NCBI GenBank assembly: GCA_003213495.1
Contig: QCMW01000001.1
Coordinates: 926,704 to 990,703 of the forward strand
Source of the DNA: SAR86 cluster bacterium AG-422-O05
GTDB taxonomy: Bacteria; Pseudomonadota; Gammaproteobacteria; Magnimaribacterales; D2472
DNA: 64,000 bases
Direction of reading: 5' to 3'
A program made the position numbers and the translations under genes. The notes below the pieces were generated by a model. It did not search any database. It was not told where the DNA came from and saw nothing but the letters and a program-made list of their open reading frames with translations. This document shows, piece by piece, positions 1 to 64,000 of this stretch. Position 1 is the first letter of the stretch. Every line of letters begins with the position of its first letter.

Positions 1-203
1 ATAATGCAAAAAAAGAAGTTGGCCAGGTTGCAGAAGGTTTAAGAACACTCTCTGTAATAAAAAATGAATCAGAAAGACTCAAAATAAACATGCCATTAGT
101 GGAATCTTTGTACACTATAATTTATGAAGACTCTAAACCTCATGAATTAATTAATGATTTAATTAATAATCCACATGAAGTTGATGTAGAATTTACTTAT
201 TGA
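1..203 (+). CDS. gpsA: 3' end of NAD(P)H-dependent glycerol-3-phosphate dehydrogenase (partial, runs off the window start)
   Basis: Frame +3 is open from the window edge to TGA at 201-203. The translation NAKKEVGQVAEGLRTLSVIKNESERLKINMPLVESLYTIIYEDSKPHELINDLI follows the GpsA C-terminal pattern (AEG..T...........MP.....Y.i.y....p.e....L). It is absent from the ORF track because it has no start codon. Confidence 0.55.
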   Translation, partial: NAKKEVGQVAEGLRTLSVIKNESERLKINMPLVESLYTIIYEDSKPHELINDLINNPHEVDVEFTY

Positions 204-565
204 TTATGAATACTATAAATAAAGAAGAATTATTAAAGTCTAGTAAATGGATTAGGTTTCTATTTATGGCTATGTATGCGGTGCTAATTAACTTTATAGT
301 TTTACCATTTTGTATCGCCTTATCTTTCATTCAGTTTCTTTTTGTTTTGTTTGCCTCAAAGCCTAACAAATCAATTGCAAATATTAATGAACACCTAATT
401 GAATTTTTTAATGACACTGTTGCTTTTTTGTTATTTCAAACTGAAGAAAAGCCATTTCCATTTAAAAGCAATGATGATGATGATTCATTGCCTCAAGAAG
501 AAGTTATTATTGAAGGTGAAGCAGATATAATACAAGACGAATCTTCAGAACAACCCAATAATTAA
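200..565 (+). CDS. DUF4389-like small membrane protein with an acidic C-terminal tail
   Basis: Has two hydrophobic helices and the pattern [17 protein letters not shown]..........[13 protein letters not shown], which is typical of DUF4389. The real start is probably ATG at 206. The stop shares the bases TTAA with the convergent folD stop. Confidence 0.5.
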
Positions 566-1404
566 CTAGAAGAAGTTTTTTCTGCTGATTGCAGTGTGTG
601 TAAGATTAATGTGTTTATTGTCATAGGTCCCACGCCACCTGGAACCGGTGTATAGGCACTCGCAATATTTTCAATATTCTCTAAATCAATATCTCCACAT
701 TTTTCTGGATGATATCCAGCATCTATAACAACAGCATCTTTTTTAATCCATTTACTTTGAATAAATTTTGGAATACCAACAGCTCCTACAATAATATCAG
801 CCTTTTTAATTATATCTTCAAGATCTTTAGTTCTTGAATGACAAATGGTAACGGTGGCATTAAGATTTAATAACATCATGGCCATAGGTTTTCCTAGAAT
901 AGGACTTCTACCAACTACAACAGCATTAAGACCCTCTACGTCAATTTTATAATGTTCAATAAGCCTTATGATGCCTGCTGGAGTGCAGGAACCATAGGCT
1001 TCAATACCCATAGACATATTTCCAAAACCAAGACACGTAACTCCATCGACATCTTTATTAATATCAATTGCATCAAAACACAGCCGCTCATCAATCTGAG
1101 ATGGAACAGGATGTTGTAGTAATATTCCATGAACATCATTGTCATTATTTAATTCCTGAATCTTGCTTAATACTTCATTAGTAGTCGAAGTGTCAGGTAA
1201 TTCAACTGCAATTGATTTCATACCTACTCTAGCGCAAGTATTTCTTTTCATTTTCACATAAGTTTCTGAAGCTGGATCATTTCCAACCAAAATAGTTGCT
1301 AGGGTTGGAGTGATATCTTGAAGAGAAAGTTTTTTAACTTTTTCTTTAATTGAATCCTCAGAAACTTTTGATAGTTTTTTGCCATCTAATATTATTGCAC
1401 TCAT
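562..1404 (-). CDS. folD: bifunctional methylenetetrahydrofolate dehydrogenase/cyclohydrolase
   Basis: 280 aa. [12 protein letters not shown] start, [41 protein letters not shown] and [10 protein letters not shown] are all canonical FolD blocks. Confidence 0.92.
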
Positions 1405-1445
1405 GTTAATATTATCTCATTAAAGAATATTTATGCCTACGATGA

Positions 1446-1474
1446 TTGCTTATTTTTAATATTGACTTTAATAT
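1446..1474 (+). promoter_or_regulatory. candidate sigma-70 promoter for the tRNA-Pro/tRNA-Arg(/trhO) unit
   Basis: TTGCTT (1446-1451), 17-bp spacer, TAATAT (1469-1474), 9 nt before the tRNA-Pro 5' end. Confidence 0.3.
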
Positions 1475-1483
1475 TTGCATCCT

Positions 1484-1560
1484 CGGGGTATAGCGCAGTC
1501 TGGTAGCGCACTCGCTTTGGGAGCGAGTGGTCGTAAGTTCGAATCTTACTACCCCGACCA
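1484..1560 (+). tRNA. tRNA-Pro (anticodon UGG)
   Basis: Hand-folded cloverleaf: acceptor CGGGGTA/TACCCCG, anticodon stem CTCGC/GCGAG with loop TTTGGGA, T-loop TTCGAAT, encoded CCA. Confidence 0.9.
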
Positions 1561-1561
1561 A

Positions 1562-1638
<77 letters not shown>

Positions 1639-1646
1639 TTTTAAGT

Positions 1647-2579
1647 ATGTATAAAGTAGCTACCTTATATAAATTTTCAAAAATTTTGGACCCTTTCAAA
1701 ATCCATAACAGCATTCGCACTAAATTAAAAAGTCTATCTGTATGTGGCACAATTTTAGTTGGAAAGGAGGGTATAAACGGAACTATCTCAGCTTACTCAA
1801 AAAACAGTATAGACAATGCGATTAAATTCATTTCAAAGTTGGATGGCTTTAATAATTTAGATGTTAAGTACTCAACTTCTAAGAAAAAGCCATTTGTGAG
1901 ATTGAAAGTTAAATTAAAAAAAGAAATTGTAACAATAGGAGACACCACCATTGATCCAACAAAAGTAGTTGGAGAATATGTAAATCCAGCAGATTGGAAT
2001 GAACTTATCGATAATAAGAATACAATCATTATAGATACAAGGAATAACTACGAGAATTCTATAGGCACCTTTAAAAAATCTTTAAATCCTAAAACTTCTA
2101 AATTTAGAGAATTTCCAAATTGGATAAAAAAACAAAAATTTTCAAAAGAAGATAAAAAGAATAAAAATATAGCGATGTTTTGCACTGGTGGCATCAGGTG
2201 TGAAAAAGCATCATCCTTAATGAAAGAACAAGGTTTTGAAAATGTTTTTCATCTTAAAGGAGGTATTTTAAAATATTTTGAGGATGTGCCTGAAACAGAT
2301 ACTAGATGGCAAGGTGAGTGTTTCGTGTTTGATGACAGAGTATCAGTAAAGCATGATCTTTCAGAGGGAACATATGATATGTGTCATGGATGTAGAATGC
2401 CAATTACAGAAAATGATAAGTTATCAGCAAAATATATACGAGGAGTTGCATGTCCTGATTGCTTTGACAAAACTACAGAAGAGCAGAAATCAAGATATAT
2501 GAGTAGACAAAAACAAGTTGATCTTGCAAAAAAAAGAAATCAAAAACATATTGGACCAAAAGAAGAGATCTTAAATTAA
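1647..2579 (+). CDS. trhO: rhodanese-domain tRNA uridine(34) hydroxylase (UPF0176/YceA family)
   Basis: 310 aa. N-terminal ATLYKF...L..........G.ILVGKEGINGTIS, rhodanese active-site loop MFCTGGIRCEKAS, and a C-terminal Cys cluster (CHGC...CPDC). Confidence 0.8.
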   Translation: MYKVATLYKFSKILDPFKIHNSIRTKLKSLSVCGTILVGKEGINGTISAYSKNSIDNAIKFISKLDGFNNLDVKYSTSKKKPFVRLKVKLKKEIVTIGDTTIDPTKVVGEYVNPADWNELIDNKNTIIIDTRNNYENSIGTFKKSLNPKTSKFREFPNWIKKQKFSKEDKKNKNIAMFCTGGIRCEKASSLMKEQGFENVFHLKGGILKYFEDVPETDTRWQGECFVFDDRVSVKHDLSEGTYDMCHGCRMPITENDKLSAKYIRGVACPDCFDKTTEEQKSRYMSRQKQVDLAKKRNQKHIGPKEEILN

Positions 2580-2584
2580 ATGCT

Positions 2585-3235
2585 ATGAAATATCCTATCT
2601 TATATTCCTTTAAAAGATGTCCATATGCAATGCGTGCAAGAATGGCACTTCAACTTGCAGGCATAAAGTGTGAACTGAGAGAAGTTAGACTCAATAATAA
2701 ACCTGATCATATGTTGGAAGCTTCTCCAAAGGGAACTGTTCCTGTTCTTGTGCTTGGTGATAAAGTTATTGATGAAAGTAATGACATAATAAACTGGGTA
2801 CTTAATGACCATAAAATATTTGAAGTCAATCTAAGCGATGAACAATCAAATTTAGCTAAAGATCTAATTGAATTATTTGATGAAAAATTTAAATTTCATT
2901 TAGACAGATATAAATATGCAACAAGATATGAAAATTCAGATACAGAACTGCATCAATCTAAATGTATGCAAATACTAAAAAATCTTGAAAAAATTATTCC
3001 TAAAAGTAATTGGATTTTTGGGGAAGATATTAGTAAATTAGATATATCTATATTGCCATTTATTAGGCAATTCAGAATTGCTAACCCAGAATGGTTTGAT
3101 TCTCAAGAGGGGATTGAGAAATTACAGAATGTACTAAACAACTTCTTAGAATCAAAGTTATTCAAGGATATAATGCATGTATACGATGTTTGGAAAAAAG
3201 ATTCAGAACCAGTTTTTTTTCCAATCACCAATTAG
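2585..3235 (+). CDS. GST-fold / glutaredoxin-2-like protein
   Basis: 216 aa. N-terminal thioredoxin-like motif YSFKRCPYAMRARMAL...GTVPVL followed by a helical C-domain. Size and layout resemble Grx2/GST N-terminal-domain proteins. Confidence 0.6.
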   Translation: MKYPILYSFKRCPYAMRARMALQLAGIKCELREVRLNNKPDHMLEASPKGTVPVLVLGDKVIDESNDIINWVLNDHKIFEVNLSDEQSNLAKDLIELFDEKFKFHLDRYKYATRYENSDTELHQSKCMQILKNLEKIIPKSNWIFGEDISKLDISILPFIRQFRIANPEWFDSQEGIEKLQNVLNNFLESKLFKDIMHVYDVWKKDSEPVFFPITN

Positions 3236-3353
3236 TAGGATGATTATTTGATGACTTATCTTTAGTACCTTGATTTTTTTTTATTAACATTGCTCCAACT
3301 ACCGCAAGCACAATAATTATTAGCAAGGGCAACATTTGCAATATTAGAGTCAT
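3225..3353 (-). CDS. possible 42-aa single-TM peptide (MTLILQMLPLLIIIVLAVVGAMLIKKNQGTKDKSSNNHPTNW)
   Basis: Hand-translated ORF below the ORF-track size cutoff, lying downstream of gdh and the 83-aa ORF on the same strand. It has a hydrophobic helix followed by a basic tail and overlaps the 3' end of the convergent GST gene by 11 nt. Confidence 0.25.
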   Translation of the reverse strand: MTLILQMLPLLIIIVLAVVGAMLIKKNQGTKDKSSNNHPTNW

Positions 3354-3370
3354 GTTCACGTTCACAAATG

Positions 3371-3622
3371 CTATTCCTCTTTCTCATAAATTACATATAC
3401 ACCATCACCCCATGTGAATAGCCCAAATGTAAGAATTAGAACAACTAGTCTAAGTATTCTGAGTAAAGCATTTTGATCACTGCCGGGAACAATATTTATA
3501 ACTCTCCAGCCATATTCATTAGCTTGAGCGACTCTGCTGTTAATCGTATCTTTTGGATTTACTGCCAGCCATCCAATTAATCCACCTATAAATGAAATTT
3601 CATCAATTTTATTTCTTTTCAT
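3371..3622 (-). CDS. hypothetical small membrane protein (83 aa)
   Basis: ORF 19 nt downstream of gdh with two hydrophobic segments (FIGGLIGWLAV, LRLVVLILTFGLFTW). I recognise no family. Confidence 0.4.
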   Translation of the reverse strand: MKRNKIDEISFIGGLIGWLAVNPKDTINSRVAQANEYGWRVINIVPGSDQNALLRILRLVVLILTFGLFTWGDGVYVIYEKEE

Positions 3623-3641
3623 AATATTTTCCTTTTAGAAT

Positions 3642-5042
3642 TTATAAACCAATAAAGTCATATGATAAGGCAATTTTTTCAATTGCTGCCTTAAAAGCGG
3701 CAGTTCTGAAATCAGGTATTTTATCCGTTTTAAGAAATTCTTTTTTAACATTTTGAAATCCATCAATCATCATATCATCTAAGCCTGATCTAATTAGATC
3801 AATTTCTTCTATACCATTATGAAAGTTTGATTTATATTTTGCAGGCATAGTCTTACCTGTCATTGATTCAATAGCTTCAATTAAATTATTAAGTTGAATT
3901 TGATTTCTTCTTTTTTCAAGTCTTCCAAATCTAATATGCCTTAGATTTTTCACCCACTCAAAATAACTAACGGCCACACCTCCACCATTAGCAAGTATGT
4001 CTGGTATCACGAATATTTTTTTTCTATTTAAAATTTGATTACCTTTGTAACTAATAGGACCGTTAGCAGCTTCCACAATTAATCTAGCTGAAATATCTTC
4101 AGCATTTTTTTCAGTGATAACATTTTCACGAGCAGCTGGAATCAAAATATCGCATTTTCTTTTTAGCAACAATGATGAATCTTTTATAAAAGTTGCTTTA
4201 GGATAGTTTTCAAATGAATTATGTTTAGTAAAATATTTTTTTGCATGTTCAACATTTATTCCATCTTCGTTATAAATACCGCCGTTGAACTCTGAAATAC
4301 CAATTAACCTGATACCATCATCCTCTGTAAGAAATTTTGACAAGTGATAACCAACATTGCCAAGGCCTTGCAATATAAATGATTTAGTTGATAAATCATT
4401 ATTAAGTTTTACAAGTTTCAACAAATCTGGATTTCTAAAAAATTCTCTAACAATATATTGAACTCCTCTTCCGGTAGCTTCTTCTCTTCCCACAAGACCA
4501 TTTTTACTAGGAGGCTTTCCAGTCACACATGCTGAACCATTGATGTCTGCTGGATGTATTTTTCTATATTCGTCGGCAATCCATGCCATTTCTTTTGATG
4601 AAGTTCCAATATCAGGCGCAGGAACATTCGTGGACGGACTTATAAGGTCTCTTTTAATTAATTCTTGTGCAAACCTTCTAGTGATTTTTTCTAACTCTCT
4701 GCTTTCCCACTGAGTTGGATCAATTTTGAGTCCACCCTTAGAACCACCGTATGGTACGTTGATAATAGCGCATTTGTAAGACATTAATGCTGCGAGAGCT
4801 TCTACTTCTTCTGCGTGAGTATCCATATCAAACCTAATGCCACCTTTTGTAGGTTCCATATGCTCAGAATGAACGGAGCGCCAACCTTCAAATGTATAGA
4901 TTTGTCCTCTAAGCCTTACACCAAATCTCACAGTATAAGTAGAATTACAAGTAATAATTTTCTTAGCTAAATCATCAGATAGTTCAGAGTACTTAAGTGC
5001 TTTATTTACATACCTATTGGTATCTAATAAAAAATTATTCAT
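3642..5042 (-). CDS. gdh: NAD(P)-dependent glutamate dehydrogenase (Glu/Leu/Phe/Val dehydrogenase family)
   Basis: 466 aa. Motifs KGGIRF, catalytic-lysine block PYGGSKGG, and dinucleotide fold GLGNVG. A GGGGTGAG Shine-Dalgarno sequence precedes the ATG. Confidence 0.85.
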   Translation of the reverse strand: MNNFLLDTNRYVNKALKYSELSDDLAKKIITCNSTYTVRFGVRLRGQIYTFEGWRSVHSEHMEPTKGGIRFDMDTHAEEVEALAALMSYKCAIINVPYGGSKGGLKIDPTQWESRELEKITRRFAQELIKRDLISPSTNVPAPDIGTSSKEMAWIADEYRKIHPADINGSACVTGKPPSKNGLVGREEATGRGVQYIVREFFRNPDLLKLVKLNNDLSTKSFILQGLGNVGYHLSKFLTEDDGIRLIGISEFNGGIYNEDGINVEHAKKYFTKHNSFENYPKATFIKDSSLLLKRKCDILIPAARENVITEKNAEDISARLIVEAANGPISYKGNQILNRKKIFVIPDILANGGGVAVSYFEWVKNLRHIRFGRLEKRRNQIQLNNLIEAIESMTGKTMPAKYKSNFHNGIEEIDLIRSGLDDMMIDGFQNVKKEFLKTDKIPDFRTAAFKAAIEKIALSYDFIGL

Positions 5043-5127
5043 GTCTCACCCCTATGTAAGTAGTGATATATTAGCATTAATAAAAAAATAGATAATAATT
5101 TTTTTTAAACTATAATAGCTTGCTCGT

Positions 5128-5205
5128 GGCGGGCGTAGCTCAGTTGGTTAGAGCGCTGGATTGTGGCTCCGGAGGCCGTGGGTTCGAACCCCATCGCTCG
5201 CCCCA
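5128..5205 (+). tRNA. tRNA-His (anticodon GUG)
   Basis: Extra G(-1) pairing with C73, acceptor GCGGGCG/CGCTCGC, anticodon stem CTGGA/TCCGG with loop TTGTGGC, encoded CCA. A perfect TATAAT at 5111-5116 lies 11 nt upstream. Confidence 0.9.
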
Positions 5206-5224
5206 ATATATAAGGTAATAACAC

Positions 5225-6526
5225 ATGAAAGTTAGCGTTAAAAAACTTAAAGATTTAGAAAGAAAAATTACAATTAAAGTTCCTGTAGAGGATTATGAAA
5301 GTAAATTTAAATCAAAAATCAAAAATATAAAAACTAAAGCTAAAATTGACGGTTTTAGAAAAGGAAATGTTCCAAGCGATGTTTTGGAACAAAGATATGG
5401 ACAATCAATTCATGCTGATGTTGTTAATGAGTTAATTCAAGAATCATACCCAAAGGTAATTAGAGATAACAAAATTAGACCAGCATCTTCACCAAAGGTG
5501 ACAATAGATTCTGAAGATCCCAAAAAACCTCTTACTTATTCTGCAATCATTGAAGTTTTTCCTGAAATAAAACCAAAATTTTCTAGATGGTCTAATTACG
5601 ATGAATTTTCTATAGAAATTGAAGATAGTGATATTGATAAGGCAATTGCTGATATCTTTAAAAGATATGGTGATTGGAAAGATGTAGATAGAGAAGCAAA
5701 ATTAGATGATCAAGTTGTTATAGATTTTTTAGGTAAGATTGACGGTGAAGAGTTTGAAGGAAATTCTGCTCAAGATTTTAAATTAATTTTGGGAAGCAAA
5801 TCAATGATTCCTGGATTTGAAGATAATATAGTGGGAAAAAAGCCGTCAACATTTTCAATTGATTGTGTATTTCCAGAAGATTATTTTAAAAAAGACTTAG
5901 CAGGTGTTTCTGCACAATTTGAAATAAATCTTAAAAGTATCCAGGAAATTACTGAAGCAAAAGCAGATAAAGATCTTTATAAAAAATTACAAATGGAGGT
6001 TAAAAATCAATCTGAATTTACTGAAGAAATTACAAAAAGAATGAAGAATGAGGTTGCAGTTCAAGAAAAAGAGCTTACTAAGGAATCAATGTATGAATCG
6101 TTACTTAAAACTAATAAATTCAAGGCACCGCAAGCAACTGTTAATGAACAAGCAGACTTAATGAGAAAAGATGCTTTAATGAGAATAGGGCATACTGAAG
6201 ATAACGCTGGTGAAGATTTATTTCCAGTTGATACTTTTTTAGAAAAAGCCGAAAAAAGAGTTAGATTAGATTTATTATTTGCTGAATTGGTTAAGCATTT
6301 TGAAATTAAGGTTGAAAAAAATCAGATCGATGATTTTATTGAAGAAGAATCTAAAAGATATAAGGATCCAGATCAATATAAAAAATGGATAACTGGTCAG
6401 CCTCAGCAACTTGAACAATTTAGAATGATAGTTTTAGAAGAACAATTAGTTGAAAAATTACAAAATGTACTTAAATCAAAGAAGAAAGTGATAAAATTTT
6501 CAGAATTAGCAGATAGACAGGTTTAG
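5225..6526 (+). CDS. tig: trigger factor
   Basis: 433 aa. N-terminal ribosome-binding motif GFRKGNVP, central FKBP-type PPIase region ([16 protein letters not shown]), and position upstream of clpPX. Confidence 0.9.
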
Positions 6527-6528
6527 TT

Positions 6529-7131
6529 ATGACAGATTTTAATTCAGCATTAATCCCAATGGTTGTTGAGCAAACACCTCGTGGAGAGAGATCTTTTGAT
6601 ATTTACTCTAGACTACTTAAAGAAAGAGTAATTTTTTTATCAGGACCTATTGATGACTACATATCAAATCTTGTGGTTGCACAATTATTATTTTTAGAGT
6701 CTGAAAATCCTGAAAAAGACATTTCAATATACATAAACTCACCTGGTGGGAGTATTTCAGCAGGATTGGCAATATATGACACTATGCAGTTTGTTAAACC
6801 AAGCATTTCTACTTTATGTATTGGTCAAGCAGCAAGTATGGGAGCATTACTACTTGCAGGAGGAGATAGCAAAAAAAGGTTTGCGCTACCAAACTCTAGA
6901 ATAATGATTCATCAACCCTTAGGAGGTTTTCAAGGTCAAGCATCAGATTTTGAAATACATGCTAAAGAAATTCTTCACATGAAAAAAATCGTAAATGAAA
7001 TATTATCTAAACATACTGGCCAGTCGATTAAAAAAATTGAAAAAGATACTGATCGGGATAATTTTTTAGATGCAAAAGCTGCAGTTGCTTATGGTATCGT
7101 AGATAGTATTCTTGAACAAAGAGGTTCCTAA
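6529..7131 (+). CDS. clpP: ATP-dependent Clp protease proteolytic subunit
   Basis: 200 aa. [18 protein letters not shown], catalytic Ser block GQAASMGA and His block MIHQPLGG. Confidence 0.95.
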
Positions 7132-8388
7132 ATGGTTGATGATTTAAAGACAGATAAGTTGAATTGTTCTTTTTGCGGCAAGGCCCAGAATGAAGTGAAA
7201 AAGCTTATTGCAGGACCAAGTGTATATATTTGTAACGAGTGTGTCGATTTATGTAATGATATCATCGAAGAAGAAGTTAAGAGTGAAGAAGATTCACCAA
7301 ATGATTACTTACTTTCTCCATTAGAAATATTTAACAAACTTGATGACTACGTAATTGGGCAAGAAAAAGCAAAGAAAGTTTTATCAGTTGCTGTTTATAA
7401 TCATTATAAGCGATTAAAAAAATCAACTTCAAAGGAAAATGTTGAATTACAAAAAAGTAATGTTCTTCTTTTGGGTCCAACAGGAAGTGGTAAAACGTTA
7501 CTTGCACAAACATTAGCAAAAATTTTAAATGTGCCTTTTACGATCGCTGATGCAACAACTTTAACTGAGGCTGGATATGTAGGAGAGGATGTTGAAAACA
7601 TTATTCAGAAACTTCTACAGCAGGCAGATTATGATTCTGAAAAAGCTGAACTTGGTATTGTTTACATTGATGAGATAGATAAGATTGCCAGAAAGTCAGA
7701 CAATCCTTCAATTACGAGAGATGTTTCTGGAGAAGGCGTACAACAAGCCTTACTCAAACTAATTGAGGGTACTGTTGCCTCTATTCCGCCTCAAGGTGGC
7801 AGAAAGCATCCACAACAAGAATTTATACAAATTGATACTTCAAATATTTTATTTATTTGTGGGGGAGCTTTTTCTGGCCTAAATAAAGTTATCGAACAAA
7901 GAACAAATAATGTTGGTATTGGCTTTGGAGCCGATGTTAATAAGAACTTTGATGTAACAACAAAAAATAAAAATATTGAAGATCTAGAGCCTGAAGATTT
8001 AGTCAAATATGGTCTTATTCCAGAGTTTGTTGGAAGATTGCCTGTAATTTCTACACTACAAGAGCTTGATGAAGAGGCACTTGTAAGAATTTTAAAAGAG
8101 CCAAAAAATGCATTAGTTAATCAATATAAACATTTATTTGATATTGATGGAGTTGAATTATCATTTAGAGATGAAGCTCTTATAGAAATCGCTAAACAAG
8201 CCATCAAAAGAAAAACTGGTGCCAGAGGTTTACGCTCAATAATGGAAGACCTTTTAATGGATACTATGTTTGGATTGCCTAATAACGAACTTGAGAAAGT
8301 GATCATTGATGAAAAAACAGCAATTTCTAAAACTGAACCAATTAAACTTTTTAAAACAAAATCAAAAAAAACATCATCTGGTAATTGA
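7132..8388 (+). CDS. clpX: ATP-dependent Clp protease ATP-binding subunit ClpX
   Basis: 418 aa. N-terminal zinc finger CSFCGK...CNEC, Walker A GPTGSGKT, Walker [10 protein letters not shown], and GARGLRS. Confidence 0.95.
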
Positions 8389-8418
8389 TATTTAATCAAT
8401 TATCCCTATATTTAGACT

Positions 8419-10821
8419 ATGAACAGTGTAAAGTCTGATTTACCTTTAATTCCCTTAAGAGATGTGGTTGTCTTCCCAGGCATAGTTACAACTTTATTTG
8501 TTGGCAGAGCAAAGTCTGTTGAGGCATTGAATATAGCAATGTCATCAAATAAAAAATTAGTATTAGTAAGCCAAAAAGATGCATCTAATGAAGATCCGGA
8601 TGCTCAAGATATATTTAAATATGGATCGATTAGTAATTTATTACAGTTAATTAAGTTGCCTGACGGAACAATGAAAGTATTAGTTGAAGGTGATAAAAGG
8701 TGCTTTATCGAAAAAGTAATTGAAAAAGATAATTACACATTAGCAAGAGTAACAGAAGAGATTGATAAACCACTTAAAGAAAGTGAATCAAAAAATATTG
8801 TTAGATTAATCAAAGCTAAATTTGAGGACTACATCAGTGTAACAAAAAGAATACCTCCCGAAATTGTTTCAACAGTCGATTCGCTTGATGAGCTGTCGAG
8901 ATTAATTGACACAATTACTGGTCACTTACCAATTGATACATTAAGAAAGCAAGAAATATTAGAAACATCAGACTTAAAAGATAGGTCAGAAAAAGTTTTA
9001 ACTTTCATTGAATCTCAACTTGATGTTGTAGATGTTGAAAAGAAAGTTCGTGACAGAGTAAAAAAACAAATGGAGAAATCTCAAAGAGAGTATTACTTAA
9101 ATGAACAAATTAAAGCTGCTCAGAAAGAGCTTGGTGAGATTGGTGAAGATGGAGATGAGCTTGAAAATTTAGAAAAGAAGATCCATGAAGTTGGGATGAC
9201 AAAAGAAGCTCTCAAAAAAGCTAAAACTGAATTAGCTAAATTTAAACATATGGCACCTTCGTCTGCAGAAGCTTCTGTTGTTAGAACCTATTTAGATTGT
9301 TTAGTAGATGTTCCATGGAAAAAGAAATCAAAGATTAAAACCGATATTAAAGCATCTATGGATATTTTAGAGAAAGATCATTATGGTCTTGAAGAAGTTA
9401 AAGAAAGGATAGTGGAGTACTTGGCTGTTCAAAAAAGAGTCAAGTCAATGAAAGCTCCTGTTCTATGCTTAGTTGGTCCGCCAGGAGTAGGTAAAACTTC
9501 ACTTGGCGAGTCAATTGCTAGGGCTACTAATAGAAAATTTGTAAGAATGTCTTTGGGTGGTGTTAGAGATGAATCTGAAATCAGAGGTCATAGAAGAACA
9601 TATATCGGTTCTATGCCTGGAAAGATAATACAGAAACTTTCTAAAGTTGGCGTCAAAAACCCTCTATTTCTTCTTGATGAAATTGACAAAATTGGCATGG
9701 ATCATAGAGGCGACCCAGCATCAGCTTTACTAGAAGTTCTTGATCCAGAACAAAATAATACATTTAGTGATCACTATCTTGAAGTCGATTATGATTTATC
9801 TGAAGTAATGTTCGTATGTACTGCTAACAGTCTAAACATTCCAACTCCCTTACTTGATAGAATGGAAATTATTCGCATACCTGGATATATAGAAGACGAA
9901 AAAATTAATATAGCAAATAAATATTTACTTCCTAAACAAATGGAGAGGAATGGTATTAATGAAAATGAAATTAAGATTAATAAAAACGTTATATTATCGT
10001 TAATAAGATACTATACCAGAGAGGCTGGTGTAAGAGGTCTAGAGAGGCAAATTGCAAAAATTCTGAGAAAGGTTGTTAAAGAGCGACTTGTCAATGAAGC
10101 TAAATCTGATAAGGATAAAGCTACATCGATTACACAAAAAAACTTAGAGAAGTATTCAGGAGTTAAAAAGTTTAAATATGGTGTTGCAGAAAAAGATAAT
10201 GCTATTGGCCAAGTAACTGGACTCGCATGGACAGAGGTTGGTGGGGAGTTATTAACAATAGAAGCGTCTCACATCGAAGGTAAGGGCAGAGTTATTAAAA
10301 CAGGATCCCTCGGAGATGTGATGCAAGAATCTATTCAAGCTGCCTTAACAGTTGTAAGATCTCGTGCTGAATCTCTAGGAATCAAGCCTAATTTTTATGA
10401 GAAATATGACGTGCATATTCATGTACCTGAGGGTGCGATTCCCAAAGATGGTCCAAGTGCTGGCGGTGCAATGGCGATTTCACTGATTTCTATTTTTACC
10501 GGAATACCTGTTAGAGCAGATACAGCAATGACTGGTGAAATTACTCTTCGAGGCCAGATTTTAAAAATTGGCGGTTTAAAAGAAAAGCTTCTAGCTGCTA
10601 AAAGAGGTGGAATTAAAAATGTTATCATCCCTAAAGATAATGAACCTGATCTTCAAGAAGTTCCAGAACAAATAACAAAATCTTTAAATATAATACCTGT
10701 TGAATGGATTGATGAAGTGATTTCTTCAGCACTTACCGAAGAGCCAATACCTTCATCTAAAAAAGTTAAAAGCCAAAAATCAAAAAATTCTGCTAAATCA
10801 GAAAATAAGCAACCTCACTAA
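8419..10821 (+). CDS. lon: Lon protease
   Basis: 800 aa. LON N-domain, Walker A GPPGVGKTS, and protease Ser block PKDGPSAG with the catalytic K in LKEKLLAAKRGG. Confidence 0.95.
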   Translation: MNSVKSDLPLIPLRDVVVFPGIVTTLFVGRAKSVEALNIAMSSNKKLVLVSQKDASNEDPDAQDIFKYGSISNLLQLIKLPDGTMKVLVEGDKRCFIEKVIEKDNYTLARVTEEIDKPLKESESKNIVRLIKAKFEDYISVTKRIPPEIVSTVDSLDELSRLIDTITGHLPIDTLRKQEILETSDLKDRSEKVLTFIESQLDVVDVEKKVRDRVKKQMEKSQREYYLNEQIKAAQKELGEIGEDGDELENLEKKIHEVGMTKEALKKAKTELAKFKHMAPSSAEASVVRTYLDCLVDVPWKKKSKIKTDIKASMDILEKDHYGLEEVKERIVEYLAVQKRVKSMKAPVLCLVGPPGVGKTSLGESIARATNRKFVRMSLGGVRDESEIRGHRRTYIGSMPGKIIQKLSKVGVKNPLFLLDEIDKIGMDHRGDPASALLEVLDPEQNNTFSDHYLEVDYDLSEVMFVCTANSLNIPTPLLDRMEIIRIPGYIEDEKINIANKYLLPKQMERNGINENEIKINKNVILSLIRYYTREAGVRGLERQIAKILRKVVKERLVNEAKSDKDKATSITQKNLEKYSGVKKFKYGVAEKDNAIGQVTGLAWTEVGGELLTIEASHIEGKGRVIKTGSLGDVMQESIQAALTVVRSRAESLGIKPNFYEKYDVHIHVPEGAIPKDGPSAGGAMAISLISIFTGIPVRADTAMTGEITLRGQILKIGGLKEKLLAAKRGGIKNVIIPKDNEPDLQEVPEQITKSLNIIPVEWIDEVISSALTEEPIPSSKKVKSQKSKNSAKSENKQPH

Positions 10822-10908
10822 ACCCCCTTATTTACTTGACTTTTAAGCCTAAAAGGCTTTACATAGAGAGGTATTTATTAAATTAATTTCACAGAGGAGT
10901 GTTTAAAT

Positions 10909-11196
10909 ATGAATAAATCAGATTTAGTTGATGCAGTAGCAGGAAGCGCTGACATGTCAAAAGCTCAGGCAGCTCATGCAGTTGATGCTGTTTTAGATGG
11001 TATTTCAGGAGCTCTAAGTAATGGTGATTCTGTTGCCTTAGTTGGTTTTGGAACTTTTTCAGTAAGACATAGAGCAGCTAGAGAGGGAAGAAATCCTTCT
11101 ACTGGTGAAGCAATGCACATAGCGGCATCTAACGTCCCTGGCTTTAAAGCTGGTAAAGCTCTTAAAGACGCAGTTAAAGCTGGTAACCCTGCTTAA
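10909..11196 (+). CDS. hupB: DNA-binding protein HU
   Basis: 95 aa. [11 protein letters not shown]..., [22 protein letters not shown] (the HU arm), and conserved position between lon and ppiD. Confidence 0.88.
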
Positions 11197-11213
11197 ATTG
11201 AGATAGTTTTTAG

Positions 11214-11239
11214 AAGGGTGCTTACGCACCCTTTTTTTT
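11214..11239 (+). terminator. rho-independent terminator after hupB
   Basis: AAGGGTGC / TTAC loop / GCACCCTT followed by a T-run. Confidence 0.7.
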
Positions 11240-11258
11240 ATTCTATAATATCGCCACC

Positions 11259-13133
11259 ATGATGGAATCACTCAGAAATTTTCTCAGCGGCCCAAGATTA
11301 ATAATAGTTGTCTTGGTTTGCGCGCTACCGTTTGTTTTTTTAGGCACATCATCATTAACTTCAGTTTTTGGAGGTTCTTTTGGGACTATTAACGGTGAAG
11401 ACGTAACTGAAACAGATCTTCAATTAGCATCAAATACAGCAGTGCAACGATTTAAAAGCATTTATGGTGAAGAATTTGATTTCGATATGTTGGACGATGA
11501 TTTAAGAATGGAATCAATCAAGCAGGAACTCATTGTTCAAAAAGTTCTTCAATCGGGTGCTAGATCTTTAGGTCTTATAAATAATAATACAGTTGATGAG
11601 GCTAAAAAGAGTATTATCAGAAATCCTCAATTTCAAATTAATGGAATATTTGATGAAAATGTTTACGAGGCACAAGTTAATTCTAACGGATATACAAAAG
11701 AGGGATATATCGAGCTAATGACAAACCTTCTTGCTTCAGAGTTATATAGAAGTTCATTAACTGGACTAAATTTTGCAACCGATTATGAAATCTTTGAACT
11801 AACAAAGTTACTTGAAAAATCATCTGATATTGAATTCACAAAACTAAGTTATAACGGACTAAAAAATGAAATTGTTAATACATCAGATGAGTTAATGGAG
11901 TTTTATGACAACAATCAAATTTTATTTTTTTCAAGTGAAGAGAGATCTTTCAAATATATTCTTCTAAGTCAAGATTTATATAAAGATGATGTAGTTGTTC
12001 CTGAAAGCTACATTGAGGATGCATATAAAGAATATTTAGATAATTTCTCAAATTCTGCTCAAGTAAGGTTCTCGCATATCATGATAGAAAAAAGTAATTA
12101 TGAATCAAGAGATCTTGCTTTTGATGTTATCACCAAAGCTGAGGATTTAATTAACTCGGGTTTAGATTTCTCCAAAGTAGTTAGCGATTTTAGTGAAGAT
12201 ATTATTACGAAAGATATTGGTGGGGATTTGGAGTATTTTGATAGTGAAATTTTTCCTGAAGAATTTGGATTGGCAATTGCTAATTTAGGCCTTAATGAAA
12301 CAAGTGGTGTTATTGAGCTAGATGAAACTTTTCATATTCTTAAAGTTACTGAATTAAATGTGCAAGAGCCTTTAGCAGAATCACAAGTTAAAAATGAATT
12401 AATTAATGAACTTGTTGAGACTGAATCATATGCATTAATGAATGACGACTTTGATCTTATCGATGAAATGATTGCAGAAGGTAGTTCTATTGAGCAAATC
12501 GCAGAATATATTTCAAAAACTTTAGAAGAATCTGATTTATATACTCAAGAAAATTTTAGTTTTGATATAAAAAACTCAGAAATTAGAAATTACTTATTTT
12601 CACCAGATTCTAAAATGGCTGCACCATATGCAATTGAATTGGATGATATGGTAATAGTTATGTCATTAAATAATCTTATTGAGCCTGCGCTTATGAGCTA
12701 TCAAGAGGTTGCAGATAAAGTGGGTGAGTTGCTTGCAGAATCAAAAGCGGTAGACAAGCTTGATTTGTTAGAAGAAGAATTTAATTCAATAGCCGATGTA
12801 CAGGACAAACAAAGTTTTATAGAGACTTACAACTTTGTTACTACTGATACATTTGTTGATGTGAAAAGATATTCTTCTCTTTTACCACAAGAAGTTTTGT
12901 CTGCTGTTTTCAATGCTAAAGCAGGCGAAGTTTTAAAAGTTAATGCACAAAATGGTGATAAATATTTTGTTGATATCGTAGCTTTCAAACAACCGAACGA
13001 ATCTGAAATTAATGAAATAATTGAGGAATATAAGTCATTCGCACAAGAAAGATCTGCTTCAAAAATGTCAGAGGTAATTAATGAAGACGTTTTTGAATCA
13101 GCTAGAGTAAACTTAAACAACCTAATTTTTTAA
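11259..13133 (+). CDS. ppiD: periplasmic chaperone / peptidyl-prolyl isomerase PpiD
   Basis: 624 aa. N-terminal membrane anchor (IIVVLVCALPFVFLG), SurA-N-like region, central parvulin-like domain (RFSHIMIE...GGDLEYF), and position after hupB. Confidence 0.8.
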   Translation: MMESLRNFLSGPRLIIVVLVCALPFVFLGTSSLTSVFGGSFGTINGEDVTETDLQLASNTAVQRFKSIYGEEFDFDMLDDDLRMESIKQELIVQKVLQSGARSLGLINNNTVDEAKKSIIRNPQFQINGIFDENVYEAQVNSNGYTKEGYIELMTNLLASELYRSSLTGLNFATDYEIFELTKLLEKSSDIEFTKLSYNGLKNEIVNTSDELMEFYDNNQILFFSSEERSFKYILLSQDLYKDDVVVPESYIEDAYKEYLDNFSNSAQVRFSHIMIEKSNYESRDLAFDVITKAEDLINSGLDFSKVVSDFSEDIITKDIGGDLEYFDSEIFPEEFGLAIANLGLNETSGVIELDETFHILKVTELNVQEPLAESQVKNELINELVETESYALMNDDFDLIDEMIAEGSSIEQIAEYISKTLEESDLYTQENFSFDIKNSEIRNYLFSPDSKMAAPYAIELDDMVIVMSLNNLIEPALMSYQEVADKVGELLAESKAVDKLDLLEEEFNSIADVQDKQSFIETYNFVTTDTFVDVKRYSSLLPQEVLSAVFNAKAGEVLKVNAQNGDKYFVDIVAFKQPNESEINEIIEEYKSFAQERSASKMSEVINEDVFESARVNLNNLIF

Positions 13134-13144
13134 GAGGATTTGTT

Positions 13145-14758
13145 ATGCTAAAAAAATTATCTATAACTTTAATATTTTTTATTTTAATAGCAGGATGTTC
13201 AGGTAGCGATAACTCGCCAGTTGATTCTGGTCTTGAAAAAGGGATATTTCATTTTGGCAATGGTTCTGAACCTCAAGGAATAGATCCGCATGTTGTTACA
13301 GGCGTGCCTGAGCACCACATTTTAATATCATTATGTGAAGGCTTGACTATTGCAAATCCTGATGGTGGACCTAATCTGCCTGGCGTTGCAGAATCATGGA
13401 CTATTAGCAATGATGGTAAAGAATATATTTTTTATTTAAATAAGAATGCTAAATGGTCAAACGGTGAGGTCATGACAGCAGACGACTTTGTATGGTCGTG
13501 GATGCGAATTCTTACTGCAAGTCTAGGTTCGCAGTATCCAGACATGCTTTATTATTTAGAAGGTGCTGAAGAATATCATACTGGCAAAATTACAGATTTT
13601 AATGAAGTTGGTATAAAAGCAATTGATGACCATACTCTCAAGGTAAATTTAAAGAGCCCCACACCATTTTTTCTTGGGCTTTTAAGCCATTACAGTACAT
13701 GGCCTGTTCACAAAGAAACTGTATTAAAACATGGCTCGATTGATGACAGAACTGGTGAATGGACCAGACCAGGTAATTTTGTTTGCAATGGACCCTTTCA
13801 ATTAAAAACCTGGGAACTCAACAATAAAATTGTTGTTGAAAAAAATCCACATTATTGGGATGCTGAAACTGTAAAATTAAATGAAATGCATTTTTATCCT
13901 GTCTCAAATGTCATGACTGAAGATAGAATGTTTAGAGCAGGTCAGTTACATTTAACCTCAACTTTACCATCACAAAAATGTCCAATTTATATTGAGGAAA
14001 ATAATCCTGATCTTCGTATCGATCCTTATATGGGACAATATTTTTATAGATTAAATATTAATAATCCATATTTAAAAGACGTAAAAGTAAGAAAGGCTTT
14101 AGCTTACTCAATCAATAGAAAACTCTTAGTTGAAAGAGTAACAAGGTGTGGCCAAATACCAGCATATTCGTTTACTCCTCCTGGTTCAAATGGCTATTAC
14201 CCAGATACTGAATTACCTTTTAATCCTGAACTTGCAAAGCAGTTGATGGCTGAGGCAGGATATTCAGAATCAAATCCTTTTCCAAAACTTGAAATTTTAT
14301 TTAACACAAATGAGGATCATCGAAAAATAGCACTTGCAATTCAACAGATGTGGCAAGAAAATTTAGGCATTCAAGTCGAACTTGTAAACCAAGATTGGAA
14401 AGTATACTTAAGCAGAGAAATGGTTGGAGATTTCCAAGTTTCAAGAGCTGGATGGATTGGTGATTATGAAGATCCAAATACTTTTTTGGATTTAATGCGA
14501 CCTAACAGAGGTAATAATAAAACTGGTTGGGAAGATCTTGAATATGATTTTGTCATGCAAAAAGCTAATTCAACAAATAATCAAGAGGAAAGATATGAAC
14601 TTTTGATGGAGGCTGAAAGAATTCTAATTAAAAATATGCCGATAATACCTTTATACACTTATGTAAGGGCTTATCAGTTATCTCCTGATGTTAAAGGCTA
14701 TAAACCTCATATTCTTGACCACCATCATCCTAAGTTTATTTATTTAGAAAGAGATTAA
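13145..14758 (+). CDS. ABC transporter substrate-binding lipoprotein, family 5 (oligo/dipeptide type)
   Basis: 537 aa. Lipobox LIAGCSG and SBP_bac_5-type blocks (AESW..S.DGK.Y.F.L...AKWSNG...TA.DF). Confidence 0.8.
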   Translation: MLKKLSITLIFFILIAGCSGSDNSPVDSGLEKGIFHFGNGSEPQGIDPHVVTGVPEHHILISLCEGLTIANPDGGPNLPGVAESWTISNDGKEYIFYLNKNAKWSNGEVMTADDFVWSWMRILTASLGSQYPDMLYYLEGAEEYHTGKITDFNEVGIKAIDDHTLKVNLKSPTPFFLGLLSHYSTWPVHKETVLKHGSIDDRTGEWTRPGNFVCNGPFQLKTWELNNKIVVEKNPHYWDAETVKLNEMHFYPVSNVMTEDRMFRAGQLHLTSTLPSQKCPIYIEENNPDLRIDPYMGQYFYRLNINNPYLKDVKVRKALAYSINRKLLVERVTRCGQIPAYSFTPPGSNGYYPDTELPFNPELAKQLMAEAGYSESNPFPKLEILFNTNEDHRKIALAIQQMWQENLGIQVELVNQDWKVYLSREMVGDFQVSRAGWIGDYEDPNTFLDLMRPNRGNNKTGWEDLEYDFVMQKANSTNNQEERYELLMEAERILIKNMPIIPLYTYVRAYQLSPDVKGYKPHILDHHHPKFIYLERD

Positions 14759-14764
14759 TTTCTG

Positions 14765-15688
14765 ATGCTTGCTATTTTTTTTAAAAGAATACTGCTTGCA
14801 ATACCGGTATTATTTGCTGTAGCTACAATTACATTTTTTTTAATAAAAATTGCTCCTGGAGGACCTTTTGATGCCGATAGAGCAGTTTCTCCACAGGTGC
14901 TTAAAAATTTAAATGAAGCTTATAATTTAAATGCTTCAAATTGGCAACAGTATGTTGATTACATGTCCGGATTGCTTAGAGGGGATTTAGGTCCTTCATT
15001 TCGTTTCCCAGGAAGGTCTGTCAGTGAAATGATAGCAACAGGATTACCTGTTACTTTTGAGCTAGCATTTTATGCAATTTTAATAGCGCTAGTTATGGGA
15101 GTTTTTTCTGGTGTATTAGCAGCATTAAAAAGAAATACATTTTTGGATTTTATACCTATGTCAATCGCGATGATAGGAATATGCGTGCCAACTTTTTTAA
15201 TGGGACCATTATTAGTTTTGATTTTTGGCATTAATTTAGAAGTTCTACCTGTATCTGGTTGGGGTCAGTTACCTGGTGATAAAATTCTTCCCTCTTTGAC
15301 GTTAGGTTTTGCATACGCTGCTTATATTGCAAGACTTAGTAGAGGAGGCATGCTAGAGGTTCTTAATCAAGACTTCATAAGAACTGCTAGAGCAAAAGGC
15401 CTCACTGAAAGAATGGTGGTTGTTAAACATGCTATGCAAGGCGGTCTAATCCCAGTTGTATCTTTTCTTGGTCCTGCGATTGCAGGTCTTTTGGCTGGGT
15501 CATTTGTGGTTGAAACAATCTTCCAAATCCCTGGACTTGGAAGGTTTTACGTAGAGGCAGCATTCAATAGAGATTACACAATGATTTTGGGTACCACAAT
15601 ATTTTTCTCAGCGATGATTGTTTTCTTTAATTTAATGTCAGACTTAGCCTCACTGTGGCTCAATCCAAGATCAAGAGATGCATCATGA
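14765..15688 (+). CDS. ABC transporter permease (OppB/DppB type)
   Basis: 307 aa, multi-TM, with the EAA-loop region FIRTARAKGL.ER.V..KHA. Confidence 0.85.
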   Translation: MLAIFFKRILLAIPVLFAVATITFFLIKIAPGGPFDADRAVSPQVLKNLNEAYNLNASNWQQYVDYMSGLLRGDLGPSFRFPGRSVSEMIATGLPVTFELAFYAILIALVMGVFSGVLAALKRNTFLDFIPMSIAMIGICVPTFLMGPLLVLIFGINLEVLPVSGWGQLPGDKILPSLTLGFAYAAYIARLSRGGMLEVLNQDFIRTARAKGLTERMVVVKHAMQGGLIPVVSFLGPAIAGLLAGSFVVETIFQIPGLGRFYVEAAFNRDYTMILGTTIFFSAMIVFFNLMSDLASLWLNPRSRDAS

Positions 15689-16536
15689 ATAGTAATTCTT
15701 TGTGGTCTGATGCATTTTATAGATTAAGAAGAAATAAAGCTGCTATGTTTGGAGGCTTTATACTAATTTTACTCATTGTTGTTGCAATATTAGCTCCATG
15801 GATTGCTCCTTACTCATATTCATATCAAGATTTAAATCTTGGGGCCAGTCCACCATCCTCTGAGCATTTTTTAGGAACAGATGTATTAGGTAGGGATCTT
15901 CTAAGCAGGATTTTATATGGCGCAAGAATTTCATTATTGGTGGGATTTGTTGCCACTGCAGTTGCATTAATTATTGGAGTTTCATGGGGTATAGTGGCGG
16001 GCTATGCCGGTGGAAGAGTTGACTCAATAATGATGAGAATAGTTGATGTTTTATATGGATTACCTTTTATCATTTTCATTATTCTTCTTATGGTAATTTT
16101 TGGTAGGAATCTATGGCTTTTATTTGGAGCAATTGGAGCTGTGGAGTGGCTTACGATGGCTAGGATTGTAAGAGGTCAGGTTATTGGATTAAAAAATCAA
16201 GAATTTGTTTTGGCAGCCAAGGCTATGGGAGTATCAAATTTTTCTATGTTTAGAAGACATCTATTACCAAATATTTTAGGCCCTATTGCAGTCTATGCGA
16301 CTTTAACAATACCACAGGTAATGTTGCTCGAAGGCTTTTTAAGTTTTCTTGGTCTTGGAATTCAGCCTCCAATGAGTAGTTGGGGGACTCTTATAAAAGA
16401 TGGTGTCGAATCTATGGAAGAATATAGTTGGTTGTTAATTTATCCAGGCATTACTTTTACAATTACATTATTTGCACTTAATTTCTTTGGAGACGGCTTA
16501 AGAGACGCGCTTGATCCAAAGACATCAGATAACTAA
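15685..16536 (+). CDS. ABC transporter permease (OppC/DppC type)
   Basis: The ORF track starts at 15655, but the likely start is ATG at 15685, which forms an ATGA overlap with the upstream stop. Blocks: HFLGTD.LGRD.LSR..YGAR.SL and the EAA loop. Confidence 0.85.
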   Translation: MNSNSLWSDAFYRLRRNKAAMFGGFILILLIVVAILAPWIAPYSYSYQDLNLGASPPSSEHFLGTDVLGRDLLSRILYGARISLLVGFVATAVALIIGVSWGIVAGYAGGRVDSIMMRIVDVLYGLPFIIFIILLMVIFGRNLWLLFGAIGAVEWLTMARIVRGQVIGLKNQEFVLAAKAMGVSNFSMFRRHLLPNILGPIAVYATLTIPQVMLLEGFLSFLGLGIQPPMSSWGTLIKDGVESMEEYSWLLIYPGITFTITLFALNFFGDGLRDALDPKTSDN

Positions 16537-18002
16537 AAAGCTCTTATTGCTACTTTAATAATTTGACCAGGCATTAGTATTGGATTTTTAAAATTATTGA
16601 TCTCTTCAATGCTTTTGATTGAAACATCAAATAACTCAGATATTTTATATAAATTATCTCCCTGTTTAACTGAATACAGTATTGTTCTTTTTTTTGATTC
16701 AATATTTCTATGGATATTTTTATTACCTATGGTCAACTGCTGTCCTAGTTGAAGATAATCATCTTGATTAATAGAATTCATGCTAGTTAGATCTCTAATG
16801 TCTAAATTATATTCTGCAGCAATGCTCCATAAAGTATCTCCTTCAGAAACAATATGCATTTCATATGGTATGAAATTATTTGATTTAGTTTTTCCAAGAG
16901 GTACTAAAAGTGTATCTCCGATTGAAAGTAGATCACTCCTTAAATAGTTTATTTCTTTAATTATTTTTACCTCGGTCTCGTATTTTGAAGCCAATGACCA
17001 TAAATTATCGCCTTCCTCAACGATATGCGATATCCAATTAATTGCTTTTGTTTTTCTGAAGGGATTAGTCTCATCTTCAAAAAGATAATATTTTTCTATA
17101 GGTATAAAGAAGATGCTTTGATCTTCTGGTGCTGATGCCCATTTTGTATATCCAGCGTTTAATTTATAGAGTAGTTCAGGCTTTATATCTAAAAAATCAC
17201 TCAAAGTAAGTATTTCTACTTGACCAGGGATAACTACTTTAATTACCACAGGCTCATAAGGTATATCAGGAAGGTTGACACCATAATTAGTTGAGTTAAA
17301 TACTAATTCCCTTAATGCTAGGTATTTTGGAATATAGTCCCTTGTTTGGTTGGGTAAATCAAGTGACCAAAAATCTGTTTTTAAGCCTTTACGTTTATTT
17401 TGTTTGATTCTTTTATCCAACAAAGATGGACCAGCGTTGTATGCTGCAAGCGTCAATAGAATATCTTTATCAAATCTGACATAAAGATATTTGAGATATT
17501 CAATAGCTGCCTCGGTAGATTGATATGGGTCATGTCTATCTTCATTCCACCATGACCTATTTAATTTATAAAAACGTCCAGTTCTTGGCATGAATTGCCA
17601 CATACCAACTGCGCCAGATGCAGAAATAGAAAATGGATCATAATTACTTTCAATGTAAGGAATTAAAGAAAGCTCCAAAGGAAGATTAGCTTTTTCTAGT
17701 TCATTAATAACAAAGTATAAGAAATAATATGAGTCGTTTAGATATTCTGTAAATTTTTCACCATCTTTCAAATGCATATTCATATAAAAAAGCGTTCTTT
17801 CATTAAGAGAGTAGTCGCTTGATTCGGTATTATTTAAAACAAGATATTGCCAAATATCATATGAGGTATAAAGATTTGAATTAGTATCTTCGGTTGGAAT
17901 GTCGTCGCTAGTTTCAGTTGTATTAGGACCATTCACCTGCAGCTGTTGACATCCAGCAGTCACTAAAATAACTGTTAAAACAATTAAAAGTTGTCTTTCC
18001 AT
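16533..18002 (-). CDS. mltD: membrane-bound lytic murein transglycosylase D-like lipoprotein with LysM repeats
   Basis: 489 aa. Lipobox VTAGC, SLT catalytic block IPYIESNYDP...SGAVGMWQFMP, and three C-terminal LysM-like repeats (V.EGD.LW.LA, VSEGDTLWSIA, VKQGDNLYKIS). Confidence 0.8.
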   Translation of the reverse strand: MERQLLIVLTVILVTAGCQQLQVNGPNTTETSDDIPTEDTNSNLYTSYDIWQYLVLNNTESSDYSLNERTLFYMNMHLKDGEKFTEYLNDSYYFLYFVINELEKANLPLELSLIPYIESNYDPFSISASGAVGMWQFMPRTGRFYKLNRSWWNEDRHDPYQSTEAAIEYLKYLYVRFDKDILLTLAAYNAGPSLLDKRIKQNKRKGLKTDFWSLDLPNQTRDYIPKYLALRELVFNSTNYGVNLPDIPYEPVVIKVVIPGQVEILTLSDFLDIKPELLYKLNAGYTKWASAPEDQSIFFIPIEKYYLFEDETNPFRKTKAINWISHIVEEGDNLWSLASKYETEVKIIKEINYLRSDLLSIGDTLLVPLGKTKSNNFIPYEMHIVSEGDTLWSIAAEYNLDIRDLTSMNSINQDDYLQLGQQLTIGNKNIHRNIESKKRTILYSVKQGDNLYKISELFDVSIKSIEEINNFKNPILMPGQIIKVAIRAF

Positions 18003-18748
18003 TTTCTTAATGCTGAAAAAGTTTCTTCTTCATTTCCTTCAAGATTAAATTTATTTTTAATTGTATTTTTAATTCCTTCAGAATTACATCTTAAAAAAGG
18101 ATTTATTTTGAGTTCTTTTGAAATTGTGGTTGGAAGAGTTGGCTCTCCTTGCTCAATTAAATTGATTACTTGGTTGTATTCATCTTTTAAATCTTTATTA
18201 TTCGGGTCTGCTTCTAGTGCAAATAAAAGATTAGAATTCGTATACTCATGTCCACAATAAACCTCAGTAGTTTCTGGTAAAGTGCACAATTTTTGTAAAG
18301 AATTAAACATTTGAGAAAATGTTCCCTCGAATACTCTTCCACATCCGCCTGCGAAGAGTGTATCTCCACATAGTAAAACTGGATTACCATTATTAAAGGT
18401 ATAAAAAGCGATATGATCAAGTGTATGTCCAGGTATTTCAAGGACTTCAAAATGAATTCCAATTAAATCAAATTGATCAGAATCTCCAACTATATTATTA
18501 ATTTCGCTTATATTATTTTTTGGGCCAAATACTTTTAGATTCTTTTTTTCTATTAATTCTGACAGGCCATTAGTATGATCATAATGATGATGAGTAATTA
18601 GAACACCTTCTAAATTAATTGCTTGATTATCAATTAATTTAATAATCTCAGTTGCATCTCCAGGGTCGACCACGACAGACTTATTATTTTTAGTCATCAA
18701 CCAGATATAATTATCATCAAATGCTTTTATAGGCTCTATAATTAACAT
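17984..18748 (-). CDS. gloB: hydroxyacylglutathione hydrolase (glyoxalase II)
   Basis: 254 aa. Metallo-beta-lactamase motif THHHYDH, plus GHT.DH and CGHEYT. The gene overlaps the mltD start by 19 nt. Confidence 0.85.
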   Translation of the reverse strand: MLIIEPIKAFDDNYIWLMTKNNKSVVVDPGDATEIIKLIDNQAINLEGVLITHHHYDHTNGLSELIEKKNLKVFGPKNNISEINNIVGDSDQFDLIGIHFEVLEIPGHTLDHIAFYTFNNGNPVLLCGDTLFAGGCGRVFEGTFSQMFNSLQKLCTLPETTEVYCGHEYTNSNLLFALEADPNNKDLKDEYNQVINLIEQGEPTLPTTISKELKINPFLRCNSEGIKNTIKNKFNLEGNEEETFSALRKWKDNF

Positions 18749-18770
18749 ATGGTGATTCTAATTTAATTTT

Positions 18771-19202
18771 ATGAAAACAGTAAATATTTATACTGATGGA
18801 GCATGCAGAGGTAATCCAGGTATTGGTGGTTGGGGAGTGCTCATCGAGTTTGGAGATATTTCTAAAGAGCATTTCGGAGGAGAAAATAATACAACTAATA
18901 ACAAAATGGAATTAAAGGCTGCTATTGAAGGTCTTAAACTTTTAAAGGAACCATGCAATGTAAATCTTACTACTGACTCTAAGTATGTGATGCAAGGCAT
19001 AACTAGTTGGATAGATAAATGGAAAAAAAATAATTGGAAAAATGCTTCTAAAAAAGATGTAAAAAATAAAGATTTATGGATAGAGCTTGATAAATATGCA
19101 GCTAAACATAATGTAAAATGGCATTGGGTAAAAGGACATGCCGGTCATGAAAAAAACGAAATAGCAGATGCTCTTGCAAACAAAGGAATAGATAGCTTAT
19201 AA
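18771..19202 (+). CDS. rnhA: ribonuclease HI
   Basis: 143 aa. [42 protein letters not shown]. Confidence 0.9.
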
Positions 19203-19203
19203 G

Positions 19204-19923
19204 ATGCCAAAAAAATATATTGTACTTGACACTGAAACAACTGGCTTAGAAGTAAAGCAAGGTCATCGTATAATTGAAATAGGCGCTGTTCTTGTAAATA
19301 ATAGAGTTAAATCAGATCAACATTTTCATAGCTACTTAAATCCACAAAGATCTATTGATGAAAAAGCTTATGAAGTTCACGGCATTTCTCTTGAATCACT
19401 TGAAGATAAGCCGCTATTTGAAGAGGTTGCTGAAGACTTTATTCAATTTGTTGAGGGGTCAACCCTAGTTATTCATAATGCTCCGTTTGATTTGGGGTTT
19501 TTGAATAATGAACTTAAATTGGCTTCATCAAAGTATCCGAAATTAGAAGAAATATGCGAGGTTGAGGATTCACTTGAAATTGCTCGTGAAAAACATCCAG
19601 GACAAAGAATTTCTTTAGATGCCTTAGCATCAAAATATAACGTTAGCGGTTATAATAGAACATTTCATGGGGCCCTATTAGATGCAAATATTCTTGCAGA
19701 TGTATATATGCAATTAACTGGAGGTCAAAGTAAGTTTGAGTTTGCCTCAAATTCTGTCAAAAAAACTTTAGCAGATAATGGAGTTCAAGATATTCAGATA
19801 GATGATGGCTTTACTCCAGTTACTATTGAATCTTCCAAAGATGAAATTCTTGAGCATGAAAAAAAATTATCTGAAATCGAGACTAAACATGATCTTAAAA
19901 CAATATGGAGAAAATTTCAGTGA
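19204..19923 (+). CDS. dnaQ: DNA polymerase III epsilon subunit (3'-5' exonuclease)
   Basis: 239 aa. Exo I VLDTETTGL, Exo II HNAPFD.GFL, Exo III HGALLDA..LA.VY. Confidence 0.9.
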   Translation: MPKKYIVLDTETTGLEVKQGHRIIEIGAVLVNNRVKSDQHFHSYLNPQRSIDEKAYEVHGISLESLEDKPLFEEVAEDFIQFVEGSTLVIHNAPFDLGFLNNELKLASSKYPKLEEICEVEDSLEIAREKHPGQRISLDALASKYNVSGYNRTFHGALLDANILADVYMQLTGGQSKFEFASNSVKKTLADNGVQDIQIDDGFTPVTIESSKDEILEHEKKLSEIETKHDLKTIWRKFQ

Positions 19924-21311
19924 GTAAGGTTGTAACAAGATTTGCTCCAAGCCCAACTGGAACTCTTCACATTGGAGGAGTGAGGACAGCATTATTTAAT
20001 TATATATATGCAAAACAAAATAATGGAGAGTTCCTGATAAGAATAGAGGATACAGATAGAGAAAGATCAACTAAAGCTTATGAAAAAAATATTTTAGATA
20101 CACTTTCTTCTATAGGTCTTTCACCAGATAAAAAACCAATTAATCAATCGGAAAGAAATGATATTTATATTAAGGCAGCTGAGCAAATAATCGCATCAGG
20201 TGATGCATATTGGTGTGATTGTTCTGAAGAAGAACTAGAAAAGATGCGAAATCAACAGATGGCTGACGGGGAAAAGCCTATGTACGATGGCAGAAGTAGA
20301 AATCTTGGATTAGAACGTTCCTCGAACACAGTACTAAGACTCGCCACACCAGAAGATGGTGAAATTGTTATGCATGACATAATAAGAGGAGAGATTAGAT
20401 TTAATAATGCTGAATTAGACGATTTGATTTTATTGAGAAGCGATGGAACACCAACATATCATTTGTGTAATGTTGTAGACGACTTTGAACAAGGCGTAAC
20501 AGCTGTAATAAGAGGGGAAGACCATATTTCAAACACACCAAGACAAATACATATACAAAATGCTTTAGGATACCCAGCGCTTGAATATGCTCATCTTCCA
20601 TTGGTTTTAGGACCGGATAAAAAAAGATTGTCTAAAAGACATGCAGCAACCAGTTTAGAGGAATATAAAGATATGGGTTATTTAGATTCAGCAATTCTCA
20701 ATTCATTAGCAAGACTTGGATGGTCAGGTGGTGATAAAGAGGTCTTTTATATGGATGATTTGCTCAAAGATTTTAATATCAAAGATGTCCAAAAAGCTGG
20801 AGCTATTTTTGATGTTACTAAACTGGATTGGTTAAATGCACAACATTTAGCAAATTTATCGCTTGAAGAATTTAAGGAGCACATCAAACCATTTGCACAT
20901 AAAATTGATATAGATATAAACGATCACCCAAATACAGACTTACTCATTGCCTCAATGAGAACTTTTGATAATACTTTATCTGATATAGCTAGAGCACTTA
21001 GACCATATTTTAAGGATGTTGGAGAGTATGATAAAAACGCTATAGATAAATTTTTATCAAATGGAACTAAAGTTCTTGAAGATATTCACGAATTGTTACA
21101 AACCATTTCTGATTGGAATGAGGAAGAAATCGATTTAATGCTAAAAGAATATCAAGCGAGAAACAACTTGAAAGTACCAGAAGTTAACCAACCAATTAGA
21201 ATTGCTTTAACGGGTTCTACTAAGTCACCATCATTAGGTTTAACTTTATCCTTATTTGATAAAAAAGAATCACTCAAAAGAATAGAGAAACTTATAAGTT
21301 TTTTAAACTAA
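19905..21311 (+). CDS. gltX: glutamate--tRNA ligase
   Basis: 468 aa. RFAPSPTGTLHIGG (HIGH motif) and RLSKRH (KMSKS motif). The gene overlaps dnaQ by 19 nt. Confidence 0.9.
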   Translation: MEKISVSKVVTRFAPSPTGTLHIGGVRTALFNYIYAKQNNGEFLIRIEDTDRERSTKAYEKNILDTLSSIGLSPDKKPINQSERNDIYIKAAEQIIASGDAYWCDCSEEELEKMRNQQMADGEKPMYDGRSRNLGLERSSNTVLRLATPEDGEIVMHDIIRGEIRFNNAELDDLILLRSDGTPTYHLCNVVDDFEQGVTAVIRGEDHISNTPRQIHIQNALGYPALEYAHLPLVLGPDKKRLSKRHAATSLEEYKDMGYLDSAILNSLARLGWSGGDKEVFYMDDLLKDFNIKDVQKAGAIFDVTKLDWLNAQHLANLSLEEFKEHIKPFAHKIDIDINDHPNTDLLIASMRTFDNTLSDIARALRPYFKDVGEYDKNAIDKFLSNGTKVLEDIHELLQTISDWNEEEIDLMLKEYQARNNLKVPEVNQPIRIALTGSTKSPSLGLTLSLFDKKESLKRIEKLISFLN

Positions 21312-21393
21312 AAAATTCATTTACAAAATTGGACATTAGATAGAATTAGTGCCTATAATTAGCTAAATCTATACACTATATAGAGGGGAAAAT

Positions 21394-24324
21394 ATGAAAA
21401 AATATAATTATTTACTTTCTTTAATATTATTACTTCCATTGGCAGTTATTGCTCAAGAAGAAGCTGATAGTTCTGAAGAAAATATTGAGGATGTTGTTGT
21501 AGTTGGTTCTCAAATTAAAGGTGCTTCTATTACTGGAGCTCTTCCTGTAACAGTCATTTCATCTGAGGATATTGATATCCTTGGTGTTGAAGACGGTACA
21601 GAGCTTTTAGAGAATATGACTGAACAAGGCCTAAATTACTTTACTGAAGCCGAATCTGATTCAGGCGGTGTTAACTCTGCAAGGGGTGATGTAGGTGCCT
21701 ATAACATCAGAAACATGGGTGTAGGTAATACATTAATTTTATTAAATGGCAGAAGATTAGTTAACAATGCTGGTTATCAAACAGAATTACTTGGTGGTGA
21801 TTATGTACCAACAATGAGTGTTAACTCTAATCTTATTCCAACAACAGGCCTTGAAAGAGTTGAAGTATTAAAAGATGGCGCTTCTGCTATTTATGGTGCT
21901 GATGCTGTTGCCGGTGTTGTCAATAATGTTCTTCAGTCTGATTTTGATGGATTTGAGGTTGCTCTTAGAAATCAAGGTTATGACAATTTTAGTGCAGTTG
22001 ATGACAGACTTACTCTGAAATGGGGTAAAGATATGAATGGCGGCAAAACCAATGTATCTATAATGTATGATTTTTATGATAGAGATGGTATTGCAGCAGC
22101 TGAAGATCCAAGATGGGGAGATTCAGATCATAGAAAATGGATTCCAGCAGATTCTTTATGGGCTGGTGATAGTTCATTTAGAAACCTTTACTCAGGTAAA
22201 TGGGCGCAATTAGATATGCGGGGAAGAACTGATTATTCTGATAGTTCTGGAGAAATCCAAATAATACCAATTGGCGATCCTAGATGTGCTAGATCAGACT
22301 CAAAAGACACAGGTTATGGAACTTGTTTAGCAGTCGATACAACTTCAATGGCAAATGGTGAGTACTACATTAATCCAGGTCAATTCAGAGACTACAGAGG
22401 TGAACTTGAAAGAAGCAACCTTTTTGTTTTTGTAAATCACGAACTTGATAGTGGTATAGAGTTTTTTGCCGAGATTGGCCAGTATCAATCTGACTATATG
22501 AGACATAAAGAACCTGCTGGTGACTTTTCTACAGCACTTTTAAGCATTGGTCCTGATAACTATTATATGAATGCCATTGGTATGACATCAGATAACTCAT
22601 CTTCAAATAAACAAGTAAGAATTGATAACTGGAGACCTGATATTGGTCCAAGAATCATCAATGTTGATAAAGAAACATATAGATATTTGTTTGGATTTAG
22701 AGGAACAACTGATTCTGGTTGGGATTGGGAAACGGCTGTTTTAGCTTCTAAAGCTACATCTGAAGATTTAACAGAAAATAGATTATCCAATTCTTTATTG
22801 CAAGCTGGTTTAAATGATTCAACTCCAAATGCAATAAATATATTTTCTGCAGATGTCAAATCTGCTTTATCTCAAGCGATTATTGATGTTTCAAGAAATG
22901 ATACCAGTGAATTAAATTCATTTGATTTCAAAATGACAAATCCTGAGGTCTTTAACTTACCAGCTGGTCCAGTCGGAATGCTTGTAGGTTTTGAATATCG
23001 TCAAGAATCTTATACTGATGATAGAGATCCAAGACTTGACGGACAAATTCAGTTTACTTCTACTGAAACAGGTTTAGGATTTCCATTTGTTGGTGACGTC
23101 TTAGGTTCAAGTCCGACTGTTGACACTTCTGCAAAACGGTCAACAAATTCAGTTTTTGCAGAAATGATTTTACCTATTTCAAGCAAAATGGAAGCTCAGG
23201 TTGCTATGAGACACGAAGATCCTGATGATACTAAGTCATCTACAGTCTGGAAAGCAGCTCTGGGTTGGGAGATAAGTGATGATTTATTACTAAGAGGTTC
23301 AAAATCTACATCATTTAGAGTACCGAACTTGATACAAGCAAATCAGTTATACGTTACAAGAAGTGGTAACGTTGATGATGCTGTTGGTGAATATGTTGGT
23401 GCGAATGATCCGCTTGATGATAGATATCAAATACAAAGTTTTAGAAGAGGTAATCCAAACTTACTTCCAGAAGAGTCTGACAATACTTCATGGGGTATTG
23501 TATGGACACCTGGTAATATTGAAGGGCTAACAATTACTTGGGATGATTGGAGAATCGAAAAAGATAACACAATTGTCTTATTTGGTAGAACCAATTCAAT
23601 GGTTGCCGATCTAGTAGCAAGGATTAATTATGGAGCTGAAAATTGTGATGGTTTCAATAACCCTTTCATAGTCAGAGATCCTAATCCTGGATATACAGCT
23701 GAAGAAATTGCTAAGTTTACTGCTGCAGGTATTTGTCCAGCAGGTGAAGCTCTCACTATTTTTGATGACTATACTAATGCTGCAACTAGAAGCATTGCTG
23801 GTCAAGATATTGGTATTTATTACGATATCGTGACTGAAGTTGGTGATTTCAGTATTTCATTAAACCATTCTGAGACAACTGAATTTACACAACAACCTAC
23901 GAATGCATATCAGGCTCTTGTAGATGCTCAAGAATCTGGAGTGATTCCATTTGATATCACTTTTGCTGGATTTGGAAATTTAGCAGGCCTTGATGGTAAT
24001 TATGTTGAAAAATCCAGTCTTAAAGTTAATTATAGATTAGGTGATCTAGGCGTTCAGTTATCTGGACTTAGAAAAGGTGATTTCTATCAGAGCAGTGAAA
24101 CTAGATCTGATGGAACAAGATATGTAATACCTAGCATGACAACTTACAATGCTTCTGTATATTACTGGTTTAATGTTGGTGATAATAAAGCAAGAGTTAA
24201 GTTAGCAGTTCAGAACCTAGAAGATGAAAGAGCTCCTTTAGCTGACAGATTCTATGGTTTCTTTGCTGATGCTCATCAAGATTACGGTAGAAGATTCTAT
24301 CTTGACGTAAAAGTTAAATTCTAA
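21394..24324 (+). CDS. TonB-dependent receptor (TBDR-1)
   Basis: 976 aa. Signal peptide, TonB-box-like EDVVVVGSQIKG, plug motifs (RNMG...TLILLNGRR, ERVEVLKDGASAIYGADAVAGVVN), and a C-terminal aromatic residue (..DVKVKF). Confidence 0.88.
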   Translation: MKKYNYLLSLILLLPLAVIAQEEADSSEENIEDVVVVGSQIKGASITGALPVTVISSEDIDILGVEDGTELLENMTEQGLNYFTEAESDSGGVNSARGDVGAYNIRNMGVGNTLILLNGRRLVNNAGYQTELLGGDYVPTMSVNSNLIPTTGLERVEVLKDGASAIYGADAVAGVVNNVLQSDFDGFEVALRNQGYDNFSAVDDRLTLKWGKDMNGGKTNVSIMYDFYDRDGIAAAEDPRWGDSDHRKWIPADSLWAGDSSFRNLYSGKWAQLDMRGRTDYSDSSGEIQIIPIGDPRCARSDSKDTGYGTCLAVDTTSMANGEYYINPGQFRDYRGELERSNLFVFVNHELDSGIEFFAEIGQYQSDYMRHKEPAGDFSTALLSIGPDNYYMNAIGMTSDNSSSNKQVRIDNWRPDIGPRIINVDKETYRYLFGFRGTTDSGWDWETAVLASKATSEDLTENRLSNSLLQAGLNDSTPNAINIFSADVKSALSQAIIDVSRNDTSELNSFDFKMTNPEVFNLPAGPVGMLVGFEYRQESYTDDRDPRLDGQIQFTSTETGLGFPFVGDVLGSSPTVDTSAKRSTNSVFAEMILPISSKMEAQVAMRHEDPDDTKSSTVWKAALGWEISDDLLLRGSKSTSFRVPNLIQANQLYVTRSGNVDDAVGEYVGANDPLDDRYQIQSFRRGNPNLLPEESDNTSWGIVWTPGNIEGLTITWDDWRIEKDNTIVLFGRTNSMVADLVARINYGAENCDGFNNPFIVRDPNPGYTAEEIAKFTAAGICPAGEALTIFDDYTNAATRSIAGQDIGIYYDIVTEVGDFSISLNHSETTEFTQQPTNAYQALVDAQESGVIPFDITFAGFGNLAGLDGNYVEKSSLKVNYRLGDLGVQLSGLRKGDFYQSSETRSDGTRYVIPSMTTYNASVYYWFNVGDNKARVKLAVQNLEDERAPLADRFYGFFADAHQDYGRRFYLDVKVKF

Positions 24325-24340
24325 AGAATTTATAAACTAA

Positions 24341-24368
24341 AAAAGGGAGTTTTTTACTCCCTTTTTTT
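24341..24368 (+). terminator. rho-independent terminator after TBDR-1
   Basis: AAAAGGGAGT / TTTTT loop / ACTCCCTTTT followed by a T-run. Confidence 0.65.
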
Positions 24369-24391
24369 ATGAAAAAATATTAGTATAAGTT

Positions 24392-25828
24392 ATGCCAGCA
24401 TATAAAAAGAAAGGCTTTTTAATTGGACTAGCATTATTTTTTTTAATGATGTTATTTCCTCCTCCTGCTGAATTATCTTCTGCCGGCTGGACAGTAGCTG
24501 CAATTGCTGTATTGATGGCGGTTTGGTGGGCTACAGAAGCAATACCTGTGGCGGTTACAGCTTTACTGCCACTGGCATTATTTCCATTACTAGATATTAC
24601 TTCCTTTGAAACTGCTGCTTTGCCTTATGCAAATAAAAATATTTATCTGTTTTTAGGGGGTTTTATTTTAGCTTTAGGCATAGAAAGTTCAGGCCTACAC
24701 AAAAGAATTGCTTTAAAGATGATATTAGCTGTTGGCTCTAGCGGAGCTAAGTTGATTGGTGGTTTTATGCTTGTCTCAGCATTGATTAGTATGTGGGTTA
24801 TGAATACTTCAACAACTCTTATGTTATTACCAATAGGCCTTGCTGTTTGTGGAGTAATCTCTCAGACAGTTCCTGGAATGACTGATACAGATAAAGCTAA
24901 TTTTGATACTGCTCTTTTATTGGGTATTGCTTATGCTGCAACCATTGGTGGGATGTCTACATTAATTGGCACAGCACCTAATATAGTTTTTAGTGCTTTT
25001 ATGCAAGATACTTATGGGGTAGAGATCTCAATGTTTGATTGGATGAAGCTAGGCGTGCCTCTAGCTGTAGTCATGTTGTTTGGTTCTTGGTATTCATTAA
25101 CGCAATATGTGTTTCCAATTAAGTTTTCAGCTTCTCAAGGAGCAAAGGATGAATTAAAAAAAATGTTAAATGAGATGGGAGCATTAACAAAAGATGAAAT
25201 TCGTATATCTATTATTTTTGGTCTAGCTGTTTTTGCTTGGGTTTTCAGGACGTTATTAAATAATATTGAATTTTTATCCGGCCTAACCGATGCAGGTATT
25301 GCAATAATCGCAGCCATATTACTTTTTATGACTCCATCAGCATCAAAAAAAGGTGATTTATTAAAATGGGAAAAGTCTAAAGAGCTACCGTGGGGTTTAT
25401 TATTGCTTTTTGGTGGAGGTTTATCACTTGCAGCCCAAATAAGTTCTACTGGATTAGGTATGTGGATTGGTCAAAGTCTTATGGTTTTAAGTACAGTGCC
25501 GCCTATAGTATTAATTTTAGCAGTTGCAACATTAATAATTTTCTTAACTGAAATCACAAGCAATGTCACAACAACAACTACTTTTTTACCTGTATTTGGT
25601 GCCTTAGCTGTCGCAATTGGAATCCTTCCAGTTTCACTTACTGTCCCTGTTTGTCTCGCTGCAAGTTGTGCTTTTATGTTGCCAGTGGCAACACCTCCAA
25701 ATGCAATAGTTTATGGATCTAACAAATTTACAATTGCAACAATGATGAGAGCAGGCATAGCTCTAAACATTATTGGTATCATAGTTGTAACAATGTTTGC
25801 CTACTTTTTAGCACCGGTTATTTTTTAA
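24392..25828 (+). CDS. SLC13/DASS-family anion:sodium symporter (di/tricarboxylate or sulfate type)
   Basis: 478 aa polytopic protein. WWATEAIP near the N-terminus and the repeated SNV/N-T-type hairpin motifs (MNTSTTLMLLPI, EITSNVTTTT..PV, PPNAIVYGS) are characteristic of DASS transporters. Confidence 0.75.
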   Translation: MPAYKKKGFLIGLALFFLMMLFPPPAELSSAGWTVAAIAVLMAVWWATEAIPVAVTALLPLALFPLLDITSFETAALPYANKNIYLFLGGFILALGIESSGLHKRIALKMILAVGSSGAKLIGGFMLVSALISMWVMNTSTTLMLLPIGLAVCGVISQTVPGMTDTDKANFDTALLLGIAYAATIGGMSTLIGTAPNIVFSAFMQDTYGVEISMFDWMKLGVPLAVVMLFGSWYSLTQYVFPIKFSASQGAKDELKKMLNEMGALTKDEIRISIIFGLAVFAWVFRTLLNNIEFLSGLTDAGIAIIAAILLFMTPSASKKGDLLKWEKSKELPWGLLLLFGGGLSLAAQISSTGLGMWIGQSLMVLSTVPPIVLILAVATLIIFLTEITSNVTTTTTFLPVFGALAVAIGILPVSLTVPVCLAASCAFMLPVATPPNAIVYGSNKFTIATMMRAGIALNIIGIIVVTMFAYFLAPVIF

Positions 25829-27564
25829 TGAAAAATTTATTTTTAATTTTAGCTTTTTCTTTAAGTCTAAATTCAATTTCACAACAAAGTTATATTGACT
25901 ATGTTTCTCCCTATCATCCCGTGGTTGGTAATTCTGGGATGGTGGTTTCTCAAAATTACTTATCTTCAGATATTGGAATTGAAATTTTGAATAAAGGTGG
26001 AAATGCAGTGGATGCTGCAGTTGCAGTAGGATTTTCTTTGGCAATAACTCTTCCAAGAGCAGGTAATCTAGGAGGAGGAGGTTTTATGCTTGTTTACATT
26101 AAAGAAAAAGAACAAGTATATTTTATTGATTACAGAAGTAGATCACCTTTAAATTCAAATTTACAAAATATTTTTAGTTTAAGTAAAAATAAAAAAATTA
26201 ATCCAAAAGATTTCAGGAATGAAATGTTCGACGTTACCCGTTATGGCTACAAAGCATCAGCGACTCCAGGTACAGTTTCTGGACTTCTTGATGCACATGC
26301 TGCTTTTGGAAAGTTACCTCTAAAAGATGTTTTAGAGCCTGTAATAAATCAAGCTAATAAGGGCATACTAGTTTCTTATGATTTACATAAGGCTATCGAA
26401 AGTACACCTCAGTTAAAAAACGATCCAGAATCAAAAAGAATATATTTTTTAAATGATGAGCCTTTGCCTGAAAATTATTTAATGAAAAGACCAGATCTTG
26501 CTAAAACAATCACTAAAATTTCTGAAGGAGGAAAAAAAGCTTTTTATCAAGGCGATATTGCAGACAAAATAGTAGATGCCTCCCTTAAGAATAATGGATT
26601 ATTTTCTTTAGAAGATTTTGCAACTTACAAATCAAAATTTGATGCTCCAATAGCTACAAGTTACAGAGGGAACTTAGTTTTTACAGCTGGTCCTCCATCT
26701 GGAGGTGGTATTACTTTACTTACAGCATTAAACGTTTTGAGTTATTTTAATCTGGAAAGATATAAAAGTGATTCCATCACAACTTATCATCTTTTATCTG
26801 AAGCTATAAGAAGAGGGCATAACAATAGATCTCATTTTGTAGGCGATCCAGAATATTTTGATGTTCCAATTCAACAATTGCTATCAAAAGAGAGGGCAAA
26901 AGAATTGGCTAGCTCTATTGATAAGAAAAAAGCTAGCAAATCCACAGATATTAATCCTTTTGAGCTAATCAAAGAAGGACGTGATACAACACATTACTCA
27001 ATAATTGATAATGAGGGTAATGCAGTATCAAATACTTACACGCTTGGATACTCTTTTGGCTCCGGAGTTACAATTCCTGGCACTGGAATTCTCATGAATA
27101 ATCAGATGAATAATTTTGCTTATCGTTATGGTGATAAATCTATAAGAGGCAGATCAGCCAGTCCAGGTAATAAGTTTGAATCAGGAAAAAAACCTATGAG
27201 CACTATGGCTCCTGTTATTGTCTTTGATAAAAATAAAGATCTCATGTTAATTACTGGTTCGCCTGGAGGATCATTAATTCCAGCTGCCATTTTAAGGGTT
27301 GTCACTGGTATTATTGATTTTGATTTAAATGTTGGTGAAGCGACTATGCTTACTAGAGTTCATAAAGACTGGCCAACAACAGGTATATTACATGAAAAAA
27401 CTCTTAGTTCAGATTTGGCAAAGGGTTTAAATATAATTGGTCATAAAGTTACCGAAGAACATACTATGGGTAGCACCCAAAGTATTCATATTGTTGATGG
27501 AATAAATTATGGTTATGCTGATTTAAGAAGACCTAATGCATCAGTGTCAATTCAACCTAATTAA
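25828..27564 (+). CDS. ggt: gamma-glutamyltransferase (periplasmic)
   Basis: 578 aa. Signal peptide, GGNAVDAAVA, autoprocessing/nucleophile site DTTHYSIIDNEGNAVS, and GSPGGS. The ATG overlaps the DASS stop (TAATG). Confidence 0.9.
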   Translation: MKNLFLILAFSLSLNSISQQSYIDYVSPYHPVVGNSGMVVSQNYLSSDIGIEILNKGGNAVDAAVAVGFSLAITLPRAGNLGGGGFMLVYIKEKEQVYFIDYRSRSPLNSNLQNIFSLSKNKKINPKDFRNEMFDVTRYGYKASATPGTVSGLLDAHAAFGKLPLKDVLEPVINQANKGILVSYDLHKAIESTPQLKNDPESKRIYFLNDEPLPENYLMKRPDLAKTITKISEGGKKAFYQGDIADKIVDASLKNNGLFSLEDFATYKSKFDAPIATSYRGNLVFTAGPPSGGGITLLTALNVLSYFNLERYKSDSITTYHLLSEAIRRGHNNRSHFVGDPEYFDVPIQQLLSKERAKELASSIDKKKASKSTDINPFELIKEGRDTTHYSIIDNEGNAVSNTYTLGYSFGSGVTIPGTGILMNNQMNNFAYRYGDKSIRGRSASPGNKFESGKKPMSTMAPVIVFDKNKDLMLITGSPGGSLIPAAILRVVTGIIDFDLNVGEATMLTRVHKDWPTTGILHEKTLSSDLAKGLNIIGHKVTEEHTMGSTQSIHIVDGINYGYADLRRPNASVSIQPN

Positions 27565-29002
27565 CTTTTCTATAATCAAGCGGAGGCTTTCTGTCACCCA
27601 GTAAAGGTTGATAAATAAAATCTTCCCCAACTCTTCTATTAAGTTCTTGATGAGCATCTTCAATTATTAAAGGGTTAGATAATATTTCTATAATACTTTT
27701 GGCAAGAGTTTTTGCAGCAAGTTCAGCACCTTTCACACCAATTGATGTCCCACCTGATGCGACTGCTTGCCATGAATGAGATGCTGTTCCAGGAACCCAT
27801 GTTGCTGTTCTTAAGCCAGCAGTTGGAACATTCCAACTTACATCACCTACATCTGTAGAGCCATATCCATGTGATGTTTTGAAGGGTCTTATTGTCTCTT
27901 GTGAACCAATTAAGTTATCAGGATCAATAAAGGTTTCATAAATTTCATTTGCGTATTGAAGCTCACTTTGGTCATATGAGACACCTCCTAAAGATTCTAA
28001 ATTTTTATGTACAATTTTTTGCACCGTATCATTAGGTAATAAGGAAAAATTTCCATGCATAACCTCATAAGTCATTGTGGTATCAGTTCCTATTGCTGCT
28101 CCTGAAGCAGTGTTAACAACTCTTTTAAATAATTCCTCAACAACGGTCATTTTAGGGTGTCTTACATAATAATAAACTTCAGCAACATCTGGTACGACAT
28201 TTGGAGCAAGACCGCCCTTAGTAATAACATAATGAATTCTTGATTCTTGAGGTATATGTTCACGCATCATATTGACCATATGATTCATAGCCTCAACACC
28301 GTCAAGAGCAGACCTTCCTTGTTCTGGTGATCCTGCGGCATGTGCTGATATACCATTGAATGTAAACTTTGCAGATTTATTTGCATTTGAAGTTCTCGAA
28401 TTTGCACTGTTAGAATCATCTGGATGCCAATGAAGAACTATATCCACATCTTTGAATAAGCCTTCTCGAACCATGTAAACTTTTCCAGAACCACCTTCCT
28501 CAGCAGGTGTCCCATAAAATCTTATAGTTCCTTTTATATTATTTTTTACTATCCATTCTTTCACAGCTACTGCAGCCCAGGCTGAAGCTGCTCCAAATAA
28601 ATGATGACCACATGCATGACCTGCACCAGTTTCATTATTTATTTTTTCTTTAAAAGGTGCGGATGATTGTGCTAGACCCGGAAGTGCATCAAACTCTCCA
28701 AGTATGCCTATAACAGGACCGCCATTATTAAATTCTGCAATAAACGCAGTAGGTATTCCCGCAAGACCTTTGGATATCTTAAAACCTTCTTGTTTAAGTG
28801 ATTCAGCTAAAAGATCTGCACTCTTATTCTCTTGATAACCTAATTCTGCATAATCCCAGATTTCTAATGCAACCTCAGAAAATTTTTCTTTATGTGAATT
28901 AATACTATTTAAAACATAGTCACCAAAAAGAACCTCTGTAAAAAGGATTAATACTAAGAAACTAATTGATTTTTTTTGAAGTAAACTTTTTTTCCAACCC
29001 AT
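27557..29002 (-). CDS. M20-family amidohydrolase (AbgB / M20D-like), probably exported
   Basis: 481 aa. Signal-like N-terminus (SISFLVLILFTEVLFG), metal-binding blocks GHACGHHL and GTPAEEGGSGK, and HWHP. The gene overlaps the upstream ORF by 49 nt. Confidence 0.75.
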   Translation of the reverse strand: MGWKKSLLQKKSISFLVLILFTEVLFGDYVLNSINSHKEKFSEVALEIWDYAELGYQENKSADLLAESLKQEGFKISKGLAGIPTAFIAEFNNGGPVIGILGEFDALPGLAQSSAPFKEKINNETGAGHACGHHLFGAASAWAAVAVKEWIVKNNIKGTIRFYGTPAEEGGSGKVYMVREGLFKDVDIVLHWHPDDSNSANSRTSNANKSAKFTFNGISAHAAGSPEQGRSALDGVEAMNHMVNMMREHIPQESRIHYVITKGGLAPNVVPDVAEVYYYVRHPKMTVVEELFKRVVNTASGAAIGTDTTMTYEVMHGNFSLLPNDTVQKIVHKNLESLGGVSYDQSELQYANEIYETFIDPDNLIGSQETIRPFKTSHGYGSTDVGDVSWNVPTAGLRTATWVPGTASHSWQAVASGGTSIGVKGAELAAKTLAKSIIEILSNPLIIEDAHQELNRRVGEDFIYQPLLGDRKPPLDYRKVN

Positions 29003-30405
29003 TCTTTGTTCTCCATTGATTTAATAATAGACATATCATCGGAAGTTATCAATTTTCTTTTGTTATCTGAGCAATCTATAAAAATGACTGCTTTATACTT
29101 TTCTTTGGTTTTATTAAGAATTGTGTAACCAATGACTATACCAACACCATCTACAAGTGAAGAAATTTCAACAGGTTTTTCTTTTTTTTCAGCGAATTCA
29201 GTAAAGTCTTTATGAGTAAAATTCATATGAGGATTGCTACTCAAAACTGCATATGACTGTTTTGTCATCATTCCAGAAACTCCTGTGATGATTCCACTAC
29301 TATCTTTTGTCTTTCTAATCTTTGATACCATTTTTGCTAACGAATGAAGTACATAACTATTGAATGGACCACCAGCAAATGACATACCGCCAGTAATAGT
29401 AAATTTTTTATAATCATTTAAATTCAATGACTCTGCAAACATTTGAACAGCTACTGGAAAGCAGCTATAAAGATCATAAAAATTTGGTTCTATTTTCAAT
29501 TTTTGGCAGACATCTAGAATATATTTTGCAGCTAACTGCATCCCATGTTGCTCATATAATTTTGGTCTTTGAAGAGTACCAATCATATGATTATTTTCAG
29601 ATGAGGCTAGGGGATATACTCTTTTTTCTAGTGGAATATCTAAGTCATCAGCAATTTTTTCAGAGCAAACTATTATTGCTGCAGATTGATTAATATTCCA
29701 ACTTGTACAATGATATTTATTATATGGAAATGCTTGCAGCGAATTTTTTTTAGTTATATTTTTAATCTCATTTGCATCTAGAGCACTATCAGTCCATGCA
29801 TCTTTATTTCTAGATGCTACTTTAGAAAAGTATGCATACATTTCAGCAACAAAATCTGATTGATTCCCTATGCTTATGTTTTTATTAAACCTAAATGCAC
29901 TTTCTAAAATTGCATAATATCCAACTGCCATCATACCTAATTCAGCTTTTTCTTCATTCAGATGAATGTCATCTTTTGCTTTTACATAAAAATTAGGATT
30001 TTCATTTAATTCAATCTCTTCAAAATCTTTATTTTTAATTTGAGATAAAAGCAGTTTGTATCTTGCTTCGCCTCCAACAATTAAACTTGCGCCTATTTCT
30101 TTATTTAATATTTTGTTACAGCATGAGTTTAATAGGCTTTGTTGCAGCACTCCTATTTTGTAAACGCTTGTTTTTACATTTTTAAAATCATTTTTGGTAG
30201 CAATCCATTTTCCAGGATCTCTGTATCTCCAATAGCCTTTAGGAATGTGAATTTCTTCGATAAAGTTTTTAATATCTTCGTTATTTGTATCTTTGATTGC
30301 TTTTTTTGTTGCAATATCCATAAGTATTAATGCTTCATCTAAAGATTTATAATTACCTTTTTGTTGAATAGACCCTACACCAACAATTACTGGCCTGTTA
30401 TCCAT
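28954..30405 (-). CDS. thiolase-superfamily protein (acetyl-CoA acetyltransferase-like) with a C-terminal extension
   Basis: 483 aa. N-terminal PVIVGVGSIQQ...SLDEALILMDIATKKAIKD, mid-protein NQSAAIIVCSEKIADDL, and C-terminal-domain blocks YDLYSCFP and TITGGMSFAGGPFNSY are laid out as in thiolases. About 100 extra C-terminal residues are present. I could not confirm catalytic residues. Confidence 0.5.
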   Translation of the reverse strand: MDNRPVIVGVGSIQQKGNYKSLDEALILMDIATKKAIKDTNNEDIKNFIEEIHIPKGYWRYRDPGKWIATKNDFKNVKTSVYKIGVLQQSLLNSCCNKILNKEIGASLIVGGEARYKLLLSQIKNKDFEEIELNENPNFYVKAKDDIHLNEEKAELGMMAVGYYAILESAFRFNKNISIGNQSDFVAEMYAYFSKVASRNKDAWTDSALDANEIKNITKKNSLQAFPYNKYHCTSWNINQSAAIIVCSEKIADDLDIPLEKRVYPLASSENNHMIGTLQRPKLYEQHGMQLAAKYILDVCQKLKIEPNFYDLYSCFPVAVQMFAESLNLNDYKKFTITGGMSFAGGPFNSYVLHSLAKMVSKIRKTKDSSGIITGVSGMMTKQSYAVLSSNPHMNFTHKDFTEFAEKKEKPVEISSLVDGVGIVIGYTILNKTKEKYKAVIFIDCSDNKRKLITSDDMSIIKSMENKEWVGKKVYFKKNQLVS

Positions 30406-30411
30406 ATCAAA

Positions 30412-31035
30412 TTATGATGAAGCAGTGCCCCAATAATTGTAACCAACTATTTTAGGAGTGCTTGGAAGATACATTTGCTCTAGATTATTTATTTTTAGTC
30501 CTGCAGAATTAATAATATTCGGTATATCTCTATTGATATTACATCCACCAGCTATCTTACCCCATAAAGGATTTATTCTATTTTGCCACTTTAATATGTT
30601 CTCATCAGGCGCCTTACCATGCTCACAAAATATAATTATTGCGTCATCCTTCATTACTCTTTTAATTTCTTGCAATGCATCATTTGGACTTGGAATTGAG
30701 CAAAGTGTATAGGTAATTAAAACAGTATCTATAGTTCTAGAGGGTAATTCAATTTCTTCAGCGCCTGAAATTAACATTTCAACATCCATTGAATGCTTAG
30801 ATGCATTTTTGTTTGCCATTTCACATAACTCCTCTGAAGGATCAAGACCATATAATTTAGTTATTTTAGATTTTGAGTAATAGGGTAGATTTAATCCTGA
30901 ACCAATACCTATTTCTAATATATTTCCAGAAGCGTTTGGTACAACTTTAGCTCTTTGATAACTTACTGGTTTAGTAGAGCAACATACATCTAATAGTTTT
31001 GGTAAGACATATTTTTCATAAGCTTTTTTAATCAT
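30412..31035 (-). CDS. class I SAM-dependent methyltransferase
   Basis: 207 aa. Motif [13 protein letters not shown], then YGLDPS. The start forms an ATGA overlap with the fabI stop. Confidence 0.7.
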
Positions 31036-31835
31036 GATTCATATTCATCTACAGGCATTGCAGCAATATTAAAACCACCATCTACATATGTAATTTCACC
31101 AGTAATGCCACTGGCATAGTCAGAACATAAAAAAGCAGCTACGTTTCCAACTTCCTCAGCTGTCACAGTTCTTCCCAGTGGAGCTCTATTTGAGTGCTTT
31201 GAAAGCATTTTTCTGAAGTTTTTAACTCCTGAAGCAGCTAATGTTTTTATTGGTCCTGCTGAAATTGCGTTCACTCTGATGTTATTTTTTCCAAGAGAAG
31301 CAGCTAAAAATCTTGTATTTGCTTCTAAACTTGCCTTTGCCAAGCCCATAACATTGTAATTAGGTACTGTTTGAACAGATCCTAGATAAGTTAGAGTTAA
31401 AAGGGCAGAATTATCGTTGAGCATTGGCTTTGCTTCTTTTGCCATTGCAGTAAAACTGTATGAACTAATATCGTGCGCTATCTTAAAACCTTCTCTTGTT
31501 GTTACATCTACAAAGTTTCCTTCAAGTTGATCTGCAGGTGCATAACCTATGGAATGAACAAAACCATCAAACTTATCCCACTTTTTTGACAATTCAGCAA
31601 ACGAATCCTTAATTGATTGGTCATCGCTTACATCGCATTGAATTAAGACATCTGAATCCAATTCTTTTGCAATTACTGATAGATTCTTCAAAAGGCGTTC
31701 ATTTTGGTATGTAAATGCAAGTTCAGCACCTTCTCTATGCATTGATTTAGCTATACCTGCTGCAATTGAATACTTATTTGCAACTCCAGATATCAAAATT
31801 CTTTTGTTTTTTAATAACATACTATATTTCCCCAC
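31032..31835 (-). CDS. fabI: enoyl-[acyl-carrier-protein] reductase (NADH)
   Basis: Collinear with E. coli FabI throughout ([32 protein letters not shown], ...[31 protein letters not shown]). Alignment to E. coli suggests the true start is the Met at 31820. Confidence 0.92.
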
Positions 31836-32071
31836 TTATTAAGTAATTGTAAGAGAAAAATGATTAATGTTAAGTCTTATTTATCTCAAACATAAAAATT
31901 AGTGATATATCGCAAATTTTATGTATATAAATAATTTATATTTAATTATAAATAATTTAAAAAAATGTAGATTTATGTAAAAAAAACTGAAACAATAGGC
32001 CTCATAACGTGAATTGCACGTGTTTATCGTGTGCATATCATAAATATTAATCAAACTACAAGGGGAATTGT

Positions 32072-34885
32072 ATGTTTAAAAAAGAGAATTATTTATTTGC
32101 AGTTCTTGCAGTAACTTTCGGCCTTTTTAATGCTGATTTGGTTGCTCAGGATGAGGCTGCAGATAATGTAGAAGAGGTTGTTATAACCGGTTCTAGAATA
32201 AAGAGAGATTCTTTAAATAGTGCTGCTCAGGTTACTACAATCACCAGTGAGGATATTGATGCATCTTCTGGTCTTATGACTGCTGACGTATTAAGAAACT
32301 CAATATATAACTCTTTTGGATCAACTGGACCTACAGCTGGTAGTAGCGCTATGAGTAACGCAACAATCAGTGTTAGAGGTTTAGGATCTGCTAGAACATT
32401 AGTCCTCATGGATGGAAGAAGAATGCCTGGTTCACCTCACTTAGGTGGATCTGGAGCTGTTAATATCAATATGATACCAACTGTTGCAGTTGATCGAATT
32501 GAGATTCTAGCTGATGGTGCTTCATCTGTTTATGGGTCTGATGCTATTGCTGGTGTTGTAAACGTTATAACAAAGAAAGGTTTCGACGGCGTTGAATTTA
32601 ATTTCAGACGTGGTGATAGAGACCGTGATGATGGTGAAGAAAATTCTGTATCATTCATTTATGGTGCTACCAACGATAAAGGTTATGTAACTATTATGGT
32701 TGAGCATGATGAAAGAGATGAAATTTATCTCAAAGATAGATGGTACACAATGGCTACTGCTGAAGACAGAGATGGCGATGGCGTAATTGACCTATATAGT
32801 GAAACTTATGGTTTAAGCTGGTACTCAAGAAACCTAGCTGATCCAGTCACTGGTGATATTATGGCTACTCCAACTTGTCCTGGTTCAATTGATAATCCAA
32901 CAGATGGATGGTGGGGACCAAACTTTGGTGGTGCTGCTTTTGGACAAGGTCCTACTTCAACACCTTCAAATGGTGGTGCAGCAAGAGGTATCTGCGGATA
33001 CGCTTGGGCTGACATCATGGTTCAAGATGCTGCTACTTTTAGAGACAGCATTACAACAAACTTTGAATACGCAATTAACGATCAGTTAAGTCTTTATTCA
33101 AGAATCAATTACTTAAGAAACGAGTCAACAGGTAGATATGCTCCTCCTGCTGCTAGATACCCAAGTATCGCAGTTGGTGATCCAGCTAACCCTTATGACG
33201 TTCCTGTAACTGGTTATTGGAGATGGACTGAAATTGGTAATCGTGGTATGCACCAAGTGGATACAGGTCACGATGCAGTATTCGAGTTAACATATCAAGT
33301 TAATGACGACGTAGAAGTTGTGTATGGTACACAAATTAATAAATTCTACGGCGTAGATGTTGGTAGATACTACTTAAGTTATGCAGGTTTAGACTCAAAC
33401 GTTCTAAACGATGAGCCATTTGGTTCAGAGGCTGGTGCTGCTGCTATGAGTGCTACTACATTAGTTGAATACACTAACCATTACGAAAAGAATGACGTAA
33501 CTGTGCAGATCGATAACATTATGGATCTCCCAGGTGGTTCAGTTTCTGCTTTATTCGGTATTGAAAACTTCACTAACGAATATTCAGCTGAATACGATAA
33601 GCATTCAGAAAATGGTTTAGTTGGTGGTTCAGCAGGTAACTCTGGTGCCGGTTATAGAGAAGTTGATTCAGTATTTGGTGAAATCTTACTTCCTGTAATG
33701 GACAACCTAGAAGTTACAGCATCATTCAGATCTGACGACTATTCAGACGTTGGTGAAAGTGATTCATTTAAATTAGGTGCATTATGGATTCCTATGGAAG
33801 GTACAATTGTTAAATTGAATACTGGTGAAGGTTTCAGAGCTCCTACAATGGATAACTTATATGGTGCAACTACATTTAGTGCAAACACTGTTTATGACTA
33901 TAAGGCTTGTGCTGCAACAGGAGTATCTCCTGCAGACTGTCCTTCTAAGCAGGTTTCAACATTAATTAAAGCTAATCCAAATCTTGGCGCTGAGTCTTCT
34001 GAAGGATTCACAATGAGCGTTGAGCAAGATATGGGTGTGCTTGTTGATGCATTAGATGGATTAAACATACGTTTTGATTATTATGAAATTACAGTAAGTG
34101 ACGCTATTGCAAGTATTTCTACACAAGATATTATGTGGAATGACTTTGTTGGCGGATCTGCACTTTCAAATAATGTAACATTCTTTAACGCTGATGGTAT
34201 TGCTGGTGACGGTACTGCTGCTGGTGCACCTGTTGGTACAGGTTCAGTTGGTGATGCATGTCCTGCTGGCGCTACTTATGTAAGAAGAGAAGGTAATGAC
34301 TCTTCAATCTACGTTATCAGATCATGTGCTAACGGTCGTGTTGACTATGTTGGTGCTGGATTCACTAACGTTGGTGAAATTGAAGTGGTTGGTTATGACT
34401 TATTCGTAAATTACACAAGAGACGTTGGTCCTGGTGTGATGAATGTTTCTGTTGACTATACAGACATGGATGAGTACAACACTGATGCGTTCACAGGTAG
34501 TTCTAAGAAAACTAACAATGTTGGTTTTGAAGGAGTTCCTGGAACAAGAAATAACATCAGTCTTTCTTATGCATGGGATAAATACAGCGTTGCTTTAACA
34601 CAAAGAAATATTGGTGACTTCAGATTAAGTTCTGATGCTGAAACTGATGCTTCTGGTAACCCAACTGGTGGTATTGTTAAGGCTGGCGGTACACAAGATG
34701 AGTACAGTGCTTTAGACCTACAAATCAAAGCTGATTTAGGTAAATACGGTGTTGTTACTTACGGTATGCTTAACGCTGAAGATGAGGATCCACTACCTAA
34801 CGCTAATGGAGACAGAGATGCATATCTAGGTCTTTATAGTAACCAAGGTTTGATTACTTATCTAAAATGGAATGTCGCATTCTAA
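32072..34885 (+). CDS. TonB-dependent receptor (TBDR-2)
   Basis: 937 aa. Signal peptide, TonB box EEVVITGSRIKR, plug motifs (RGLGSARTLVLMDGRRM, DRIEILADGASSVYGSDAIAGVVNVITK), and a terminal ..KWNVAF. Confidence 0.88.
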   Translation: MFKKENYLFAVLAVTFGLFNADLVAQDEAADNVEEVVITGSRIKRDSLNSAAQVTTITSEDIDASSGLMTADVLRNSIYNSFGSTGPTAGSSAMSNATISVRGLGSARTLVLMDGRRMPGSPHLGGSGAVNINMIPTVAVDRIEILADGASSVYGSDAIAGVVNVITKKGFDGVEFNFRRGDRDRDDGEENSVSFIYGATNDKGYVTIMVEHDERDEIYLKDRWYTMATAEDRDGDGVIDLYSETYGLSWYSRNLADPVTGDIMATPTCPGSIDNPTDGWWGPNFGGAAFGQGPTSTPSNGGAARGICGYAWADIMVQDAATFRDSITTNFEYAINDQLSLYSRINYLRNESTGRYAPPAARYPSIAVGDPANPYDVPVTGYWRWTEIGNRGMHQVDTGHDAVFELTYQVNDDVEVVYGTQINKFYGVDVGRYYLSYAGLDSNVLNDEPFGSEAGAAAMSATTLVEYTNHYEKNDVTVQIDNIMDLPGGSVSALFGIENFTNEYSAEYDKHSENGLVGGSAGNSGAGYREVDSVFGEILLPVMDNLEVTASFRSDDYSDVGESDSFKLGALWIPMEGTIVKLNTGEGFRAPTMDNLYGATTFSANTVYDYKACAATGVSPADCPSKQVSTLIKANPNLGAESSEGFTMSVEQDMGVLVDALDGLNIRFDYYEITVSDAIASISTQDIMWNDFVGGSALSNNVTFFNADGIAGDGTAAGAPVGTGSVGDACPAGATYVRREGNDSSIYVIRSCANGRVDYVGAGFTNVGEIEVVGYDLFVNYTRDVGPGVMNVSVDYTDMDEYNTDAFTGSSKKTNNVGFEGVPGTRNNISLSYAWDKYSVALTQRNIGDFRLSSDAETDASGNPTGGIVKAGGTQDEYSALDLQIKADLGKYGVVTYGMLNAEDEDPLPNANGDRDAYLGLYSNQGLITYLKWNVAF

Positions 34886-34905
34886 TTAATCATTGATTAA
34901 TATTT

Positions 34906-34932
34906 AAAGGCCGGTTTTACCGGCCTTTTTTT
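34906..34932 (+). terminator. rho-independent terminator after TBDR-2
   Basis: AAAGGCCGG / TTTTA loop / CCGGCCTTT followed by a T-run. Confidence 0.72.
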
Positions 34933-34960
34933 ATGGTTGTGATTTAAGTACAATGCAGAT

Positions 34961-35491
34961 ATGAAAAAAACAATATGCTTTATCTTCTTAGTTTCATCAT
35001 TTAGTACATTTCTTATTAGTGAGTGCTCTGCTCAAATGCTACAAGTAATGAAGCCAACTCACCCAGATACAGGCTATCAAGGATTTGCAACTGTAAAATT
35101 TAATATTAATAAAAAAGGGTTACCAAAAAAAATAAAAGCTATTAGATCAGTTTGTGCTGTAGGTAGAGATGAGAATGGAAAAATTATATTAAAAGATTGT
35201 CCTTTCTTTAAATCGAGTGCAGTTAATGCTGCAAAATATCTAAGATATAAACCACCTTCAGATGATATGGGCCTTTCTTGTGAAATAAAAGATACAACGT
35301 TTGAATATAAGTTTTCTCTTTATAACGTAAAACTTGATTATGATGATTTTATCATCAGAGATGATTATGCAAATAGAGATTCTGGTTTTTTAGAAACCAT
35401 GACAAATTACTCTATAAATCAAATTAATCTTATGGGAGAAAACCCACCGTTAACTCAAAAAGCAGCTGCGATTGAAAATGCAAAACCCTAA
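34961..35491 (+). CDS. secreted protein with a TonB-C-terminal-domain-like segment
   Basis: 176 aa with a signal peptide. P.HPDTGYQGFATVKFNINKKGLPKKIKAI.S....(insert)..FFKSSAVNAAKYLRYKPP...G......TFEYKFSL follows the TonB_C pattern (YP.....G.eG.V.v.f.i...G.v..v.v..S.....fd.aA..a....rf.P). It has no proline-rich spacer or ExbBD-interacting anchor. Confidence 0.35.
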   Translation: MKKTICFIFLVSSFSTFLISECSAQMLQVMKPTHPDTGYQGFATVKFNINKKGLPKKIKAIRSVCAVGRDENGKIILKDCPFFKSSAVNAAKYLRYKPPSDDMGLSCEIKDTTFEYKFSLYNVKLDYDDFIIRDDYANRDSGFLETMTNYSINQINLMGENPPLTQKAAAIENAKP

Positions 35492-35608
35492 AATTTTTAT
35501 AATTAGGTTTAAAAGAAAAGTATTTAGTTATTCTTCAAAGTTTTTTATCTTCTTTATGAATATTTATATCAAATCACAAGCTAAAAAATCCTAAATCTTT
35601 GTTAAAAA

Positions 35609-36577
35609 ATGTTAAAAATACTTTTATTGGCATCTTTAACTTTATCTAGTTTATTATTTGCGGAGTATACGAACTCAAATGGTAAGGCTCTTGAAAAACC
35701 ATTTAAGGATTTAGTCAGATGGGTAAGATCTGATGTTGAACCAAAGCTAGCACAAATTGATATTTCCTCTGATTGGCAAACTATTAATTTAAATGAATCA
35801 GATAATTATATTATTTGGATTGGACACTCAACTTTTTTAATAAAGAAAGAGGGTATAACTATTCTGACCGATCCAGTCTTTTCAGACAGAGCTTCACCTT
35901 TTAAAAGTATTGGGCCTGAAAGATTGATCCCACCAGCTATGAGCATTGATCAACTTCCAAAAATTGACTTTGTTACTGTTAGTCACAATCACTATGATCA
36001 TTTAGATATTAATTCACTTAAAGAGATTTCTAAATTACATCCTGAAGCAATATTTTTTGTTCCTATTGGAGATTTAAAACTTCTTAAAAGAAAAAGAATT
36101 AAAAATGCTTATGAATTTACCTGGTGGGAATCATATAGCTTAGAAGGACTAACATTAACTTTTACACCAGTTCAGCATTGGTCTAAAAGAGGGCTATTTG
36201 ATAGAAATAAAAGCTTGTGGGGTGGTTGGTATTTTAATTTTGATGATTACAGTATGTATCATGCTGGTGATACTGGTTATTCAAATGACTTTGTCGATAC
36301 AAGACTTAAATTAGGTGCGCCTAAATATGCATTTATACCAATAGGAGCTTATAACCCTGAATGGTTTATGGCAGAAAGTCATGTAAATCCAGAGGATGCT
36401 ATACAAGTTATGTTAGATCTAGAAGCTGAAAAAGCTTTTGGTATGCATTGGGGTACTTTTGCCTTGACGGATGAGGATACTCTTGAGCCACCTGTAAGGT
36501 TAAAAGAGGCTCTAAAATCTTTTAATTCGCCTGATTTTATATCATTGATACCTGGTAAAGTAATTGAAATAGAATAA
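35609..36577 (+). CDS. MBL-fold metallo-hydrolase (NAPE-PLD-like subgroup), exported
   Basis: 322 aa. Signal peptide, WIGHSTFLI, TDPVFS, VSHNHYDHLD, and YHAGDTGY. Confidence 0.7.
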   Translation: MLKILLLASLTLSSLLFAEYTNSNGKALEKPFKDLVRWVRSDVEPKLAQIDISSDWQTINLNESDNYIIWIGHSTFLIKKEGITILTDPVFSDRASPFKSIGPERLIPPAMSIDQLPKIDFVTVSHNHYDHLDINSLKEISKLHPEAIFFVPIGDLKLLKRKRIKNAYEFTWWESYSLEGLTLTFTPVQHWSKRGLFDRNKSLWGGWYFNFDDYSMYHAGDTGYSNDFVDTRLKLGAPKYAFIPIGAYNPEWFMAESHVNPEDAIQVMLDLEAEKAFGMHWGTFALTDEDTLEPPVRLKEALKSFNSPDFISLIPGKVIEIE

Positions 36578-36605
36578 CTAGTTAATTTTATAAAGTAGAT
36601 GTAGT

Positions 36606-36621
36606 TGCTTTTTAAAAAGCA
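36606..36621. repeat. perfect 16-bp palindrome TGCTTTTTAAAAAGCA
   Basis: Seen directly in the sequence, between the MBL hydrolase gene and the strong Shine-Dalgarno (AAAGGAGAT) of the 123-aa ORF. Confidence 0.6.
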
Positions 36622-36665
36622 TTAAATATACTAAATTTAATTAATTTTTTTAAAGGAGATACAAC

Positions 36666-37037
36666 ATGGATTTAAACAACCCAGATGGAACTGGTAATTT
36701 AACTATCACTAAAATGTCAATTGAATCAGATTCTGTTTCCTTTGATTACGAAGGAAAAGTTGAAGGTTATGGATCTGTATTTTGCTCTCATGTTATGTCA
36801 GCAGTTGATGGGGATAGAACACGAGGAGTAATGAGTGGTGAAGCAAGGACTTTCCTGGAAGACGGGACTTTTATTACAAGTCCTCACAGAGGTACATTTA
36901 AAAGAGATAAATCTAATATTAGATTATTTTTTACAGATGCTGTTAACAATGGAGCTGTTAATTTTGTGATATGGAACATAGATATTCTCTCTAAATCTGT
37001 AGAAGTAAAATATTGGGAAATAGATAAAGCTGATTAG
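36666..37037 (+). CDS. hypothetical soluble protein (123 aa)
   Basis: Strong Shine-Dalgarno AAAGGAG 7 nt upstream. No signal peptide and no family I recognise. Confidence 0.5.
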   Translation: MDLNNPDGTGNLTITKMSIESDSVSFDYEGKVEGYGSVFCSHVMSAVDGDRTRGVMSGEARTFLEDGTFITSPHRGTFKRDKSNIRLFFTDAVNNGAVNFVIWNIDILSKSVEVKYWEIDKAD

Positions 37038-37108
37038 AATAGAGTTTGTGCGTAAATTAAAATAATTTTATTTTAATATTAGTTTATCTACGCTCATTTA
37101 CAAAAAAC

Positions 37109-38119
37109 ATGACTAAATTCCTTTTATCATTGGCCGAATCAGGCCTTATTTCTGATACCTTAATAAAAATTGCTGTGAGATTTATTACCAACAATCGCTT
37201 AAAAGAATCGAACAATAAGGATGAAATTATCAGCGCGCTTTCTGATGGGGTTGTTGCTGAAAAAACTTACGACGCCAACGAGCAACATTATGAAGTTCCT
37301 CCGGAATTTTTTAACCAAGTTTTGGGAGCAAACCTAAAATATTCTTGTTCACTTTTTGAGAACGTAAATTCTTTAGATGAAGCAGAAAAATTGATGCTTG
37401 AGCTTTATATAGAAAGAGCTGATATTAAAAACGGTCATGAAATTCTTGACCTAGGCTGTGGGTGGGGTAGTTTTTCTCTTTATGTAGCTGAAAAGTATCC
37501 AGATACAAAAATTACATCAGTTAGTAATTCAACCGATCAAATTAGATATATTAAAAATGAAGCACAAAAAAGAGGCTTATCAAATATCAAAGCTTATAGA
37601 ATGGATGTTAATAACCTCGAATTAGATGCACAATTTGATCGAATTGTTTCAATAGAAATGTTTGAACATCTGAGGAACTATAAATTAATTTTAAATTCTC
37701 TTAACAATTTACTAAAACCTGATGGAAGATTATTTATTCATATTTTCTGCCATAAAAAGCTAACTTACTTTTATGAAATGAAAAATAATTTTGATTGGAT
37801 GACAAAGTATTTCTTTCAAGGTGGCATTATGCCTAGTAAAGATATTTTTGAGTACTTTGATGATGACTTAGAAATTATCAATCAATGGGATATCAATGGA
37901 AATCACTATTCAAAAACTTGTAAGGCTTGGCTAGATAATCATTATAAAAATAAGAAAAAAATATTAGATATATTTCAGAACCACTATGACAAACCCAAAA
38001 TCTGGTTTAACAGATGGAGAATCTTCTTTTTATCTTGTGAGGCTTTCTTTGCATTAAATAATGGCAAAGAATATTTTGTTTCTCATTATTTGTTAAGGAA
38101 AAATTCTGGTCGCGAATAA
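37109..38119 (+). CDS. cyclopropane-fatty-acyl-phospholipid synthase family (CMAS-type) SAM-dependent methyltransferase
   Basis: 336 aa. QHYEVP.EFF...LG..LKYSC.LF, motif I ILDLGCGWGS, SIEMFEH, and a C-terminal W..N.......W..FFL.CEA.F. Confidence 0.75.
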   Translation: MTKFLLSLAESGLISDTLIKIAVRFITNNRLKESNNKDEIISALSDGVVAEKTYDANEQHYEVPPEFFNQVLGANLKYSCSLFENVNSLDEAEKLMLELYIERADIKNGHEILDLGCGWGSFSLYVAEKYPDTKITSVSNSTDQIRYIKNEAQKRGLSNIKAYRMDVNNLELDAQFDRIVSIEMFEHLRNYKLILNSLNNLLKPDGRLFIHIFCHKKLTYFYEMKNNFDWMTKYFFQGGIMPSKDIFEYFDDDLEIINQWDINGNHYSKTCKAWLDNHYKNKKKILDIFQNHYDKPKIWFNRWRIFFLSCEAFFALNNGKEYFVSHYLLRKNSGRE

Positions 38120-38236
38120 CCCACCTAGTGTCGCTAGAAAGTACCTACGATTTAGACAAAACCAAGCCTACTAATATCTTCTATCTCTAATTCTATCTTT
38201 GGTAGTCTTATTATTATTTGGTTTATACTTTTAGCT

Positions 38237-38383
38237 ATGGAAATATTTGATTTAATATTTTGGGGTTTTCATATACTTGGATTTTACATCGGCATAAAAT
38301 TGGTTGAAAGTGGTTTTATTGACGGTACTTTATATTTAGTATTATGGGCGTTATATATTTTTTATAATTTTATTTGGAACTAG
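38237..38383 (+). CDS. possible 48-aa two-helix membrane peptide (MEIFDLIFWGFHILGFYIGIKLVESGFIDGTLYLVLWALYIFYNFIWN)
   Basis: Hand-translated ORF below the ORF-track cutoff, in otherwise unassigned DNA. Its stop codon lies inside the CTAGCTTCTTCCTAG motif. Confidence 0.25.
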   Translation: MEIFDLIFWGFHILGFYIGIKLVESGFIDGTLYLVLWALYIFYNFIWN

Positions 38384-38394
38384 CTTCTTCCTAG
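38380..38394. repeat. CTAGCTTCTTCCTAG motif, copy 1
   Basis: 14/15 identical to 39048-39062. Both copies sit at the 3' end of small plus-strand membrane-peptide ORFs. Confidence 0.6.
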
Positions 38395-38404
38395 TAACCC
38401 TTTT

Positions 38405-38704
38405 TCATAGTTTGCTTTGATAGGTTTCTTCATACTCTTTAATATAATCTTCCATATCGTTTATACAATATTCTAGTTCATCTATTTTTGATTGAATAAA
38501 TGTAATGAGTTTTTCAGACTTATTTTTAAAAACGCCATATTTTATATTTACAACATCATCATTACTAAGAAATTTTTTATCGCCATCTTTTTTTATATCT
38601 AAAACATCTTTTAATTCACTTTGTCTTTGTTCTAGCCATCTCTTGTGATCAGGTAAAATCTTGATATATTTTTTATAGCGTTTTTTGTGTTTAGGATTAA
38701 TCAT
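38405..38704 (-). CDS. hypothetical basic/coiled-coil protein (99 aa)
   Basis: ORF with a Lys-rich N-terminus and an acidic helical C-terminus. No family recognised. Confidence 0.4.
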   Translation of the reverse strand: MINPKHKKRYKKYIKILPDHKRWLEQRQSELKDVLDIKKDGDKKFLSNDDVVNIKYGVFKNKSEKLITFIQSKIDELEYCINDMEDYIKEYEETYQSKL

Positions 38705-38773
38705 TTCTAACTCTATCCTTATCTTATAACAAAATTATTTATCGTGCCTTAATAGGTTTGGTATGATTGGGGT

Positions 38774-39046
38774 ATGAATGATGATCCTTGGAATGTAAAA
38801 GAAAAAAAAGAACAAAAAAAAATTAAAGAGGAATTAGCATCAAAAAAAAAGAAAGGAATCCTAGCACAAAAGTTTGATAAGCTACCTCCACATGTAAAAG
38901 CTGTTCTTCAAGCTATGTTTGTTTTTGTAACTGCTCCTATAGCTCTTGTTGTAATAGTAATACTGATTAGAGATTATTTTTTTATAACTGTTTCAGTTGT
39001 TATTATTTTAATTGTTTATTTCATAGTAAAAAAAATTAGGGGATAG
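38774..39046 (+). CDS. hypothetical membrane protein (90 aa; Lys-rich N-terminus, two TM helices)
   Basis: ORF divergent from the 99-aa ORF. Hydrophobic segments AVLQAMFVFVTAPIALVVIVILI and ITVSVVIILIVYFIV. Confidence 0.4.
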   Translation: MNDDPWNVKEKKEQKKIKEELASKKKKGILAQKFDKLPPHVKAVLQAMFVFVTAPIALVVIVILIRDYFFITVSVVIILIVYFIVKKIRG

Positions 39047-39047
39047 T

Positions 39048-39062
39048 CTAGGTTCTTCCTAG
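39048..39062. repeat. CTAGGTTCTTCCTAG motif, copy 2
   Basis: 14/15 identical to 38380-38394. Confidence 0.6.
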
Positions 39063-39173
39063 CCACTTCCTTCGGGTAATTCGCGACTCCATTCTTTGTC
39101 TAGCGATAGAATCAAAAAAGCCATGTCATGTCCGAAACTTTGGTATAGTTATATAAAACCTTAAGTAAATAAT

Positions 39174-39614
39174 ATGAAAAAATTATTAGCAATTCTTCTT
39201 TTATCACCTTTAATACAATCGGAAATTATTGAATATTATTGTGAAATGGAAGCTTATGATTATTTAACTCTTAAAATAGATGATGATCCAAATAATAAAA
39301 GTTTTGTTATAGAAAATTCTGTTTCTATTGTAGATGTTGGTAATAAAAACTTTATTGCTGATGTAGATAACATCAAAATCATGCCAATAACAATTTTTGT
39401 TTTAAAAGAAAATAGTGATGTATATCTTGCTGAAATGTATGAATTTAATAGACTAACTAATGTTTTAATTTATGAAGTATTTGGGGACAATAGAATTGAA
39501 AAAAAGCTTCTAGAAGAATATAAAAGCTTTATTAAAAGCGACTCTAAAATAGGCGAAAAGGACGGGAACGCTAATTATTATTTATGCCAACCTATCAAAA
39601 GCAATAACCCTTAA
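39174..39614 (+). CDS. hypothetical secreted protein (146 aa)
   Basis: Signal peptide MKKLLAILLLSPLIQS and two Cys residues near the two ends. No family recognised. Confidence 0.45.
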   Translation: MKKLLAILLLSPLIQSEIIEYYCEMEAYDYLTLKIDDDPNNKSFVIENSVSIVDVGNKNFIADVDNIKIMPITIFVLKENSDVYLAEMYEFNRLTNVLIYEVFGDNRIEKKLLEEYKSFIKSDSKIGEKDGNANYYLCQPIKSNNP

Positions 39615-39632
39615 CTATAAGTATATAAAAAC

Positions 39633-39667
39633 GACAAGGCTAAGATAGGAGATTACTTAACCTTGTC
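39633..39667 (+). other. extended hairpin (GACAAGG-c-TAAG ... CTTA-a-CCTTGTC)
   Basis: 11 paired positions with one C/A mismatch and an 11-nt loop, 19 nt after the 146-aa ORF stop. No T-run follows. Confidence 0.4.
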
Positions 39668-39697
39668 TCATTTAGTGTTTCTGCAAAGAACTTATAA

Positions 39698-39722
39698 TCT
39701 CTAAGTGTTTTTTACTTAGAGA
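39698..39722. other. perfect 9-bp stem hairpin TCTCTAAGT-(GTTTTTT)-ACTTAGAGA
   Basis: Seen directly in the sequence. A TATAAT hexamer (39693-39698) abuts its 5' edge. Confidence 0.45.
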
Positions 39723-39867
39723 CTTCATTAACGAAACTGCATTGGGATCATTCTTCGCATACTTCTCAAAAATCTGAATGGAGAGTAATAAATTTAAAAG
39801 AGTATAATGAGATACAGGATTCGCTTCTGCATCTTCTTAATTCATCATGTACAATATCGTCTTCAAT

Positions 39868-39943
<76 letters not shown>

Positions 39944-39944
39944 T

Positions 39945-40631
39945 TTATACTTTTACGTCTTCTATGTTTGGTTCTGTTAATTGATAGTCACTAAAACAAA
40001 TGCGTTCAGTTTGTTTCATGGCATTAGTCATACCTTCAGTAATAAATAAAATATCATCAATGGCTACATTAGATGCAAACTTTATTTTGATTAACTCCGC
40101 ATTTCTAAGACCAGGATGATGAATAGGTTTTAAAAGATAATTACCTGTATCATCAAAAACAGCATCAACATTAAAAACTATTTTTTTAGGTTTATAGTTA
40201 TTAATGATCATAGTTGCTTCGATTTTGTCACCTTCGTTGTAATTACTCGTTCCCATAGGAGTCACAATTCTTGGATTAGTACATATACAAAAAGGTCTAT
40301 CCATTTCTATAAAAATTTCAGATAGCGAACTGTCAGAAGTTTTTCGCATTACTAAAGTTTCTTCCCAGGACATAATGCCCCAGTTATCAATGGTTTTCAT
40401 ATCAATAGCTGCAGAAAGATATGAAGATGAGATTGTTAGGAGGAGAAGAAATTTTCGATATGGGTTTTTATGGCTACCAGAAAAGGGACCATAATGAACC
40501 ATGTCGTTATCAAGAATAATCTCATCTTCATAATCATATGAATTTTTCTTTTTTGTAAATAATTTCTTAACTCCAAGAACAAGCAAAAGTACGATTACAC
40601 CAACTAAACCATAACCAATAAATTCTTCCAT
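39945..40631 (-). CDS. hypothetical membrane protein (228 aa), third gene of the ECF-like operon
   Basis: N-terminal TM helix (GLVGVIVLLLVLGV) followed by a KK..KKK stretch, then a second weak hydrophobic segment. A GGAG Shine-Dalgarno sequence is present, and the gene has its own copy of the TGTAAC-N16-CGTTAAG motif. The stop codon lies 1 nt from the tRNA-Ala 3' end. Confidence 0.5.
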   Translation of the reverse strand: MEEFIGYGLVGVIVLLLVLGVKKLFTKKKNSYDYEDEIILDNDMVHYGPFSGSHKNPYRKFLLLLTISSSYLSAAIDMKTIDNWGIMSWEETLVMRKTSDSSLSEIFIEMDRPFCICTNPRIVTPMGTSNYNEGDKIEATMIINNYKPKKIVFNVDAVFDDTGNYLLKPIHHPGLRNAELIKIKFASNVAIDDILFITEGMTNAMKQTERICFSDYQLTEPNIEDVKV

Positions 40632-40660
40632 ATTTTCTCCAAAATAGTGTTATATATATA

Positions 40661-40689
40661 CTTAACGAAGCTAAAGAGAATTTGTTACA
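40661..40689 (-). promoter_or_regulatory. ECF-type promoter motif, copy A (TGTAAC-N16-CGTTAAGTAT)
   Basis: Minus-strand read: AATTTGTAACAAATTCTCTTTAGCTTCGTTAAGTATATA. It lies between the anti-sigma stop (40696) and the 228-aa ORF start (40631). Confidence 0.5.
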
Positions 40690-40695
40690 AATTGT

Positions 40696-41346
40696 TTAAC
40701 AGCTGCAAAAAATGTGGCGCTTAACTTCAGTGATAACGAAGTTTGTCTCAAGATCTTCTACAAGGGAAAGATCTACAAAATAATCTCTATCGGTTCTGGG
40801 CATATTGATGTTGTTATCAATAAATGAATCTTTATTACCTTCATATACAACATACATAATTTCGTATCGATCAACACCAAGCTCTTTTGCCATTCTTGAA
40901 GCAGTACTCCAAAGTGTACCCATTTCAGATCCTGATATATAGATAGGTTGAGGATCTATACCAGGAACTTCCTCAAAATCTGCATAAATCAACTGATCAG
41001 ATTCTTCTTCAGAATCAATAATTTGCTCAGGAGAGTTTACAAATGTAATAGCTATAAATGCTAAGCTAGCAGCTAAAGCAAAACCTATAAAAGGTTTAAG
41101 ATAATAAGATTGTACTCTATTGTTAGTATCAACTTCTTTCTTATTAATGCTATCGATCTTATTATTAAATTCGATATATTCATCTGCAAAGAGATTTTTT
41201 AGGTTAGTATCATTCATCAATAGATTTTCATAAAGGTTTTGTGCTTCACTTGAGGATTCCAAAATATTTTTAAGCTCAATAGAGTTTTCAGGAGTCTTTC
41301 CCTGGTCTATTAACTCAATTATTTTATTTTCTATTGCTTCATTCAT
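40696..41346 (-). CDS. anti-sigma-factor-like single-pass membrane protein with a FimV/LysM-like periplasmic motif
   Basis: 216 aa. Helical N-domain, TM helix FIGFALAASLAFIAITFV (residues about 85-103), then a periplasmic domain. It overlaps the sigma-like ORF by 8 nt, suggesting translational coupling. Confidence 0.45.
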   Translation of the reverse strand: MNEAIENKIIELIDQGKTPENSIELKNILESSSEAQNLYENLLMNDTNLKNLFADEYIEFNNKIDSINKKEVDTNNRVQSYYLKPFIGFALAASLAFIAITFVNSPEQIIDSEEESDQLIYADFEEVPGIDPQPIYISGSEMGTLWSTASRMAKELGVDRYEIMYVVYEGNKDSFIDNNINMPRTDRDYFVDLSLVEDLETNFVITEVKRHIFCSC

Positions 41347-41935
41347 AATTTCTACCTGTTAATTTTGCAAGTTTAATTCTAGCTCTGCTAGTTTTGACTC
41401 TTAGATTACCTAAAGTTATTTCTTTTTCACTAATAATATTTACCGCTTCATGAATTTCTTTATCGCTATTTCCTTGACCCTTCATTGTTAAAATAGTTTG
41501 GTCAACTTCATCTAATTTTTTTATACATTCCATAGTTTTTTCCAGCTCATCTATTACATCCTCAGGAGTTTCTTTAATAGAATATAGAGATTGTTTTTTT
41601 TGCATTTCAATAAATCTATTCTCTGCACGATGCAAATCAATTGAACTCCGCTTCATAATTAATTTTGCATATAACAATGGCTTTGGATGTGACATAAATG
41701 TTTCTTTATTTTTTAGTATTTTGTCATTCATGATTCCCATTAATTCCCAGGACCTATCGTAATCTTGCTTTGATAAGACTCTTGCATAACCAAATAAAAC
41801 TCGGTTTGTTATCTCTAAAAGCTTTTCAAATGACATTTCTTTATTTTGCCACATTTCATTAAAGACATTGTTTTCACAATAGGAGTAATCATCGATATCA
41901 CTCGAATAAGATTTAATTGCCGATAAAGATTTCAT
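41339..41935 (-). CDS. highly divergent ECF-type sigma-70 family factor (candidate)
   Basis: 198 aa. Region-2-like FEKLLEITNRVLFGYARVL ... PLLYAKLIMKRSSIDLHRAENR, and a region-4-like HTH LDEVDQTILTMKGQGNSDKEIHEAV...LGNLRVKTSRARIKLAKL. Confidence 0.5.
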   Translation of the reverse strand: MKSLSAIKSYSSDIDDYSYCENNVFNEMWQNKEMSFEKLLEITNRVLFGYARVLSKQDYDRSWELMGIMNDKILKNKETFMSHPKPLLYAKLIMKRSSIDLHRAENRFIEMQKKQSLYSIKETPEDVIDELEKTMECIKKLDEVDQTILTMKGQGNSDKEIHEAVNIISEKEITLGNLRVKTSRARIKLAKLTGRNYE

Positions 41936-41951
41936 TTTATTACTTTATCTA

Positions 41952-41980
41952 CTTAACGTACTTAAATACAAAATGTTACA
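41952..41980 (-). promoter_or_regulatory. ECF-type promoter motif, copy B (TGTAAC-N16-CGTTAAGTAG)
   Basis: Minus-strand read: AATTTGTAACATTTTGTATTTAAGTACGTTAAGTAGAT. The CGTTAA element ends 17 nt before the sigma-like ORF's ATG. Confidence 0.5.
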
Positions 41981-42014
41981 AATTATTTTAGTTATTTTTA
42001 AAACTTTATAACTA

Positions 42015-42043
42015 CTTAACGCAGTTAGATGAAAAATGTTACA
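42015..42043 (-). promoter_or_regulatory. ECF-type promoter motif, copy C (TGTAAC-N16-CGTTAAGTAG)
   Basis: Minus-strand read: AACTTGTAACATTTTTCATCTAACTGCGTTAAGTAGTT. It lies 63 bp upstream of copy B, and its -35 element sits 2 nt after the monooxygenase stop codon. Confidence 0.45.
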
Positions 42044-42045
42044 AG

Positions 42046-43494
42046 TTATTTTTTATTATTGTAAAAATTAAGGTTTGTATCATTTATTGAGAATACCCTT
42101 ACAACAAAGATGTCCTTTAAATAGTTTTGATAATTTTTCCATGGGGCTTTATTGCCTTGTTTTGGCATCATATGCAGACCTCTTTGAAAATATCCTGAGT
42201 TGAAATCTATTAATTTATCATCTCCGTACGCACTTTCATCATTTATTGGTGCGCAACACAAAACACCTTTCTTATCCATTAAATTTATTAATCTGCACAC
42301 ATATTCACATGTAAGATCTGCTCGCAATGTCCATGATGCATTTACATATCCAAAACTAACAGCAAAGTTGGGCACACCACTGAGCATCATTCCCTTATAG
42401 GTAAGTCTTTCATTTGGATTGATCTTAACTTTATCAATTGTTACATCTATATCATTGAAAGAATTTAATTCAATCCCGGTGGCAGTAATAATAATATCAG
42501 CCTCAATTATTTTGCCTGAGTCTAATTTAATACCATCTGATTCAAATTCTGCAATAGTATCTGTAACTACAGAAGCCTTATTATTTTTAATTGATTCAAA
42601 TAAATCGCTATCAGGAACTAGGCATATTCTTTGATCCCAAGGTTTATAGGTTGGAGTGAAGTGTTTTTCAATATCGAAATCAGGACCAAGTTCTTCTCGA
42701 ACTAACTCAAGTATTTTATTCTTTGTTCTTTCTGGATATCGTCGTGCCACAGAGAATGTAAAACTTTGCCAAAGTATATTCTTCCATCTAATTAAGAAGT
42801 ACGTAATTTTTGAAGGTAAAATTTTTCTTAGAAATTTATTAATCTTATCTTCACTAGGTCCTGATACAACATAGGTTGGCGATCTTTGAACCATAGTTAC
42901 ATGCTCAGCTATTTCTGCCAGTGCTGGAACAATAGTTATTGCAGTGGCTCCACTACCTATGACAGCTATCTTTTTGTTTGCATAGTTAATATCCTCATTC
43001 CAAAACTGAGGGTGAACAATATCTCCGTTAAAACTGTCCTCATTTTTAAAAGAGGGCATATGTGGCTTTGTATAACTATAGTAACCACCACATAGAAAAA
43101 GAAAATTACATGTCATATTTTTAGTTTCATTATTTTCATCTATGGCAAGTTCCCATATAGATTGATCTGAATTCCAGTTTGCTGATTTAATCTTGTTATT
43201 TAATGAAATGTGATTTCTTAAATCATATTCATCAATTGTTTCATTTAAATATTCAAGAATAGAAGGACCGTCAGCTATAGATTTATCGTGTATCCATGGT
43301 TTAAACCTAAATCCTAATGTATGCATATCTGAATCAGATCTTATGCCAGGATACTTAAAAAGATCCCAGGTTCCACCGATATTATCTCTAGCTTCTAAGA
43401 TGGTAAAAGACTTATTAGGACAACTTTTTTTAAGATTATAGCCAGCAGCAATTCCAGATATACCTGCTCCTACAACAATTACATCTTTATGCAT
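42046..43494 (-). CDS. flavin-dependent Baeyer-Villiger-type monooxygenase
   Basis: 482 aa. FAD fold VVGAGISGI, the BVMO fingerprint FNGDIVHPQFWN (FxGxxxHxxxW), and a second dinucleotide fold VIGSGATA. Confidence 0.8.
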   Translation of the reverse strand: MHKDVIVVGAGISGIAAGYNLKKSCPNKSFTILEARDNIGGTWDLFKYPGIRSDSDMHTLGFRFKPWIHDKSIADGPSILEYLNETIDEYDLRNHISLNNKIKSANWNSDQSIWELAIDENNETKNMTCNFLFLCGGYYSYTKPHMPSFKNEDSFNGDIVHPQFWNEDINYANKKIAVIGSGATAITIVPALAEIAEHVTMVQRSPTYVVSGPSEDKINKFLRKILPSKITYFLIRWKNILWQSFTFSVARRYPERTKNKILELVREELGPDFDIEKHFTPTYKPWDQRICLVPDSDLFESIKNNKASVVTDTIAEFESDGIKLDSGKIIEADIIITATGIELNSFNDIDVTIDKVKINPNERLTYKGMMLSGVPNFAVSFGYVNASWTLRADLTCEYVCRLINLMDKKGVLCCAPINDESAYGDDKLIDFNSGYFQRGLHMMPKQGNKAPWKNYQNYLKDIFVVRVFSINDTNLNFYNNKK

Positions 43495-44886
43495 TTATTT
43501 AGTTCTCTTATTTTCAATATCTTGAATAATTAATTGTGCTTGTTTCACAGCAAGACCAATGTAAGTTTCAGGATCAAGAATATTCTTTAATTCTGATTTA
43601 GTAATATTTTTTGAAATTATTCTGTTTTGTAGCGCAGCCTCTTCTAGAGTTAAATTATTTTCTAATGCAAATTTCGCAACATCATGCATTAGCTCATTAG
43701 CAGTATCTTTGCCAATCTTATCTGCAAGATAAAAAGTAAGTCTTTGAGATAATATTAGACCATTAGTTAAGTCTAAGTTATCACGCATTTTTTGTTTGTT
43801 AACTTTAAGTTCTTTAAGAAGAGGTTTAGCTCGATCTAACATCTGCTCTGTGACTATAGATATCTGTTTAAGCTCATCGTCGCTTTTTTCGCCGTCTCTC
43901 TCAAAGCTATTAATCATGTCATCTAATACAATCTCTGATAATCTTGGAATAATTCGTGAGTATTCAAGTAAGTCTCCAGGTCCTCTAGGATTTTTTTTCT
44001 GAGGCATAGTGCTACTGCCCACAGATTTGGAACCAAGATACTCTTCGGTTTCGCCTAATTCTGTCATTTGAAGAAGAGTCAGTTCATTTCCAATTCTGCC
44101 AAAAGATTTTGAAATTATTGCAAGAGTTAACGCATATTCTGCAAAAACATCTCTTATACCATGCCAGTCATCTTTGGATGGTTCATCAAGACCTAGATTT
44201 ATCATCATGAGTTTTTCAGTCTCTATAGCCTGCGTGCCTAGCCCTAAATAAGAACCTACAGCTCCTTTGAGAATTCCTGATTTGTTAATTTTTGATTGAA
44301 CGTGTTGTAAGCGTTCAATATTTCTTCTATTTTCAGCTAACCATGTACTAGTTTTTTTTCCAAAGGTAATTGGAAGTGCGTGTTGGCCAAGAGTTCTGCC
44401 GGGCATGTAAGTATATAAATTATCTTTAGTAAGTGTTAATAAATAATTTTCAATCTCTAATAAGTCATCAATCAAAAGATCAATAGAGTCTTTTATTTGA
44501 AGTACTAAAACCGTATCCCATATATCAACTGTTGTTGCTCCATAGTGAAGATATTCTGCTGCATCTTTATCTATGGAACGCTTCCAAACATTTAATCTAG
44601 CAACCAGAGTATGTCTTACAAGTTTATGTTCCATATCGATATCTTTTTGAGAAAGGTATTTAATATCAGCCTTAGAAGATATTTCATTTGCAGCCCAAGA
44701 GGGAATAATACCAAGCTCAGATTGTGCTTCCGCAAGCGCAACCTCAACATCCATAAATAATTGATTTTTATAATTCACTTTAAATATATTTGCTACGGTA
44801 TCTTCAGCAAGGATTGTTCCAGATAAAATAATTAAAAATGAAAGTAGATATTTTTTCATGCATTTATTATATGGGTTATGATTCAT
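43495..44886 (-). CDS. fumarate-lyase superfamily protein (adenylosuccinate lyase / 3-carboxymuconate cycloisomerase-like) with a signal-peptide-like N-terminal extension
   Basis: Signature GSSTMPQKKNP, plus HYGATTVDI and PGRTLGQHALPITFG. The probable start is the Met at 44859 (MKKYLLSFLIILSGTILAEDT). The stop directly abuts the monooxygenase ATG. Confidence 0.75.
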   Translation of the reverse strand: MNHNPYNKCMKKYLLSFLIILSGTILAEDTVANIFKVNYKNQLFMDVEVALAEAQSELGIIPSWAANEISSKADIKYLSQKDIDMEHKLVRHTLVARLNVWKRSIDKDAAEYLHYGATTVDIWDTVLVLQIKDSIDLLIDDLLEIENYLLTLTKDNLYTYMPGRTLGQHALPITFGKKTSTWLAENRRNIERLQHVQSKINKSGILKGAVGSYLGLGTQAIETEKLMMINLGLDEPSKDDWHGIRDVFAEYALTLAIISKSFGRIGNELTLLQMTELGETEEYLGSKSVGSSTMPQKKNPRGPGDLLEYSRIIPRLSEIVLDDMINSFERDGEKSDDELKQISIVTEQMLDRAKPLLKELKVNKQKMRDNLDLTNGLILSQRLTFYLADKIGKDTANELMHDVAKFALENNLTLEEAALQNRIISKNITKSELKNILDPETYIGLAVKQAQLIIQDIENKRTK

Positions 44887-44917
44887 TTAGATAAGTAAAT
44901 TTATACAATTACTAGCT

Positions 44918-45694
44918 ATGAAATTAGAAGTTTATTATGTAGACGCTTTTACCAGCGAGATCTTTTCAGGAAATCCTGCGGCTGTAATATTTTCTGAGCT
45001 TAATGATGAAGTTTTAATGCAAAAAATTGCTACTGAAAATAATTTATCAGAAACAGCTTTTGTTAACTTAAAAAATAATTCAATTAGATGGTTTTCTCCA
45101 GCATGTGAAGTTAATTTATGCGGACATGCAACCCTTGCTTCAGCTTATGTTTATTTTAATTTTTTAAACAATGATGCGGAAAGTATTAGCTTAAATTCAG
45201 CAAGTGGCGAGTTAAAAGTTTATAAACAAGAAAATTTTTTACAACTTGATTTTCCTAAAGATAACTTTAAAGAAGTTGATATGATTGAAGCTGTAGAGAA
45301 TGCAACTGGAGTAAGACCTCTTGAGACTTATCTTGGAAATATTAATTTATTTGCGGTATTCGACAACGAAGATAATGTTTCAAATATGACTCCCAACTTT
45401 GATGCTGTTTCAAAACTTGATGGTCAGGGTTTAATCATTTCTTCCTCAAGCAATCAATATGATTTTGTATCTCGTTACTTTTGTCCAAAATATGGCATTA
45501 ATGAAGATCCTGTAACTGGTTCAGCACACACAACTTTAATTCCTTATTGGTCAGAAAAATTAAATAAAATTTCACTTGAAGCTAAACAGGTTTCTAAGAG
45601 AGGAGGGGAGCTCTTTTGTGAAAACAGTGAAAACAGAGTTTTGATCGGTGGTAATGCTGTTTTGTATATGAAAGGAGTTATTGAAATAGATTAG
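44918..45694 (+). CDS. PhzF-family isomerase
   Basis: 258 aa. VDAFTSEIFSGNPAAV, LSETAF and CGHATLA are typical PhzF/YddE blocks. Confidence 0.8.
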   Translation: MKLEVYYVDAFTSEIFSGNPAAVIFSELNDEVLMQKIATENNLSETAFVNLKNNSIRWFSPACEVNLCGHATLASAYVYFNFLNNDAESISLNSASGELKVYKQENFLQLDFPKDNFKEVDMIEAVENATGVRPLETYLGNINLFAVFDNEDNVSNMTPNFDAVSKLDGQGLIISSSSNQYDFVSRYFCPKYGINEDPVTGSAHTTLIPYWSEKLNKISLEAKQVSKRGGELFCENSENRVLIGGNAVLYMKGVIEID

Positions 45695-46704
45695 ATTTCA
45701 ATAATTTGCTTCCCAAAATTCTTACCTGTCAAAACATCTCTTAAAGCCTGTGGTGCATTTTCGAAACCTTTTGTGATAGTTTCTCGATAACGAACTTTAT
45801 CCTCTTTAACTAATTGTAATATCTCTTTGGTTGCTGCCTCCCACTCATCAGCCCACTCAGTGACAACAAAAAATCTATGTTCAGGTTTATTTTCAAGTGC
45901 TCCTAATACATGAAATGGTGTTTCTACTTTTAACATATCAGCTTCATTGTATTGAGAGATAAAACCACAGATCGGAACTCTTGATCCATTATTTAATAGC
46001 GGAGCAATTGCTCTTGTCACAGGACCACCCACATTTTCAAAATATACATCTATTCCGTTAGGACATGCATTTTGTAAATCTTCCACCAAGTTGCCTGCCT
46101 TGTAATCTACACATTCATCTAGTTGCAATACATCTTTTACAAAGGCACATTTTTCTGGTCCACCTGCAATACCAATTACTCTGCAACCATATATCTTGCC
46201 AAGCTGACCTACTACAGCACCCACAGCTCCTGAAGCAGCAGAGACTACTAAAGTTTCACCTGATTTTGGCTTTCCAACTCTATTAAGACCAAAATAGGCA
46301 GTTCTCCCAGGCATGCCAAGCGTTCCAAGAAATGATGATAATCCTATGTCCGATTCAGGCACTTTCAATAGAGCAACATCTGTATCTTTAGCTTTAATAT
46401 AGGTTTGCCATCCCTTGTGTGCACAAACTTTGTCACCAACATTGAATAAATCTGAATTACTTTCTACGACAACACCAGCAGTTTCACCTGTCATGGGCTC
46501 GCCAATTTTTGCTGGAGCAGCATATGATTTAGAGTCATTCATTCTGCCTCTCATGTAAGGATCAATAGATAAATATTTAACCTCAATAATAATTTCGTTA
46601 CTTCCAATTGTAGAAATAATTTCTTCGTTTAATTTCCAACAATCATCTTCAGGCATCCCGGTTGGTCTTTTATCTAATAGCAACTGTTTATTTACATATT
46701 CCAT
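45691..46704 (-). CDS. NADP-dependent oxidoreductase, medium-chain reductase family (alkenal/enone reductase, YncB/CurA-like)
   Basis: 337 aa. YLSIDPYMRGRM, GMPGRTAYFGL and VSAASGAVGAVVGQLGK. Confidence 0.8.
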   Translation of the reverse strand: MEYVNKQLLLDKRPTGMPEDDCWKLNEEIISTIGSNEIIIEVKYLSIDPYMRGRMNDSKSYAAPAKIGEPMTGETAGVVVESNSDLFNVGDKVCAHKGWQTYIKAKDTDVALLKVPESDIGLSSFLGTLGMPGRTAYFGLNRVGKPKSGETLVVSAASGAVGAVVGQLGKIYGCRVIGIAGGPEKCAFVKDVLQLDECVDYKAGNLVEDLQNACPNGIDVYFENVGGPVTRAIAPLLNNGSRVPICGFISQYNEADMLKVETPFHVLGALENKPEHRFFVVTEWADEWEAATKEILQLVKEDKVRYRETITKGFENAPQALRDVLTGKNFGKQIIEI

Positions 46705-46717
46705 CTATTTACTCCAT

Positions 46718-47299
46718 TTAAATTAACTTTGTGAGTTGCCTAAAATGTTTTCTACAAAGTGTTTTGTAAATATCATTCCCACCAATTACTATTTTCTCAC
46801 CCTCTAAAACAACTTCTCCTTCTTGATTTAATCTTACCACCATTGTTGCTTTCTTCTCACACATGCTACAAATAGTTTTTAACTCTTTAAGATTATCTGC
46901 TATAGCTAATAATTCTTTACTTCCATCAAATAATTGACCTTGAAAATCTGTTCTTATGCCATAGCACATAACGGGTATACTTAGATCATCTGCAACTTTT
47001 CCTAAACTTTGAACTTGCTCTTTTGATAAAAATTGAGCTTCATCTACAAATATACAACTTACATCCTCATGATTTAATTTTTCAATTTCATTAAAAAAAT
47101 TATATTCATTATCAACAATGATCGCATCAGCCTCTAAACCAATTCTGGATATAATTTTTCCATCTGATTTATCTCCTAAGTCTTTAGGAATAAATAATAA
47201 TGTTTTTAAATTACTTTCTGAATAGTTATGGTTTGATTGAAGTAGGGCAGTTGACTTACCTGCATTCATGGTTGAATAAAAGAAGTATAGTTTTGCCAT
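46718..47299 (-). CDS. tdk: thymidine kinase
   Basis: MAKLYFFYSTMNAGKSTALLQ aligns to residue 1 of E. coli Tdk, so the start is 47299 rather than the ORF-track 47368. Also VDEAQFL and a C-terminal Zn ribbon C.MC...A....R ... LCRKH. Confidence 0.9.
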   Translation of the reverse strand: MAKLYFFYSTMNAGKSTALLQSNHNYSESNLKTLLFIPKDLGDKSDGKIISRIGLEADAIIVDNEYNFFNEIEKLNHEDVSCIFVDEAQFLSKEQVQSLGKVADDLSIPVMCYGIRTDFQGQLFDGSKELLAIADNLKELKTICSMCEKKATMVVRLNQEGEVVLEGEKIVIGGNDIYKTLCRKHFRQLTKLI

Positions 47300-47335
47300 A
47301 TAATAATTATATATGGTTAAGATTAATGTGTATTG

Positions 47336-47569
47336 ATGAAAATATCGAAAGAAAACGGCATAACTCATTTAGATCTGCACGGAGTTAGACATCAGGATGT
47401 TTCAGATGAAGTAATTGATTTTGTATATCAATATCAAAATGAGATTCCATTAATGATTATTTGTGGGAATTCAAATAGAATGATTGAGATTGTTGAAGAA
47501 GCACTTAATACGAATTCTATAGTGTTCTCAATGCCAAGATTTGGTATTATTAGGGTCGAAAAAATATAA
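47336..47569 (+). CDS. small Smr-domain-like protein
   Basis: 77 aa from the ATG at 47336. LDLHG motif followed by ..PLMIICGNS. Confidence 0.45.
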
Positions 47570-47574
47570 CAGTT

Positions 47575-48732
47575 ATGAAAATCCAAGACATTTTATTATT
47601 TGATGACCAGCTTACTGATGAAGAATTAATTATTCAAAAATCAGCCCGTGACTATTGTCAAAAAGAACTCTTACCCAGGATTACAGATGCAAATAGAAAT
47701 GAAATATTTGATAAAGGTATTTATAAAGAAATGGCTGAAATGGGATTTCTTGGTGCTCCAATAAATGGTTACGGTTGTGCAGGAACAAATTATGTATCTT
47801 ATGGTTTGATAGCTCGTGAAATCGAAAGAGTAGATTCAAGTTATAGATCTGCATATAGTGTTCAAACATCTTTAGCCATGCACGCAATTTATCATTTTGG
47901 CTCAGATGAACAAAAAGATTTTTATCTGCCGCAGATGGCAAAAGGTGAGCTTATAGGTTGTTTTGGTTTAACAGAATCAGATGCAGGATCAGATCCAGCT
48001 TCAATGAAAACAAATGCAAAAGAAAAAGATGACGGTTACATTCTTAACGGATCAAAGACCTGGATCACAAATTCTCCCATAGCTGATGTTTTGGTTATTT
48101 GGGCTAAAGATGAGCAGGGTGTTTTGAGAGGTTTTATAGTCGATAGAGACTCTAAGGGATTGAGCACTCCAGAAATTGAAGGTAAGTTTGCTTTAAGAGC
48201 ATCTGTAACAGGTCAAATTTTTCTTGAAGATGTTTTTGTAAGTAAAGATAAAATACTCCCAAAGGTTCAAAGTTTTAGAGGTCCTTTTTCTTGCCTTAAC
48301 ATGGCTAGATATGGAATTGCTTGGGGTGCAATGGGTGCAGCTGAGTTCTGCTGGAATGCTGCACTTGAATATTCGCTTGAAAGAGAGCAATTTGGAAAGC
48401 CACTTGCATCAAAGCAGCTTGTTCAAAAAAAATTAGCAGATATGCAAACTGAAATTACATTAGGTCTTCAATCAGTATTAAGGTTAGGAAGACTCATTGA
48501 TGAAGATAAAATGAAACCTGAAATGATTTCTTTACTTAAAAGAAATAACTGTCAGAAAGCTTTAGATATAGCAAGATCATCAAGAGACATTCACGGTGGA
48601 AATGGCATAAGTGATGAGTATCATGTTATTAGGCACTGTATGAACTTAGAAGCAGTAAATACGTATGAAGGTACATACGATATTCACGGCTTAATTCTAG
48701 GAAAAAGTCAGACTTCGTTTGAAGCTTTTTAA
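47575..48732 (+). CDS. gcdH: acyl-CoA dehydrogenase, glutaryl-CoA dehydrogenase-like
   Basis: 385 aa. ACAD blocks [22 protein letters not shown] and YEGTYDIH. The N-terminal pattern is typical of GCDH. Confidence 0.75.
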
Positions 48733-50795
48733 TTTTTAAGGTGTTTACCTAAAAACTCTTCAACTTTTCCATACATATTTAGACGAGCTTGTTCTCCGCC
48801 AAATCCATGACCTTCATATGGCTCAACATACCATTCGTAATCTTTTCCAAGACTGTCTAACCTGTCAGCTAATTTTCTTGCATGTACTAATCTAACATTA
48901 TTATCTTGTGCACCATGCATAATTAGAACTGGTGATTTAATTTTATGTGCCTGTCTTAATGGAGATGTTTCTATAATATATTCCATATCTTCAGGATCAT
49001 CAGGATCACCCCATTCAAGCCTAAGTTCATCATAAAATCCACCAAATCGTCTAGAGTTTCTATTTGAGTCTTCTTGTAGAAGTTCTAAGTCAACAACACC
49101 AACATAATTGATGCCAGCAGCATATAAATCAGGTGTAAAAGTTAACCCTGCCATAGTGGCATATCCACCATAACTTCCACCAAAGATTGCTACACGATCC
49201 GGATCAGCCACACCTTGTTCAATCAGATAATTTACTCCATCAGTAATGTCATCTTGCATTGTCTTACCAAATTGTTTGTTAGCTGAGATGTAATGATATG
49301 CACCATAACCAGTAGAACCTCTAAAATTTGGCTGAAAAACTGCATAACCTCTATTGGCCATAAATTGAACGTCAGGGTCATAACCCATTGTATCTCTCGC
49401 ATTGGGACCGCCATGGGGATGAACAACCATAGGTAAATTTTTACCACTAGAATTGACTGGAATAGTTAAATAACCGTAGATTTCAAGTCCATCACGAGCC
49501 GTGTAATTAATTGGGACTTTTTTTGCCAATTTAGTTCTATCAATCCATGGAGACCTTTCCCATAAGAAGGATAAAATTACATTCTCTTTATCAAAATACC
49601 AGTACTCACCTGGATTTGAAGAACTAGAAACCGAGTAAACCACTTTATTTCTATCTTTACTCCAAGTCACTGGTCTAACAACAACATCCTCTCCACGATC
49701 AGCAATGAAGTGGCCCAAAATCATTTCATATGATTGTTTTAATTCTTCATTAAAAATAAGCCTTTCTGGTTTTTCGGCATAATAACTTACGTAAATAAGT
49801 TCATTGGTTTTTTCATCAATTGCAGCACCGCCATCAGCTGTTCTGCAACCACCAACAGGTCCAGCAACATCATAAGTTGGATCTTCAAACAAAAGGTCAA
49901 AGTTTCTAGTTTCAGGATCATAAACAAATAATTTACTCTTATCATTATCACTATTCCATGTTTTTGATTTTGAAACATCTTGTCCTGCAACAAGCCATTT
50001 ACCCTCGTAACCACTTAAAGGAAAAAATGTTGGTGTTTGACATACATTTGTAAAATGTATTTCCCAAGCATCTTCACTTGGTAGATATCTCCATATTCTC
50101 CATGTATTTCCAATGTTAGACACTGCTGCAAGAGGGGTTCCGTCAGCTTTTTCAATTACGTTAGCTAACCATTCTTCTTTTTCAATATCTGGACCAGACG
50201 CAACTTTTTTCTTTGCGCCAGTAAATATGTTCATTTTGTAATAATCATCAACAGTTCCTCGTCTTTCATTTATTTTTACCATTACAAAATTGTCTTCCTC
50301 AGGGAGTAAGCTTGTTAATTTTGGTGAAGACAAGACACCTTGTGAGGTTTTAAATTCATATAATGTCTTCTTTTTTTTGCCATCAATGTTCATTCCCCAT
50401 AATGCATATGCAGAAAGTGATTTACCTGACGAATTTGTTGGTTCTGTCGTGAAAATAATTCTTTCATTAGAGACCCATCTTACTGAACCAACACTACTGT
50501 TACCTCTTCCTGAAGTTAAAACAGTTGTTGAGCCATTATCAGTACTATATAAAATTAATTTTCCACCTCTATAATCGTCTTCAATTCTTTTTTGAAGATC
50601 TGGCTCAATATCACATTTGTCATCTCTCGGTTGTGTGACGATTGCAATATATTTGCCATCAGGCGACATTTGCATACTATGATTGTTGCCATAGCAAGCA
50701 AAAAATTCTGCCGGAATTAAATCATCTGAATAAGACGATTGTGTAAAGAATACAAAAATTAAAGAAAAACAAGTTTTTAATAATTTATTAATCAT
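48729..50795 (-). CDS. S9-family serine peptidase (prolyl oligopeptidase / dipeptidyl aminopeptidase type), exported
   Basis: 688 aa. Signal peptide, beta-propeller N-half, catalytic Ser block GGSYGGY, and a C-terminal D/H region ([13 protein letters not shown]). Confidence 0.8.
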
Positions 50796-50970
50796 AAAAT
50801 ACCTATATAAGTTGAAATTAGTGAATTTTTTGTATTATTACATAACTGAATTAGCTTATATATCAAATTTGTGTAATAAATGTATATAAAAAAAATCAAA
50901 TAGTTCTATGTTTTTTAAGCAAAATATAGTAATTTAGTGTTTTAAGTAATCGTATTACGGGGATATTTTT

Positions 50971-53900
50971 ATGATTAAAGACATGAAAAACTTATTTTTA
51001 TTCTCATTATTAACTGTTACTTTCGCCGTTGTTGCAGATAATCCAGGCGAACAAGCAGTTGGTGATGAGCCAGAAACAGAAGCAGTAGTAGAAGAATCTG
51101 TTGAATCTACTCCTGTTGCTACGGAAGGCGACTCATCTGGTGATGGTGAATCATCTGAATCTGAAGAAGGTGTTGTAACTCTTGAAAAGGTCACAGTTAC
51201 TGGATCAAGAATTAAAAGAAGCCAAGTTGAAGGAGCTAGCCCATTAATCGTTATCACAAAACAAGATATGAAGGATAATGGTTATAGGAATCTTACAGAA
51301 GCACTTCAAAGTCTTCCAATAGCTAACGCAGCTACTCAGAATGAGTCTCTTGTTAACACTTTCACACCAAATGCTAATGAGCTTGACTTGAGAAGATTTG
51401 GTCCTGGTAGAGTTTTAGTACTTGTTAATGGAAGAAGAATGGCAGACTACCCATTCCCATATAACAACTCATCAAACTTCGTTAACACAGGAACGATTCC
51501 AGCAGGTCTTATCGACAGAATTGAAATTTTAACATCTGGTTCTTCAGCTGTTTATGGTTCTGACGCTGTTACTGGTGTTGTCAACATTATTACAACTACT
51601 GGTAAAGAGTACAACGAAATTGATTTCTATGTTGGTGAAACAGAGCATGGCGGAGACAATATAATTGATCTTACATTTACAACAGGTGGTTTCTCAGGGA
51701 ATCATAGTTGGACAGTTGGTGCAAACATGTATCACATTGATCCCATGTATTATAACGACAGAGAAGATTTTGACAGTTGGGAAGATAACCCAATTTGGTC
51801 TGATCCAAATGATCCCCAATATAGATCAGACGCAGTATTTGCTGATTACTTAATGTCACTTCAAAGTATTTCTGGATACGACAGTACTCCAAGAGGTTAT
51901 GGTGAATACGGTTACGATGCTTATGCAGCTAATGGATACTCATGTCCAGATATATATCCAGCAGGTTTCAAATGGAATAAAGCTGACTATGGATATACAT
52001 CACCTCCTTATTCATATCCTGGATCATATTGTGTACAAGACTATAGTGATGATCAGCAAACATTAATTAATGAAAGAGATGAGTACACAGTAATGGGTAC
52101 TTATAACTACAATTTTGATAACGGAGTCACTCTTACTGCTAGAGCTTTTTATTATGAATCTGAATCATTCATAAACAGCTTCTCAAGATGGTTTAGAATG
52201 AGTGATGTTTGGACAGCCACACCTCATACCACAAGACAAGATTCAGGTTTTGGTGGGCTAATTGGTGATAATAATTTTGGTAGATACAGATATACAAGAA
52301 CTCTTGGAGGATTAGCTGGACCTAATTCAAGAAGAGAGTCTAATTATACTGAAGACGTCACAGATGTATTCGTTGGCTTGAATGGTGTTTATGACAATGG
52401 TATGGAATGGTCAGCAGGTATAAGTACAACTGAATACAATTCAGTTTATGAATCATCACCACTTACAACTGCTGTGTATGATTGGATTACAGGTGCAGAT
52501 AGAGGTGATACAACAGATATATCTGGTTTCTATAAATGGAGAGGCGATCTTTATTACAATGCAGCCTATGCTTTTGGAGTAGCTTCATATTTAAGTTACG
52601 CTAATTTTTACTATTCATATATGGATACCCCTGCAGCTCAAAACCATCCTTGTGGTGTTGATACAATTGTTGATCCATTATTTGGTACAACTTATTCTGC
52701 TTGTTTAGCATGGGATAGAGCTTTCTCACCAATACCTGATAGTGCTGTTGGTGCGTTTAATGCTCCTGAAGTAACTGGTGCTGAAACATCATCAACTATG
52801 ATTGATTACCAAGTTTCTGGCGAACTTGACTATCAACTACCTGGTGGTCCAATAGGTTTCGCAGCTGTTTTTGAATATCATGAAAATGATTATTTACTTA
52901 AACCTGATCAAAGAAGAGTTGATTCCGATAATGAAGTTCCTGGAGCAGTAATATTTATTAATGGTTCTGCAAGACAAGGTGGTGGTGATAGAGATAGAAC
53001 ATCTGTTGGTGTTGAATTCTTACTACCAGTACTACCAAAACTTGAGCTAACAGCAGCATTAAGATCTGATGAATATGATGATGAGTCAAGTGCAGTTGGA
53101 AGAAGACAATCAGCTATGCTTAACTTCGCATACAGACCAAATGATAAATTCCTACTAAGAGGTGGAGCATCTGAAAGTTTCAGAGCACCAGATATGCATT
53201 ATGTTTATGCTGGAAGCAGTTCATATTTCACTAGCGTTACAGACTATTACCAATGTTTTGCTACTGGAGTACCTACTTTCCAAGCATGTGATAATTCATC
53301 CACAATTAAAGGAAGATTCCAAGGAAATAAAGCTTTAGAAGAGGAATCTGGAGAAAATTATTACTTAGGTTTCGTTTGGGATATATCTGAAGGCTTATCA
53401 TTCACAATGGATGCTTTCCATGTGAAGCTTGAAGGTGCAGTAACAAACCTTGATGTTCAAAACATTGCTAACAGAGAAGGTTATTGTTTAGAAGGTGAGG
53501 CTTTTGCAACATGGCTAAATAATTCAAACTTTGCTGGTATTAACTGTACAGAAACTCTTGCAGCTATTAAAAGAGCAACGCCTGGTGACTTGGATACTGA
53601 TGGCATTGGTGCTTATGACGAAATAACCACATATAATACAAACCAGTCATTTGAAGAGTTCCAAGGTATTGATACAACTCTAAGATATAATTTCTCAACA
53701 GAATCAGCTGGTGATTTTGGGTTTGTTCTATACAACTCAAACATCATCTCAAGAAAGAGAAAAGAGGATTCTAATTCAGATACTCTAGAATTATTAGACT
53801 ATTATCTATATGAGCCAAGATCACAGCAGACCGCTACTACAACATGGAGATATGATGACTGGAGAGTTTCATTATTCATGGATAGAACTGGTCATACTGA

Positions 53901-54114
53901 ACAGTATTATGGAGAAAAAGGTGACCCATTCATCACTGCTAACCTATCTGTGGGTTATAACTACTCAGCAGACTTATCTTTAAGAGCTACAATAGCTAAC
54001 ATTGAAGACAAAATGCCTGAGAAAGATAGTGCATATGGATGGCCTTACTTCAACAGAAGCTACTACAGTATTTTTGGTAGAGCTGTTTATGTAAGCGCAT
54101 CTTATAGATTCTAA
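50971..54114 (+). CDS. TonB-dependent receptor (TBDR-3) with an acidic low-complexity N-terminal linker
   Basis: 1047 aa. Signal peptide, about 45 aa of D/E/S-rich linker, TonB box GVVTLEKVTVTGSRIKR, plug motifs (RVLVLVNGRRM, DRIEILTSGSSAVYGSDAVTGVVNIIT), and a terminal ..SASYRF. Confidence 0.88.
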   Translation: MIKDMKNLFLFSLLTVTFAVVADNPGEQAVGDEPETEAVVEESVESTPVATEGDSSGDGESSESEEGVVTLEKVTVTGSRIKRSQVEGASPLIVITKQDMKDNGYRNLTEALQSLPIANAATQNESLVNTFTPNANELDLRRFGPGRVLVLVNGRRMADYPFPYNNSSNFVNTGTIPAGLIDRIEILTSGSSAVYGSDAVTGVVNIITTTGKEYNEIDFYVGETEHGGDNIIDLTFTTGGFSGNHSWTVGANMYHIDPMYYNDREDFDSWEDNPIWSDPNDPQYRSDAVFADYLMSLQSISGYDSTPRGYGEYGYDAYAANGYSCPDIYPAGFKWNKADYGYTSPPYSYPGSYCVQDYSDDQQTLINERDEYTVMGTYNYNFDNGVTLTARAFYYESESFINSFSRWFRMSDVWTATPHTTRQDSGFGGLIGDNNFGRYRYTRTLGGLAGPNSRRESNYTEDVTDVFVGLNGVYDNGMEWSAGISTTEYNSVYESSPLTTAVYDWITGADRGDTTDISGFYKWRGDLYYNAAYAFGVASYLSYANFYYSYMDTPAAQNHPCGVDTIVDPLFGTTYSACLAWDRAFSPIPDSAVGAFNAPEVTGAETSSTMIDYQVSGELDYQLPGGPIGFAAVFEYHENDYLLKPDQRRVDSDNEVPGAVIFINGSARQGGGDRDRTSVGVEFLLPVLPKLELTAALRSDEYDDESSAVGRRQSAMLNFAYRPNDKFLLRGGASESFRAPDMHYVYAGSSSYFTSVTDYYQCFATGVPTFQACDNSSTIKGRFQGNKALEEESGENYYLGFVWDISEGLSFTMDAFHVKLEGAVTNLDVQNIANREGYCLEGEAFATWLNNSNFAGINCTETLAAIKRATPGDLDTDGIGAYDEITTYNTNQSFEEFQGIDTTLRYNFSTESAGDFGFVLYNSNIISRKRKEDSNSDTLELLDYYLYEPRSQQTATTTWRYDDWRVSLFMDRTGHTEQYYGEKGDPFITANLSVGYNYSADLSLRATIANIEDKMPEKDSAYGWPYFNRSYYSIFGRAVYVSASYRF

Positions 54115-54153
54115 AAAAATATATATTAAATAGACTAAAAACTATATAATATC

Positions 54154-54183
54154 GGGGCCTTCAAGTAAGGCCCCATTTTTTTT
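54154..54183 (+). terminator. rho-independent terminator after TBDR-3
   Basis: GGGGCCTT / CAAGT loop / AAGGCCCC followed by ATTTTTTTT. Confidence 0.72.
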
Positions 54184-54188
54184 AACTT

Positions 54189-54977
54189 ATGAAAAATAAT
54201 ATTTTAATTTTTACCACAATATTCTTTGGAATATTTACTTTTGCACAAGAAGAACCTGAAACGATTGTTCCTGAAAACCCTGAACAGCTCGTTAATGATT
54301 CAATAGATATTCAATCTGGAACAATTAAAAATCTGCAGCAAGCTCAAGAAAGAATTGATAAATTAGATACTGAATCAAAGCGTCTTACAAACGAATATAA
54401 AGATACTATCGTTGAATTTGAGATTCTAAATAAATATGACAATCAGCTTGAGCGTATTACCATAAGTCAAGCTGAAGAAATCGCTAATATTACAAAACAG
54501 ATTGAAGATTTAGATGAAACAAATAAATATGTCTTACCTCTTTTAGAAAGAATGGTCATTACTCTTAGAGATCTAATTGAAATAGACGTACCTTTTTTAA
54601 TGGATGAGAGAATGGCGAGACTTGAAGAGTTAGAAGATATCTTATTTAAGGCCAATTTCTCAACTGCTGAAAAATTTAGAAAGATATATGAAGCCTATCA
54701 AATAGAAAATGAGTATGGAAGAACGATCGAAGCTTATTCTGGCTCAATAGATGTTGATGGTATTATTTTGGCAGCACAGTTTTTTAGACTAGGTAGATTA
54801 AATCTTTATTACATGACACCAGATGGTGGCGAAACAGGTTATTGGGATAAAAGTCAAAAATCTTGGGTGCATTTAGGCGGTAAATATTCTGATGAAATTG
54901 ATTCTGCTCTAAAAATTGCCTATAAACAAGCACCACCAGATTTCATTAATCTTCCGGTTCAAGGAGTAGAAAAATGA
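54189..54977 (+). CDS. DUF3450 periplasmic coiled-coil protein (TtpB-like, TonB2-system accessory)
   Basis: 262 aa. Signal peptide, long coiled coil, and the conserved tail Y.IE.EYGRTIEAY.G.......... . It occupies the first position of an exbB/exbD/tonB cluster. Confidence 0.7.
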   Translation: MKNNILIFTTIFFGIFTFAQEEPETIVPENPEQLVNDSIDIQSGTIKNLQQAQERIDKLDTESKRLTNEYKDTIVEFEILNKYDNQLERITISQAEEIANITKQIEDLDETNKYVLPLLERMVITLRDLIEIDVPFLMDERMARLEELEDILFKANFSTAEKFRKIYEAYQIENEYGRTIEAYSGSIDVDGIILAAQFFRLGRLNLYYMTPDGGETGYWDKSQKSWVHLGGKYSDEIDSALKIAYKQAPPDFINLPVQGVEK

Positions 54978-56305
54978 ATAAAATTTATCTACTAACTTTT
55001 TTAATTTTTACTAGTTTCTTTATTAATGCTCAAGATACTCAAGAAGAGGTTGATCCAAATATTGAAAGAGTTGAGAAGATTCAAGATCTTATAAATAGAG
55101 TTGAAGAAAATAGAGAGGAACTATCTAAAATTGATGCTCAAAGAATTGATAACTTTATAAAAAAAGTTGCTGACAGAAGATTTCTTTTATCAAAAGCTCA
55201 GAAACAATTATCTGATGAAGAAGCAAGAAATCAAAGATTAGAAGATCTTTTTGAATCAAATGAACTTAAACTATCCGAACTTGAAACTGAGCTTAATATT
55301 AAGCTTGGAGTTTTAGGAGAGTTATTTGGTGTAGCTAGACAAATGGCAGGTGAGCTTCAAGCTGATTCAGAGTCTGCATATAATTTTTCAGAACATCCAA
55401 ATAGAACAGATGCATTGAATGAAATTGGAAAAATTAAAGTTCATAATCTCAAAAACCTTGAGGATTTGTGGGTATTACATTTGAATGAAATAAATTCTTC
55501 TGGAGAAATCAAAGAAATCAAGGCAAATGTTATCAACTCCGATGGTGATATTGAAGAAGACTCATTGGTTAGATATGGACCATTTAATATGGTTAAAAAT
55601 AGATCTTTTGTAAAAACAGATATTGCTAATAATGCTTACTCAGTCCTTCAAAAACAACCAGATAGATCATTAAGAAGGCAATTCCGATCCCACTATCGTT
55701 CAGATGGTTACGCGGTAGCTCCTGTAGATCCAACTCGTGGATTTCTTTTATCACTTTATCTAGATAAGCCATCTACTTTTGAAAGAATTGCTCAAGGTAA
55801 ATTAATAGGATTTATTATTGTCATAATTGGTTTGTCAGGATTAATTTTTGCAGCGTATAGGTATTACACGTTATACATTTATTCAAAAACTATAAGCTCA
55901 AATGAAAATTCGGATGTTTTCAATAAAATTCAATCTATCTCTGATAACGCAAAAGATGTTGATACGTTTGAGCGAGAATGTGATGAAGTTTTATTAACTG
56001 TAAATGGAAATTTAAGTTGGGGTGTGAACTGGATAAAGTTTCTTGCTGCTGTAGCCCCATTACTTGGATTGCTAGGTACAGTTATTGGTATGATTGAAAC
56101 ATTTCAAGCTATTACTGTATTTGGTACTGGTGATCCAAAACAAATGGCAGGTGGAATCTCGCAAGCTCTTGTAACTACAATGCTTGGATTAATTTTCGCA
56201 GCACCTTTATTAGCAATGTATACATTATTGTCTGAAAAAGTATCTGAAATTCTTCAAGAAATAGAAGAGTTTGTCGCTGTTACTATAGTAAAAAAGGTTA
56301 AGTAA
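54974..56305 (+). CDS. long MotA/TolQ/ExbB-family proton-channel protein (TtpC-like)
   Basis: 443 aa. Large N-terminal periplasmic coiled-coil region plus a C-terminal ExbB core (APLLGLLGTVIGMIETF, GGISQALVTTMLGL). Confidence 0.72.
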   Translation: MNKIYLLTFLIFTSFFINAQDTQEEVDPNIERVEKIQDLINRVEENREELSKIDAQRIDNFIKKVADRRFLLSKAQKQLSDEEARNQRLEDLFESNELKLSELETELNIKLGVLGELFGVARQMAGELQADSESAYNFSEHPNRTDALNEIGKIKVHNLKNLEDLWVLHLNEINSSGEIKEIKANVINSDGDIEEDSLVRYGPFNMVKNRSFVKTDIANNAYSVLQKQPDRSLRRQFRSHYRSDGYAVAPVDPTRGFLLSLYLDKPSTFERIAQGKLIGFIIVIIGLSGLIFAAYRYYTLYIYSKTISSNENSDVFNKIQSISDNAKDVDTFERECDEVLLTVNGNLSWGVNWIKFLAAVAPLLGLLGTVIGMIETFQAITVFGTGDPKQMAGGISQALVTTMLGLIFAAPLLAMYTLLSEKVSEILQEIEEFVAVTIVKKVK

Positions 56306-56817
56306 TGTTGGGATTAGCTGAACTATTTGATAGGGGAGGTCCAGTACTTTATATTTTATTTATTGTCACACTTTTTATTTGGTTTATTATTTTTTCAAAA
56401 TATTTAAGTACCTCTTACAATAATAAAAATTGGATAAAGAATAATTTTGATACATTTTCAAATGGTGTAAACATCAATCGCTCAAATATCCACTTATTTG
56501 AAGAATCTTTTTTAATTCATATAAAAAGGGTTTCTACACAAAAATTAAAAATGTTGGATGGTTTGATAGGTTTATGTCCAATGCTTGGTCTCCTCGGAAC
56601 AGTTTATGGAATGATTGAGGTTTTTGAAGTGCTTGCAGTTTTAGGTACTGGAAACCCAAGAGCTATGTCAACGGGTGTTGCTAAAGCTACTATTCCAACA
56701 ATGGCAGGGATGACCATTGCACTTAGCGGGCTATTTTTCAAATTTGATTTAGCAAATAGAGTAGAAAGGTATCAAGAAGAGGCAAGAAATTTTCTCAAGA
56801 AAACAATTACAGTATGA
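56305..56817 (+). CDS. exbB: ExbB/TolQ-family proton channel subunit
   Basis: 170 aa. CPMLGLLGTVYGMIEVF and VAKATIPTMAGMTIAL. Confidence 0.8.
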   Translation: MLGLAELFDRGGPVLYILFIVTLFIWFIIFSKYLSTSYNNKNWIKNNFDTFSNGVNINRSNIHLFEESFLIHIKRVSTQKLKMLDGLIGLCPMLGLLGTVYGMIEVFEVLAVLGTGNPRAMSTGVAKATIPTMAGMTIALSGLFFKFDLANRVERYQEEARNFLKKTITV

Positions 56818-57224
56818 AAAGATATAACAAAAGAAGATTAGCGCAAGAAGAAGCTGCATTAGATTTGACACCAATGATGGATATTGTCTTCATTATGCTC
56901 ATTTTCTTTATAGTAACTACCTCTTTTGTAAAAGAGACTGGAGTTGATGTCAACAGACCAAATGCAGAAACTGCAGAAAGAGATGAAAAAGGAAATATAC
57001 TCGTTGCAATAACTGAAAATGACGAAATTTGGATCGACAAACGAAGAGTAGATTTAAAAGCTGTTAGAGCAAATATAGAAAGACTTAAAATTGAGTATCC
57101 TGAAGGATCAGTAATTATTCAAGCCGATCAAAGATCAAGGTCTGGATTATTAGTAGAGGCAATGGATCAAATCAGATTGGCTGGCGTTACTAATATATCT
57201 ATAGCGGCAAAAAATGATAATTAA
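56814..57224 (+). CDS. exbD: biopolymer transport protein ExbD/TolR
   Basis: 136 aa. LDLTPMMDIVFIMLIFFIV followed by a periplasmic domain. Confidence 0.85.
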   Translation: MKRYNKRRLAQEEAALDLTPMMDIVFIMLIFFIVTTSFVKETGVDVNRPNAETAERDEKGNILVAITENDEIWIDKRRVDLKAVRANIERLKIEYPEGSVIIQADQRSRSGLLVEAMDQIRLAGVTNISIAAKNDN

Positions 57225-57846
57225 AAAATACGAAAAGTTTTACCCACATTTCCTCGCATTTGTTGCTGCTTTTTGTATTTTTTTATTAATGCAATATTTA
57301 ATATCGACAGATGTATTTAATAAAAAAAATGATGAAGATATTAGTTATTTAGAGTTTATTAGAATAAATACAGATGATTCTCTGCTTGAAAGAGATCGAA
57401 AAATTCCTGATAGACCAAAACCTGAAAAAAGACCTCCACCTCCACCTGATATTGATCTCCAACAAGATACAAAACTGATTAGACCAAATTTGGATATCGA
57501 ATTACCAAATTTTTCAGTTCCTGTTGATTTTAGTGGTGCATTTCTTGGCAACATGAATGATTTACAAGGAACATCATCTGCATTAATACCAATGGTCAGA
57601 GTTCAACCGCAATGCCCAATTCAGGCTATTCAAGGAGGTATTGACGGCTCAGTAAGAGTATATTTAGTAGTTGGACCGAATGGTAGGGTAAAATTAGCAA
57701 GAATATTAAGAGCAACTAATGGCACACTTTTTAATAAGGAGGCTACGAAAGCTATCAGAAGATGGCAATTTAAGCCAAAAGTTATTAATGGTATACCTGT
57801 TGAACAGGCTGGAGAAGTAGAAATTGACTTTATTTGTAATGCGTAA
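57214..57846 (+). CDS. tonB: energy transducer TonB
   Basis: 210 aa. N-terminal anchor, Pro-rich spacer PDRPKPEKRPPPPPD, and a C-terminal TonB_C domain (P.CP..A....I.GSVRVYLVVGPNGRV....L.A......F.KEA.KAIRRWQFKP). Confidence 0.78.
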   Translation: MIIKKYEKFYPHFLAFVAAFCIFLLMQYLISTDVFNKKNDEDISYLEFIRINTDDSLLERDRKIPDRPKPEKRPPPPPDIDLQQDTKLIRPNLDIELPNFSVPVDFSGAFLGNMNDLQGTSSALIPMVRVQPQCPIQAIQGGIDGSVRVYLVVGPNGRVKLARILRATNGTLFNKEATKAIRRWQFKPKVINGIPVEQAGEVEIDFICNA

Positions 57847-59041
57847 ATTATTTTTTATTTTAATTTTTTCATTATCACTATCTGTTTCGTCTGAAGAGAC
57901 TATTAGCAGATGGATGGCAGATTATTTTAAAAGGATTCATGATCATATAGGTAATGAAAACTATGATAAGGCCGAAAAAGAACTTGAAATGGGAGATCAA
58001 AATTATTTTAGAGGTGGGAGAACTTATGAAGCTGCTTTGCTATACCAACTATATGGTCAATTCTATGCCGTACAAAGCCAATATACAAATGCAATACCGT
58101 GGTTTGAAAAAGCACTAGCTACCGGAAAAATGCCAAGAATTGGGCAACAGGAAGTAAGATTCCAATTGGCTCAAACTTATTTCATGATAGGAAAGTATGA
58201 GAATGTTATTCCGCTTTTAGAAGAATTTATTGCTGTTGGTGAAAAATATAAATATCCAGTTTCAGCGAGAGTAAACCTTTTAATGTCATATTCACATGGT
58301 AGATTAGATCAGTACGAACCTTCTTATTACCACATACAAATTGCGAATAAAAAATCAGATAAACCTCAGATTGATTGGATTGAATATGCATTCAGTTTAG
58401 CTATGAAGCTTGAAAATCTAGAAGATGCAGAAGATCTTGGCACAAGATTATTGTATTTAGAGCCAAATAAGAAAAAATATTGGAATCAGGTTAGTGCTTT
58501 ATATTTTGCAAAAGAATTTGAATTAGATTCATTAGCTGCGCTTGAATTAGGTTACGAAAATAATACGTTAGATAAAGAAGCTGATTATTTGCTTCTCGCA
58601 AAATATTATTTATATCAAAAATCTCCTCTTAAAAGCATCATGGTCATTAACGATGGAATTAAGAAAAAAATTATTAAAGAAAATGAAGAAAATTTAAAGC
58701 TATTATCTAGTTCTTATTTTTATTCAAGAGATTTAGAAAATGGAATAAAAATTCTTGTAAAAGCTGAAAAGATTTCTGATGATCCGGATTTGTCTTTTAG
58801 ACTAGGTACTTATGCATTCGACAACGAGCAGTACAAATTGGCTATTTCTTCATTCAATATTGCTAAGAATAGAGGATGGGATGATATTCCAGGGAGAATT
58901 GAGTTAATTAAAGGTATATCATATTTTGAATTAGAGGAAATTGATAAAGCTAAAGAGAATTTAATTCTTGCTTCAAGCTTTGATGATACAAAAGATACAG
59001 CTGAGGGATGGCTATCCTATATAAAACAATTTGAACTTTAA
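57839..59041 (+). CDS. TPR-repeat protein (TtpD-like, last gene of the TonB2-type cluster)
   Basis: The ORF track starts at TTG 57824. ATG at 57839 yields the signal peptide MRKLFFILIFSLSLSVSS. TPR-like helical repeats run throughout. Confidence 0.6.
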   Translation: MRKLFFILIFSLSLSVSSEETISRWMADYFKRIHDHIGNENYDKAEKELEMGDQNYFRGGRTYEAALLYQLYGQFYAVQSQYTNAIPWFEKALATGKMPRIGQQEVRFQLAQTYFMIGKYENVIPLLEEFIAVGEKYKYPVSARVNLLMSYSHGRLDQYEPSYYHIQIANKKSDKPQIDWIEYAFSLAMKLENLEDAEDLGTRLLYLEPNKKKYWNQVSALYFAKEFELDSLAALELGYENNTLDKEADYLLLAKYYLYQKSPLKSIMVINDGIKKKIIKENEENLKLLSSSYFYSRDLENGIKILVKAEKISDDPDLSFRLGTYAFDNEQYKLAISSFNIAKNRGWDDIPGRIELIKGISYFELEEIDKAKENLILASSFDDTKDTAEGWLSYIKQFEL

Positions 59042-59079
59042 TTACCTGAATTTCAAAAAAATTAATTTGTCTAATAAAC

Positions 59080-59757
59080 ATGATTATTAAAACAGAAGCA
59101 TTAACAAAGCACTATCAAGTTGGAAGTGAGAAAGTTGAAGCCTTGAAAGGTATAACTTTTTCTGTTGAAAGAGGTGAGTTTATATCAATTATGGGACCAT
59201 CAGGCTCAGGAAAAACAACCTTAATGAATATTATTGGATGTCTAGATACACCAACAAATGGAACATATTTTTTAAACAATAAACCTGTCAGTGAGCTAAC
59301 TGATGATGAGTTAGCACATATAAGAAATGATGAGATTGGTTTTGTTTTTCAATCATTTCATTTACTGGCAAGAAATTCTGCATTAGAAAATGTTATGTTG
59401 CCATTAAAGTATGCTGGTGAAAATAAAAAAAATGCCATCATTAGATCAAATGAAGCGCTTGATAAAGTTGGTTTATCAGATAGGTCAAGTCACTCGCCTT
59501 CAGAATTGTCAGGTGGTCAGCAACAGAGAGTAGCTATAGCAAGAGCTTTAGTGAATAAGCCAAGTATCTTATTTGCAGACGAGCCAACAGGCAATCTTGA
59601 TTCAAAAACAGGTGAAGATGTTATGAATTTATTCAAAGAATTAAATGACAACGGTCAAACTATAATACTTATTACACATGAGGATAGTATTGCACAACAG
59701 TCTAAAAGAATTATAACTATTATGGATGGTCTGATAAAATCTGATATAAAGGAATGA
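59080..59757 (+). CDS. ABC transporter ATP-binding protein (MacB/LolD type)
   Basis: 225 aa. Walker A GPSGSGKTT, signature LSGGQQQRVAIARAL, Walker B ILFADEPTGNLD. Confidence 0.9.
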   Translation: MIIKTEALTKHYQVGSEKVEALKGITFSVERGEFISIMGPSGSGKTTLMNIIGCLDTPTNGTYFLNNKPVSELTDDELAHIRNDEIGFVFQSFHLLARNSALENVMLPLKYAGENKKNAIIRSNEALDKVGLSDRSSHSPSELSGGQQQRVAIARALVNKPSILFADEPTGNLDSKTGEDVMNLFKELNDNGQTIILITHEDSIAQQSKRIITIMDGLIKSDIKE

Positions 59758-59758
59758 C

Positions 59759-60949
59759 ATGAAAAAATATATATATGCTATCTCAATAGTTTTATTCTTG
59801 TACGGTTGTGGCGGTTCATCTGATTCAAAAGAAACTCAGTTTTACAAAAAAGAAGAGACAGCTTCACAAACATTGGAGGTATCAATAGAGGCTTCAGGTG
59901 TTATTGAGGCAATATCATCTGTTGAAATAAAATCTAAGGCATCAGGTGAGGTTTTGTTCTTAGGCGCTGAAATTGGTGATTTTGTTGAAAGGGGGTTTAC
60001 TCTAGCTCAAATTGATCAAAGGACAGCTAATAATATTGTTGATCAGACGCAATCAGATTTAGAGGCTGCAAAAGTTAGATTAACTAACGCTGAGGCACAA
60101 TACGAAAGAGGTCTCGAGTTACATGCGAATTCGAGTATTTCAGATAAAGATTTTGAAGATATTAAAGAAAGTTATGCTCAAGCTAAGTCTACACTAGTGA
60201 GAACTGAAGTTTCTTTTGAAAACGCAAAAATCTCTTTAGATGATACTCTTGTAAAATCACCAATAAGCGGTACTGTAATATCAAGACCTGTTGAAGTAGG
60301 TCAGGTTATATCGTCACCTACATCTGCTTTTGGTGAGGGAAGTATCATAATGACAATGGCAGACTTGTCTAAAGTTCGTGTCAGAGCTTTGGTTGATGAA
60401 ATTGATGTTGGTAAAGTAGAAATTGGACAAAGAGTTTCTATTAAAGTTGCTGCGTATCGTGATAAAGAGTTTATAGGCACCGTATCGAAAATAGAACCAA
60501 AAGCATACATTCAACAAAATGTAACAACATTTCCTGTATTAATTGATATTAATAATAAAGATAATCTTTTATTAATTGGTATGAACACTGATGTCGTTAT
60601 TCAAATATTAAATAAAGATGTTGCGTTAAGTGTTCCAACAATGTCTTTAAGAACACGAAAAGATATATACACTGCCACAGCAGTTCTAGATATAGATAAA
60701 GAAAGTATTGATAGTTTTCTTCTGGAGAAAATGTCTGGAGAAAATTTTAATACATTTATCGTTATTAAAGACACAAGAAAAGGTCCGATTCTTTCGTGGG
60801 TCAAAGTTGGAGTATCAGACTTATATAATGTAGAAATAGTTAATGGTCTCAACAAGGGCGATGTTGTATATATACTACCAAGTAAAAGTCTTTTTGATTA
60901 TCAAGAACGATTTAAAGAAAGAGTAAGTGGTACCTTTAGTTTCGGATAA
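59759..60949 (+). CDS. periplasmic adaptor (membrane-fusion) lipoprotein, HlyD/MacA family
   Basis: 396 aa. Lipobox LYGCGG, biotinyl-lipoyl-like hairpin (SGEV.FL....GD.V..G..LA.ID), a coiled-coil region, then SPISGTV. Confidence 0.8.
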   Translation: MKKYIYAISIVLFLYGCGGSSDSKETQFYKKEETASQTLEVSIEASGVIEAISSVEIKSKASGEVLFLGAEIGDFVERGFTLAQIDQRTANNIVDQTQSDLEAAKVRLTNAEAQYERGLELHANSSISDKDFEDIKESYAQAKSTLVRTEVSFENAKISLDDTLVKSPISGTVISRPVEVGQVISSPTSAFGEGSIIMTMADLSKVRVRALVDEIDVGKVEIGQRVSIKVAAYRDKEFIGTVSKIEPKAYIQQNVTTFPVLIDINNKDNLLLIGMNTDVVIQILNKDVALSVPTMSLRTRKDIYTATAVLDIDKESIDSFLLEKMSGENFNTFIVIKDTRKGPILSWVKVGVSDLYNVEIVNGLNKGDVVYILPSKSLFDYQERFKERVSGTFSFG

Positions 60950-62157
60950 TGCTGGTTGAAGAGTCAATAAGATCTGCTATATCTTCCATAAAAACTAATG
61001 GAGTAAGATCTTTTTTAACCGCTTTGGCAATAATAATTGGTACTGCTGCCGTAATATCAGTTATAGGTATAGGTTCATCAGCAGAGAAGGCTTTAGAGGC
61101 CAGTATTGATGATCTAGGGCCTAGAACTCTTTCAATTTTTCCGAGCCAAAGAAAAAGAGGAGGAATAGCTTCAGGCTTTAATCCACTTGTAATAAAAGAT
61201 GCTGAGGCACTGGCTAAAAATAATGAACATAATTGGCTAATAGCACCTGCAATGTCAGGTAATAGACAAATAAAATACAAAAATTCAAATATGAATGGTG
61301 AAATCAATGGATACTTGCCAGTTAATTTTGAAGTTAGGGGTTTTGATATTGGAAGTGGAAGATTATTTACTGAAAAAGAAAATCTTGGCCGTAAAAGGGT
61401 TATTATTTTAGGCTCCAAAGTTCCCGGAGAACTTAAAACATCTGCTAGGGAAATATTAAATAAAGATATTTTAATTGCAGGTACCTCTTACACAGTTATT
61501 GGTGTATTAAAAGAGGAAGGTTCAACTGGATGGCAAAACCCAGATGACGATTTATATGTACCACTTTTAACTGCAGCGCAAAGAATATTTGGTACAGATC
61601 GATTAGGATGGATTAATGTTGGTATTTCGAATGACACCAATGTTGATTATGTAATGATGACAATCGAACAAATTCTTCGACAAAAGCATGATATTGGTCC
61701 TGGTGGTGAAAATGATTTTCGTATTAACGATTGGAGTCAGTTTTCAGATCTCAGAAGGCAAGCTACAGGTATTTTTACTGCTTTGATTGCAGGAATAGCT
61801 GGTATTAGTTTAATAGTTGGAGGAATTGGCGTAATGAATATTATGTTAGTTTCAGTAACAGAGCGTACTCGTGAGATTGGTCTTAGAAAAGCATTAGGAG
61901 CAACTCAAAAATCAATAATGATGCAATTCATAATTGAGGCAGTTCTTTTATGTATTCTTGGTGGCTTGTTAGGTATTTTCATTGGGGTCTCGTTGTTGTA
62001 TCTCTTTACTTCACTGAATGACTGGATTTTTTATATGCCATTAAGTGCAGTATTTGGTTCTATTACATTTTGCGCTTTAGTGGGATTATTTTTTGGTATA
62101 TGGCCAGCAAAAAGAGCAGCAAAATTAGATCCAGCTGTTTCTTTGCGATATGAATAA
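60949..62157 (+). CDS. ABC transporter permease, MacB-like (periplasmic core domain + FtsX)
   Basis: 402 aa. N-terminal TM helix, periplasmic domain, and a C-terminal FtsX block (GGIGVMNIMLVSVTERTREIGLRKALGA). Confidence 0.85.
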   Translation: MLVEESIRSAISSIKTNGVRSFLTALAIIIGTAAVISVIGIGSSAEKALEASIDDLGPRTLSIFPSQRKRGGIASGFNPLVIKDAEALAKNNEHNWLIAPAMSGNRQIKYKNSNMNGEINGYLPVNFEVRGFDIGSGRLFTEKENLGRKRVIILGSKVPGELKTSAREILNKDILIAGTSYTVIGVLKEEGSTGWQNPDDDLYVPLLTAAQRIFGTDRLGWINVGISNDTNVDYVMMTIEQILRQKHDIGPGGENDFRINDWSQFSDLRRQATGIFTALIAGIAGISLIVGGIGVMNIMLVSVTERTREIGLRKALGATQKSIMMQFIIEAVLLCILGGLLGIFIGVSLLYLFTSLNDWIFYMPLSAVFGSITFCALVGLFFGIWPAKRAAKLDPAVSLRYE

Positions 62158-63250
62158 TCTAAAAGTAATTCAATTATTACCAGAACTTAATATAGGTGGT
62201 GTTGAGAGAGGTACAAAAGATTTTTCTAAGTTTTTAATAGAAAACGGTCATGAATCTATTGTTATTTCTAATGGCGGTATTTTTGAAAATGATATCGTTA
62301 ATCATGGCGCTAAACATATTTCCCTACCAATACATAAGAAAAGCTTATTTTCTTATTTTTTATCAAATAAATTAAAAACAATATACGAAAAAGAAAAACC
62401 AGATATTGTCCATGTAAGGTCAAGAATGCCAGCATGGATAAATTATTTCGCATTTAAAAAATTAACAAAAAAACCTATTTTAGTTTCAACTTTTCATGGT
62501 TTATATAGCACACCTATCTATAGTCAAGTTATGTCAAAAGTAGATCATGTGATTGCTATCTCTAATACAGTTAAAGATTACATTCTAAATACTTACAACG
62601 TTCCTAAAGATAAGATAACAACAATTCCAAGAGGCTGTGAGGAAGATGTCTTTAATCAAGATATTTTACCTGATAGTTGGCTAGATAATTGGTATGAAGA
62701 ATATCCTTATACAAAAGATAAGATTATTTTAACTCTCCCAACAAGAATTTCTGCTTGGAAAGGCATAGATAGCTTTATTGAGTTAATTGCAATGTTAGAT
62801 GATGACAGGTTTCATGGTCTTGTTGTTGGTCCAACTTCTAAATCAAAACAAAGATATCTAAATAACTTAAAAGATAAGATTTCTGCACTTGGTCTAACGA
62901 CTAGGATAACTTTCACAGGCTCAAGAAATGATATTGTAAATATTTATAAATTGTCAGATGTCGTATTTAATCTATCAATTAAACCTGAGCCATTTGGAAG
63001 AACAACTATTGAGGCAATTAGCTGTGGCTCAAAAGTAATTGGTTGGAATCATGGCGGTACCAAAGAAATACTTGAGGATCTTTATCCATCTGGTTTGGTT
63101 ACCTTAAATGATATAAATGAGCTCAAAGATAGAGTTTTAGAAGTATCAAAAGTTGATTATCCATATCCAAACAAAAATACCTTTACATCAAAAAAAATGA
63201 CTGAAGATACTCTTAAATTGTATTATCAACTATTTAATAGATCTTCATAA
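62150..63250 (+). CDS. glycosyltransferase family 4
   Basis: 366 aa. N-terminal LPELNIGGVERG, PDIVHVRS, and a C-terminal E...FGRT.IEA...G..VI motif. Confidence 0.75.
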   Translation: MNNLKVIQLLPELNIGGVERGTKDFSKFLIENGHESIVISNGGIFENDIVNHGAKHISLPIHKKSLFSYFLSNKLKTIYEKEKPDIVHVRSRMPAWINYFAFKKLTKKPILVSTFHGLYSTPIYSQVMSKVDHVIAISNTVKDYILNTYNVPKDKITTIPRGCEEDVFNQDILPDSWLDNWYEEYPYTKDKIILTLPTRISAWKGIDSFIELIAMLDDDRFHGLVVGPTSKSKQRYLNNLKDKISALGLTTRITFTGSRNDIVNIYKLSDVVFNLSIKPEPFGRTTIEAISCGSKVIGWNHGGTKEILEDLYPSGLVTLNDINELKDRVLEVSKVDYPYPNKNTFTSKKMTEDTLKLYYQLFNRSS

Positions 63251-64000
63251 ACACTTACAGTCTGTAAAGTTTTTTCCTCTAGAGAAAACTCTTCCTTCAC
63301 ATATTCAAAAATTGTATCTTGATTTAATAAATTAATATCATCAACATATTCTTCAAGTAATTTTGTCAATGAAGCTAAATTATTTTTTTCAGCTAGAATA
63401 TCATTCGGAAAAATTTGATTCATATGCCCAACATTTGTGGACAGAACAGGTATTTTTAAATATAAAGCTTCAAGAGCTACTCTTGGACCACCTTCATCGA
63501 TTGATGAAATTATCAAAACCGAAGCTTTGCTGTAGTAATCATTTAGTTTATCGGATTTAACTTCATCAATTATTTTAATTTTTTTTGTAAGATTATATTG
63601 CTCAATCAGTTTTATAAGGCTATCTTTTTCTTGCCCTGATCCAATAATTACCAAGTTAGTTTTAATATTTCTCCATGAGGAAATTAATAGATCAAAACCT
63701 TTAACTTTCTCAAGCCTTCCCACGGCTAGGGCAAATTCTTTTGTATTAGATTTAATCTTTTTAAGATCTGGTTGCCACCAATTAGTAATCATTTTTTTCT
63801 TGGTATTTATACCTGAAAGAGCATTTTCACTTACACCAATTACAAAATCTGCACATTCGTAAACTTTACTATTCTTTTTTATACCATGAACTGTAGCCAC
63901 ATGTTTATAGGCATTATTATTTATTGATTTAATAATTGATGTTGTTTTACTTCCATGAGTATGGACTATGTCAGGACTAATTCTATTTATTAATTTTTTA
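63226..64000 (-). CDS. glycosyltransferase family 4 (5' end lies beyond the window)
   Basis: The frame stays open upstream of the ORF-track start at 63900 all the way to the window edge. The hand translation continues ...NRISPDIVHTHGSKTTSIIKSINNNAYKHVATVHG, a typical GT4 N-domain, so the track's start is an artefact. The C-terminal domain has SSIDEGGPRVALEALYLKIPV. Confidence 0.7.
   Translation of the reverse strand, partial: KKLINRISPDIVHTHGSKTTSIIKSINNNAYKHVATVHGIKKNSKVYECADFVIGVSENALSGINTKKKMITNWWQPDLKKIKSNTKEFALAVGRLEKVKGFDLLISSWRNIKTNLVIIGSGQEKDSLIKLIEQYNLTKKIKIIDEVKSDKLNDYYSKASVLIISSIDEGGPRVALEALYLKIPVLSTNVGHMNQIFPNDILAEKNNLASLTKLLEEYVDDINLLNQDTIFEYVKEEFSLEEKTLQTVSVYEDLLNS

Follow-up and report, generated by a model that had tools for sequence, protein, structure and literature searches.

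A SAR86-restricted three-gene module with a divergent ECF sigma factor, a probable membrane anti-sigma factor and a conserved orphan protein

Among the bacterial groups of the surface ocean, SAR86 (Magnimaribacterales) ranks with the most abundant, and a cultured strain now exists. Its genomes are assumed to hold few regulators. They are streamlined, at approximately 1-1.7 Mb (bioRxiv 10.1101/2024.03.17.584874), and sigma factors are not mentioned in the SAR86 literature searched. Three tightly placed minus-strand open reading frames (ORFs) in the window, that is, the whole 64-kb stretch of SAR86 (Gammaproteobacteria) DNA analyzed here, raise the question of whether such a genome carries a regulatory switch of its own, and of what kind. 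The initial annotation had described three such frames, the first two overlapping by 8 nt, and its coordinates and translations agree with the ORF list, which gives the order on the minus strand as gene 1 (198 aa), gene 2 (216 aa) and gene 3 (228 aa). The features of the locus are the following.

41339..41935, minus strand: gene 1, divergent ECF (group IV) sigma factor, 198 aa
40696..41346, minus strand: gene 2, probable membrane anti-sigma factor, 216 aa, overlapping gene 1 by 8 nt
39945..40631, minus strand: gene 3, conserved orphan membrane-anchored protein, 228 aa
42013..42043, minus strand: P1, distal ECF-type promoter-like site, exact match to TGTAACA-N15-CGTTAAGTA
41950..41980, minus strand: P2, proximal ECF-type promoter-like site, exact match to TGTAACA-N15-CGTTAAGTA
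40659..40689, minus strand: P3, ECF-type promoter-like site, exact match, in the 65-nt gap between genes 2 and 3
41935..42066, minus strand: 63-bp tandem duplication, approximately two copies (Tandem Repeats Finder, 82% matches)
39868..39943, plus strand: tRNA-Ala(GGC), convergent, abutting the gene 3 stop codon

The tRNA gene forms the downstream boundary of the module in the window's lineage. Flanking genes vary between SAR86 lineages, and the motif travels with the module.

The whole is a real and fairly ordinary type of bacterial stress circuit, a three-gene switch restricted to SAR86. The locus is probably a self-contained, SAR86-specific ECF sigma module that comprises a sigma factor, its inhibitor, autoregulated promoters and gene 3 as the output. 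In the proposed circuit, the N-terminal cytoplasmic helices of the gene 2 product would sequester the sigma factor, and its outer LysM/FimV-like domain with the HxxCxC ending would act as the sensor, possibly of a peptidoglycan or envelope signal or of a redox or metal cue. Once the inhibitor is inactivated, the free sigma factor together with core RNA polymerase would start transcription at TTTGTAACA-N15-CGTT promoters. One such promoter (here two) would drive both the sigma gene and gene 2, which would amount to positive autoregulation with built-in negative feedback. The internal promoter P3 would boost gene 3, whose membrane-tethered, Cys/His-containing product would be the only detectable output. 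An autoregulated ECF sigma/anti-sigma pair is textbook material, and what makes the locus valuable is its host and its orphan components rather than any new mechanism. Since the module is kept across the SAR86 lineages sampled and combines a clear motif with apparently one output, it offers a tractable handle on the stress that is sensed. The motif can be searched for in genomes and metatranscriptomes, and the circuit is small enough to be rebuilt in E. coli.

The presumed output is a membrane protein, as had been claimed for the 228-aa ORF: hydropathy gives one N-terminal TM helix (residues ~3-22), followed by KKLFTKKK and a beta-rich domain. The charges are MEE before the helix and five lysines after it, so that the bulk of the protein is predicted to face the cytoplasm by the positive-inside rule. 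Residues H46, C115, C117 and C212 are invariant, and profile and structure searches gave no family or structure match. The gene is present with the module in every locus examined and is its slowest-evolving part (dN/dS 0.04-0.13). The search for further promoters covered the 64-kb window, ~90 kb of related loci and a restricted metagenome pattern; no other motif sites occur in the 64 kb, and gene 3 is, as had been described, the only visible output of the circuit in the window.

A different role for gene 3 is conceivable, namely that of a second regulator of the sigma factor (a co-anti-sigma factor, or a stabilizer of the gene 2 product comparable to RseB or AabB), in which case its own sigma-dependent promoter would be a source of delayed negative feedback, and the true targets of the sigma factor would be located elsewhere in the genome. 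Precedents are rpoE-rseA-rseB and sigAb-aabA-aabB, both three-gene ECF operons whose third product acts on the anti-sigma factor (PMC12153292). The constant association of gene 3 with the module, the invariant Cys/His residues found in both gene 2 (HxxCxC) and gene 3 (CxC, a further C and H), and the partial genome coverage of the promoter search all fit this role. However, RseB and AabB are periplasmic, whereas gene 3 is predicted to be mostly cytoplasmic; its slow evolution comes without any co-variation with the variable tract of the sigma gene and gene 2 described below, and neither the 64 kb nor the restricted metagenome scan yielded extra motif sites for a regulon elsewhere. A co-regulatory function is rated as somewhat unlikely, and gene 3 is taken here as the output.

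For gene 2, the initial annotation had proposed an anti-sigma architecture. The architecture itself stands: in all lineages the start of the gene overlaps the sigma stop codon, and the protein consists of a helical cytoplasmic domain (residues 1 to ~70), one TM helix (~82-105), an acidic linker and an outer domain (~133-213). Lysine and arginine residues lie before the TM helix and the stretch after it is acidic (net charge -6, from hydropathy and charge analysis), a pattern that indicates a predicted N-in/C-out single-pass topology. In the AF2 model the C-terminal domain has a beta-alpha-alpha-beta fold, and the N-terminal part is helical, with confident prediction of H3-14, H23-31 and the first residues of H33-52; the modeled helices are compatible with an anti-sigma domain (ASD) but not diagnostic of one. 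No anti-sigma match was obtained in Pfam or NCBIfam, the PDB profile search with the N-terminal domain gave nothing relevant, and Foldseek against the PDB returned nothing significant. With regard to class I anti-sigma factors, gene 2 thus has the genomic position and the topology, and no ASD is recognizable by profile or fold. Membership of the zinc-binding anti-sigma (ZAS) subfamily was rejected, since the HxxxCxxC motif is absent and the N-terminal 80 residues contain neither His nor Cys. The only conserved His/Cys residues are extracytoplasmic, in the invariant H211-x2-C214-x-C216 (HxxCxC) that ends the outer domain.

Additional information comes from the divergence between otherwise near-identical loci, with hypervariability in the sigma gene and in the cytoplasmic half of the gene 2 product. 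For the window and locus L004, identity is 31% for the sigma factor and 33-47% for gene 2 residues 31-120, as against 70-100% for the C-terminal domain of gene 2 and 96% for gene 3. Because the sigma factor and gene 2 residues 31-120 diverge together, the pattern is the one expected of co-evolving binding partners; gene 3 does not co-vary with this tract. At least three sigma/gene 2 allele types, ~32% identical to one another, are flanked by the same promoters and followed by a near-invariant gene 3. Such rapid sigma turnover, decoupled from promoter and target, would make a neat natural case of regulator/partner co-evolution. A bolder interpretation is that sigma factor and inhibitor form a hypervariable recombining cassette, perhaps under diversifying selection (for example by phage factors), within a minimal and possibly sole envelope-stress pathway with a single output, a membrane-tethered Cys/His protein of a novel type; this interpretation is speculative and judged unlikely.

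Architecture and co-variation with the sigma factor make gene 2 a probable membrane anti-sigma factor. It could instead encode an independent envelope protein, for example one that binds peptidoglycan in the manner of LysM proteins, and share no more than a transcript with the sigma gene. The failure of every profile and fold search to find an anti-sigma domain would suit such a protein, as would the sole family signal, the LysM-like FimV_core (TIGR03505), which is present but sub-threshold in 11/11 gene 2 homologues (cut-off 43.45 bits). Anti-sigma domains are, however, notoriously divergent, and an unrelated passenger would not account for the start/stop overlap in every lineage, the N-in/C-out single-pass layout with a helical cytoplasmic domain of ~70 aa, or a hypervariable tract that takes in the cytoplasmic domain and TM helix together with the sigma factor and spares the outer domain. 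An independent gene 2 is hence considered improbable.

The identification of gene 1 as an ECF sigma factor, also proposed initially, is supported by transitive homology rather than by a direct match. The window protein has no Pfam sigma match, even at E up to 10, and lies below all curated sigma thresholds (Sigma70_r2, Sigma70_r4/r4_2 and TIGR02937). Its only sigma matches are sub-threshold NCBIfam ECF models, namely NF058625 (25.7 bits, cut-off 130; the best named match, E 8e-6) and SigX (16.5 bits), and its own shallow profile found no sigma factor in the PDB. Its positional orthologues in L002, L003, L004, L007 and L008 pass where it fails: they score 48-65 bits on the TIGR02937 sigma70-ECF model (cut-off 42.9 bits) across r2 and r4, and SAR86 orthologues reach 25-46 bits on Pfam Sigma70_r2 (cut-off 24 bits). 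In hhalign, the window clade aligns with the SAR86 orthologues at a probability of 99.9% (E 5.9e-36, residues 27-198), and it is this full-length alignment to proteins passing curated ECF cut-offs that carries the sigma assignment. The family profiles also match solved ECF sigma factors, including SigE, SigH, SigW and 5uxx ('RNA polymerase sigma factor'; E 1.9e-17 and 7.8e-16); among solved structures, 5uxx matches the SAR86 family profile best, over the full length at E 1.9e-17. The window-clade profile retrieves only 28 proteins among 1.84 billion representatives, and the full-length ones tested match Sigma70_r2 above the Pfam cut-off. The expectation that automated annotation would call all three genes hypothetical does not hold for gene 1: 'sigma24 family' is already the IMG/JGI name of a 99%-identical protein.

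The layout of the protein agrees with this assignment. Region r2 spans residues ~36-110 and r4 ~130-190, joined by a variable linker; regions 1.1 and 3 are absent, and hydropathy gives no TM segment. There is an unusual conserved N-terminal extension of ~35 aa. Positions conserved across all types map to r2.1-2.4 and to the r4.2 recognition helix N-LRVK-x2-RAR.

The weak profile scores of the window protein could alternatively mean that it is a decaying or repurposed sigma relic in the window's lineage, with promoters that are left over or served by another ECF sigma factor. The failure at thresholds that its orthologues pass would be explained in this way, as would the altered region 2.2 motif (ELMG versus DLIQ in the orthologues), the 5-aa insertion in the region 4.2 helix-turn-helix, and dN/dS values of 0.2-1.2 compared with 0.04-0.13 in the neighbors. 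More than 100 full-length metagenomic variants of the 198-aa protein are nevertheless found with no truncation pattern, and the invariant positions within the clade span the helices of r2 and of r4. In 9/10 pairs dN/dS stays under 0.5, the maximum of 1.17 coming from the closest pair with only 3 synonymous and 15 non-synonymous changes. The promoters of the clade, moreover, share an identical CGTTAAGTA as the extended -10, and the duplicated copy has been kept, which points to active use. Decay of the sigma factor is very improbable on this evidence; full-length variants and dN/dS <1 in most comparisons instead suggest that its function is retained and that gene 1 is a fast-evolving ECF sigma factor.

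The motif through which this sigma factor would act had been reported three times, twice before the 198-aa ORF and once before the 228-aa ORF. TGTAACA-N15-CGTTAAGTA indeed has exactly three matches in the 64 kb, all on the minus strand, compared with a chance expectation of 0.03 copies, and 0/100 shuffles reached three. Allowing two mismatches gave no further sites in the 64 kb, and the relaxed patterns GTAAC-N16-CGT and TGTAAC-N15-17-CGTTA recovered the same three places alone. P1 lies ~86 nt ahead of the start codon of the sigma gene, directly after the stop codon of an upstream monooxygenase gene. The CGT of P2 is 23 nt before the sigma ATG, a position that implies a very short leader for the predicted transcript. 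For P3, the CGT is 36 nt from the downstream ATG of gene 3, and a GGAG ribosome-binding site lies in this interval.

Conservation of the motif was examined in 12 SAR86 loci from at least five divergent lineages. In 12/12 of them TTTGTAAC-N16-CGT precedes both the sigma gene and gene 3, with TTGTAAC and CGT kept at fixed spacing and a variable spacer sequence; the P2-position and P3-position sites are thus each kept throughout. The initial annotation had named a lack of the motif in orthologous loci as a ground for refutation, and the cognate-promoter claim withstands this check. The -10 element is CGTT in 25/25 sites. The promoter-like site is triplicated only in part of the group. P1 and P2 both lie inside the tandem duplication (period 63), which, to judge from the repeat structure, created the pair; P1 is subclade-specific (window, L001, L005/6, L009/10), it is missing from L011/L012, L004, L002, L003, L007 and L008, and most lineages have a single copy before the sigma gene.

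Further support comes from a metagenome-wide scan that used a restricted pattern and was designed to leave out the known sites. Among its 19 matches, 3 (two of them distinct) precede genuine ECF sigma genes of unrelated organisms by 14-30 nt, and one of these genes encodes a full NF058625 member. The initial claim that a -35 with AAC and a -10 with CGT, ~16 bp apart, are a hallmark of ECF promoters agrees with published examples (PMC3420878, PMC8315932, PMC12153292), and gene 1 sits behind a promoter-like site of just this class, for which a spacing of ~16-17 nt is expected. It is extremely improbable that the motif instead serves as the operator of some unrelated DNA-binding regulator or is a small repeat that happens to lie in intergenic DNA: a simple tandem duplication accounts for the two upstream copies and the AT-rich intergenic DNA also has sigma-70-like hexamers nearby, but these hexamers are not enriched in the region (15 found versus 21 expected from shuffles), and the motif is non-palindromic, consists of two invariant blocks at a fixed 16-nt spacing around spacers that vary across lineages, always lies 13-40 nt (P1: 86 nt) before a start codon on the coding strand, shows the AAC/CGT hallmark and is found again immediately before ECF sigma genes of unrelated organisms.

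Several known systems resemble the module. As in RpoE-RseA-RseB of E. coli and SigW-RsiW and SigX-RsiX of B. subtilis, a two-domain sigma factor (r2 and r4) of ~190 aa is followed by an overlapping gene for a single-pass N-in/C-out protein, and an AAC/CGT promoter stands ahead of the sigma gene itself. Unlike those sigma factors, the SAR86 protein falls into no named subgroup by sequence and is paired with a CGTT(A) -10 element; gene 2, unlike RseA, RsiW and RsiX, lacks any recognizable ASD or zinc motif, and its outer domain is LysM/FimV-like and ends in HxxCxC. The third gene, an orphan, has a putative internal promoter to itself. The -35 element TGTAAC is identical to that of B. subtilis SigX, whose promoter is quoted as TGTAAC/CGWC (PMC12153292).

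A parallel in organization is SigAb-AabA-AabB of Acinetobacter, likewise a lineage-restricted gammaproteobacterial ECF sigma factor in a three-gene operon with overlapping genes (PMC12153292). Both systems have a core -10 CGTT, partners that are uncharacterized orphans and a very small direct regulon, a predicted one in the case of SAR86. The SigAb promoter, GTCAAC-N17-CGTT, differs in its -35 and its 17-nt spacer, AabA has only 107 aa, AabB is periplasmic, and no internal promoter precedes the third gene (PMC12153292).

The structural match 5uxx, which we take to be a Bartonella EcfG-type sigma factor, directs attention to the EcfG-like group (ECF15) of Alphaproteobacteria. The EcfG consensus is GGAAC-N16/17-CGTT, and its -10 matches the SAR86 motif. 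The SAR86 -35, however, is TGTAAC and not GGAAC, the module belongs to a gammaproteobacterium, its sigma factor has a 216-aa membrane protein as partner and not the small soluble NepR, and the locus contains no PhyR-type anti-anti-sigma factor. The anti-sigma factors of ECF16 are multi-pass membrane proteins of the DUF1109 type. Membership of ECF16 was rejected, since gene 2 has a single TM helix and the -10 is CGTT, not CGAA. The resemblance to this group (SigF/NrsF, EcfF/OsrA, BcrS/AbcS) lies in the -35 (T/C)GTAAC with 16-17 nt spacing, as in the ECF16 promoter TGTAAC-N16/17-CGAA, and in an autoregulated sigma/anti-sigma operon with a small regulon (PMC3420878, PMC8315932).

The closest named family is NF058625, the GFO_1088/PG0214 ECF sigma family of Bacteroidota. 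The SAR86 orthologues score 41-87 bits on this model, and their membership was rejected because all of them, like the window protein, fall far under the 130-bit equivalog cut-off. A true member of the family (186 bits) is encoded on the metagenome contig L019. Unlike in the SAR86 module, the genes that follow it in the operon encode a 143-aa TM protein and two DUF4252 proteins, in none of which a relationship to gene 2 or gene 3 could be detected. The identical motif, TTGTAACA-N15-CGTTAAGTA, stands before the sigma gene on this contig.

The three tightly packed minus-strand ORFs proposed in the initial annotation were confirmed by an ORF scan and the sequence itself, and a pattern scan likewise bore out the claim that one promoter-like motif occurs twice before the first gene and once before the third. 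The module (gene 1, sigma factor; gene 2, putative anti-sigma factor; gene 3, orphan membrane protein) and its upstream neighbours are arranged as follows.

42046-44886, minus strand: flavin monooxygenase (Baeyer-Villiger-type, FMO-like) and adenylosuccinate-lyase-family genes, directly upstream of the module
42013-42043, minus strand: P1, distal site before gene 1, exact motif TGTAACA-N15-CGTTAAGTA
41950-41980, minus strand: P2, proximal site before gene 1, same exact motif
41339-41935, minus strand: gene 1, 198 aa
40696-41346, minus strand: gene 2, 216 aa, overlapping gene 1 by 8 nt
40659-40689, minus strand: P3, site before gene 3, same exact motif
39945-40631, minus strand: gene 3, 228 aa, with a GGAG ribosome-binding site and a 65-nt gap on its upstream side

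The DNA between genes 2 and 3 showed no terminator, and a convergent tRNA-Ala(GGC) ends 1 base from the gene 3 stop codon. The synteny of the monooxygenase and adenylosuccinate-lyase-family genes is kept in the window's clade, as judged from Pfam labels of the orthologues. A riboswitch or sRNA explanation was dropped, as Rfam finds only tRNAs in the window. The G+C content of 33% fits the streamlined SAR86/Magnimaribacterales genomes described previously (bioRxiv 10.1101/2024.03.17.584874), and the sole related locus among 185,579 species genomes belongs to a SAR86 single-cell genome.

The ECF sigma layout claimed for the 198-aa ORF holds through orthologue profiles and hhalign, but the window protein itself has no sigma match in Pfam. 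Its best named NCBIfam match, to NF058625 (the GFO_1088/PG0214 ECF family; E 8e-6), reaches 25.7 bits against a cut-off of 130 bits, and that to SigX (E 0.0065) is also sub-threshold. A profile of the window clade, the close relatives of gene 1, rests on a shallow alignment (13 sequences, 83-100% identical) and retrieved only noise and no sigma factor from the PDB; its comparison by hhalign (Neff 1.2) with an approximate E. coli RpoE sequence gave no match and was uninformative. Word-indexed homologue searches with the sigma protein returned only relatives of at least 83% identity, and the divergent SAR86 orthologues were reached via homologues of genes 2 and 3 and their contigs. The gene at the same operon position encodes a 191-233-aa protein in every one of these loci, and these orthologues pass Sigma70_r2 and, across both domains, NCBIfam TIGR02937 (sigma70-ECF) with 48-65 bits (cut-off 42.9 bits). 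The window clade aligns to them over residues 27-198 (hhalign probability 99.9%, E 5.9e-36). With or without the window clade, the orthologue profile matches solved ECF sigma factors, namely 5uxx (E ~1e-16 to 1e-17), SigE, SigH and SigW; a literature search on entry 5uxx found nothing relevant. As judged through the orthologues only, gene 1 encodes an ECF sigma factor.

The sigma family is tiny, since only 28 relatives emerged when 1.84 billion representatives were searched exhaustively with the profile. All full-length proteins among them exceed the Pfam cut-off for Sigma70_r2, and one additionally that for Sigma70_r4_2. Conservation across all sigma types covers regions 2.1-2.4 and the recognition helix of region 4.2 (N-LRVK-xx-RAR-x-LA), and an N-terminal extension of ~35 aa is common to the family. 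The window clade differs from the orthologues in region 2.2 (ELMG versus DLIQ) and by a 5-aa insertion in the helix-turn-helix. The expectation that automated annotation would call the genes hypothetical failed for gene 1: a 99%-identical protein is already labelled 'sigma24 family' in IMG/JGI.

A scan of the 64-kb window for TGTAACA-N15-CGTTAAGTA gave exactly three matches, each on the minus strand, against an expectation of 0.03. Allowing two mismatches or relaxing the pattern to GTAAC-N16-CGT added no sites in the window, and the region shows no enrichment of sigma-70-like hexamer pairs. P1 and P2 fall within a 63-bp tandem duplication; the monooxygenase stop codon lies 2 nt from P1, whose -35 element starts immediately behind it. 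Orthologous loci, proposed earlier as a place where the motif might prove to be missing, retain it throughout: in 12 of 12 SAR86 loci, which represent five or more divergent lineages and whose gene 3 is 55%-96% identical to that of the window, TTGTAAC-N16-CGT stands once before the sigma gene (twice in the window's subclade) and once before gene 3. The consensus of these loci is (A/T)AATTTGTAACA-N15-CGTT(A), with blocks and spacing invariant between lineages and with variable spacers and bases 3' of CGTT. The genes flanking the module differ by lineage (monooxygenase and tRNA-Ala in the window; umuDC, RRM or helicase genes elsewhere), and therefore the motif goes with the module rather than with its surroundings. 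Two close relatives of the window, L011 and L012, carry a single sigma-proximal site; in L011, a 330-aa Trypsin_2 serine protease gene (2961-3953) is inserted between the monooxygenase and sigma genes.

The distance from CGT to the start codon is 13-40 nt, or 86 nt for the duplicated P1, and the predicted P2 leader in the window is ~11-13 nt long without a clear Shine-Dalgarno sequence. Short sigma leaders are predicted in some lineages (locus L008, 433-470; locus L033, 1326-1380). In L008 the start codon follows only ~13 nt past the CGT of the -10 element, and in such lineages the sigma mRNA would be leaderless or nearly so.

A metagenome-wide scan with TTGTAACA-NNV-N12-CGTTAAGTA, a pattern that leaves out the known sites by design and demands an exact CGTTAAGTA together with a base other than T at spacer position 3, gave 19 matches, with no convincing further SAR86 regulon site among them. 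In three cases (two distinct), a clear ECF sigma gene from an unrelated, higher-G+C organism begins 14-30 nt downstream of the match.

L019, 1699-2279, minus strand: TTGTAACA-N15-CGTTAAGTA before an ECF sigma gene
L029, 9339-9957, plus strand: TTGTAACA-N15-CGTTAAGTA before an ECF sigma gene
L021, 1148-1409, plus strand: TTGTAACA-N15-CGTTAAGTA before an ECF sigma gene

The L019 sigma factor is a full member of NF058625 (186 bits), the best named match of the window protein. It is followed by a 143-aa TM protein, which showed no relationship to the N-terminal domain of gene 2 in hhalign, and by two DUF4252 proteins. These sites suggest a promoter class common to distant ECF groups. Published ECF promoters follow the same logic as the module motif, including those of ECF16, (T/C)GTAAC-N16/17-CGAA (PMC3420878, PMC8315932), B. 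subtilis SigX, TGTAAC/CGWC, and Acinetobacter SigAb, GTCAAC-N17-CGTT (both PMC12153292). The same motif was also observed in contig L013 (7055-7086, minus strand; G+C 40%), with a 483-aa secreted, esterase-like ORF starting 12 nt downstream; it may mark a gene targeted by an ECF sigma factor in a different organism or be due to chance.

The anti-sigma architecture proposed for gene 2 was recovered in its overlap with gene 1, N-terminal helices, single TM helix and outer domain, but not in any anti-sigma profile or fold match. Hydropathy places the TM helix at approximately residues 82-105; K/R residues on its N-terminal side and an acidic stretch (net charge -6) on its C-terminal side indicate an N-in/C-out topology. 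AF2 is confident for residues 1-44 (pLDDT 76-89; helices H3-14, H23-31 and the first part of H33-52) and for residues 133-213 (pLDDT 70-88; beta-alpha-alpha-beta plus a helix). NCBIfam FimV_core, the LysM-like module of FimV/HubP, gives sub-threshold hits to the outer domain in 11 of 11 diverse homologues (best E-value 4e-9), with the window protein at 25-27 bits, below the cut-off of 43.45 bits. At its very C-terminal end, the gene 2 protein carries the invariant sequence EVKRH-I-(F/Y)-C-x-C. The 1131 homologues of gene 2 are all unannotated and without Pfam domains, Pfam finds nothing in its orthologues, and PDB profile searches with the N-terminal and C-terminal domains returned nothing. 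A zinc anti-sigma factor is ruled out because the cytoplasmic domain contains neither His nor Cys. Because no anti-sigma profile (Pfam, NCBIfam), PDB sequence or Foldseek match was obtained, the assignment of gene 2 as a probable anti-sigma factor is based on gene coupling, topology and co-variation with the sigma factor.

Gene 3 has 520 homologues (55-100% identity) and no family (Pfam, NCBIfam) or PDB profile match, and Pfam likewise finds nothing in its orthologues. A defence-system reading was dropped, as PADLOC models gave no match. Its N-terminal TM helix is preceded by MEE and followed by KKLFTKKK, so that the positive-inside rule would put the other 200 residues in the cytoplasm. Invariant residues are H46, C115, C117 and C212, the second and third of which form a CxC motif; speculatively, they would suit a metal or redox site. 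AF2 yields a poor, beta-rich model (mean pLDDT 45), for which Foldseek gave only weak, generic beta-sandwich matches (best E 0.01, TM ~0.25). No other part of the module evolves as slowly as gene 3 (dN/dS 0.04-0.13).

The sigma gene and part of gene 2 have diverged differently from their surroundings. Between the window and locus L004, flanking genes share 88-91% nucleotide identity and gene 3 shares 96% amino-acid identity, whereas the sigma proteins are 31% identical with essentially no nucleotide similarity. Gene 2 is 61% identical overall, with 70-100% in the outer domain versus 33-47% in residues 31-120. Three sigma types, mutually ~32% identical, were distinguished, and types this divergent fill the same position in loci with 96% identical gene 3 proteins.

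Type A: window clade
Type B: L004 and P0230, both with a 41-aa linker insertion
Type C: L002, L003, L007 and L008

The sigma tree is incongruent with the gene 3 tree, because type C sigma factors share 69-73% identity even when gene 3 identity drops to only 61%. The sigma gene of the window was compared with those of L001, L004, L005, L009 and L011. Within type A, synonymous divergence of the sigma gene is decoupled from that of its neighbours, being far lower in one pair (window and L001, dS 0.027 versus 0.34-0.41 in the flanks) and far higher in another (L001 and L009, 0.16 versus 0.02-0.07). This points to allele replacement by recombination at the sigma gene alone. Sigma dN/dS is 0.17-1.17, compared with 0.04-0.13 for the neighbours. 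Read most simply, this pattern reflects repeated exchange of alleles together with rapid evolution, for the most part still purifying, of a sigma plus anti-sigma-interface cassette, with the promoters, sensor domain and gene 3 remaining fixed. Hypervariability extends over the sigma gene and gene 2 residues 31-120 (the TM helix, with part of the cytoplasmic domain before it and the first part of the linker behind it), and this extent indirectly supports the predicted physical interaction of the two proteins.

In kind, the module would be a canonical autoregulated ECF sigma/anti-sigma module. Gene 2 would keep the sigma factor at the membrane until an envelope-side cue, sensed by the LysM-like/HxxCxC domain, releases it. 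With core RNA polymerase, sigma would then start transcription at P1/P2, autoregulating itself and gene 2, and would also initiate at P3, adding to the gene 3 expression provided by read-through. Gene 3 would act as the effector or, less likely, as a feedback regulator. By its sequence, the module lies outside every named ECF subgroup tested: it misses the NF058625 cut-off, its -10 element and anti-sigma type differ from those of ECF16, and its -35 element and partner differ from those of EcfG. Functionally, its closest analogue is sigAb-aabA-aabB, a lineage-specific operon of three genes in Acinetobacter (PMC12153292). The module is itself lineage-specific; both partner genes are orphans, and its pattern of evolution is unusual. 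It is of value for understanding SAR86, and its circuit lends itself readily to testing, although the mechanism is not surprising.

Beyond gene 3, ~1.7 kb of small ORFs (38105-39786) adjoin tRNA-Ala(GGC).

39174-39614, plus strand: 146-aa secreted-looking protein
38774-39046, plus strand: 90-aa TM protein
38405-38704, minus strand: 99-aa ORF

Nothing corresponds to this stretch in the close relative L001, and L004 and L005 show only scraps of it, against 88-93% identity in the DNA on either side. It looks like a hypervariable islet beside the tRNA gene.
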